A DNA stretch of 42,569 bases from Candidatus Methanoxibalbensis ujae (GTDB lineage Archaea > Halobacteriota > Syntropharchaeia > Alkanophagales > Methanospirareceae), in the NCBI GenBank assembly GCA_026134085.1, contig JAOQIN010000013.1, forward strand, positions 1 to 42,569. The letters run 5' to 3'. Positions 1-42,569 of this stretch are shown here, one piece after another; position 1 is the first letter of the stretch; every line of letters starts with the position of its first letter. The position numbers and the translations under genes were made by a program. Under the pieces are notes generated by a model. It saw nothing but the letters and a program-made list of their open reading frames with translations, did not search any database and was not told the DNA's origin.

Positions 1-504
1 CTTATAAGAAGCGAGTAGAATGCAATCAAAGAGCGTTTTCTCGTAATAATCTACCACAGGAATTTTCATAATTCTTCTATATACTTCTTCCTTCAATTTC
101 CAGAAGTTTTCTAAATACCCGGATAATATATGTCCCACCTCGTTGAAAATATCAAAGCCTCTAGTTATACTATTATCCTCCATCGTGATACATGAATATT
201 CATTACCCCGATTATCAATATATATTCCAAGTTTCTTCCCCTTACTATGTTTAATAGGCTCCTCAAATATAGGAACTTTTTCATCTGCTCTCTTCAAATA
301 CCCAGAGATATCATTTTGCATTTCATTTTCTAATATTTGTATATTAAATCCACTCTTTTTTATTGAGCCATAACCATATACAATATTTATTGTGGATTCT
401 TTTCCAAGGATAAAAGGAATTCCATATTTTTGAATAAAATGATGGATTCCATATATTCTGTATGGATCCTTGGTGTAATAATGAAATGAGATCGCTCTTG
501 ACAT
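1..504 (-). CDS. Partial CDS running off the window edge, probably a polysaccharide-deacetylase-associated protein of the glycan operon
   Basis: Not in the ORF track. Manual translation from ATG at 504 is open to base 1 (MSRAISFHYYTKDPY...GFDIFNEVGHILSGYLENFW...IPVVDYYEK). It starts 14 nt after the ATP-grasp stop. Family is inferred from the DIF...LS...E...P.VD.Y pattern. Confidence 0.6.
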   Translation of the reverse strand, partial: MSRAISFHYYTKDPYRIYGIHHFIQKYGIPFILGKESTINIVYGYGSIKKSGFNIQILENEMQNDISGYLKRADEKVPIFEEPIKHSKGKKLGIYIDNRGNEYSCITMEDNSITRGFDIFNEVGHILSGYLENFWKLKEEVYRRIMKIPVVDYYEKTLFDCILLASYK

Positions 505-518
505 TTCACTATGTTAAC

Positions 519-1559
519 TTATTCTATAAATAAAACATCTCTATAAAAATAGGCTGTTATTCCCTCTCTTATATTTTTTATTTCTACTTTTTTACCTAAT
601 GCCATATATACTATCAATAGTGGCAAGTTCACGCCTGCTTTAACAGCTAATATGCATGAAGCACTCAATCTTGGATTTATCTCTAATAATTTTGCTTTAC
701 CATTTTCGTCATATTTAAAGTCAAAATTCACGGCGTATGCCAATTTTAGTTTTTTAACAATAAAATTCACTATTTTTTTAATCTCTTCGTTATTTCTTAT
801 TGTACATGCAACAGGAATGCTCAAATTAAGGCTTGTATTTTTCCTTATTACTACCGAGATCAATCGATGCGTGGTCGGATCTATCAGCGTATCTGCGCCC
901 CATTCTTCCCCGGGTAAATATTCACTGACAAGAATTTCTGGGAAACTATCCGATTGCCTTAAAATTTTTTTCATCCTTTCAAGATCAATAAACACATTGC
1001 TAGGCTTTTCCTTTTGGAATAAATCCCATTCATTTGTATCAGAACTTATTATCCGAAAACCTCTACTCCCGTGTCCAACGGGTATTTTCACACAAACATA
1101 TTTTTTAGGATATCCCAACTCGTAAACTGCCTCTTCAAATTCTCTCATGTTTCTGGGCACTATAAATCTTGGAATAAAATTTTCACCATCAAACATTTCA
1201 TATAATCTTATTTTGTTATTTGCAACTTCAAGGGTTTCATAGTCAGAAACACATATTTTACAGTTCAACTTTTCTTCAAAATGGCTTTTATGTTTTGCAA
1301 GATTATTCAGCTCAAGAGTTGCAAGGGGAATTATTACATCCACTTTGTTTTTAATTACAATTCTCTCTATATCCTCTATAAAATTTAGTGTGGTACCCCT
1401 ATGCACACGATAAAATTTATTCACTAAGTATTTCCCGAGTATTTCATCCCTAATATCTGTTCCTATTATTTCTATATTTTCGTCTTCTCTCAGGGCTTTA
1501 ATGATAGTAGGCGCCCCTGGTGCACCTACTGCGGTTAATACTACCCTGATTTTTGTCAT
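519..1559 (-). CDS. ATP-grasp domain ligase (CarB/PylC-like fold) of the glycan cluster
   Basis: N-terminal VLTAVGAPG Rossmann-like motif, VKIPVGHGSRG loop, SEYLPGEE, and C-terminal LLEINPR metal-binding motif. Confidence 0.85.
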   Translation of the reverse strand: MTKIRVVLTAVGAPGAPTIIKALREDENIEIIGTDIRDEILGKYLVNKFYRVHRGTTLNFIEDIERIVIKNKVDVIIPLATLELNNLAKHKSHFEEKLNCKICVSDYETLEVANNKIRLYEMFDGENFIPRFIVPRNMREFEEAVYELGYPKKYVCVKIPVGHGSRGFRIISSDTNEWDLFQKEKPSNVFIDLERMKKILRQSDSFPEILVSEYLPGEEWGADTLIDPTTHRLISVVIRKNTSLNLSIPVACTIRNNEEIKKIVNFIVKKLKLAYAVNFDFKYDENGKAKLLEINPRLSASCILAVKAGVNLPLLIVYMALGKKVEIKNIREGITAYFYRDVLFIE

Positions 1560-1571
1560 TTTTCATTCTTC

Positions 1572-2183
1572 TTATTTAATTACCCATCTCATTATTTCAA
1601 AAGCTTCCGCATACTTTTCACCAATTTGTGTGCCTCGTGTTCTTGCTAGCCCCATAATAAATTCTTCATTCATGTAATCCCTATCCATCTGAGATTCATA
1701 TTTTTTAAGAGCTTCTATTTTCCTTCTTACATGTTTCTCTTCTAGAACAATAAATACAGTTGCACTAAATGTAAAACAATTCCAAGGTTCCTCATATCCT
1801 AAAATAGTCAATGCTGTTTTTTTAAATGCTCTAAGAGCTTCTGAGGTTACAACTTGATGATCTTGATGCACATCCTTAAGAGAAGGTGTGAAAACAACAG
1901 TCGGCTTAATCTCTTCTCTCAACTCTATTAATGTATCAAGTATTTCTTGCCGATATTTTGGGAAATGTCTAACTTTAAAATCGAAAATATAAACATTTTT
2001 TTGATTCAAACGCAAGATTCTTGTTGATTCTTTAACTTCTCTTCTGAGAACTTCCTTCCCAATATCCGAAAATGCAACATAATAGAGTTCCATCCCCTCC
2101 TCTACAAATTTAGCAATCGAACCTCCACAGCCTAATTCCCCGTCATCTGTGTGCGGACTTAAAACTAGTATTCTATCGAACAT
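1572..2183 (-). CDS. PIG-L/LmbE family N-acetylhexosamine deacetylase
   Basis: SPHTDDGELGCGG, DVHQDH and YESQ motifs. Confidence 0.9.
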   Translation of the reverse strand: MFDRILVLSPHTDDGELGCGGSIAKFVEEGMELYYVAFSDIGKEVLRREVKESTRILRLNQKNVYIFDFKVRHFPKYRQEILDTLIELREEIKPTVVFTPSLKDVHQDHQVVTSEALRAFKKTALTILGYEEPWNCFTFSATVFIVLEEKHVRRKIEALKKYESQMDRDYMNEEFIMGLARTRGTQIGEKYAEAFEIMRWVIK

Positions 2184-2200
2184 ATAGTTCCTGTTTTATC

Positions 2201-3334
2201 TCATATTTTACTATTCTCCTTGAATTCCTTTTCTATTTCTCTCTTGCTCATATAATCATAAAAACTTTCAGGATATCGCTCAATGAAATCCGTCATAAAT
2301 GCTGTAACATCAATTTTCTCTTCCAATACTTTCTTCAATTTCTCTTTTTGTTTTCTTTTTGCATTATTATCATCTAATATCTCCAGAGCTTTATTTAACG
2401 CCAGATATTGATCGGCAAATGTATAGGATAACCTATATTTGTTTACAAGCTCGTCTCGGACACCGATATTTTGCGCTTGAATAACATCTTTTAACTCGCC
2501 AGATCGCGTCAAAATTCCCTCCACATGCACAGATGGCGTTCCTAATAAGGCAGATTCTGTTGCTGTCGTGCCGCCCTCACCAAAATAGAGACTTGCATAA
2601 TAAAGTGCAGAATGCAATTTCTCTGGCGCAATCGGTATTTTATATTTCTCAAGGTTCTTGTTGAGTTTTCGTTCTGATGTTATGAAAACATGTCCATATT
2701 TTTCAAGAGATTTTATTGCTTTTTCTAAGAAATCCTTTGAAAATCCTCTGGAGCGAATATCATGAGCCGCTCCCCATGAGATTAGCCGCATAATTATGAA
2801 TTTATCATTCTTACTTAATCCTAAATCATTCAGAACGCTTGGGTCTGGTTTGAAATATTTTGGATGTAGGTATGCGAGCTCTTCATAGCCATTGTAGGTA
2901 ATATGTTTTGATGGATTTATTCTTTTTTTAAAACATGAAGGTGTACAAATAACATCAGCAAAAGGATACGTAAGTAAATTTGCAAGTTTTGCATGTTCAG
3001 TATCTGAAAAACAAATATATGGTTTACTTAACATCCTACTAACTTGTCCCATATAAGCACTTCCTTTGCCGACAAATAAGTCTGGGTCAAAGTCTCTCGC
3101 TATCTTTAACAGTTTTAGGTTACTTTCAATTAGTCCATATGCCTTTCCAAATAGCCTAATATAATTTTTGCCATAAATTTCATAATTAAAACCAAGTAAA
3201 TTTAATAATTTTAATGTTATATCTTTATCTCTAGCTGCTATTTTAACCTCATGGCCACGTTCTATTAATTTTTTTATAGGATTTTTCCAAACATGAACCC
3301 TTTTTGGGTGTTCAATTCCTACAAGAATTCTCAT
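2201..3334 (-). CDS. DUF354 family GT-B glycosyltransferase-like protein
   Basis: IEHPKRVH, ARDKD, SDTEHA, YNGYEELAYLHP and GGTTATESALLGTP motifs. Start moved to MRILVG (3334), 1 nt after the upstream stop. Confidence 0.85.
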   Translation of the reverse strand: MRILVGIEHPKRVHVWKNPIKKLIERGHEVKIAARDKDITLKLLNLLGFNYEIYGKNYIRLFGKAYGLIESNLKLLKIARDFDPDLFVGKGSAYMGQVSRMLSKPYICFSDTEHAKLANLLTYPFADVICTPSCFKKRINPSKHITYNGYEELAYLHPKYFKPDPSVLNDLGLSKNDKFIIMRLISWGAAHDIRSRGFSKDFLEKAIKSLEKYGHVFITSERKLNKNLEKYKIPIAPEKLHSALYYASLYFGEGGTTATESALLGTPSVHVEGILTRSGELKDVIQAQNIGVRDELVNKYRLSYTFADQYLALNKALEILDDNNAKRKQKEKLKKVLEEKIDVTAFMTDFIERYPESFYDYMSKREIEKEFKENSKI

Positions 3335-3335
3335 G

Positions 3336-4517
3336 TTAGCTGCATACTTTTCTAACTGATTTAGCAATCGTCATCAAATCATCCTTGGAAAGAGAATAAT
3401 AATTAGGAATTATCAATACCGTATCTGAAAGATTTTCAGAGTTCTGGCAGCCACCACTGTATCCGTAAAATTTTCTTGCAAAAGCAGGTGTCATGCTGTA
3501 TAACCTGGCAGTATCTACATTCATTTTTCTTAAGGATTTCCAAACACGATCTCTCTCATTTTTATTATCAAATCTCACTGGGAACAGATAATAGTTCCAG
3601 TAAGTTTCTTCTTTTTCATGTGGCAATATCAGATGGGTATCCTTCAGCTCTTGGGTCAATAGAAATGAATTCATCCTCTGTCTTTCAACAAGTTCTTTAA
3701 ATATTTTGATCTTTCTTAGAAAGATATACAGTGAGATTCTGTTTATTTTTGAAATTTTAAAAGTTCTTTTATTCATTATGTCAACTCTAGATTCTAGGTT
3801 AGATCCAAGAGAATATGCAAAAAGACCGAACCAAGGTCTATGGTAGAGACAGGATTTAATATATCCAAATAGGGCATCTTTAAGTTCATTCAGATAGAAT
3901 TTCGACTTTAATGATGTTATCTCCTTCTCAACCTCCTCCCCCCCTCCATTATTTATCACTATCATTCCCCCCTCACCGGCAGAAATATATTTAGCAAAGC
4001 TAAAAAAGGACGCATCGCCAAGCTTTCCAGTAATCTCTCCCTTATACTTACTGAATAACGAGTGCGCGCAGTCTTCGATGATGTACAATCCATCAGCTAC
4101 ATTTTTAATTAAATCCATATCAGCAGGTCGTCCAAAAGTATGAATAACTATAATTACATCCAGATCGGAAATCTTTTCCTCCAAATCTTTTGGATCAAGC
4201 GTGTAGTTATCGATATCAATATCAATAAAACAAGGTTTCAGTCCAGCCTTTAAAATTGCATCAAAGACTACTGTGCATGAATATAAAGGAACCCCTACCT
4301 TTGCTCCTTTAGGAAGCCTTAAAGATTTTAACAGGATATAAAGTGAAACTCTTCCACTGTTTGTGAAGAAAATAGTCTCACCAAAAATCGATTTAACGAA
4401 ACTTAAATCAGATTTGATACCTTTGACTAATGAATTTACACCGTGAGTCAAATCCGAAAATTTTAAATCCAAATTAAATCTAGGTATTAAACCCGGAGTT
4501 GGCTTAATACAACTCAC
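3336..4517 (-). CDS. DegT/DnrJ/EryC1/StrS family PLP-dependent sugar aminotransferase
   Basis: TNSGRVSL, VIHTFGRPAD, IIEDCAHS and FSFAK..SAGEGG (Schiff-base Lys). GTG start. Confidence 0.85.
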   Translation of the reverse strand: MSCIKPTPGLIPRFNLDLKFSDLTHGVNSLVKGIKSDLSFVKSIFGETIFFTNSGRVSLYILLKSLRLPKGAKVGVPLYSCTVVFDAILKAGLKPCFIDIDIDNYTLDPKDLEEKISDLDVIIVIHTFGRPADMDLIKNVADGLYIIEDCAHSLFSKYKGEITGKLGDASFFSFAKYISAGEGGMIVINNGGGEEVEKEITSLKSKFYLNELKDALFGYIKSCLYHRPWFGLFAYSLGSNLESRVDIMNKRTFKISKINRISLYIFLRKIKIFKELVERQRMNSFLLTQELKDTHLILPHEKEETYWNYYLFPVRFDNKNERDRVWKSLRKMNVDTARLYSMTPAFARKFYGYSGGCQNSENLSDTVLIIPNYYSLSKDDLMTIAKSVRKVCS

Positions 4518-6050
4518 CTACAATTTTTTTAATTTTTTCATTTTTCTTATCTTTCTATTGAGGAGTTCTTTTTCTCTATTTATTTCAGTATACCGCACTT
4601 CACCTTTCGATAATTCGCTACCCTCTTCAAATATTTCTTTTAAAACTCTACCATCAATGTCGTTTGGTATGGGAATACCCATGACATAGAGAATTGTAGG
4701 GGCAATATCTAATATACTAACTCCTGTCAGCACTTCTCCTCTTTTTATACCATTTCCATAAGCTAAGAAAATACCTTCAGTGCTGTTTTCAGCTCTCCAT
4801 TTTTTAGGTAAACCAAAGACATTCTCGTTACCTATCCCTGAGCTCGTATAAACATGAACTCCCTCCTCGTAGATTATATCTGGAGCAATATCTAAATACC
4901 TGCCCTTATATAACTCCTCTTTCCTGTAAACCTTTCTTGCGACTTTATATCCATTTGGAGTTGTTAAATTTGTCAATTTTTTAATTATATCCTCTCTTAT
5001 TCGCTCATACTCGCTTTTATCATCAACCATAAGATAGATCAAACCTTGCCCTACAGCTATCGCCTTAGATTTTTCCCAGTCAATATGTGCATCGAGAATT
5101 CTTGTACCCGCTATCGTTCCATCTTCGGAGGGGATAGATCTGATTATCCTCTCTGGAAAGGTTCTTCTAATCAAATGCGTAATTCCCATTTTATTAGCAA
5201 TTTTAACTAAATTCTGTTTTGTAATTCCGATTTTTTGCAAATTCTTTAAAAGTGATTTTTTGGTTTTCAGATATCCCTCCCTCTCTAGCCATGTGTTAAC
5301 ATAGAAGGCATCATATATTTCATTTGTACCATGGTCTGACATAAGGAATATATTTCCAACTTCTTCATTGCTTATAAATTCACCAATTCTACTGTCAATT
5401 AGTTTCCATGCTCTCTTTACAAGAACATCATCAAATAGGAAATGATGAAGAACATTAATGTAAAATATAGAAACTTGCAAGAAATCAACCTCAGTCAGCA
5501 TATCTTCTCCAACATCAAATCTTGAGTCTATAATAGAAAGTATATCATCAATATATTCTCTGATATCTTCTTGAGTTGAAACATGTATTTTGGGGTAAAC
5601 TCTATAATTGTATTTTTCTTTTAACTTTTCTTCAAGAGTTTCTGGATAAGTGTATCTAGTATATGCTGAATCCGGAGCCCCAGAAATCATAAAACCATTT
5701 AATTTTTTTGGAGGATATGTTGTTGGCATATTAATCACACCAACCCTAAATCCTGCTCTACTAATATAGTCAAATATTTCAAGACTATCAAATGAGAGCG
5801 AGTTATATCCAACAAGCTTTTTCTTTTTCCGATCTACTCTCTGCCACCAGAAGACGCCAAGTTTTGCAGGGTTTTTACCGGTAGAATAACATTTCCAGTT
5901 TGGGCATGTAACTGCTGGAAGTTGAGAAGTTGATATCCCCCAAACTCCGTTTTCTCTTAGATATTTCAGGTTTGGCAAATCACCATTTTCAATCCAAGGT
6001 TCAATCAAGCTCCAGTTTGCACCATCTAAGCCTATAACTACTGTTTTCAT
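4518..6050 (-). CDS. Alkaline phosphatase superfamily (type I phosphodiesterase/nucleotide pyrophosphatase) protein
   Basis: VIGLDGA, PAVTCPNW...TGKNP, MSDHG and LDIAPTIL...DGRVL motifs. Confidence 0.85.
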   Translation of the reverse strand: MKTVVIGLDGANWSLIEPWIENGDLPNLKYLRENGVWGISTSQLPAVTCPNWKCYSTGKNPAKLGVFWWQRVDRKKKKLVGYNSLSFDSLEIFDYISRAGFRVGVINMPTTYPPKKLNGFMISGAPDSAYTRYTYPETLEEKLKEKYNYRVYPKIHVSTQEDIREYIDDILSIIDSRFDVGEDMLTEVDFLQVSIFYINVLHHFLFDDVLVKRAWKLIDSRIGEFISNEEVGNIFLMSDHGTNEIYDAFYVNTWLEREGYLKTKKSLLKNLQKIGITKQNLVKIANKMGITHLIRRTFPERIIRSIPSEDGTIAGTRILDAHIDWEKSKAIAVGQGLIYLMVDDKSEYERIREDIIKKLTNLTTPNGYKVARKVYRKEELYKGRYLDIAPDIIYEEGVHVYTSSGIGNENVFGLPKKWRAENSTEGIFLAYGNGIKRGEVLTGVSILDIAPTILYVMGIPIPNDIDGRVLKEIFEEGSELSKGEVRYTEINREKELLNRKIRKMKKLKKL

Positions 6051-7090
6051 TTTTTACTATATTCAGCGCTTGATAAATATTTTCTGTAAAGTTTAAATCC
6101 TTTTTCTGCAATCTTCATTTTAATTTGAGAATGAACTTTTTTATATCTTCCGTAATTATAGAACTCACAACCAAAACGCGCCTTGTAATTCCTGATATTC
6201 ACGTTTTTAGTTGGAGATCCCCCCCCGCCAAAATCAAAGGTTTTGTATCCATTTTCAGAACCCCACTCTAGTAAATGCCAGATTAGCAAATCTCCCGGAT
6301 GATATGATAGATATTCTTTAATTGCTCCTGTATACCAGGCATATATTGTATCCTTATAAATAAGAGCTACTTGGGTCGCAATGAACTTATTGTTATATTT
6401 TGCAAAAAGAAATATAGCTTTATTACTTGATACTAATACATCAAAGACTGATTCAAATAGAGAAATATCGGCAAGAGGGATTCCTGCTCTTTTATACGTC
6501 TCCTTAACCAAATCATAAAAGATTTTTATTTCCTCTTTTTTATTGCACTCTTCGATTATAATCCCTGCTTTTCTCGCTTTTTTAATTCCTCTTTTTCTAT
6601 CTTTCTTCAATTGCTCCCATAATTCCTCTTTTGGCTTACTTATATCAATTAAAGCATTAAAATGATCTTCAAAGACAAATCCACTGTTCTTAAGAATACC
6701 ATCTAAAATTGGTACCTTATGTAACATTCTTATTTCACTATAAATCGCCTTTTTTCTTGCAATTTCTTCATATTTTTGAAGTAAATGCAAAGTAGCTTTA
6801 AAGCCCAGATCACCCTCTGAAAACAGCGGACCACCTTGAACAATTGACCGAGCTGTAAATGACCCTAATATACCTTTCATCTCCCTCACAACAACTGCTA
6901 ACATAACAGCCTGTATCTCATCTGTGTCGTCAACAACTGCAAGTGATATCGGTTCGTAATTTTTGGTTCTTTTATAAACTTCAGCCATCTCCGGTGTTTG
7001 GAAAATATTTCCGTGTGGATGATTATACACAAAATCGCTCCACTTCTTTGTGTCAAGCGAGCTCGCTGTTTTAACGGAAACTTCTGTCAT
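6047..7090 (-). CDS. FemAB/FemX-like GNAT aminoacyl/acyl transferase
   Basis: HPHGNIFQTPEM, RGIKKARK.G and LIWHLLEWG...FDFGG....YKARFG motifs of the FemAB-like family. Confidence 0.85.
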   Translation of the reverse strand: MTEVSVKTASSLDTKKWSDFVYNHPHGNIFQTPEMAEVYKRTKNYEPISLAVVDDTDEIQAVMLAVVVREMKGILGSFTARSIVQGGPLFSEGDLGFKATLHLLQKYEEIARKKAIYSEIRMLHKVPILDGILKNSGFVFEDHFNALIDISKPKEELWEQLKKDRKRGIKKARKAGIIIEECNKKEEIKIFYDLVKETYKRAGIPLADISLFESVFDVLVSSNKAIFLFAKYNNKFIATQVALIYKDTIYAWYTGAIKEYLSYHPGDLLIWHLLEWGSENGYKTFDFGGGGSPTKNVNIRNYKARFGCEFYNYGRYKKVHSQIKMKIAEKGFKLYRKYLSSAEYSKK

Positions 7091-7838
7091 ATAGTCTGAC
7101 TCCAGTCTTCCCTACGTTTTTTATATTCTGCCACACAAATTCTTTCAGCCATTCACCGAAGTTTCTGCTCCACCTGTTTGGATGCACAGATATACATATT
7201 TGTTCAATTCTTCTATCATTTAATACTTGTATTACATCATCTGTGCTTTTTATATCATATAAAACACTCCTTACATTCACAATATCCTTCACACTGAATT
7301 TTGTGCTCCAATTCCTTCCTGTATCCGTCAAATATAACACCTTCTTATAATCTATTGAGATGTAAGGTTCGCCGATAATATCAAAATTCCTGAAATCATA
7401 TACGCTCCACAAATCCCTGTTTATCCATTTGCTCAGAGGATTGCCATGCATGCATATTGTTTTAACATCATAAATCTTCCTGAACGCTTTCAATTCCTCT
7501 TCAAATATCCTTATCGCCTTCTCAAAATTCCCTTTCGCCTTATCCAGCACCTCGTAATGGTACCCTATTTCATGCCCCATGCTTGCTATTTTTTTTATTA
7601 TATCCTTTCTGAAGACCCCCTTCTTCATCCTGAAGTAATAAGTTGATTTTATACCCATCTCCTTCTCCAATTCCGCCATTCTCAATGCACTTTCCGGTTT
7701 TCTATCCACATCATGTCTCATTATAACTACACTTCCCGATGGATTCTGCATCAAATATGATTTCACGGTCATAGGCTCGTATCCTTTCAAAACGGCTTCG
7801 CATAATTCTCTATATTTCGCCAGTGTAAAATCGCGCAT
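7071..7838 (-). CDS. Polysaccharide deacetylase-like (NodB/CE4-fold) protein
   Basis: MRHDVD, STYYFR, GHEIGYHYE, CMHGNP and SVHPNRW motifs. Confidence 0.75.
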   Translation of the reverse strand: MRDFTLAKYRELCEAVLKGYEPMTVKSYLMQNPSGSVVIMRHDVDRKPESALRMAELEKEMGIKSTYYFRMKKGVFRKDIIKKIASMGHEIGYHYEVLDKAKGNFEKAIRIFEEELKAFRKIYDVKTICMHGNPLSKWINRDLWSVYDFRNFDIIGEPYISIDYKKVLYLTDTGRNWSTKFSVKDIVNVRSVLYDIKSTDDVIQVLNDRRIEQICISVHPNRWSRNFGEWLKEFVWQNIKNVGKTGVRLYDRSFR

Positions 7839-7930
7839 CTTTACAACAAACCTCTATTTCTATCTCCCCATTCACCATTCAATTATCCGCCGTTGTCGTC
7901 TCTGTGCTGTGTGAAGGATAAACAGAAATT

Positions 7931-8426
7931 TTAGCAGAACAGAAATTTCCGCAGCATTTTTGTCACTGAGGGACTTATTCTCATCGTTGTCCCTATGAAA
8001 GGAATGAAAAGGGCGGATATTGGAATCTCCAATATGTCTGAATTACCCTCTTTCACCACAGAATCGTAGGAGATCATGTAAGGTCTTCTCGGAGCGAGCA
8101 GCCACTTCAATTTCCTTTCAGAGCCGAATGTGAAAGGGCCGTCAAAACGCTGTGATGCCACTGAGCTGTCTGTCTTGAAACCTGTCTTCTCCAATGCGCG
8201 CACAGTATCCTCATTTATCCTCAACATAGGCGCCCTGAAAGATTCAGTTCTTCCCGCAACATCTTCTATGACCTTCTTCGCTCGCTTCAGCTCTTTCAGC
8301 TGCTCCTCATATCTCAAGGAATCAAACGCTCTCTGCGGTGAGTGGTCATATCCATGGCAACCCATCTCATGCCCGTGCCCCCTCACAAGCTCAACAGATT
8401 CTGGAGACGCTTCGGCAAACATCCCT
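7931..8426 (-). pseudogene. C-terminal part of an IS-interrupted polysaccharide deacetylase (DUF3473-type)
   Basis: GHEMGCHGYDH, SFRAP, DSS and EIPIS motifs. It resumes immediately after the IS right end. It stops early at FLFC* beside an 11-nt direct repeat and lacks the usual C-terminal HP motif. Confidence 0.85.
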
Positions 8427-8443
8427 TTGACACTCTCCACGAC

Positions 8444-9538
8444 TTAAGTCGGGAGTCGTGGAGATTGGGGATTTGTAAGCTTAAGCTTCATCCTATCCCC
8501 TCCGGGCTGTGTCAAGGCAGCCCCTACCCTTGAGATATACCCAAGGGCTCGTTTTAAAATGTTTAAAGCTCCATTATAGTCTGCATTCAGTTCAATTCCG
8601 CAATTAGGACAAATAAATCTCCCGTTGCGTCTCAAACCTTGAGCTCCACAACGGGAGCATAGCTTGGAGGTATTTGCTTCATTAACCTTGATTACCGCGA
8701 TTCCTTCCCAAGTTGCTTTGTATTCGATGAATTTGGATAGTCGATAATAAGGAAATGAGTTTAGCTTTCTGTTAAATTTTCTCCCCTTATCTTGCTTTCT
8801 TATTCCTTTCAAATCGCCCAATACTATCACAGCATTCTCTTCCTTGGCTCTGTTAACTATCTCCCTTGAAATCTTGTGTAGCAAATCATCAACTACTCTT
8901 TTCTCTTTGTTACCAATCTTTTTTATAGCCTTAAACTTCTTTAGTTTTCCTAATTTCCTTCTAAGGTAGAAATAATGTCCTCTAACCTTTCTAAGTCCTT
9001 TTCCATAGAGTTTTGGTTTTGAATTAGCAGTGGAAACAATGGTAGCAATTCTTCTTATCCCCAAATCAATGGCTAAAATGTTGTTGTATTCTTGCTTGAT
9101 TTCAACTTCCTTCTCAACTGCTATATGAACAAACCAACCATCCTTCTTTCTGAAAACCTTAGCTTCTTTAAATCTCCAACTCATATCTATTTCGCAGTGT
9201 GGTTTAATAGGTAGTTTTATTCCACCTCTAATTCCGTGAACAGGAATCCCAATCCAGTATTTTGATAGCTTGTTGTCTGTCACTTTGATATCGTAAATCC
9301 TATACACATCGTTTCTCAAAATGAGAGGATATTCCTTCTGCTTAATCTTTCCACCGTTTTGTTTCCTGATTTTTCTTAGTAGCCTTTCAGCTTGCTGTTT
9401 TGTAGCAGAATAAAGCTCAGCATCCTCTCCTCTTAAAGCCTTCTGAAAGTTAGCGTATTCTCTCTCCAAAGCTTCAAGCTTACCTTTATTCGTTTCATCA
9501 AGTATCTTAGCTTTGATAACTTTTCTAACTAACATCAT
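8444..9538 (-). CDS. tnpB: RNA-guided endonuclease TnpB with rearranged RuvC-II
   Basis: LAIDLG (RuvC-I), IVLGDL, VNEANTS, CSRC...CPNC zinc finger and NADYNGALNI (RuvC-III). Start MMLVRK at 9538 overlaps the tnpA stop (ATGA). Confidence 0.92.
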   Translation of the reverse strand: MMLVRKVIKAKILDETNKGKLEALEREYANFQKALRGEDAELYSATKQQAERLLRKIRKQNGGKIKQKEYPLILRNDVYRIYDIKVTDNKLSKYWIGIPVHGIRGGIKLPIKPHCEIDMSWRFKEAKVFRKKDGWFVHIAVEKEVEIKQEYNNILAIDLGIRRIATIVSTANSKPKLYGKGLRKVRGHYFYLRRKLGKLKKFKAIKKIGNKEKRVVDDLLHKISREIVNRAKEENAVIVLGDLKGIRKQDKGRKFNRKLNSFPYYRLSKFIEYKATWEGIAVIKVNEANTSKLCSRCGAQGLRRNGRFICPNCGIELNADYNGALNILKRALGYISRVGAALTQPGGDRMKLKLTNPQSPRLPT

Positions 9539-9882
9539 CTTTCTGTGCCTCCTTCTCAATCGCCTCTTTTGAAACCTATTGTTGCTACGAAGTATGAGTG
9601 AGTCCACAGCGACGGAAGCTTAAGCAGTTCAGGAAACTCCCGTCTTAAGAATCTTCACAATCTTATGGACGGGAATTGCTGGATGGGCTGAAACGAACAG
9701 GTGGAGATGGTCCGGGTTTATTGCAAGCTTGAGAACCTTGATCCCCAATTCATCTGCAACCTCGTAGATAATTTGTTCCAATCTCTCCCTGATTTTGCCA
9801 GCTAAAACAGGCTTTCTACGCTTGGGACACCATAAATGGTATTGTATTGGATACACCTTGTTGAATGTTTATAGTTACCCAT
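9535..9882 (-). pseudogene. tnpA: Y1 (HUH) transposase TnpA pseudogene
   Basis: Fragments MGNYKH / YHLWCPKRRKPVL...PDHLHLF...KIVK / LRREFPELLKLPSLWTHSYFVATIG / SKEAIEK-EAQKR are separated by frameshifts and deletions. The KG.SS segment and the catalytic Tyr (EKYIExQ) are missing. Confidence 0.88.
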
Positions 9883-9986
9883 CTACAAACAATTTAGCAG
9901 TTGATATATTTAAACTTATCGAGATAATAACCCGCCCCCTCCCCTAATTCATGAATAAATTCATAAGCTTTCTTAGCGACATTTTT

Positions 9987-10133
9987 GTAAAAAGTGCCAC
10001 AAATGTCATGTTTCGCCAGCAGATTGAGCAGACGAGGTAGCCCCTCCTCATGAACCTCTCCCACAACAGCAGGATCTTCTCTGTTGAGAGAAATTGAAAA
10101 ACTCTCAACGTCTACTGTCATGAGAAAATACAT
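9987..10133 (-). pseudogene. N-terminal part of the IS-interrupted polysaccharide deacetylase
   Basis: MYFLMTVDVE...GLPRLLNLLAKHDICGTFY ends exactly at the TTAC target. Confidence 0.85.
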
Positions 10134-10187
10134 TTTTTGCTCATCTCTTTCAGGGCACTCTGAGCCGCTCCGAGAGGTGAATTTCTG

Positions 10188-10532
10188 TCATTGAGTTCCA
10201 AGCCACATTATGAAGTCAGGGTCTTTAAGCCATTTTTTGAGGGAGTCTGTCCATAAACGACATTTTTCAAACATATCAATTGCTCTTTCAAATCCTCTTC
10301 TGAATGCTCTAAGTCCGGGAGTCTCCGTCAGCTTTCTCATCATATCATACAGATTCTCAACAATCACAGGGCTCACTATTATCCGCCTTATTCTCGCATA
10401 TGAAAGCGCTGCGATGAACATGGCACGCTCAATCCTGCTCAACCTGCGCCAGTTCCTGTTCCTGAGTCCCTTTCGGAACACAGAGAGCAAATGCTCGTAT
10501 CTGAGCATCATATAATGGTGGGCGCTCTCCAT
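10188..10532 (-). CDS. Small basic hypothetical protein (114 aa)
   Basis: Clean ORF with ATG, divergent from artC across a 76-nt AT-rich spacer, co-oriented with the glycan operon. Arg-rich and helical-looking. Confidence 0.6.
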   Translation of the reverse strand: MESAHHYMMLRYEHLLSVFRKGLRNRNWRRLSRIERAMFIAALSYARIRRIIVSPVIVENLYDMMRKLTETPGLRAFRRGFERAIDMFEKCRLWTDSLKKWLKDPDFIMWLGTQ

Positions 10533-10608
10533 TTAAATACTTTTATGTGCAATTGACATATGTCAAAATTCCGAAACCCTAAAAAATAGGTTTTTCATAT
10601 GAAAATAT

Positions 10609-11460
10609 ATGCTGCTGGAGTATCGCAACATCATTGTGTTTCTTCTTATATTTGCGCTGTTTCTCGGTGCGACGATCGAGATGAGCGAAGGCTCTGTTTT
10701 GGTGGGCATAATTCTGTTTGCGATAGCTGTTCTTCTGATTTCACGCGTGAAAATAGGAGAATCATATGCGATAAAGCATTCAAAATTCAGAATATTCATC
10801 GGTGCAGTAATCATTGCATGCGACATCTTATACAATATCACAGTGAGCTGGGAGCTCGGCACGCTTGACATAATGACTTTCCTTCTCGGCGCATCGCTCA
10901 TCGCATCCGCTGTTGATAAAAATGAGATAAGCAGAATTGGCAAGTTCGGCACATACATGTCGGCGACATTTATCGTGCTGTTCCTGATATTCTTCAGTCT
11001 GTTCAATTATCTTGAAATTGATTTCACACATAAGTTCGATCATTATTTCGTGATGATGCCTTCAATCATAATTATAAATGCGCTTGGACTGCCGATTGAG
11101 GTGATAGGCATTGAAACAGTTCGTATAAAGGGGGTTGTTGAGGATATGAATGTCATCATAGGCGGTCCCTGCTCGGGGTTATATTCAATGTTTCTCCTGA
11201 TAGGCATTATTGTCGCTTACAAGCACATTGAGAACATAGAAAAGAAGCGTTTTTTCACACTTCTGCCCGCATCAATTGCCATTGCATACACAGCAAATCT
11301 GACCCGCGTGACCACGCTGTATGTCGTCGGATATTATTTTGGGAAGGATCTCATGTATATGGTGCATGTCCATCTGGGCTGGATAATATTTGTTGTGGTT
11401 GTCGCTGCGCTTCTGCATGTGCTTGAGAAGATGTCAGCTTCTGCTGTCAGGCATGATTAG
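10609..11460 (+). CDS. artC: Archaeosortase, most likely archaeosortase C
   Basis: Multi-pass membrane protein with exosortase catalytic residues: GPCSGLYS (Cys), NLTRV (Arg), HVHLGW (His). Confidence 0.75.
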   Translation: MLLEYRNIIVFLLIFALFLGATIEMSEGSVLVGIILFAIAVLLISRVKIGESYAIKHSKFRIFIGAVIIACDILYNITVSWELGTLDIMTFLLGASLIASAVDKNEISRIGKFGTYMSATFIVLFLIFFSLFNYLEIDFTHKFDHYFVMMPSIIIINALGLPIEVIGIETVRIKGVVEDMNVIIGGPCSGLYSMFLLIGIIVAYKHIENIEKKRFFTLLPASIAIAYTANLTRVTTLYVVGYYFGKDLMYMVHVHLGWIIFVVVVAALLHVLEKMSASAVRHD

Positions 11461-12849
11461 GTGAGCGGGCCGCAGCGGAGGGGGATTTGCATCCGCATTA
11501 CGCGCATTCCTCCTGAGAACAAGCACCGCAAAAATGTAGAATGTGACAAGTGCGAACATGTATGCGATGAATATCGCCGCACTCCTCTTGAAATCAAAAT
11601 CCTTCCTGTTGAAGGTGTCCATCACGATCAACATGAAAAGCACCAGCATATAAGATATGAAGCTGTAAAAGAAATGTTTCGCGATTCTCAAACCACCTCT
11701 CTCCTTTCTTCGCCTCATGTTTTTACTGTTTTCGCCTGAAAGTGCAACCGCTTCCTCCTCATCTGCGCTCCTGCCTGTTTTTACTTCTTTTGTTTTCACT
11801 TCTTTTTCTTGAGATAACAGCGATCTTCGTGCGTATGTGGGAGGATGCGTGTTGAAAATCGTGTAGTAGGATGGCAGATGCCAGTCCAGCAGGATGACTG
11901 TCTCCGTTCTCAGGGGATTTATGAAGAACATATGAGCATGCGCTGGATTGATTATTTCAACGACTTTCTCCGCTGTCTGTGGTACGGATGATGTTATTGC
12001 ATGCTCAATCTTTTCCATCGCGCTTATGAGATCGCGAGCATCGCCGCCGAGCATGTGCACGCCCTCCACATCCGCCAGATACTCCCGCATCGCCGGCACG
12101 AAGAGATGAATCAGGACTGATGCTGGAATTGAAACAAGCGAAAGCACGAAGAGCCGAATCGCATTCGGCGCGGGGTCATCCTCGCATCCTGTGCCTGTAA
12201 AAATTGAAATCCAGAATGCCAGAGTCGCAAGCGCTGTCAGCATGCCCGCAGAAACCGCAATCATCGTGCTTATGAGAAGTTCCCTGCTCCTGCGTATATG
12301 CGCGAGCTCATGCGCTATGACCGCTTTCAACTCGTTTTCATCAAGCAGCTCAAGCAATGCAGGCGTCATCACAATTGATGCATGCTCCGCATCCCTTCCC
12401 GCTGAGAACACATTCGGTATCGCCGCACATCCGCAATCCACACAGCATTTTTCGCAGCAATCACTGCGACCTGCGCCAGCACCTCCGCCGCAACTGTCGC
12501 GAGCACCCCTATTTGAGGATCGTGATGACGATTTTTCATGCGCTGAAGTGGATTCAGCGATTACATACAATTTCGGCGTTTTTATTCCTGCTTTCATCGC
12601 CAGCTCGCTGACTATCCTCTTCAAATGCTCATCATTCAACTCCTTCGCACGATACCACCGCAGCAGTATCCTGTCGCTGAAAAAGTGAAGGATCACAGAT
12701 AACAACAGCGCAAAGATGAGCGAGAGCACGAGCATCGGTATTCTCGCATCCGCAATCGCACCGAGTATAAGACCTCCCAAAATCAGAGGAAGTGCAAGCA
12801 GTATCCTGAGCAACATCAGTCTCTTTGACCCTGCGCTGCCACTCACCAT
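11434..12849 (-). CDS. htpX: HtpX-like M48 zinc metalloprotease with a Cys/Gly/Ser-rich insert and a C-terminal membrane extension
   Basis: PKLYVI...PNVF, ELKAVIAHELAH, REYLAD and THPP motifs. Confidence 0.8.
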   Translation of the reverse strand: MVSGSAGSKRLMLLRILLALPLILGGLILGAIADARIPMLVLSLIFALLLSVILHFFSDRILLRWYRAKELNDEHLKRIVSELAMKAGIKTPKLYVIAESTSAHEKSSSRSSNRGARDSCGGGAGAGRSDCCEKCCVDCGCAAIPNVFSAGRDAEHASIVMTPALLELLDENELKAVIAHELAHIRRSRELLISTMIAVSAGMLTALATLAFWISIFTGTGCEDDPAPNAIRLFVLSLVSIPASVLIHLFVPAMREYLADVEGVHMLGGDARDLISAMEKIEHAITSSVPQTAEKVVEIINPAHAHMFFINPLRTETVILLDWHLPSYYTIFNTHPPTYARRSLLSQEKEVKTKEVKTGRSADEEEAVALSGENSKNMRRRKERGGLRIAKHFFYSFISYMLVLFMLIVMDTFNRKDFDFKRSAAIFIAYMFALVTFYIFAVLVLRRNARNADANPPPLRPAHLIMPDSRS

Positions 12850-13054
12850 ACTTTAAGTATTTTCTTATGCCGTTATATCAATCGTATTTTTAAGTTGAAT
12901 TGGAATAACGATTGAAATTATTAAATAACAATGCAAAAAATTATAAAAACAAAAAATAATAAAACAAATTCGCAAAATTCCGTATTCCTTTTCCTGCCGC
13001 GCTCTTGCCGACGAGTGTCTGGCTCAAGCATGTGCTCAGGCAGAATCACATCAT

Positions 13055-14386
13055 TCAAATAAAATGCAATATTGTATCAAATATCTGACTGAACACATGA
13101 TGTATATCCACATTAAGCACATTTAAAACGACGAAAAAACCTATAAAGCTGCCTATCATGCTGCCTATATTCGCGAGTGCAGCTACAAGAATCACTCTGA
13201 ACATTTTATTGTTCATCAAATCGCTGAATTTTTCAGCTTTAAACATTTTTTTTAAATCTTCAGCGCTTGGTTTTCTGATTTTCGCCTCCTCTATGCCTGC
13301 GAACCATCCAGCCGCTATCAGAGGATTGAGGGAGGTCAGCCATGCGACAGCGAACGCTACAACTCCCGAAAGAGGATGTCCCCTTGCTATCATCACGCCA
13401 GCGCATGAAAGAGAGCCGTTTATCAAAAACCACCAGAAAAGAGCGGTGAGGAATGTGTGAACGGGCACTCCTGAAAAAATGCAGCCTATGACAAGCAGCA
13501 GAGCAACTGAAATCAGCCCTGCACCGAGAAGAAAGTTCAGCGAGAACATTTTTTTTGCCGGAAGCCTGCAGAGCTCGGATATATCTGGCAGTGTATGAGG
13601 ATTCCTCAGATATTTCAGAATACCTTCTCTGTGACCTGCACCGACTACTGCAACGATCTTTCCCGAGCTGCGCTCATCGGTGAGGGATGTGGGCGATGAT
13701 GTCCGGTGTGCTGTTGGTGCTATGCTTTTTAATGATTTTGCGAGTGATATGAGTTTTGCTGCGATATACGCATCACGCTCGTCAAGCAGTGCTGCTGCGG
13801 CACCCGGAGAGAATTTCCTGAACTCCATAAGCAGTTGCGTGACGACATCCTCATCGGTCAGCTTATCAAGCGAGCCATCTGTCAGCATTCTGCTGCTGTC
13901 TTTATGATCTTCATCATTTTTCAGTTTTCGCATGCTGAATATTGCTGATATAAGAGAAAAAAGCATTTTCACCTTCTCAAAGAAACGCATCTTATTCCAG
14001 AATCTTTGCATTGTTATCTGTATTGGACGATCAACAAGTGCGAAAGGAATTCCCTTTTTTTCTGCCTTTTCTATCGCAGCCATCATATCAGCGCCGGGCT
14101 CCACACCGAGTTCACTGCCCATTCTCCGCTGTATGTAAGCGAGCAGCCACTGTGTGAGCAGCAGGAATGGATTTCCGCCGCTCAGCGCATCTTTTACGGA
14201 GAAGTCCTCATAAATTTCGCCTTTCAGCGCTCTGTATCTGTGCTCACACAGCTCAACTGCGATTATATCCGGATTTTCACGCTCAATTACTTCCTCCACT
14301 TCCCTGACGCTTTTCTCAAGTATGTGTCCTGTGCCCACTAATATGATCTCCACGCCGTTCACTGAGACCTTTCTCACACTTTCCAT
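13055..14386 (-). CDS. TraB/PrgY/GumN family protein
   Basis: LVGTGH, AVELC..R, PGADM, LVDRPIQIT, DERD and VVGAGH motifs, followed by C-terminal TM helices. Confidence 0.9.
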   Translation of the reverse strand: MESVRKVSVNGVEIILVGTGHILEKSVREVEEVIERENPDIIAVELCEHRYRALKGEIYEDFSVKDALSGGNPFLLLTQWLLAYIQRRMGSELGVEPGADMMAAIEKAEKKGIPFALVDRPIQITMQRFWNKMRFFEKVKMLFSLISAIFSMRKLKNDEDHKDSSRMLTDGSLDKLTDEDVVTQLLMEFRKFSPGAAAALLDERDAYIAAKLISLAKSLKSIAPTAHRTSSPTSLTDERSSGKIVAVVGAGHREGILKYLRNPHTLPDISELCRLPAKKMFSLNFLLGAGLISVALLLVIGCIFSGVPVHTFLTALFWWFLINGSLSCAGVMIARGHPLSGVVAFAVAWLTSLNPLIAAGWFAGIEEAKIRKPSAEDLKKMFKAEKFSDLMNNKMFRVILVAALANIGSMIGSFIGFFVVLNVLNVDIHHVFSQIFDTILHFI

Positions 14387-14417
14387 TCCTTCTCTTTCAC
14401 TTTTCTTTCACTTTTTT

Positions 14418-15503
14418 TCACTTATACCTGAGGATAGCTGCAATGCCTCTGAAAGCACGCTCAAGCTGAGCACCCTCCTCAAAATCCGAAGAGATGAGTA
14501 TGACCTCAGTTCCCTTCTCAGCTGCGAGCTCGGCAAGCATGTTTATCCTATCAGCAGGCAGATTTTCAGAGAGCAGCAACACATCAACAGCACCCTCACT
14601 CAGCTTCTTCTTCACCTCTTCCTCACCATACGAAACAAGATCAGGATCATTTACAAGCAGCTTCATGAATCTCTCCATAATCCTTTTCTCCTTTATCAGA
14701 TCAAGACCCTCAAGCACATCTTCAGCCTTGTCAACAAGCTCATAAAGACCGGATTCATCTGTGTAAGCAACATCAAAAACCCCTATTATCCTGCGACGAA
14801 GCTCATAATGAAGATAATCTCCGCTCAGAAATTCCTCCTTGGTCGGGCTGGGCCCTCCTATCAGAATGCCTTTGAGGTCCTTCACCGGAAGAAGTATTTC
14901 CGTTGCATGCTTTCCGATGCGCTGATAGAACTCATCAATCGCTATTTCTCGCAGCCTCTGAAATCGTGGTGCTGACTGCCCCCCTTTCTTGTGTTTGCCG
15001 GGGACAGATGAAGTTATGTGCCTCTGTGGCTCTATCCTCTTTCCTCTGAGTATGCCTATGGTCGCCTCTCTCTTGTCAAGCACGATCAGTCCAAATGTCT
15101 CTTTCTCCTCAATCATGTCCTCAAGCGGGCTGAGAAGGAACGATGAGTCGCAGTGATATATGTAGGATGGTATTTTCTCAGGCGGCTCAACGATGTATGT
15201 CTCTATTTCCGTCTTGTCGCCTCCTTTCGCCACTGCTCCACAGAATATGACGACGCCTTTTTCCCCTATGTGAATATATCGCAGCTTTGACAGTATTGAC
15301 TCAAGTGCTGAATGCACATTTTTGCGTGTTGACTTGCTCTTTATGTTCATTGCCTGCCCCTGCTCAGCTCTAAGATGCGCCATAACATCTGAAATGTCTC
15401 TGTCTGGCGGTATATACACTGATATCAGCTCCGTTCCCCTGCCACTTTTCTTTCGCAGTTCGTCAAGCAGTCGCTTGAACTCCCTCTTCCTCAGTGGATC
15501 CAT
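14418..15503 (-). CDS. prf1: Peptide chain release factor aRF1
   Basis: GRGTELIS.YIPP, NIKS, YHCDS.F, GGQS..RF and GIAAILRY motifs. Start set at MDPLRKREFK (15503), which matches typical aRF1 N-termini. Confidence 0.95.
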   Translation of the reverse strand: MDPLRKREFKRLLDELRKKSGRGTELISVYIPPDRDISDVMAHLRAEQGQAMNIKSKSTRKNVHSALESILSKLRYIHIGEKGVVIFCGAVAKGGDKTEIETYIVEPPEKIPSYIYHCDSSFLLSPLEDMIEEKETFGLIVLDKREATIGILRGKRIEPQRHITSSVPGKHKKGGQSAPRFQRLREIAIDEFYQRIGKHATEILLPVKDLKGILIGGPSPTKEEFLSGDYLHYELRRRIIGVFDVAYTDESGLYELVDKAEDVLEGLDLIKEKRIMERFMKLLVNDPDLVSYGEEEVKKKLSEGAVDVLLLSENLPADRINMLAELAAEKGTEVILISSDFEEGAQLERAFRGIAAILRYK

Positions 15504-15505
15504 AA

Positions 15506-15576
15506 TGCGGCAACCGGGATTCGAACCCGGGCTGCGGGCTTGGGGGGCCCGCGTCATACCGCTAGACCATTGCCGC
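15506..15576 (-). tRNA. tRNA-Gly(CCC), no encoded CCA, atypical C33
   Basis: Cloverleaf: acceptor GCGGCAA/TTGCCGC plus A73, D-arm GTCTAGCGGTATGAC, anticodon stem CGGGC/GCCCG with loop CCCCCAA, 4-nt variable loop, T-arm CCGGG-TTCGAAT-CCCGG. Confidence 0.92.
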
Positions 15577-15843
15577 ACGATATCTGCTCTCAAATTCCTC
15601 AAAATCCGACTTCAAAGCAGATGCTGCGGAAATCAGCACATCAATCACATCAGTTTCATCATCTCTCAACTTCACAAAAAGCACGGGATCGCTCAATATC
15701 GGATGTTTCATGTTGTATGTCGCCATCTCAACACGCTCATCCTCAAGAAGCTTCGCAACTAACGGCACCAAAAATGTGTGCGTCTCCCCTTTTATCTCGA
15801 GCTTTATCATCCCTTTCCCGCGCTCCAACACCTTAAGATGCAT
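15562..15843 (-). CDS. rpoL: DNA-directed RNA polymerase subunit L (Rpo11)
   Basis: EIKGETHTF...L.ED..V..ATY.MKHP...P.LFVK motif, located downstream of csl4. Its stop codon lies inside the tRNA-Gly gene. Confidence 0.92.
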   Translation of the reverse strand: MHLKVLERGKGMIKLEIKGETHTFLVPLVAKLLEDERVEMATYNMKHPILSDPVLFVKLRDDETDVIDVLISAASALKSDFEEFESRYRAAMV

Positions 15844-15942
15844 CCTTCCTCTCACCTCATCCTCCTCTCTCCGCTCACCTCATCCTTCTCTCTCTGCGAA
15901 CCCGGCGCATTATTTTTCATTTGTTCATACTTCATTCAAACC

Positions 15943-16506
15943 TCAAACAGGATAATAATCCTCAGACAATTTTCTGAGCTCTATTCTACCACACTCATCG
16001 CAGACAAGCACATTTCCCTTTCTTCTCAATACCCCTCTGCATGAAGAGCACACCGCTTTTATCACACCGAGTTTCGGTTCAGCTGTGCTCAATCGCAGCG
16101 CCTTCGCATCTATGACACGTGCCTTCACAATATCCAATATTCCGAACTCCTGCTTCAAATCCTTCACGAACCCACGCTTTATGTTTGATATGTGTATCAC
16201 ACCTGGAAGCGATACTGCAAGATTTCTGTCCTCATGACCCACAATATATGCGATGTTCATGATGACAAGCGACTCCTTTATGTCTTCAACCCTGCCCACC
16301 ACAACATCTCCCCGCTCCGGTATAGGCGGCGTATCAACAACAGGCACAACCTCTATCTCACGCTGCCTGCTGACACGCACCCTCCCTGTGAGCGATGCAT
16401 ATATGTTGCCTTTGTCGTCATATACGCCTCTGCCCGGCGTAAATTCTTCCGTAGTGCCGAGAAAATCTCCAGGAACCACTATCTTTCCCGTCCTCGTAAC
16501 TGCCAT
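15943..16506 (-). CDS. csl4: Exosome complex RNA-binding protein Csl4
   Basis: VVPGDFLGTTEEF.PG.G, S1 domain (IHISNI), LGVIKAVCSSC...CDECG..E.RKLS zinc ribbon. Confidence 0.93.
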   Translation of the reverse strand: MAVTRTGKIVVPGDFLGTTEEFTPGRGVYDDKGNIYASLTGRVRVSRQREIEVVPVVDTPPIPERGDVVVGRVEDIKESLVIMNIAYIVGHEDRNLAVSLPGVIHISNIKRGFVKDLKQEFGILDIVKARVIDAKALRLSTAEPKLGVIKAVCSSCRGVLRRKGNVLVCDECGRIELRKLSEDYYPV

Positions 16507-16814
16507 CTCCTCTCACCTTCCGCGCTCGTCGCGCCACACTCATCGCTTCTCCAACATATTCCTTAGCCCGCATCACATAAAATCGTTATCAGATGCTTTA
16601 AATAAAACTGAAAAATAAGCGGTAACTGATGCGGTGGGAAGCCATTCATCATCAAAGCCATTCATCATCATTTCGAGCAACAGACAGCCACGCTTAACAG
16701 TGAAAACAATGGGATCATGCCGTATCTTAAACGCATTTGAATTACAAAAACAATTATATCTCCGCATTGGAATGATTTGACGGCTTCAAACCCGCTGTGC
16801 GTGGGCATGCAGCA

Positions 16815-16858
16815 TTGCCTGTTCATGGCTCACAGCTTGCCTGTTCATGGCTCACAGC
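16815..16858. repeat. Perfect 22-bp tandem duplication (ttgcctgttcatggctcacagc x2) in the csl4-lonB intergenic region
   Basis: Read directly from the sequence. Confidence 0.9.
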
Positions 16859-17259
16859 ATGCGAAGTGCATGCGAGCTGGAACTTGCCTTTCATTCTTGC
16901 TACCTTGCTATTTTTAAATTATAAATATAATAAGAGAGACCTCTTCATGTGGCGTTTGAGAATATTAAATCCGACAAACAATTCATCGCACTGCGGATAA
17001 ATCTCAATTGGCTTCATTATCAGATACAGTGTATCAGCACACATTCTGAGATTTGATCATTTTTCTCTTTTGATCTTATTATTAATGATCTCTGCCATTC
17101 ATAATTATTCTCCGTCTGTTTTTGCACATTTTTACACATCATGATGGTTCACTCATCAGTGTGATGGAAATGTGATGGAGGAGGAGTGAGAGAGGATCGG
17201 GTGAGAGAGGATTTGAGTAAAAGATAATAGAAACAAGTGCCTCTTATAAAATATAGCAA

Positions 17260-19791
17260 ATGCACAAAAACGGAGCTGTGGGGGATGAAAGCATAGAGGA
17301 TGATGATCTCCTTGCAGGCATAGATGTTGAGACGACAGAGGAAGTTGATGTGCCCAAGATGCTGATTGATCAGGTGATCGGTCAAGACCACGCTGTTGAG
17401 GTCATAAAGAAAGCAGCGAAGCAGCGCAGGCATGTCCTTCTCATAGGAACGCCGGGAACAGGGAAGTCAATGCTCGCGAGGAGCATGGCCGAGCTCCTGC
17501 CGCATGAGGAACTTCAGGACATACTTGTGTATCCAAATCCAGAGGACAAGAACAACCCGAAGATAAGAGTTGTGCCGGCCGGGAAGGGCAAAGAGATCGT
17601 TGAAATGCACCGTATGGAGGCGAGAAAGCGAATTCAAGCGCGCAATTCTTTCATGTTTTTCCTGTTTATAATGCTGCTCGCGATAGGTGTCATACTTGCA
17701 TTCAGATATGACAAGCCAGAATACATATTCTGGGCACTCATCGCAGCACTCGTGCTGTTCCTGCTTGCTCGCTGGTCAATGCCGAAGGAAGAACATCTCA
17801 TACCCAAGCTGCTCGTTTCAAACGCCGGAAAGGAGACCGCTCCTTTCGTTGATGCGACAGGTGCCCACTCAGGTGCTCTCCTTGGAGATGTTCGTCATGA
17901 CCCCTATCAGTGCATCATAGGCTCCATGAGAATTCAAACGGCAGACGGAAGGAAGGTGGAGATAAGCGAGATCGTTGATCCGCTGTTGAAGGGCGATGGT
18001 GAGAGGGAGCTCTCAGATGATGAGGTGTTTGAGGTGCTCGGCGGCTGCGAGCTGGGATTCTGCGTCACGAAAGTGAGGAGGGTTTTCAAGAGATATTTCT
18101 GTGGTGATGTGTTTGAGATAAAGACGGGACAAGGTCACAGGATAATCGTGACGGGTAATCATCCGGTAGCTGTTTTTGACGGAAAACACCTGCGATACAA
18201 ACTCGCTGAGGAACTCAGCACCCATGACATATGCGTTGTGCTGCATTATGCTGATGATTCCCGTGCATTTCAGCGTCATTTCAGGAGTTTCATGGATTTC
18301 AGGAGTTTCATGAGGTCTCTCTCCTCTGCTGTTCTGTTTCAGGCGGATGAAGGAGAGGCGGCAGCGCATGCTGTTGTGGGCGGATATGAGTATGATGAGA
18401 TAACAAGTGTGAGGCGTGTTCATTATGAGGGTTATGTCTACAATCTCACGACAGAGACGGGCAACTACATTGTTGAGAACATATTGACCCACAATTCGGG
18501 CGGATTGGAGACTCCCGCGCACGAGCGAGTTGAGGCAGGTGCGATACACAAGGCGCACAAGGGCGTGCTCTTCATAGATGAAGTCAACATGCTTCGCCCT
18601 GAGATGCAGCAGGCTCTTCTCACAGCGATGCAGGAGAAGGAGTTCCCGATAACCGGACAATCAGAGAGAAGTGCGGGCGCAATGGTGAAAACAGACCCTG
18701 TGCCGTGCGATTTCATAATGGTCGCCGCCGGAAATCTCGATGCAGTCACGGGAATGCATCCCGCACTCCGCTCTCGCATAAAAGGCTACGGCTACGAGAT
18801 ATACATGCATGACACGATGGAAGACACCCTTGAAAACCGCAGAAAGCTTGTGAGATTCATCGCGCAGGAGGTGAAGAGAGACGGTAAAATACCTCACTTT
18901 GACCGCTCAGGCATCCGTGAAATACTGAGAGAGGCGAGGAGAAGAACAGGGAGAAGAGGACATCTCACACTCATACTCCGTGATCTCGGTGGTCTCGTTC
19001 GCGTTGCGGGCGACATCGCACGTGCTGAAAACGCAAAATATGTCACGGCGGAGCATGTCATCCGTGCGAAGGAAATGGCACGCAGCATTGAACAGCAGGT
19101 GGCTGATGAATTCCTTGAGAAAAAGAGGGAATACAAGCTCTTCAGAACAGAAGGATACGAGATTGGGCGCGTGAACGGTCTTGCAATAGTCGGTGATTCG
19201 GGCATCGTGCTCCCCATAATCGCTGAAGTTACACCTGCACAGTCAAAAAATGAAGGAAAAGTTATCGCAACAGGCAGACTTCAGGAAATAGCGAGAGAAG
19301 CAGTTCAAAATGTCAGCGCAGTTTTTAAAAAACTGACGGGAAAAAATCTATCCAACAGGGACATCCATATTCAGTTCATAGGCACATATGAGGGAATAGA
19401 AGGAGATTCAGCAAGCATATCAATCGCAACCGCTGTCATCTCAGCAATTGAGAACATCCCGGTTGATCAGAGTGTCGCGATGACAGGATCGCTCTCAGTG
19501 CGGGGAGATGTGCTCCCTGTGGGAGGAGTTACACAGAAAATAGAGGCGGCAGCACAAGCTGGAATTAAAAAGGTGCTCATACCTCAGGCAAATATAAAAG
19601 ATGTGCTCATAGAAGACAGATATAAAGACAAAATTGAGATTGTTCCGGTCTCAACAATAGAGGATGTGCTTGAGCTCTCTCTCGTGGGAAGGAAAAAGAA
19701 GAAGTTCATTGACAGAGTGAGAAGTGCAACTGCCGAGGTCGCTCAGATATTGGATGGTGTTGTTGAAAAAACTGTCAAAAACGGCGCCTGA
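17260..19791 (+). CDS. lonB: Membrane-anchored ATP-dependent protease LonB (intein-containing precursor)
   Basis: DQVIGQDHAV, Walker A GTPGTGKS, two TM helices, Walker B LFIDE, catalytic GDSAS and KIEAA. The true start may be GTG at 17278. Confidence 0.95.
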   Translation: MHKNGAVGDESIEDDDLLAGIDVETTEEVDVPKMLIDQVIGQDHAVEVIKKAAKQRRHVLLIGTPGTGKSMLARSMAELLPHEELQDILVYPNPEDKNNPKIRVVPAGKGKEIVEMHRMEARKRIQARNSFMFFLFIMLLAIGVILAFRYDKPEYIFWALIAALVLFLLARWSMPKEEHLIPKLLVSNAGKETAPFVDATGAHSGALLGDVRHDPYQCIIGSMRIQTADGRKVEISEIVDPLLKGDGERELSDDEVFEVLGGCELGFCVTKVRRVFKRYFCGDVFEIKTGQGHRIIVTGNHPVAVFDGKHLRYKLAEELSTHDICVVLHYADDSRAFQRHFRSFMDFRSFMRSLSSAVLFQADEGEAAAHAVVGGYEYDEITSVRRVHYEGYVYNLTTETGNYIVENILTHNSGGLETPAHERVEAGAIHKAHKGVLFIDEVNMLRPEMQQALLTAMQEKEFPITGQSERSAGAMVKTDPVPCDFIMVAAGNLDAVTGMHPALRSRIKGYGYEIYMHDTMEDTLENRRKLVRFIAQEVKRDGKIPHFDRSGIREILREARRRTGRRGHLTLILRDLGGLVRVAGDIARAENAKYVTAEHVIRAKEMARSIEQQVADEFLEKKREYKLFRTEGYEIGRVNGLAIVGDSGIVLPIIAEVTPAQSKNEGKVIATGRLQEIAREAVQNVSAVFKKLTGKNLSNRDIHIQFIGTYEGIEGDSASISIATAVISAIENIPVDQSVAMTGSLSVRGDVLPVGGVTQKIEAAAQAGIKKVLIPQANIKDVLIEDRYKDKIEIVPVSTIEDVLELSLVGRKKKKFIDRVRSATAEVAQILDGVVEKTVKNGA
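17911..18495 (+). mobile_element. Mini-intein (195 aa, no homing endonuclease) in LonB
   Basis: Inserted at VRHDPYQ|C...THN|SGGL. Has Cys1, block B VTGNHPV, block F VYNLT, C-terminal His-Asn and +1 Ser. No LAGLIDADG motifs seen. Confidence 0.93.
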
Positions 19792-19825
19792 AGCTCCCAT
19801 GCATTGTCATGCTCACATCTGGAGT

Positions 19826-20257
19826 TCAACGACGCTGCCTCTGTTTCAGCGACTCCTCCATGACGCACACATCGTGCAGAACGAGCATGCCGTTATCCTC
19901 GCAGAACTTTATTGCAGATGCACTCTCCGAGCCGGGCTGCATCCATATGCGATTTATGCCGAGCTCATGTGCTTCTCTCACAATGATCTCTGTCACATCA
20001 GGAGGCACAACAATATCAACCACATCCGGCTTCTCAGGCAGCTCGCTCAGCGACGCATAACACCGCTCACCTTCTATCTCATCATATTTCGGATTGACAG
20101 GATAGACCTTGTATCCGGCATCTTTCAAAATCCTGAATATCCTGTAACCGTATTTCTCCTTCTTGCGAGTTGCTCCAACAATCGCAAAAACTCTCCTGCT
20201 GAGAAAATCTTCAATTAACTGCTCACTCGTATCAATCCGCCGCACAGAGGCACACAT
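19826..20257 (-). CDS. CoA-binding protein (YccU-like)
   Basis: AIVGAT...KYG, VYPVNP, PDVVDIVVPP, WMQPG and CVM motifs. Confidence 0.9.
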   Translation of the reverse strand: MCASVRRIDTSEQLIEDFLSRRVFAIVGATRKKEKYGYRIFRILKDAGYKVYPVNPKYDEIEGERCYASLSELPEKPDVVDIVVPPDVTEIIVREAHELGINRIWMQPGSESASAIKFCEDNGMLVLHDVCVMEESLKQRQRR

Positions 20258-20464
20258 ATATCATCACACTTCCATCGCTCAGCAAGCACACTCACAGGTT
20301 TTGCCTTCGCTTATATGTCGCGGCTCGGCAAAAGAGATTATTGTTTATTTATTCTATTATGTTATAACGGCGTATATATATAACGGCGTATCCTGCTCTG
20401 GAGCTGGGCTCTGTGAGGCTCTGTGCTCTCAGCACATGGCTTTCCGTCAGCAACCGTGATGAGG

Positions 20465-21313
20465 ATGATGGCGATTAGGGCACACACCAAAAGCAACCTC
20501 CTCAATCGAGGAAAGAAGAGAGTATGCATACTGCGTATAGAGGGAACAAACTGTGAATGGGAGACCTTCCTGTGCTTCAGAGAGCTCGGAGCGCATGCTG
20601 AGATAGTCCATCTCAAACAGCTGACGGGCGGGCATAGGATCAGGAGGGAGCTTGAAACATATGACATACTTGTCATACCGGGCGGATTTTCAGCAGGCGA
20701 TTATGTGCGTGCGGGTGCGATATTTGCAGCGAGATTAAGGGCTATATGGCGTGATCTGACAAGATTCGTAGATGATGGGAAACCTGTTTTGGGCATTTGC
20801 AATGGATTTCAGGTGCTTGTTGAGCTTGGATTACTGCCTGGATGGGAGGATAAAAAGCAAGTTGCCCTTACAATAAACGATTCTGCGCATTTTGAATGCC
20901 GTTACACAATTTTAAAGCATGAAAACAGAGGTAAATGTGTTTTCACACGTGGAATTGAGAGGGGAGCACTGCTTAAAATGCCTTGCGCACATGCAGAGGG
21001 GAAATTCTTCGTGGAGCCGCATGTGCGGGAGCGCTTCATAAGCATGCTTGAGGAGAAAGACCAGATCGTTTTCAGATACGCGGACAGGCATGGAGACACA
21101 GGCGCCGGATATCCCTGGAATCCGAACGGTTCAATATCAAACATCGCCGCAATATGCAATCCTGAAGGAAATGTGATGGGCATGATGCCACATCCCGAGC
21201 GCGCATTCTTCGCATTCACAGACCCTGAGTGGGCAAGAAATCGCGTGATTTCTGATGAGGCGACAAGCGAATACGGAGATGGAAAACTCATATTTGAGCG
21301 CGTTTTATTGTGA
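20465..21313 (+). CDS. purQ: Phosphoribosylformylglycinamidine synthase subunit PurQ
   Basis: EGTNCE, PGGFSAGD, LGICNGFQ, AHAEG, NPNGS and MMPHPER motifs. Start is uncertain (20459-20468). Confidence 0.95.
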   Translation: MMAIRAHTKSNLLNRGKKRVCILRIEGTNCEWETFLCFRELGAHAEIVHLKQLTGGHRIRRELETYDILVIPGGFSAGDYVRAGAIFAARLRAIWRDLTRFVDDGKPVLGICNGFQVLVELGLLPGWEDKKQVALTINDSAHFECRYTILKHENRGKCVFTRGIERGALLKMPCAHAEGKFFVEPHVRERFISMLEEKDQIVFRYADRHGDTGAGYPWNPNGSISNIAAICNPEGNVMGMMPHPERAFFAFTDPEWARNRVISDEATSEYGDGKLIFERVLL

Positions 21314-21329
21314 CACTCCAATTACCCGA

Positions 21330-21751
21330 TTATCATATTGCTTTAACCAGCACAATTATGGCGAGCATTTGAGCTCACAATTACAGCGGGGAGAAACATT
21401 ATATTGCCGCGAAAACACAATAGCTCCTGCAATTGCTGTAAAAACAGTCGCAAACAGTGATGTGGCTATTTCGTCAATTTAATAAAGGAAATGAACCAAC
21501 CTCCACTACCTCCACGTAGAATTGTCATGAGAATTTTTGCACTTGGATTAATCTTTTGAGCTGTTTGTGGAAAGATTCCACAATAAATCCCCAATGGACG
21601 ACAACAAAAATAATTGCTAAAATGTTGAAGTCCTGTTAAAAATGCCCCTGTATCGCCGGTTACTACATATCAATTTCCCATATTCTGTGACTTGCAGCGC
21701 CAGTAAATCCGGCAAAAAGACTATGAAAAGATCGGCATCTGTCGGTTCCAT
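21330..21751 (-). pseudogene. Heavily decayed membrane-protein remnant, possibly TauE/SafE (TSUP) family
   Basis: Fragments FAGFTGAAS, ILRGGSGGWFISF and IATSLFATVFTAIAGAIVF occur in shifting frames with stops. Family inferred from the GG.GG and ATSL...FTA..GA patterns. Confidence 0.35.
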
Positions 21752-22584
21752 TTTATCCCTCTCATCATATTTTGTCCCTGATTTCTGCTGATAGCTATAT
21801 TCTCATATAAGTTTCGGCGAATGCACTTCAGCCATACTTCAGCCATAATTCTCAGACGCAGCCGCACCGATGCTTTTTCTATGATTTGAGATGCTGCTAT
21901 TATTGTTTGGTCAGTAACATACGAAAGAACTTTTTCCGTATGTGTGTATCAGGTGGTATTTTGATTTCTTTTTTCTTCAAATGAGTGCGCAGAATGTCCA
22001 AAAGCATCAGATAGTTCAGAGGAACTGCTGATGTCTTCTTCCATATGATTTATGAAATACTCATTTTGCCGGGTATCTATTTTTTTCTCTTTGCATGAAG
22101 CAGCACCGCCTTAGCGATTTTGTAAACTTTTGAAGATCTTTCAGCCACTCCCTGTATCTCTCTTCAGATTGACTATCATCAAAAATCTGCTTTCCCCGTC
22201 CAAGAGGTGAGTCAAGTGAGGTGGATATTATGAGCAACCATCAAATTTGAGGCGATCTTCATTTTCTTTCCCTTCTCATATGCCCTTTCGCCTGATCCGG
22301 GGATATACGACATTGCGACCGAAGTGATCACTGTCCCGAAGCAAGCCCATCCTCCTGTTGTCCGGGTGCGATGGCAACGAAGCGAGCGTTGGAGAGCGGA
22401 GAGTCGCCCGAAGCCCCCCTGCCTCCCTCAAGCCTTTCAATTTCCTTTTTTATTTCCTACTTCAGGATTCTCTTTTTACCTTTTTAATCGAAAAAACCAA
22501 AGTTCTCTTCAAATTTTTTGTATGTCCCTGAACCATTCCTTTCATCTATACTGGTATTTGTTCATATGTTACGGGTTTTATTTG

Positions 22585-22634
22585 CAAACCGATTATCTCT
22601 ATTAACAAACCGATTATCTCCATTAAATATAAAA
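22585..22634 (+). promoter_or_regulatory. 21-bp tandem direct repeat (caaaccgattatctcYattaa x2) abutting a TATA-like element (ttaaatataaaa)
   Basis: Repeat copies at 22585-22605 and 22606-22626 with one mismatch. The regulatory role is inferred. Confidence 0.5.
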
Positions 22635-22955
22635 GCAAAAGTCCATCTTTGTTGTAATGCGGGCATCATGGGTGAAATTATGGTGCGCAGAAGAAGCGGT
22701 TTGGGATTGACGCTGATTGAAAAGGGCTCGCAGGCACCTCAGCGCAGACTCAGGTCAACAAACTGCTTTGAGACGCCTTTTAGCTGGGAGATCAGAAGAT
22801 ACTCTTACAGGGCAGTTTTGTAAAGAATTACAGCAGAGAAGAGTAGTTATGTTACTGAGGCAAAACAAGCTCCTGAAGATGAAAAAGATTATTATAAAGA
22901 ATAAAGCATATGGAAAATGGTTTGAGATATTTGGGAGAAATTGACAGGGAGATGA

Positions 22956-24383
22956 GTGAAGATGAGCGATAAAACCGATTTAAATGAGGGCGAGATTATA
23001 GACTACCTTTACAAAGTGATGGACAACAGATTTGTGAGCTTCATCCTGAAAGAGATGACTGAAGTGAAAAAACTGGAGAGGGCATTTGGCATATATGCAG
23101 GTGTTATAAAGCCAAAAGGTGTTAGGGAAAAACTGCACGCGAAAATTGTGGGAGAGGCTCTTGAAAAAGGAGCTGAAAAATTTGGCGCAAGCCCAGATAT
23201 GATTAAAAATTTTCTCAAGGATCCCTATATGCGGAAGGGTTTTGCAGTGGTAATAAGGAGTATTGCAGAATATGGCATCACAAAGCCTCAGAGACTGATT
23301 GCCCCTTTCATGGTTGTATGGGATTTCACAAAACAATGCAATCTCAAATGCAGGCACTGCTATGCCGATGTGACATCGTATCCGGCGCCAGATGAGTTGA
23401 CTCTGAAGGAAAAATCGAATGTTGTTGATCAACTTGATGAGGCTGGAGTTGCTGCAATATCCTTCTCAGGAGGTGAACCTCTGATAAACAGAGACTTCTG
23501 GGAGGTTGCTGAGTATGCCGCCTCAAAAGGTTTTTACATTTCAGTTGCAACAAATGGGACATTGATTTCGGAGAAAGTTGCAAAAAGGATGAAAGAAGTT
23601 GGAATAAGATATGTGGAAATAAGTTTAGATGGGCCGAATGCTGAAATTCATGACGAATTTAGAGGCGTTAAGGGGGCATTCAATGCCACCATCAGGGGGA
23701 TAAAAAACGCTAAGGCTGCCGGCTTGGATGTGGGCATCGCCACCACCGCAACGCATGAAAATTCGGATTCTATTCCTGAAATATTGAAGCTTGCCAGAGA
23801 GTTAAAGGTGGATAGAGTTATAGTTTTTGATTTCATACCAACAGGACGGGGAAAAGAGATAGTTTATGAAGATCTCACCCCTGTGGAGAGGGAAAAACTT
23901 ATGAAATACCTGTACGGAGAATGGCAAAAAGGTGACATGCAAATTTTCTCCACCTGTCCTGCATATGCAAGAATATCCATAACCGCGATGGATAAGGGTA
24001 CTGGCGAGAAGGTCTCGCCCACGCATTTTGCTGAAATGGAGATACCAGAGGAATTTGGTGGCGCTGCCAAAGCCCTAACGGAATTCATAGGAGGATGTGG
24101 AGCAGGTCGCATATACTGCTCAATAGAGCATAATGGCGATATACAGCCCTGTGTGTTCATGCCGATTAAAGTGGGCGATGTCATAAAAGACGGATTTGTG
24201 AATGTGTGGAAGAACAGCGAGGTTTTAAGTAAGCTCAGGGATAGAGATGCTGAAAATTATGCATGCCATACCTGCCAGTTCAGATATGTGTGTGGAGGAT
24301 GCAGAGCGAGGGCGTACGCATATTATGGCGATATCCTTGCTCCTGATCCCGGATGCATAATAATGGAGAAGGAGAGGGATTGA
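22956..24383 (+). CDS. Radical SAM/SPASM enzyme with N-terminal extension (candidate GMGT-synthase Gms-like)
   Basis: CNLKCRHC, SGGEP, ATNG and SLDG motifs. SPASM domain: GCGAG...C...PC...CHTC..RYVCGGCRARAY...DPGC. Confidence 0.85.
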   Translation: MKMSDKTDLNEGEIIDYLYKVMDNRFVSFILKEMTEVKKLERAFGIYAGVIKPKGVREKLHAKIVGEALEKGAEKFGASPDMIKNFLKDPYMRKGFAVVIRSIAEYGITKPQRLIAPFMVVWDFTKQCNLKCRHCYADVTSYPAPDELTLKEKSNVVDQLDEAGVAAISFSGGEPLINRDFWEVAEYAASKGFYISVATNGTLISEKVAKRMKEVGIRYVEISLDGPNAEIHDEFRGVKGAFNATIRGIKNAKAAGLDVGIATTATHENSDSIPEILKLARELKVDRVIVFDFIPTGRGKEIVYEDLTPVEREKLMKYLYGEWQKGDMQIFSTCPAYARISITAMDKGTGEKVSPTHFAEMEIPEEFGGAAKALTEFIGGCGAGRIYCSIEHNGDIQPCVFMPIKVGDVIKDGFVNVWKNSEVLSKLRDRDAENYACHTCQFRYVCGGCRARAYAYYGDILAPDPGCIIMEKERD

Positions 24384-24409
24384 AAAACTTAACCTTTCAA
24401 AGAGGTGAA

Positions 24410-24545
24410 ATGAGAATTCTCTTTCCTCCAACCATCAGTGCGAAACTGTTGTCAACCTCCATCTGGCTTGGCGTATCTTGCTTCGTGATAAACATGATGT
24501 GAAAATTGTTGATTAAATTGTTGATTATCTGGCAGAGCACCTATG
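24410..24545 (+). pseudogene. N-terminal remnant of a cobalamin-binding radical SAM protein
   Basis: GAGGTG ribosome-binding site, then frameshifted MRILF(L)QP...QPPSGLAYLAS...DKHDVKIVD(dup)YLAE. This matches the B12-binding-domain pattern PPLGLAYLA...HEVKIID. Confidence 0.6.
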
Positions 24546-24804
24546 AAAGGGTTGAGATGCAGAACTTCATATGTTTCACATCTCCTCCAATACTTCCTCC
24601 CGCTATAAAGCTGGTTAAAAAGGTTTCCACGATGCCAACTTCAACCTGTGCAATCTCTTTAAAACCGATCGGACCTCCACCACTGCCATCCTGTGCTGAC
24701 AGATGAATGACAGTCTGCCTATGATGAGGAGTTATGCACTATCACAATTATGCGTCATAATACAAGTATGCCCTAATGCCACTGAGAGGTGGTGACGGGC
24801 AGCT

Positions 24805-24836
24805 GCTGCGACGCTGCGACGCTGCAACGCTGCGAC
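24805..24836. repeat. 8-bp tandem repeat (gctgcRac x4)
   Basis: Read directly from the sequence, just upstream of the DsrE-like gene's promoter region. Confidence 0.85.
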
Positions 24837-24888
24837 AGCCATGAAAAAGGGAAAAATATATAAGCCGGAGGGAGCAAGTGTGTGGGTG

Positions 24889-25293
24889 ATGATGCATGAG
24901 ATAACGCATGATATGATAATAATATGCAAGGAAGGGACAGTTAACTCATATATGAGTGGTCTTGTTGTTGCGATAAATGCGAAGAAGAACGGCGAAGATG
25001 TTGCGGTTGTATTCATGCAGGAAGGTCTGATAGCACTTGCGAAGCGGAGATTCAGGTGGCTGCCGATTATTGAGGAAGATGCTGATAAAATAAAGGAGAA
25101 CGCCGACAAAATGGGTGTTCCAGCAGACCCGATTAAGCTTGTTAAGCGTGCGAAAGATGCAGGTGTTCCTCTATACGCATGCTACGCATGGGTCAAGCTC
25201 ACAAAAATTCAGATTCCTGAGGGATTGGAGAAAATTGAGTTGAAAGACCTTGTCAGGGCGATGAGCAGGGCGAAGCAGGTGATCACTCTCTGA
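24889..25293 (+). CDS. DsrE/DsrF-like (DrsE_2) sulfur-relay family protein
   Basis: A.NAKK.G.DVAVVFMQEG and AK.AGV.LYAC motifs. Start placed downstream of the TATA-like aaatatataag (about 24853-24863) and GGGTG. Confidence 0.7.
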   Translation: MMHEITHDMIIICKEGTVNSYMSGLVVAINAKKNGEDVAVVFMQEGLIALAKRRFRWLPIIEEDADKIKENADKMGVPADPIKLVKRAKDAGVPLYACYAWVKLTKIQIPEGLEKIELKDLVRAMSRAKQVITL

Positions 25294-25324
25294 CCACCGG
25301 CGTCCTGTTTCATTTTTCATTTTT

Positions 25325-25924
25325 TCATGGTAATGCTGTGTCGTTCAGGCAGCGAGCGATGTGTTTTTCAACAACATTCAGGACATTTGCTGCGATTGTT
25401 GAGACGTTTTCAGTTGCCGATATTTTTGTCCACGCGCACGGAAACCGCTCATCAATCATCCTCTCATAGAGCTTTTGAACCCTCCTCAAAAATTGCGCAT
25501 TTTCAAATCTGCTGCTGTCTTTCTTTCTGCGAAGCGCCTCATCCACGGGTATATGAAGATAGAACAGCACATCAGGCGTGGGAAGGCTCAACAGACGAAT
25601 GATATCTTTCGCCTTTTCATAACTGAAGGAAGAGGCGCACTGATACGCGATTGTTGATGGATAATACCGATCAACAATAACTATTTGATAGCGAGAGAGA
25701 TCTGCAAGATCTTTCATAATATCGCATAAAAATAAGAGGAACTGTTCCTCAACACTCATTTCACAGCGTTTATGCAGAAATTCATTTATAATTGTGCCAT
25801 ACCTTCCTGATATGTCAGGATAAGAGCGCATAATTACACTGTATTTGCGCTTTATGTTCTCATACAGGATTTTTGACTGAGTGCTCTTGGAAGCGCCGTC
25901 AATCCCCTCAAATACAATCAGCAT
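25325..25924 (-). CDS. tmk: Thymidylate kinase
   Basis: IVFEGIDGASKSTQ, IVDRYYPSTIAYQ, PD..FYL, RFE..FL.RV..LY motifs. Start set at MLIVFE. Confidence 0.85.
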   Translation of the reverse strand: MLIVFEGIDGASKSTQSKILYENIKRKYSVIMRSYPDISGRYGTIINEFLHKRCEMSVEEQFLLFLCDIMKDLADLSRYQIVIVDRYYPSTIAYQCASSFSYEKAKDIIRLLSLPTPDVLFYLHIPVDEALRRKKDSSRFENAQFLRRVQKLYERMIDERFPCAWTKISATENVSTIAANVLNVVEKHIARCLNDTALP

Positions 25925-25991
25925 TCCGCCCTTTATTATTTTCAAATATTTTAAGTTGTTCACAAATTATTTCACGCATCACGATGCACAT

Positions 25992-26675
25992 ATGCAGATG
26001 GAAAAGGGGCAGATGAGCGTTGATTTCATGATTGCGACGACAGTTCTCATATTCGGAATCTCGCTCATAATCACGCAGATACCCATGCTTTTTGCTCCTC
26101 TCCTGACAATCTCAACGGACATTCACGCAGTCGCATACAGAACAAGCATGATTCTTGTCGAGGATGCAGGCATATACTGCGAGAACGGGAGCATCACATC
26201 AGCCTGGGAAGACCCCGAAAAGAACGCCTGGAATTTTTCTCAATATCTGCGGAACAGAAGGAATTACCTCTCAAATGTCCGAAGGATAGGGCTCGCGATG
26301 AACGCACCTGTTTGGTCTTCTCACGAGGATACGGTTCCCAACAACCTTTCCATGAGAAAAATACAGGCTTTGCAGGATTGGTGGGATGACAGTGCAAACA
26401 GAAGCATGCTCTGGGAAAAACTCGGTCTTCTCGTCTCTTACAATGGGGATCCCGTGAATTATTCTTTTAATATCTCTCTCAAAAGCTTCAACAACATGCT
26501 GATTTGGAATCACTCTGCTGGCAAACCGCTACTGCAAATAGGCCATCCCATTCCAACAGGTGCAACGGTGGAGAGAATAGAGCGGATTGTTGCGATTGAC
26601 GATTGCAGAAATCTCGGCATGAGAATAGGAGATAATGAATGCTGTGGGATATTAGAGGTGTGTATCTGGAAATGA
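25992..26675 (+). CDS. Archaeal pilin-like protein with class III signal peptide
   Basis: EKG|QMSVDF followed by a hydrophobic helix; C-terminal IERIV...L.V.IW. Confidence 0.7.
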   Translation: MQMEKGQMSVDFMIATTVLIFGISLIITQIPMLFAPLLTISTDIHAVAYRTSMILVEDAGIYCENGSITSAWEDPEKNAWNFSQYLRNRRNYLSNVRRIGLAMNAPVWSSHEDTVPNNLSMRKIQALQDWWDDSANRSMLWEKLGLLVSYNGDPVNYSFNISLKSFNNMLIWNHSAGKPLLQIGHPIPTGATVERIERIVAIDDCRNLGMRIGDNECCGILEVCIWK

Positions 26676-26681
26676 GAGGAA

Positions 26682-27152
26682 ATGAGAGGGAAAGAGACGA
26701 GAGGACAAATGCACACAGTAGAGGCACTGCTCGCATTGATCATTCTCATCGGCGCGGTGGCATACGCATCTCAGACAGCACCAAAGCAGATTTGCACGGG
26801 CGAAGAAAGAACACAGTTGTATCTATATGGAAGGGACTTCCTCAACATCCTTGACATGGAACACGGCGACCACACAAGCTGGCTTTACCACCAGATCAGC
26901 GGAACAGTGAACGGAAGCAGATGGAACGCAGCCGAAAACATCATAAATGAGTGGAATAAAACTTCTCTCCCCTCAAAAGGAGTGTTCTGTAAGGTTGAAA
27001 TTATAAATTTAACGGAAAAAGGGATCAATGTTGTGAATTTTAGTGCTGGAGAACCCTCAGAAGACGCAGTTACAATCTCAAAAATAGTTACAATTGTAAA
27101 TCCGCCTTATGTGGAGATTTACGAAGTGAGACTCACACTTTGGTATGCGTAA
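26682..27152 (+). CDS. Archaeal pilin-like protein with class III signal peptide
   Basis: TRG|QMHTVEA followed by a hydrophobic helix; C-terminal VEIYEVRLTLWY. Confidence 0.7.
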   Translation: MRGKETRGQMHTVEALLALIILIGAVAYASQTAPKQICTGEERTQLYLYGRDFLNILDMEHGDHTSWLYHQISGTVNGSRWNAAENIINEWNKTSLPSKGVFCKVEIINLTEKGINVVNFSAGEPSEDAVTISKIVTIVNPPYVEIYEVRLTLWYA

Positions 27153-27368
27153 GGGGCGATTTATATTCTCGAGCAACTGATACATTGTCTTTTCTGCATT
27201 TTCAACAATCAGACTTCAAACCTTTTCTCTTTATTGCTTATTATTTGTTTTTCGTTTTTTATTATTTTGTTCGGATATTTTGTGTCATTCTTATTCCTTT
27301 AACATCGGTTTCTTCATAGCGAATAAAATAAACGAGCGGAAACGAGCGGATATGAGCATCGCAAAAAA

Positions 27369-27384
27369 CCGAAAAGTTTAAATG
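27369..27384 (+). promoter_or_regulatory. Archaeal BRE plus TATA box (ccgaaaag-tttaaatg)
   Basis: Consensus-like BRE/TATA about 50 nt upstream of the SIS-protein start. Confidence 0.6.
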
Positions 27385-27433
27385 ATAAACCTTGCCCTAC
27401 GAATAAGGGCGGCGGGTGACGGCAGGTGTGAAT

Positions 27434-28534
27434 ATGAATATGAGAAGTGTGAGATATATTGACAGGATAATGGAGAATGTGAGGCAGGTGAAGGAAGAGG
27501 ACATAGTGGATCTGTATAATGACATTCATGAAGCCGATTGCATTATACTTGTGGGCGAGGGTCGCTCGCAAGGTGCGCTGCTTATAGGGATGGGTCAGAT
27601 AAACAAGACAGTGCGTCTTATAGAGGATGTTGATTTTCCGGGCAGGAACATAATAGATGCGGCGCCTAGGCTGGAGCGCATGCACCGGTGCATTGTTGTT
27701 CTTGTGAATTCAGGAAGTGGAGAGACGACCATACCGAAGATTGTTGTCAAGGAGCTCTCCGAGTATATAGAGAAGACGAAGAGCGAGAAGTTCAAAATAC
27801 ATGCTGTCGTTTCAGACCCAATGTCATCAGTGGGGAGGATTTGTGAGAAGCCTTTTGGAAATGTGCTTGTGCTCAAAGGCAGAAATTTGAAGGAGACAAA
27901 TGATTTTGCAAGTCATGGCATAATGAACGATGTTTATGAACTGGGAAGCATGCTGATATTTCAGAAAATAAAGGAGCATATAATCAATCAGGCGCCACCA
28001 GAAGGCATAAAAGAGGATATACTGCGTGAGGGGGATGTTGTGCGGGACATCGTGCATGAGTTCATAAACTCTCCAATGTATGAGAACATAATCTCAAATC
28101 TTGAGAGGAGGAGCCACATCACAATAGGAGGTCTCGGTCCTGCGAGGCATGTTGCGACGATGACGGCGATAAGGCTTCAGCATGTGAAACGTGCGATAGG
28201 TGATGACGCATATCCTGCAGGTCCGTTCGCACCGAAACCTCGTGCTGGAGATCTGCTGATGCTCATATCATGGTCGGGAGAAACTCTTCCACTGCTTGAG
28301 TGGTGCAAAATTCATAAAAATGTCGGAGCGTTCGTGTATTCAATTGTTGGCAACTATTCAACGCTTTCAGAACATTCAGAGAGTTTCATACTGAACGCGC
28401 CCGCATCAGTCTTCTATGAGCGAGCGGCATTCGCACTCAGCCCGCTTCCCATTCATCTCGTTGAAAGATTGAAAGAGAGGGGATTTGAGCTTCCCGATTA
28501 CATCATGCGCTGGTTCCACTCCGAAACCGAGTAG
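27434..28534 (+). CDS. Tandem SIS-domain protein (two 6-phospho-3-hexuloisomerase-like halves)
   Basis: Half 1: ILVGEGRS...NSGSGET. Half 2: IGGLGPA...AIRLQH...DLLMLISWSGET...GAFVYSIVGN..S.LS. Confidence 0.7.
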   Translation: MNMRSVRYIDRIMENVRQVKEEDIVDLYNDIHEADCIILVGEGRSQGALLIGMGQINKTVRLIEDVDFPGRNIIDAAPRLERMHRCIVVLVNSGSGETTIPKIVVKELSEYIEKTKSEKFKIHAVVSDPMSSVGRICEKPFGNVLVLKGRNLKETNDFASHGIMNDVYELGSMLIFQKIKEHIINQAPPEGIKEDILREGDVVRDIVHEFINSPMYENIISNLERRSHITIGGLGPARHVATMTAIRLQHVKRAIGDDAYPAGPFAPKPRAGDLLMLISWSGETLPLLEWCKIHKNVGAFVYSIVGNYSTLSEHSESFILNAPASVFYERAAFALSPLPIHLVERLKERGFELPDYIMRWFHSETE

Positions 28535-28674
28535 TTCACCATGAGCGCTCCGTAACGGAGGAAAACAAAAGGAGAGGTCAGGCGACAACCATACGATGCG
28601 GATCATCCCATCCGATGTGGATATTCCGGATGTTATCCTGATCTCAGCCCGGACCTCAGCCCGGAGGCGCGGGA

Positions 28675-28776
28675 TGCGGGGGGCGTGATTTGAACACGCG
28701 AACCCCTACGGGACAGGGTATCTCAGCACACAGTGCTCCTAAGCCCTGCGCCTTTTCCATGCTCGGCAACCCCCGC
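28675..28776 (-). tRNA. tRNA-Leu(TAG) with an 18-nt canonical (37/38) intron at 28720-28737
   Basis: Acceptor GCGGGGG/CCCCCGC plus A, long variable arm, T-loop TTCAAAT. Intron AGCACTGTGTGCTGAGAT forms a bulge-helix-bulge (CUUA/UGAG central helix, GCAC/GUGC outer helix). Confidence 0.95.
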
Positions 28777-28931
28777 TTTATTATATTTGTTCTGATACTT
28801 TCTATCTCACGGCATATATTGCCAGCACGGCGAAAGAATCAAAAAGAGAGCACGGCATATTCATGACTGGCGCAGCGTGGCATATGGGCACCTGCACAGG
28901 CGCATCTTGGAGGAGCGGTGGTGAAACAGAG

Positions 28932-29453
28932 ATGAATCTGCGGAGGGCGGTTCTGCTGTCGTCAAACGCTGAAGGCTGCACGAAGTTGAATGCATTTGAC
29001 AACGCACTGCTGAATGCCGGCATAGGAAATGCCAATCTGGTCAGGTTGAGCAGTGTCGTCCCTGAAAATGTGGAATGGTTGAATGATGTCCCGGATTTTC
29101 CCATGGGCACAGTTCTTTTCGCAGTTTACTCACATATAGAGAGCGATGAGGAGGGTTCAAGAATAAGCGCAGCAGTGGGCGTGGGAATTCGCTCCTCAAA
29201 AGAAATGTTCTTTCACGGAGGCTGTTCCGAGAGTTCCGGGATACACAGCAGTGGCGGCGCGGGTGGCGGCTTGATATATGAGTTCTCAGGATTCTGCGAC
29301 GCTGAATATGCTGCCAGAAAGGTGAAAGAGATGTTGAGCGAGGGTTTCGCGGTGAGAGATTGGAAGATAAGCGAGATAAAAGTGGCAGTGGCTGAGCACA
29401 CAGTCAGAAAGAAGCCAGGATGCGCACTCGCAGCTGTTGTGTTCTTTCCCTGA
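28932..29453 (+). CDS. pdaD: Pyruvoyl-dependent arginine decarboxylase
   Basis: LNAFDNALLNAGIGNANLVRLSSVVP (Ser-Ser autocleavage site), ISAAVG, GLIYE and GCALAAVV motifs. Confidence 0.88.
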   Translation: MNLRRAVLLSSNAEGCTKLNAFDNALLNAGIGNANLVRLSSVVPENVEWLNDVPDFPMGTVLFAVYSHIESDEEGSRISAAVGVGIRSSKEMFFHGGCSESSGIHSSGGAGGGLIYEFSGFCDAEYAARKVKEMLSEGFAVRDWKISEIKVAVAEHTVRKKPGCALAAVVFFP

Positions 29454-29479
29454 ACCTCAACTGCGGCATGCGGCAGAGA

Positions 29480-31273
29480 CTACATCATCCGCATTGTTTG
29501 GGAGGATTGGTAATCCAGCAACTCTTTCATTTTTTGCTGGAAATAAGCGAGAGCATCTCTGAAATATTCCTCCTTAAGCATGCCGAGTGGTGATGAGGTC
29601 TCATATATACGCCTGGGAATGCGTAATTTTTCAAAAGAGAATCCTTCTCTCAGTTTAAATGCGTATTTTGAGCGATGAATTTCTGTGCCTATTCTTTCCA
29701 AATCTTTTTCTGTCATGTTTATGCCGACGCATTTCAGTGCATCTATGACCACATCGCGCTTGTAAATCTCGCGGGAGAAAAAGCAGATTACGAGACTTGA
29801 AAGTATCTGACGCCATCTCTCCTCATCTATGAGGCGGTCGATGAGCTCTTCAGGCGGAAGCACTTTCTTCACCTTCTGATCAACTGAATATCCCGCGTTA
29901 TCCAGATGGCCGTGTCTTGCACCTATGAGAGCGCCGATATGGCATCCATATCCTGTATGATAGCCCGGCATCTCATTTCCCGAGAGAGAGAGGGCGAAAT
30001 CCTCTCCTCCATATATGGAGGATGCGTGTTCAACGCCGCGTGCGAGAGCAGCGTAGAATTCGTTGTGCTGTGTCACAATTTTCATGACGGCATCCGCATA
30101 TGCGAGCCAGTCTCCCCATTTGAGTATGATGCCGTCTGTATCACGCTCTGATATCAGTCCGCGCTCAAGCGCTTCTGTCGCCCATGCGAGGACAACTCCA
30201 ACACTCATCGCATCAATTCCGAGAGCGTCCACACGATCCTTAAGTCTGAGGAGGTCGGCTGCGTTTTTCAATCCGAGCATTGCGCCCAACGCATATATGG
30301 GTTCGTAGTCGTATGCGATCATGGATGTCTTGTAGAAGTATGGCACATCCTCATAAGGCTCCCTGAGCGCTGCGATATGAATACATGCAACAGGACAATG
30401 AGAGCATGCTATGCGCCTGCCCAGATAATAAGATGCGAGATGTTCGCCTGATATCTCCTCAGCCTTCTCAGGGCGAGCTTCACGCAGGTTCAGGGATGGG
30501 AGTGCGCCGAGCTCCGTCAGCGGAAGGACATTCTGCGCGGTTCCCAGGTCGTGATACTTCTTCATAGCATCTGAAGTCGTCGCTTTGTCATATATGTGGC
30601 GATATACCCTGCGGTATTCCCTTATTTCTGGCTTGGGAAGTCCTCTTCTTCCCGAGACGACGACCGCCTTCAAGTTTTTCGCACCGAAGACAGCGCCGAG
30701 ACCGAGACGGCCGAAGCATCTGTAAGTCTCCGTTGTGACATTTGCATACGATACGAGACGCTCACCGGCGGGCCCTATACGCATTATCGTGCGGACACCT
30801 GCACCACTCTCCGCCTCCCTTATGACACGCCCCGCAATGATGCTGTTCATTCCCCAGAGAGCTCTCGCATCTCTGAAGAAAACGCGTGCACCATGTATCG
30901 CGACATACACCGGAAAATCACTCGCACCTTTTATGACGATCGCACCATATCCTGCCATCCTTATCGCAACTGCACTCCTTCCACCTGCATGACTCTCTCC
31001 CAAATTGCCTGTGTGTGGAGATTTGAACACCGCAACAGTCTTTGATGCGAGCGGAAAATATCCAGTAAGAGGTCCTACCGCGAATATTATTGGGTTTTCT
31101 CCGCTCAGCGGATCAGCTCCTCTGGGACATTCCTCATGCAACAGCTGCGTTGCAACACCAATGCCTCCTATATACTTCTCAAACAGGTCCTCCCTCTTCT
31201 CCACCCAAAAACGACGCTTCGTCAGGTCTATATGAAGCACATTCACAATCGGGTCTCCTTCAAGCATGCTCAT
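29480..31273 (-). CDS. Aldehyde:ferredoxin oxidoreductase family (W/Mo-pterin) protein
   Basis: KSPHTG..GESHAGG, RIGPAGE, GRLGLGAVFGAKNLKA, CSHCPVAC, YDYE and GIDAMS motifs. Start placed after the AGGTG ribosome-binding site. Confidence 0.9.
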   Translation of the reverse strand: MSMLEGDPIVNVLHIDLTKRRFWVEKREDLFEKYIGGIGVATQLLHEECPRGADPLSGENPIIFAVGPLTGYFPLASKTVAVFKSPHTGNLGESHAGGRSAVAIRMAGYGAIVIKGASDFPVYVAIHGARVFFRDARALWGMNSIIAGRVIREAESGAGVRTIMRIGPAGERLVSYANVTTETYRCFGRLGLGAVFGAKNLKAVVVSGRRGLPKPEIREYRRVYRHIYDKATTSDAMKKYHDLGTAQNVLPLTELGALPSLNLREARPEKAEEISGEHLASYYLGRRIACSHCPVACIHIAALREPYEDVPYFYKTSMIAYDYEPIYALGAMLGLKNAADLLRLKDRVDALGIDAMSVGVVLAWATEALERGLISERDTDGIILKWGDWLAYADAVMKIVTQHNEFYAALARGVEHASSIYGGEDFALSLSGNEMPGYHTGYGCHIGALIGARHGHLDNAGYSVDQKVKKVLPPEELIDRLIDEERWRQILSSLVICFFSREIYKRDVVIDALKCVGINMTEKDLERIGTEIHRSKYAFKLREGFSFEKLRIPRRIYETSSPLGMLKEEYFRDALAYFQQKMKELLDYQSSQTMRMM

Positions 31274-31601
31274 CACCTTTTTCCGCGCACGCATCCACAG
31301 CGCACGCATTTTTCAACTGCTTGCACATTCTATGCATCATATGGCAAAGTTTTGCCGGGCGTATTGAGAGCTATATTATTTCAGCTTCTTTTTAACTTTC
31401 CATGCTTGAATTTTTTTTAAACTGCTTCTGTTCTTCTTCCCAAGAAGGTGCCGTTATGTGGCTGCCCAGCACTTCACTTCCATATCTTCCCCGAAGGGGG
31501 AGATGACTGCTGCGTTGAGAGGTGCGTTTATTGGAGTAAGCGCATGCGCAGTGCGGCGCAGTGTTTATAATCAGACAATTCATTTTAATCTTTAATCTGA
31601 G

Positions 31602-34415
31602 ATGGGGAGCAAAGACAGCGGCGTTGCTGCGACAGATAACATATTTGCAGGGGAGTATGACATAGAATACTTTGATGAGGAGGGATTTAAGAGGCGTAGA
31701 TGCGAGCGTTGCGGTGCTTTTTTCTGGACGACGGACGAAAATCGGACGAACTGTGGTGATGCACCATGCGACATATACTCATTCATCGGGAGTCCTGTGT
31801 TCAGGGAGAGGAGTGTTGATGAGATAAGGGAGTCATTTCTATCATTTTTTGAGCGGAATTCGCACAAGCGTCTGAAGCGATATCCCGTGGTGGCGCGATG
31901 GCGGGATGACATTTACCTGACGATAGCCTCAATCGCGAATTTTCAGCCTTTTGTGACATCGGGCAGGGTGCCGCCACCTGCAAATCCGCTTGTGATATCG
32001 CAGCCGTGCATTCGTCTTGAGGACCTTGAGTCCATCGGGCGGACAGGGCGTCATCTGACGATATTTGAGATGATGGGGCATCATGCATTCAACAAGCGGG
32101 GTGTTGAGGAGATATACTGGAAGGATGAGACTGTGAGATACTGCGCGGAATTCCTCCGTGAGCTCGGTGCAGACATAAATGCGGTGACATTCAAAGAGGC
32201 GCCCTGGATGGGCGGAGGTAATGCGGGACCATGTCTTGAGGTCATCACGGGGGGATTGGAGGTTGCAACACTCGTTTTCATGGATCTTGAGGCGTCTGCT
32301 GATGGTGAGATCGTGCTTGACGGACTCAGATATCGGAAGATGCCAACATACATCGTTGACACGGGATACGGCCTGGAGCGGTTTGTATGGGCATCCAGAG
32401 GCACGCCAACAGTGTATGATGCGGTGTTTCCCGAAGTGATATCAGAGATTCTCTCCGCTGCGGGAATGGAGCATCCGCTCGAGAAATATCCGCAGACGAC
32501 CATAGAATGCGCAAAGATGCTCGGTGTTATGCGTGTTGATGAAATGCGCGATCTCTCAGAAGATTTCATACGAGATTTCACAAAAATGACAACGGTATAT
32601 GCGCTGGCGGATCATGCGAAGTGTCTTGCGTTCATGCTTTCAGACGGCGTTGTGCCATCAAATGCAAAGGAGGGCTATCTTGCGAGGCTTATAATCAGAA
32701 GGGCGTTCAGGATGATGAACGCACTTGGCATTGAGTTGCCGCTTGATGAGATAGTGATATCTCATATAAAGCATCTTCGGAGCGCGTTTCCCGAGCTTGA
32801 GCATGCGGTTGATCGCATTTCGGAGATTCTTGAGTTGGAGAGGCGGAGATATGATGAGACTCTTTCAAAGGGTGCGAGGATTGTTCAGCGACTGGTGCGA
32901 GATTATGAGAGGCGCGGTGTGAGCAGAATACCCGCTGATGTTCTCATTGAACTTTATGACACACACGGCTTGCCGCCTGAATTTGTGAGGGATATCGTGC
33001 TGCAGCACGAGCAGAAAGCAGTGCGGGTTGAGATTCCCGATGATTTCTACTCAATTGTAGCGAGGATGCACAGCACTGAACAGCGTGCAGTCAGGGGCGA
33101 GGCGAAAGAAGCTCTGAAACTGCATGCTGAAAATCTGAAACGCATAAGAGGCATGCCGAAAACGCGCAAGATTTTCTACGAAAAACCAGAAGACAGCGAA
33201 TTTGAAGCGTCTGTTGTTGATGCGTTTGACGGTTTCATCATACTTGATAAGACGCTTTTCTATCCGGAGGGCGGCGGACAGCCAGCTGACAGGGGCTTCA
33301 TCCTCCTCAGCAGCGGTGAGAAATTGCGTGTGGTGGATGTTCAGGATGTTGATGGCGTCGTCCTGCACAGGACGGACATGAGGGACACGGGAGACATAAG
33401 AGGCATGAAGGTGCGCGGTTTCATAGACCGTGAAAGGAGAATCGCTCATATGAGACATCACACGGCTACGCACATTGTGTTATGTGCAGCACGCAGGATA
33501 CTCGGTGATCACATATGGCAGGCTGGCGCGCAGAAGGGGGAGAGGCGTGCGAGGATAGATGTGACACATTTCAAACGCATCTCAACAGATGAAAGACGGA
33601 GGATTGAGATTCTTGCAAACGAGATGGTCATGCGAAATCTGCGTGTGCACGCGAGATTTGAGGAGAGGAATGCAGCAGAGCGAAAATACGGGTTCCGCAT
33701 ATATCAGGGAGGAGTTCCAGACGGCGCTGAGATAAGGATTGTGAGCATAGCGGATGGTGAAGATGTGCAAGCATGCGCCGGGACACACTGCTCACGCACG
33801 GGAGATGTGGGCTGCATCAAGATAATAAGAACCGAGCGCATTCAGGACGGCATAGAGCGCATAGAATTCGCAGCTGGAACAGCGGCAATCTTTGAAATAC
33901 AGTCAGCTGAAGAGCTTCTTGACCGTTCGGCATCTGTGTTGAGAGTGCCTCATGAACATCTTCCAACTGCTGTTGAGCGGTTCTTTGAGGAGTGGAAAGC
34001 ATTGAAAAAGGAAAATGAGCGTCTGAGATCCGAGATCGCAGATATGCGCATTGCATCGTTGCGCGATAAAGCGCAGCAGATCGCCGGTGCAAATGTGGTC
34101 GCAGATAAAATTCAGAATGCTGAGCGGAAAGAGCTCATGAAGATCGCAAACACTCTCTCGAAAGAGGGTATCATTGCAGTGCTCATCGGGATCAAACACA
34201 ACAGAGCATCAGTTGTCTGCGCCGTTCCGAAGGAATTCAGGCGGCGTGTGAGTGCGGATAAATTGGTGAAGCGCATATGTGAGATAATCGGTGGCGGCGG
34301 CGGTGGCTCCGAAGAGCTCGCACAGGGCGGAGGTGATAAAGTCGCATATGTGGATAAGGCGATAGAAGAATGCATCTCTCTCATCAACACACTTCTCGCT
34401 CATCAACACACTTGA
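31602..34415 (+). CDS. alaS: Alanine--tRNA ligase (archaeal type)
   Basis: N-terminal CERCG.FFWT..CGD.PC, RYPVVARWR, DTGYGLER, editing motifs HHTATH and QACAGTH, C-Ala GGGGGG...AQGG. Confidence 0.97.
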   Translation: MGSKDSGVAATDNIFAGEYDIEYFDEEGFKRRRCERCGAFFWTTDENRTNCGDAPCDIYSFIGSPVFRERSVDEIRESFLSFFERNSHKRLKRYPVVARWRDDIYLTIASIANFQPFVTSGRVPPPANPLVISQPCIRLEDLESIGRTGRHLTIFEMMGHHAFNKRGVEEIYWKDETVRYCAEFLRELGADINAVTFKEAPWMGGGNAGPCLEVITGGLEVATLVFMDLEASADGEIVLDGLRYRKMPTYIVDTGYGLERFVWASRGTPTVYDAVFPEVISEILSAAGMEHPLEKYPQTTIECAKMLGVMRVDEMRDLSEDFIRDFTKMTTVYALADHAKCLAFMLSDGVVPSNAKEGYLARLIIRRAFRMMNALGIELPLDEIVISHIKHLRSAFPELEHAVDRISEILELERRRYDETLSKGARIVQRLVRDYERRGVSRIPADVLIELYDTHGLPPEFVRDIVLQHEQKAVRVEIPDDFYSIVARMHSTEQRAVRGEAKEALKLHAENLKRIRGMPKTRKIFYEKPEDSEFEASVVDAFDGFIILDKTLFYPEGGGQPADRGFILLSSGEKLRVVDVQDVDGVVLHRTDMRDTGDIRGMKVRGFIDRERRIAHMRHHTATHIVLCAARRILGDHIWQAGAQKGERRARIDVTHFKRISTDERRRIEILANEMVMRNLRVHARFEERNAAERKYGFRIYQGGVPDGAEIRIVSIADGEDVQACAGTHCSRTGDVGCIKIIRTERIQDGIERIEFAAGTAAIFEIQSAEELLDRSASVLRVPHEHLPTAVERFFEEWKALKKENERLRSEIADMRIASLRDKAQQIAGANVVADKIQNAERKELMKIANTLSKEGIIAVLIGIKHNRASVVCAVPKEFRRRVSADKLVKRICEIIGGGGGGSEELAQGGGDKVAYVDKAIEECISLINTLLAHQHT

Positions 34416-34445
34416 GAAAGGCTGAGTGAATGGAGGGTTGAGGAG

Positions 34446-35357
34446 TCATTCAGTGATGATCTCGCATCCATCATCAAGGACTATGATTGTGTGTTCAGCC
34501 TGCGAGACTCTCCCCCTTCCCTCCTCACGGAGCACCGGATATGCATGCAATATGCCATCTCTGACGAGCATGCGAAGTATTCCGTCCGGATGAGGTGTTT
34601 TCAGCCAGCGCTTTGCGAACGGGAGTCCCTGAAACTCCATTATTTCTGTGAGAAGGCGCCTTGCAGATTGCAATCTCACCGGTTTCAGATTTTCGAGGCG
34701 ATATATTTCCACCTTTCCCCCCTCTGACACCCTGCCTATGCCATCTGTGGCGAAAGGCTCAATCGCGACCACATCTCCCTCACGCAATACCGCGCTGCCT
34801 TGATGGCGGATATTCGGTATTGATGGCGGTGCGTGCGGGTTGAATCTTCTCAGTCCGTGCCCTGTGAGATTTACGATGGGCTTGAATCCAGCATTTTTTA
34901 TCGCATGCTCTATGACTTCGCTTATTTTTTCAACGCGCACCCCATCTCTCACAACCGCAATCGCATCCCTCAGCGCGACTTCAGCAGCGTTTATAAGCGA
35001 TTCATGCTTCCCATCACCGCTCAGATCAACTGTGACAGCTGTGTCCGCAATGTATCCATCAATATGAACGCCCATATCCAGCTTGACGATGTCTCCCTCC
35101 TTGAACACTGTTTCATCGCCTGCAGATGGTGTTGCGTGCGAAGCCTCTTCATTGACTGAAATGTTGCACGGGAACGCAGGTGCGGCACCTTTATCACGCG
35201 CACGCCTCTCAACAAATTCAGCAATCTCAATATGCGGCACGCCGACATCTGTTCTTTTGATCGCTTCCTCACGAATTTCCGCCAATATCCTTCCAGCAAA
35301 GCGATATTTCTCCAGTATCTCCTCCCTGCTCTCCTCCCCCTCATTTTCATCTCTCAA
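34446..35357 (-). CDS. map: Methionine aminopeptidase type II
   Basis: AFPCNISVNE.ASHATP, KLDMGVHIDGYIADTA, NLTGHG, AIEPFAT and SQAEHT motifs. TTG start. Confidence 0.95.
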   Translation of the reverse strand: MRDENEGEESREEILEKYRFAGRILAEIREEAIKRTDVGVPHIEIAEFVERRARDKGAAPAFPCNISVNEEASHATPSAGDETVFKEGDIVKLDMGVHIDGYIADTAVTVDLSGDGKHESLINAAEVALRDAIAVVRDGVRVEKISEVIEHAIKNAGFKPIVNLTGHGLRRFNPHAPPSIPNIRHQGSAVLREGDVVAIEPFATDGIGRVSEGGKVEIYRLENLKPVRLQSARRLLTEIMEFQGLPFAKRWLKTPHPDGILRMLVRDGILHAYPVLREEGRGRVSQAEHTIIVLDDGCEIITE

Positions 35358-36369
35358 TTTTCTGTTTCCCCCTCCTTTCCTCTTTTACCCATCTTCCATC
35401 GTGTGATGAGCAACTTTCACCCATCTGCTGATTCTCACTGTTTTTTATTTAAATTTTCAATGGAGCAGGGAAGGCGGGTGGTATCTCATGCATATTGCAA
35501 TGGTGAATCTCGCCGGCTTTGTGATGAGGTGGCGAAAGGTTCACGCAGTTTGGGATTTTCAGAGCTCCGATCAGCAGCGCTGCTTCTCAGGCCATATCGG
35601 AGGTTCTGTCAATCTGCCCTTTCATCCAACCACTAACCATTGCAAACAGCGAACATTCTCATGAATTTGTTTCATTTTACGCTTGCAGCTTTATTACATG
35701 ACGCTTACATCCATTCCATGCTTACTGCATTCGCTGATGTGAAGCGGGGTCAGATACTAAATCTGCTCCGGGTAAACATACTCAATATCCAACCACAAAC
35801 ACATGCACAGATGAGCCTGACTTTGAGAGAGGCCCTGAGGACTCAGAGAGCCTGTTTTAGTTTATTGCTGAGCTACTTGCGAGGTATAGGTGTTGTGCTT
35901 GACCTGTGCCCGTTCACGGAGAAGTTCCTTATTGAATAATACTGCCTTACAGTAGAGTGAACTCAGGTGGAGAGATGCGTGATTATTCTGATTTTATATG
36001 TTTTTGTCGCATCCCTGTTTTTCTGGCGATATTAATAACCAAACCCAACCCTCCTCCTCCCTTGCGTATCTCCACCTTCTCGGAATGGGTCCTGCAGGCA
36101 ACGGGAAGATAAACAGGGCGAAGATTGTGGGACAACTGTTGCGGCGCAGAATCATCTGTCAGGGAGGATTCTGGACGGTGAATGTGAGAATTTATAAAAA
36201 AGAACATCATTCAGAACAAGCGAGGGAATCGCTGACCTCTGTCTCCTGCATTGAGGCGGATAGTATGAGAGGATGGTATGGGAGGATGATATGAGAGGAC
36301 GGGACAATCAGATCATCAGGTCATTCAGAGGAATCGGGATGATACGGTGCAATCGGCAGCGCATTGAAA

Positions 36370-36939
36370 TTAAATGAACAAAATATCATCAGAACGTATC
36401 ACTTTTCCGCTGAGCACATTTTTTATATGATGCATTGCATATTCCTGCTCATATTTCCCAAGTGTTGCAGTGCAATCATGAGGAACAACAACACTTAAGC
36501 CTCGCATGAACGCATCTATGGCAGTGTGCATCACACATATATTTGTGGCAACGCCCGTTATTATGAGCGTTTTTATTTTTTTATCTGTGAGAATATCCTC
36601 CAAATTTGTTTTAAAAAAAGCGCTGTATCGCTTTTTTCTGATGATTTCAGATTTTTCAGCGAAGTCGGCAAGTTCATAAACGATTTCAGCACCTTCACTT
36701 TGCTTTATGCAGTGTTTAGGCCAGTATTTGAACTCATCATCATCCTCATCGTGCCAATCTTGCGTGAATATTGTGAAGACTTTTGCAGAAAATGCTTTTT
36801 CAAGCAGTTTTCGCACATTCGGAATGATTTTTCTCGCTGATTCTCCTATGTATAATGTACCCTGCTCATAGCAGAAGTCCTTCTGCATGTCAACAACAAT
36901 AACTGCTGTCTCCGATGACTGAAATCTCTCCTTTTCCAT
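36370..36939 (-). CDS. Isochorismatase-family cysteine hydrolase, nicotinamidase-like
   Basis: VVDMQKDF, QDWH...WPKHC (metal ligands), K.RYSAF and GVATNICV (catalytic Cys). Confidence 0.85.
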   Translation of the reverse strand: MEKERFQSSETAVIVVDMQKDFCYEQGTLYIGESARKIIPNVRKLLEKAFSAKVFTIFTQDWHDEDDDEFKYWPKHCIKQSEGAEIVYELADFAEKSEIIRKKRYSAFFKTNLEDILTDKKIKTLIITGVATNICVMHTAIDAFMRGLSVVVPHDCTATLGKYEQEYAMHHIKNVLSGKVIRSDDILFI

Positions 36940-37420
36940 TTGCTCTCTATTTTCTGTTCAATTCTGCTCTTTTTATCATTTGTCATTTCGTTCATCTGTC
37001 ATTCCGTCTCCTCAGAGGCTTCATGCGGATATGCGATTTCGTGTTCTCTCGCGGTGTTCTCTCGTGAGATTGCGTGCAGTGCAGGATAGGAGTCGCGTGA
37101 CATCGCCGAGTTGTGTGACATCGCCGCGATGCAGAGGCTTTGCGTGGGTGATGGGAGTCACCTGACCAGCAGTCGGGAACACAAATGAATGTCTCTGTGG
37201 TTCCGGGCTTCCTTGTGCTCTTTCTGTCATTTTCTGCCCATTCGCATTTTCACAACACATTCATAATCACGATGCTCGGGCTTCTGCGAGCATTCTTCAA
37301 CGCTCTCAATAACCTTTGTCAGGCAGCTTGCTGTGTAATCCGGACATATTTTTTTATTTTTTTCTTTCACCATCTTCACTCTCACCTCATACAGCACACA
37401 TCTGCACGCGCACCTGTGCG

Positions 37421-38320
37421 CTAACGCTTGTTCAACTTTATCTCTATAATTTCATCAGATTCTTTCAATGCTTTCTCTGTGTTTCCGAAGTGTTTTCTCG
37501 CATTAAGGAAGATATTTTTGAATTTCTCCTCATCCCTATTCAGGACGGACGATGATAACATTTTTGCTGCTGCAATAAATTTTTCATGTATTTCCTTCAT
37601 ATCTAGGTTCATCTGAATATTGGCATATAATTCAGGATCCTGATGCAGTATCCTTCCGACGAAATCAGTGAATATTTCGTATAATGGACTCATTTCACGG
37701 GCGTGCTCAACATTGAAATTCAAATTTTGAAGCGTTATGCCGTAGGAGAGAAGCACAAAGTGGGAGAGCCCCTGAATAACAGCCATAGTCCTGTCATGCT
37801 CATCAGCTGACATGAATACGATTCTCGCACCTTTTCTCTCAAAAATATTTTCAATTTCATCACATAATTTCCCCCTTCTTCCGGAAATTTCAATGAATAT
37901 GACTGTTTGATTTCTTATACTTTTTGCAGTAGGTCCGAACATGGGATGAATACTCAGTATTTCAACATTATCTTTTGTGCATTCAAGCATTTTTCTGACT
38001 GGTTCTCGCTTGACAGATGTCAGATCCATGAGCAATGTTCCGTCTTTCATTCTTTTTCCGACTGCTTCAATGACATTGCATGTTATGTTTATGGGCACCG
38101 ATATTATGAGGACATCTGTATCCGTTATGTCTTCTGTTATGTCTGAGGGGCAGTGCTGGGAGAGTATATCCACATGCATGAAATCAACGCCGAGCGAGCT
38201 GGCTATTTCAGGTGTTTTCGCGCTCCTGTCCACGATTCTCACATCTGCGCCGTTCTGCTTGAAGAATTTTGCGAACCATCCCCCCATCGCTCCTGCGCCG
38301 CCTATGATTGTGACGAGCAT
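37421..38320 (-). CDS. tyrA: Prephenate dehydrogenase
   Basis: IIGGAGAMG, SVP, DLTSVK, HPMFGP and EHDRTMAVIQGLSH motifs. Confidence 0.9.
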   Translation of the reverse strand: MLVTIIGGAGAMGGWFAKFFKQNGADVRIVDRSAKTPEIASSLGVDFMHVDILSQHCPSDITEDITDTDVLIISVPINITCNVIEAVGKRMKDGTLLMDLTSVKREPVRKMLECTKDNVEILSIHPMFGPTAKSIRNQTVIFIEISGRRGKLCDEIENIFERKGARIVFMSADEHDRTMAVIQGLSHFVLLSYGITLQNLNFNVEHAREMSPLYEIFTDFVGRILHQDPELYANIQMNLDMKEIHEKFIAAAKMLSSSVLNRDEEKFKNIFLNARKHFGNTEKALKESDEIIEIKLNKR

Positions 38321-38366
38321 TTACTATGATTGAGATGAGTATTTATTTCAAGGCGAATGTTGAGAT

Positions 38367-39380
38367 ATGATTGTCACATTTTCAACGAATGTGTTTGTCG
38401 CTGTGACGAATGTGTGCAGGAATGCATGTGCATACTGCGGATTTCGCGCACGCTCTCCTGATGATGCATTTATCGTGCGTGTTGAAGATGTTGAAAGGCT
38501 TTTCGCTGAATGCAGGGGAGTTGCGACAGAAGCGCTTTTCTCAGCTGGAGAACGTCCTGAATGTGCTGTCGGATTTGATTTCAGGCGGATGATTGCGGAT
38601 GTATGTGGTGAAGAATGCTCGCTCGTTGAATATACCGTGATTCTCTGCGAGATAGCAATAAAACACGGACTGCTTCCTCACACAAACATAGGTGTCTTGA
38701 GCGAGCAGGAACTTATGAGGCTGAAGGATGTAAACGCCTCAATGGGTCTCATGCTTGAGACAGTTGCAGATATAGATGCGCACAGGAACTCACCCGGAAA
38801 GCATCCAAAGGAGCGATTGAGGACAATAGAACACGCAGGAAGACTTAAAATACCTTTCACAACGGGCATACTCGTGGGCATAGGCGAAGAAGAATCGGAC
38901 AGAATTGCATCGCTTGAGGCGATAGCGGCAATTCACAGAAAATTCGGACACATTCAGGAGGTCATCATACAGCCTTTCGCACCTAAGGCAAACACCCCAT
39001 TCGCCAATCGCAATCCACCGATGTTTGAGGAGGTGCTGCGCTGTGTGAAGTGGGCGAGGGAGATTCTGCCTGATGATGTCGCAATTCAGGCGCCCCCCAA
39101 CCTCATATCATCTGCTGCCGAACTTCGTGCGCTGATTGACGCAGGCGTCAGCGACCTCGGCGGTATATCAGCAAAAACTCACGACTATATAAATCCTGAA
39201 GCGCCGTGGCCATCAGAAAAAAATCTTCGCAGGATGATAGAACCGCATATACTCAGAGAACGCCTCCCAATATACCCAAAATTCATAAGAAAATGCTGGT
39301 TCAGCGATAAAATAAGACATCTCATTGAAAAATACGCGGATAGTGATGGCTTCAAACTGCCACAAAAAAAATCTCAGTGA
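38367..39380 (+). CDS. cofG: FO synthase subunit CofG
   Basis: VTFS.NVF...TNVCRNACAYCGF, LPHTN.G, NASMGLMLE, PFTTGILVGIGE, IQEVIIQPF, QAPPNL and DYINPEAPWP motifs. Confidence 0.95.
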   Translation: MIVTFSTNVFVAVTNVCRNACAYCGFRARSPDDAFIVRVEDVERLFAECRGVATEALFSAGERPECAVGFDFRRMIADVCGEECSLVEYTVILCEIAIKHGLLPHTNIGVLSEQELMRLKDVNASMGLMLETVADIDAHRNSPGKHPKERLRTIEHAGRLKIPFTTGILVGIGEEESDRIASLEAIAAIHRKFGHIQEVIIQPFAPKANTPFANRNPPMFEEVLRCVKWAREILPDDVAIQAPPNLISSAAELRALIDAGVSDLGGISAKTHDYINPEAPWPSEKNLRRMIEPHILRERLPIYPKFIRKCWFSDKIRHLIEKYADSDGFKLPQKKSQ

Positions 39381-39408
39381 ACCTCGCACGCTCATTTGAG
39401 ACATCACA

Positions 39409-40227
39409 TCAATCAGAATCCAGATTAAACCGCATTCCGTCTCTTGCTGCGATCACATTCACACCCGTCTCATCGCTCAGCCTTTTTGCGATCTCATCAG
39501 GATTATTGCGCAGCATTGTCATGCCGAAATGTGTCAAAATCGCAACTTTTGGCTTTGCTGCGCTTATTATCTCGCGAGCATCATCAACACATAGATGCAA
39601 AACTCCTTCTCTATGCCTGAACATTGCAACATTCATGACAATAATCTCGCCATTATAGCATTTTTCAATTCCTTCAAAGCGGAGCGTGTCACTGATAAAT
39701 GAGATTTTTGGTCGTTTTTTCCAGATTTCTTCCCCGTCATCATCGCTTATGTTTTTTATATACACATTCAGTCCATATGTTTCAACACCATGCACATGCA
39801 TTTTAGGTGTTTCCACACACACATTTCCAACAATATAGCGCCTTCCTTCACCCATCAGTTCTATTTTATCAACGAGAGAGCGACAATATCTCAGTATAAC
39901 GGGGTCACTATCGTCAGATACTGCATCCTTAGGGCAAATAACAATGCCTCTTCGCTTGAATCCTCCATCTGTCATCGCTTCTATCATCACATTCACATCG
40001 TTTGAATGATCCAAATGCTTGTGAGTAAGTATGATTGCGTTGAGGCTTGAGGGGTTTATCCGGGGTCTGCTCTTTGCAATCTTCACAAGCGTTCCGGGAC
40101 CTGGATCAATGAGGATGTTGGTCTCAGAAGTGCGAAGGAGTATGCCGGCTGACGAGCGCAGCTGCTTTATCATAACGAATCTCGCTCCGGCAGTGCCCAT
40201 GAAAATTATCTCGTCATGTGTCCTCAT
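39409..40227 (-). CDS. Metallo-beta-lactamase-fold hydrolase
   Basis: FMGTAGAR, IDPGPG, THKHLDH, HVHG, SDT, HL and LTHFG motifs. Start could extend to 40275 (ATGA overlap with the upstream gene). Confidence 0.85.
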   Translation of the reverse strand: MRTHDEIIFMGTAGARFVMIKQLRSSAGILLRTSETNILIDPGPGTLVKIAKSRPRINPSSLNAIILTHKHLDHSNDVNVMIEAMTDGGFKRRGIVICPKDAVSDDSDPVILRYCRSLVDKIELMGEGRRYIVGNVCVETPKMHVHGVETYGLNVYIKNISDDDGEEIWKKRPKISFISDTLRFEGIEKCYNGEIIVMNVAMFRHREGVLHLCVDDAREIISAAKPKVAILTHFGMTMLRNNPDEIAKRLSDETGVNVIAARDGMRFNLDSD

Positions 40228-40271
40228 ACTGCATTTTCTCCCGTATCCCTGATGGCAGCTGCTCATAGTGC

Positions 40272-41474
40272 TCATAGAAAATCCTCTCCACCGGCTCTGT
40301 GTCGTGATTTTCGCAGCGTTTCCCGGGTTCTCTCCTTTTCCTCCAATATCTTGCGCTCTATTTTGTCCTTCAGGCGCTCCATGACATCAATGGCACCGAA
40401 CCCCTCCTCATGCGCCGAGAGCACCGTGCCTGGTGCGAAAAACCGTATTCTGATGTTGAAATGCTCATCTGATGCGTCCGCCTCATTTGCCTTTATGCGC
40501 TTCAAGTGGACGACAAGCATACCTTCATCAAACATTTTCGCGAATTTCTCAGCCAAACTGTTGATATCGCGGCGTATATGAGACATTTGAAAGTCATCAA
40601 TGCCTTCATAATCGCCTGCGAACTGCACAATAACTTTGGCACGCTCTGTTTTTGATACATTCACGAAAGCTTCAAGCAGATCTCGCTTTGTTATGATTCC
40701 CCTGCATCTGTTGTGCTCCATTATGAGCACGCCTGATATATCCCTTTTGAGCATAAGGGAGACCACATCACGAATCCTCCCGTCAGGCGGCACGGATATA
40801 ACGGGATATGACATCACATATTTAACAGGCGTTGACAATGTTCGCACCTTCTCGCCTGAGAGCTCGCCTGATGTTGCGCGCTCCCGCGGCATGAGGAATC
40901 TTGTCACGATGTCATGCATGGTCAGCATTCCAACTACTTTCCCTCGCTCAATCACGGGAGCTCTTGATATCGCGTTCTCCCTGAACATTGCAAGTGCTTT
41001 GGCAACAGAGTCATCGGGATTCAGATATATGAGATTTGATGTCGCATATTCGCTCACCTTTTCATCTCCAAAATCACTGTCTTCAACAGCTGCTGAGAGC
41101 AGCGAGATGTCGCTGACTATCCCGACGAGATTTTCAGATGTCTCATCTTTTTTTCTGTTTCTCGCAGCGCCGCTGAACACAGGAACTATCTGGACATGAT
41201 TCTCAAACATCCATCGTGCGATGTCAACAAGTGAGGTGTCCTCGTGTGCTGCTGGCACATATCTGGTCAATGCGCCCACCTTCGTCCTTTTGGGGTCTGT
41301 TCTTGCACGGTATATCCATCGCTCAGAAAGCACTCCTGTGTATCTGCGGTCCCTGCTGAAAACGACAATCGCAGCTGGCTTCTGCTCGTCAAACACTGCT
41401 ATCGCTTTTGAGATGGGCTCATCATCCATCAATGACACAAATCGCTCGCTCATTATGTGTTTTGCGGACCTCAT
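40272..41474 (-). CDS. Four-CBS-domain protein with C-terminal HPF/RaiA-like domain (Hib-type ribosome hibernation factor candidate)
   Basis: Two CBS pairs (YTGVLSER, LVGIVSDI, VVGMLTMHDI, RGIITKRDLL), then a beta-alpha-beta-beta-beta-alpha tail ending ...DVMERLKDKIERKILEEK. Confidence 0.75.
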   Translation of the reverse strand: MRSAKHIMSERFVSLMDDEPISKAIAVFDEQKPAAIVVFSRDRRYTGVLSERWIYRARTDPKRTKVGALTRYVPAAHEDTSLVDIARWMFENHVQIVPVFSGAARNRKKDETSENLVGIVSDISLLSAAVEDSDFGDEKVSEYATSNLIYLNPDDSVAKALAMFRENAISRAPVIERGKVVGMLTMHDIVTRFLMPRERATSGELSGEKVRTLSTPVKYVMSYPVISVPPDGRIRDVVSLMLKRDISGVLIMEHNRCRGIITKRDLLEAFVNVSKTERAKVIVQFAGDYEGIDDFQMSHIRRDINSLAEKFAKMFDEGMLVVHLKRIKANEADASDEHFNIRIRFFAPGTVLSAHEEGFGAIDVMERLKDKIERKILEEKERTRETLRKSRHRAGGEDFL

Positions 41475-41638
41475 CTTCCATATGTTCCTGACCTGAACAT
41501 ATATGAGTTGATGGATTTCACCGTATGCTTGAAGTCTCAGGAGAGACATGTGACGCTTTTTGACCGCCTGGAACAGGTCTGCGACATTGGCATTTTTTAA
41601 TAAAAGTAGGCGGTATATTATATTCTCCATTCAGTTTT

Positions 41639-42330
41639 TCAGCGGCGTGAAAGAAGGTTATGTTGTATCATCGTCTTGATAATCAGTAAGCTTCTCTGTC
41701 TGCCTGTTCCATTTATGTATTCGGATTCGGCATATCCGCCTGTGCCCGGGCATGGACATGCAGTTTCTGCACGGTAATTGTTTGATTTGACTTTATTGTG
41801 CCTTTGTGTGTGTATGATATGCCCCAGGGCCGGTTCAAAATCTTTCACAACCTCAATAAGACCTGTAGCTGCAGAAACATTGGATATCCATATCGTCTCT
41901 TTTGAACCGGTTTTCCCTTCTTCATCACCTGTGTAACAGTTGCGAGAGTGATGTTCGTATCTTTTATTGAGGTCAACGCATTTCATCCAAACAGGAGGAA
42001 GTGAGTAGTTGGTGTGCAATGTCGCCCGTTCAGGGAGGTTCACTGATACGATTTCGGCTGTTTCTGGATTTGATAGTGAGACTGTGATTACTGTTGCTTT
42101 TGAACATCATTATGAAATATAAACAAAGAAGGAATCGGGTCAAGCATACTTAATAGAAATTAATCGGGTTGCCATCATCGTCCATTTTTGTAACTGTTGT
42201 GATGAAGCGGGCAATGATGAGTTTGAATGAAGAGTAGCCCAACCAGGGAAGCCAACTGAAATTATCTCAGCTACACTTGTGTTGGATGGAGTTCACTCAG
42301 CGTTATGTCATGGTAAGACTTCCCCGCTGA
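41639..42330 (-). pseudogene. Decayed cell-surface protein gene (two cohesin-like repeats plus a PCPGTGG domain)
   Basis: Fragments SNTSVAEIISVGFPGWATLHSNSSLP and ITVSLSNPETAEIVSVNLPE.ATLHTNYSLP..WMKCVDLN are mutual repeats. They are followed by TGPGAY..KGTIKSNQTITVQKL / PCPGTGGYAE across frameshifts. Confidence 0.65.
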
Positions 42331-42569
42331 GCCTGAAGAACGAATCCTCAAAAATATCTTCTTCTCTTGTAGCACTGCTTTATTATTATCTTGAGCAAAA
42401 CTTTTCATACTAAAATTGAAGAAATTTGATTCATGGGGGAGAAAGCAAATTTATGAAGTAATAAAGCACATGCCAGTTGCTGACAAAAGAATAAGCTGGA
42501 GAAGGACACAAGAGTTCTTAATTGCTTCATAAGATATCCTTACAGAGGAGAAGGCGTTGAGATTTTGTT

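Follow-up and report, generated by a model that had tools for sequence, protein, structure and literature searches.

A family-wide overlap of the archaeal rpoL gene with tRNA-Gly(CCC), upstream of the release-factor gene

In mitochondria, mRNA stop codons can be completed by the addition of A residues, and tRNA punctuation is said to have been the subject of a 1981 study by Ojala; in haloarchaea, a tRNA-Leu sits in the S9 operon. Overlaps between protein-coding and tRNA genes are known from bacteria, where the available text of a survey of 2031 genomes (Hudson, Lau and Williams 2014, PMC4131195) reports 250 upstream same-strand CDS–t(m)RNA overlaps, including the Helicobacter FtsW/RodA gene with tRNA-Ile and Carsonella smpB-ssrA, proposes that same-strand overlaps give non-stop mRNAs (about 1 mRNA in 15,000) and already offers a feedback reading of smpB-ssrA. 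In E. coli, the secG mRNA decays in <30 s after RNase P cuts the secG-leuU transcript (Mohanty and Kushner, PMC2241853, from the accessible part), and haloarchaeal RNase P and tRNase Z are described, in the portion at hand, as excising tRNA-like elements from composite transcripts (PMC4946936). Other archaeal tRNA–mRNA arrangements, as far as the accessible sections go, are tRNA-Lys in the 5′-UTR of TK0306 and tRNA-Arg/snoRNA in T. kodakarensis (PMC4247193), and processed mRNAs are described in Methanolobus (PMC5499594). The literature within our scope, which left out most subscription journals and supplements, held no report of the junction described here or of leaderless archaeal mRNAs made by tRNase Z.

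We analysed a 42,569-nt stretch of DNA (the window) from Candidatus Methanoxibalbensis ujae (GCA_026134085.1, contig JAOQIN010000013.1; G000 in our comparisons), whose assembly is 89% complete. The minus strand carries, in this order, csl4, rpoL, tRNA-Gly(CCC), prf1 (encoding the release factor aRF1) and traB (Table 1). The rpoL start codon is preceded by a Shine–Dalgarno (SD)-like GAGGTGA, with a GTG at 15855 as an alternative start; the gene matches Pfam PF13656 above cut-off and an NCBIfam model at E 8e-24, which is under that model's cut-off. The prf1 gene is the sole copy found, the genome's one other match being pelota. The organism belongs to a family of methane-cycling archaea and appears to be ANME-1-type: the best solved match of its single McrA is 3SQG (194 bits vs 130 bits for the next), which we take to be the ANME-1 enzyme.

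Table 1. Features of the csl4–traB region, in coordinates of the window
Feature	Position	Strand	Basis or remark
TATA-box candidate of the operon, ~90 nt upstream of csl4	16597..16604	-	9.4 bits; putative function
csl4, exosome RNA-binding subunit	15943..16506	-	NF034126, 201 bits, above cut-off
rpoL (Rpo11, RNA polymerase subunit L), 93 aa	15562..15843	-	ATG 15843
Dual-coding 15 nt, RpoL A-A-M-V-stop = tRNA nt 1-15	15562..15576	-	sequence
tRNA-Gly(CCC), without encoded CCA	15506..15576	-	Rfam RF00005 63.8 bits, ARAGORN
D-arm ATG, aRF1 frame	15555..15557	-	probably incidental
Anticodon loop, C32-C33 instead of U33	15540..15546	-	sequence comparison
2-nt trailer TT, N73 to aRF1 start	15504..15505	-	sequence
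prf1 (aRF1, archaeal release factor), 361 aa	14418..15503	-	TIGR03676, 513 bits
traB-family gene, downstream neighbour conserved by synteny	13055..14386	-	TIGR00261

The first-pass annotation of this DNA had placed the rpoL stop inside the tRNA, and the letters at 15576–15562 agree: GCG GCA ATG GTC TAG is both the end of rpoL (A-A-M-V-stop) and the start of the tRNA, with the stop codon forming tRNA nt 13–15. The tRNA runs from G1 at 15576 to N73 (A) at 15506; ARAGORN reports 15505–15577, adding one flank base per end, so the expected 3′ end of an RNase P-cut rpoL message is 15577, the position given in that annotation. On the other side N73 is followed by TT and then by the aRF1 ATG (15503), 2 nt past N73 as had been claimed, in a register that matches the family start (MDPLRK vs MDQIKK). 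Also as described, an ATG in the D-arm (15557), 4 nt after the rpoL stop, is in the aRF1 frame with no stop between; initiation there would give aRF1 an 18-residue N-terminal extension.

The locus has the features by which CDS/tRNA overlaps were recognized in bacteria (PMC4131195, accessible part): a tRNA that is valid by ARAGORN and Rfam, with C33 atypical, and a same-strand, Pfam-positive upstream CDS whose stop lies inside it. As in the cases of that study, a real CDS ends in the tRNA, 5′ maturation should remove the stop, and the arrangement is lineage-wide at one tRNA. The available table of that paper is confined to bacteria, whereas the present case is archaeal; the Carsonella extension is apparently random sequence, whereas that of rpoL replaces the end of a conserved RNA polymerase helix; and here, unlike in the cases it describes, the next gene abuts the 3′ end of the tRNA. 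The E. coli secG-leuU transcript is alike in joining an mRNA to a tRNA and in losing the upstream mRNA upon RNase P cleavage, as would happen here, but the accessible text on it (PMC2241853) describes no stop overlap and no downstream protein gene relying on the 3′ cut. The archaeal tRNA–mRNA transcripts share co-transcribed tRNAs and processed 5′-monophosphate mRNAs with our locus, but lack a stop overlap and a 1–2 nt tRNase Z leader in the sections available (PMC4247193, PMC5499594).

The first-pass comparison with mitochondrial tRNA punctuation (PMC3790967, accessible part) holds in that the tRNA abuts its neighbours (+15/+2 here, −1/+1 in the sister family) and that RNase P and RNase Z would release them; it differs in that rpoL loses its stop, which an A tail cannot rebuild. 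RNase P would cut between two sense codons of rpoL, leaving its last four codons and the stop on the tRNA side, and added A residues would encode Lys; completion of the rpoL stop by A tails is thus ruled out by the sequence. The analogy would therefore stand for the downstream gene, and it fails for the upstream one, for which excision would remove the stop, leaving no functional message, instead of maturing it. Abutment on both sides is found here and in both sister-family genomes (G025 and G026), not in 58 other loci, and only a few of this genome's 49 tRNA calls are so placed; punctuation is not its basic mode of processing.

Is the overlap particular to this genome? We found rpoL in 65 of 68 genomes of the order, and the three without a match were left unscored. 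Within the organism's own family (f1), 61 of 63 genomes (62 of 64 loci) have the rpoL stop at tRNA nt 13–15, an overlap of exactly +15. It is present on both sides of the family's deepest split, which in a quick aRF1 tree rooted on the sister family (f2) separates G000 and G009 from the rest. In the two exceptions, RpoL has its own stop, 30 nt (G009) or 24 nt (G048) upstream of the tRNA; the RpoL tail of G048 resembles a decayed duplicate of the tRNA 5′ end, and it looks as if this escape rebuilt the tail from such a copy. The rpoL stop of the two f2 genomes ends 1 nt before G1. The simplest history would be a single gain in the family ancestor followed by two losses. Outside the order, 0 of 61 loci have a tRNA directly after rpoL within the 1.2–1.5 kb inspected downstream, and a phylum-wide junction was accordingly rejected; two of these loci carry tRNA-Gly(CCC) 1.25–1.3 kb past rpoL with one gene between, which hints that the junction may have arisen by loss of an intervening gene. 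To judge from these comparisons, the overlap is real and ancient, and much more conserved than one sequence could reveal.

The protein side of the overlap appears to be under constraint of frame and length. The linker from the conserved RpoL Tyr to G1 spans 1–4 codons and has undergone at least seven independent length changes on the quick tree, all by whole codons, which would occur at ~(1/3)^7 if lengths were random (a rough figure that depends on the quick tree); none of the 64 loci stops in another tRNA frame. RpoL extends 9–10 residues past the conserved Phe in 35 of the 61 sequences from the outgroup and in 54 of the 65 from the order; a tail of six or fewer is seen in 7 of the 61. The commonest outgroup residues are Ala at +7 (25/61) and Val at +8 (18/61), and the tRNA-coded tail, A-A-[I/V/M]-V across the family, matches both. 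RpoL and RpoD are a textbook pair; solved-structure alignments of RpoL stop short of its C-terminus, and in the predicted structure the C-terminal helix spans residues 66–92 (mean pLDDT 92.6) and includes residues 90–92. The tRNA-coded residues thus bring RpoL to normal length and, in the model, end its last helix. The overlap may have been retained because tRNA nt 1–12 supply this last helical turn, and not for regulation of aRF1. The rules of tRNA structure give nt 7–9 an R-T-R codon, always hydrophobic, so the tRNA would have been pre-adapted as an RpoL tail. Two observations set bounds on this argument: the RpoL of G009 ends three residues before the usual overlap form and lacks A-A-x-V, so the tRNA-coded residues are not indispensable, and tRNA nt 1–15 are identical where they are untranslated, so their conservation cannot be credited to the protein.

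The aRF1 side is far more variable. Linkage of the tRNA to aRF1 holds in 61 order loci (the spacer value is missing for 4 of 65), and N73 is separated from the ATG by 2 nt in G000, by 1 nt in each f2 genome and by 21–243 nt in the 58 others. The comparison of relatives that had been suggested at the outset therefore upholds the overlap with rpoL and not the 2-nt spacing, as only 3 of 61 loci have 1–2 nt. On the quick tree the tight aRF1 start may be ancestral or convergent, with two changes either way. Two of the 61 loci, those of G000 and, across a 98-nt spacer, its sister G009, carry the D-arm ATG, which was set aside as a conserved start. An open path in frame from the D-arm to the aRF1 start (+1 to rpoL) exists in 3 of 61 loci, and, counted from G1, the aRF1 ATG falls about equally often in each of the three frames (23/17/21); a +1 shift or read-through into aRF1 was rejected on these grounds.

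To look for promoters, we trained a TATA matrix on the sequences upstream of 48 other tRNAs of this genome. A score of ≥7 is reached by 26 of the 48 training tRNAs, a proportion inflated because this is the training set, and by 6.6% of coding windows. The best site before tRNA-Gly scores 2.4 bits, a value that 41% of random coding windows reach, in line with the earlier observation that no obvious TATA box lies just before the tRNA. Across the order, 1 of 65 loci has a site of ≥7 before the tRNA, and the median best score equals that of coding sequence. The 9.4-bit site before csl4 outscores all others in the scanned segments, which reach from the csl4 upstream region to the start of aRF1; a 7.5-bit site inside rpoL at 15810 is within chance, and the position expected of a leaderless-type aRF1 promoter has a best score of −6.4. 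A motif scan can miss weak promoters, and 22 of the 48 training tRNAs likewise score <7. With a strong TATA candidate only before csl4, the co-transcript proposed in the first-pass annotation gains support, and csl4, rpoL, tRNA-Gly and prf1 would form a single transcript from that site. Since aRF1 has a sole copy and no promoter site of its own here, it would be made from a transcript that contains the tRNA sequence, with no room for an SD motif. In relatives, the tRNA–aRF1 spacer is AT-rich and contains a TATA-like site in 31 of 58, and aRF1 may there have its own promoter, independent of the tRNA.

Scanning the 49 scorable tRNA calls of this genome, with genes checked by Pfam and each junction compared in 30 genomes, uncovered three further junctions: mptA/tRNA-Met, tRNA-Ala/coaBC and tRNA-Lys/rpoH. 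In all, a verified gene starts ≤5 nt from three of the 49 calls, and a verified gene has its end within two of the 49; the count leaves out an apparently non-coding ORF that stops at nt 15 of tRNA-Glu(CUC). The mptA gene (GTP cyclohydrolase family) ends inside tRNA-Met(CAU) in 14 of 22 f1 genomes, with the stop falling at nt 15 (11 genomes), nt 23 (2 genomes) or, here, nt 38, and has its own stop in the other 8; three of the 14 overlaps are in another frame, unlike the 0 of 64 at rpoL. By these counts mptA–tRNA-Met serves as a labile control against the locked rpoL overlap. The coaBC gene starts 2 nt after tRNA-Ala(GGC) in 12 of 22 f1 genomes (2 of 24 rows lack tRNA-Ala) and 4 nt after it here. 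tRNA-Lys(UUU) precedes rpoH in 29 of 31 class genomes (contig ends truncate two class rows), 4 of them with a gap of ≤5 nt. It also does so in 23 of 30 further genomes, 2 of them with a gap of 2 nt; N73-NN-ATG at rpoH is seen in both sister-family genomes. The tRNA junction thus appears to be a habit of the lineage, not peculiar to the release factor. CDS–tRNA overlaps as such are known from bacteria; what is distinctive here is that a tRNA dual-codes an RNA polymerase helix and that 1–2 nt tRNA–ATG junctions recur before essential genes.

The tRNA itself is the sole Gly tRNA with a CCC anticodon among the 50 ARAGORN calls of the 89% complete assembly. Its C32-C33 anticodon loop, which the first-pass annotation does not mention, occurs only in G000, G009, G025 and G026 among 64 complete order loci; U33 is present in all 23 tRNA matches outside the order. 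The carriers of C32-C33 are the four deepest-branching genomes of the quick tree. Use of GGG is low (G/(A+G) 0.25), but that of UCG is as low (0.26), so low GGG is no evidence that C33 weakens decoding. In a separate motif count, matches occurred in 22 of 58 trailers and 2 of 26 tRNA introns, and a link between the introns and the trailer repeat is not shown.

The reading to which we lean, by a little more than even chances, is a locked-in gene overlap within a tRNA-containing operon, with the following processing steps. Transcription–translation coupling occurs in archaea, and ribosomes trailing RNA polymerase would end RpoL at the UAG before the acceptor stem forms, or would melt the stem. 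In folding runs the full context gives the cloverleaf, with acceptor-stem pair probabilities of 0.88–0.98 for six pairs at 37–75 °C, whereas a nascent RNA that stops at tRNA nt 45 cannot form the acceptor stem. Once the tRNA has folded, RNase P would cut at G1 and leave a non-stop csl4–rpoL fragment, to be cleared by rescue of the type in which pelota acts, so that tRNA maturation would set the lifetime of the rpoL message. tRNase Z would then cut after N73 to give UU-AUG, a near-leaderless aRF1 message whose AUG is unpaired in predicted folds, here and, with its own short leader, in the sister family. The genome encodes RNase P RNA, tRNase Z and pelota; the PF08745 query for protein-only RNase P had no match in the 89% complete assembly. 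Both processed products had been predicted in the first-pass annotation and gain support from these genes, the non-stop rpoL fragment because RNase P RNA is present and its cut precedes the stop, and the 2-nt-leader aRF1 mRNA from the tRNase Z gene. A leader of 2 nt falls within the 0–5 nt by which leaderless mRNAs are defined in the part of a study available (PMC4983044), so UU-AUG counts as leaderless; a translated 5′-monophosphate leaderless mRNA in archaea was not reported in the literature covered, which left out most subscription journals. A bolder extension, that tRNA excision is the usual route to translatable messages of essential genes, with tRNase Z products of 1–5 nt leader and 5′-monophosphate being the main mRNA for aRF1 here and in the sister family and for CoaBC and RpoH, and RNase P making the RpoL message short-lived, we hold only tentatively, as falling somewhat short of even chances.

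Several other explanations can be set against this processed overlap. That the junction is an assembly artefact, or the tRNA a dead copy, would fit the presence of C33 where U33 is nearly invariant, but contigs from all of four other studies span the rpoL–tRNA junction, three of the four also bridge the tRNA–aRF1 junction (the fourth has <31 nt on the aRF1 side), and none has an indel at 15500–15580. The assembly deletion feared at the outset is thereby ruled out, and with the conservation across the family, a score of 63.8 bits, the sole CCC copy in the assembly and a C33 common to four deep-branching genomes, we give artefact or decay next to no credence. A less remote alternative, still unlikely, is that a non-canonical promoter within rpoL serves the tRNA, the rpoL message being shielded by ribosomes and rarely cut and the overlap having little effect; mature tRNA, and the aRF1 message here, would then both come from the internal transcript. 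Internal starts are common in archaea, according to the accessible parts of two studies (PMC4247193, PMC4983044), there is the 7.5-bit site at 15810, and the same scan assigns no strong TATA to nearly half of the other tRNAs. Against it, the scores of the 65 order loci sit at the coding median with a single one of ≥7, and even then expression of aRF1 in this genome would depend on a tRNA-led transcript. That aRF1 is instead made without cleavage of the transcript, ribosomes either re-initiating at the D-arm ATG or melting the tRNA, we consider very improbable: the ATG is in frame and open to aRF1 in both G000 and G009, but it is confined to these two of 61 loci, the f2 genomes have no D-arm ATG despite their tight start, the frame match in G009 is expected one time in three by chance across a purine-rich, stop-free spacer, and four other tRNAs here, tRNA-Gly(UCC) and three tRNA-Val, share these D-arm letters.

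The remaining alternatives see regulation in the junction. RF2-like release-factor autoregulation acts at an upstream stop, and the first-pass annotation had proposed a feedback switch, in which low aRF1 slows termination on rpoL, alters folding or excision of the tRNA and hence changes aRF1 synthesis; an RF2-like fusion by +1 shift is a variant. In this genome the tRNA indeed has no stop in the aRF1 frame, which is +1 to that of rpoL, UAG is the genome's rarest stop (78 of 611), and the linkage of tRNA and aRF1 persists in 61 order loci. Yet no element leading from the stop to aRF1 is conserved: the open path exists in 3 of 61 loci, the spacer is 21–243 nt in 58 of 61, and the start frames are scattered; the combination of a conserved stop with a conserved route into the aRF1 frame is missing. 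UAG is imposed by tRNA structure, and mptA ends with UAG too; the GUC before the stop would give no re-pairing after a +1 shift; and like junctions occur at mptA, coaBC and rpoH, genes unrelated to termination. With a 1–2 nt gap in 3 of 61 loci, a D-arm ATG in 2 and an open frame in 3, against an overlap in 62 of 64, the elements of the switch are too rare to account for an overlap that 61 of 63 genomes retain, and we give the proposal only a slight chance. It is also rather improbable that the overlap is a selected control by which the rate of tRNA processing meters the supply of RNA polymerase subunits (rpoL, rpoH). Its retention throughout most of the family and the tRNA-Lys(UUU) before rpoH, in the class and in the further genomes, speak for such control, but the RpoL helix already explains retention, the overlap has been lost twice, no tRNA directly follows rpoL at the 61 loci from outside the order, and the mptA overlap comes and goes.

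The locked-in overlap is a family-wide natural case in which a structured segment of a core RNA polymerase subunit is specified by a tRNA gene, and annotation tools that forbid CDS–tRNA overlap could truncate or drop rpoL or tRNA-Gly(CCC). Because maturation of this tRNA should make a non-stop mRNA of an essential gene, the rpoL junction would be a fixed endogenous substrate for archaeal non-stop rescue, and it offers a test of transcription–translation coupling, since ribosomes should read the stop most easily while the tRNA is still unfolded. Likewise, the recurrence of N73-NN-ATG is a testable case for archaeal translation of tRNase Z products as leaderless mRNAs. If true, these archaea would be a cellular example of mRNA punctuation by tRNAs, with leaderless translation starting on processed 5′ ends.

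Outside the rpoL–tRNA-Gly(CCC)–prf1 locus, a gene and a tRNA also share sequence at an mptA-like GTP cyclohydrolase gene, whose last 38 nt in this genome lie within a tRNA-Met(CAU), with the stop codon in the anticodon loop. Genome comparison recovered this overlap in 14 of the 22 family genomes, with two frames used. A matrix scan detected no TATA box before this tRNA-Met(CAU) in G000, the genome under study (score 1.3 bits). In two relatives, G009 and G007, the mptA match is split into two pieces (loci L160–L163; G009:C7 and G007:C111).

Genes that start just after a tRNA were found at two further loci. Of 22 family genomes, 12 have exactly 2 nt between tRNA-Ala(GGC) and coaBC, a spacing that places the A of the coaBC ATG at tRNA position 76. 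The gap between tRNA-Lys(UUU) and rpoH, 5 nt in G000, is likewise 2 nt in both sister-family genomes, and the linkage itself is also present in 23 of 30 additional genomes from the phylum.

Features of the window and of other contigs of the same genome
Feature	Location	Strand	Remark
C32–C33 replacing U33, tRNA-Gly(CCC)	window 15545–15546	−	sequence comparison
LonB protease gene with intein-like insert	window 17260–19791	+	TIGR01445 over cut-off, residues 218–304
tRNA-Leu(UAG) with intron	window 28675–28776	−	second tRNA call of the window; found only with intron search on
mptA-like GTP cyclohydrolase gene and tRNA-Met(CAU) (L133)	G000:C8 23015–24002	−	gene verified by Pfam
tRNA-Lys(UUU) leading rpoH (L134)	G000:C11 9284–9605	+	5-nt gap
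tRNA-Ala(GGC) before coaBC (L135)	G000:C78 50292–50369	−	coaBC start 4 nt after tRNA
tRNA-like RNA and Ro60/TROVE gene (L285)	G000:C86 11346–13057	+	PF05731 and PF25045 for gene

At the main locus, the C32–C33 of tRNA-Gly(CCC) is common only to G000, G009, G025 and G026. An intron follows the anticodon at 26 of 64 loci (L004, L005, L009, L031, L064 and others), ranging from 31 to 125 nt in length, and counting on the tree gave at least 12 gains or losses. Many of these introns are AT-rich hairpins with an appearance similar to that of the sequence 3′ of the tRNA. The downstream aRF1 (window 14418–15503, minus strand) has around 361 residues in the order versus around 415 in other families, with about 45 residues missing near the C-terminus; its match in the relative G008 falls into two pieces (L031, G008:C1). 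Another relative, G041, carries two rpoL–tRNA loci on separate contigs (L032 and L033), both with the overlap, a doubling that possibly reflects bin contamination.

The tRNA-Leu(UAG) of the window is absent from the Rfam list at the gathering threshold. In the tRNA-like RNA lying directly 5′ of the Ro60/TROVE gene, a long insert takes the place of the anticodon arm; the Rfam match of this RNA is to tRNA only (43 bits), and the RNA resembles bacterial YrlA-type Y RNAs. Finally, G000 contains two identical copies of tRNA-Arg(UCU) 5 kb apart (C7 15390–15465 and 20516–20590) and two near-identical copies of tRNA-Lys(CUU) (C8 10530 and C18 2437), and these paired copies are possible integration sites.
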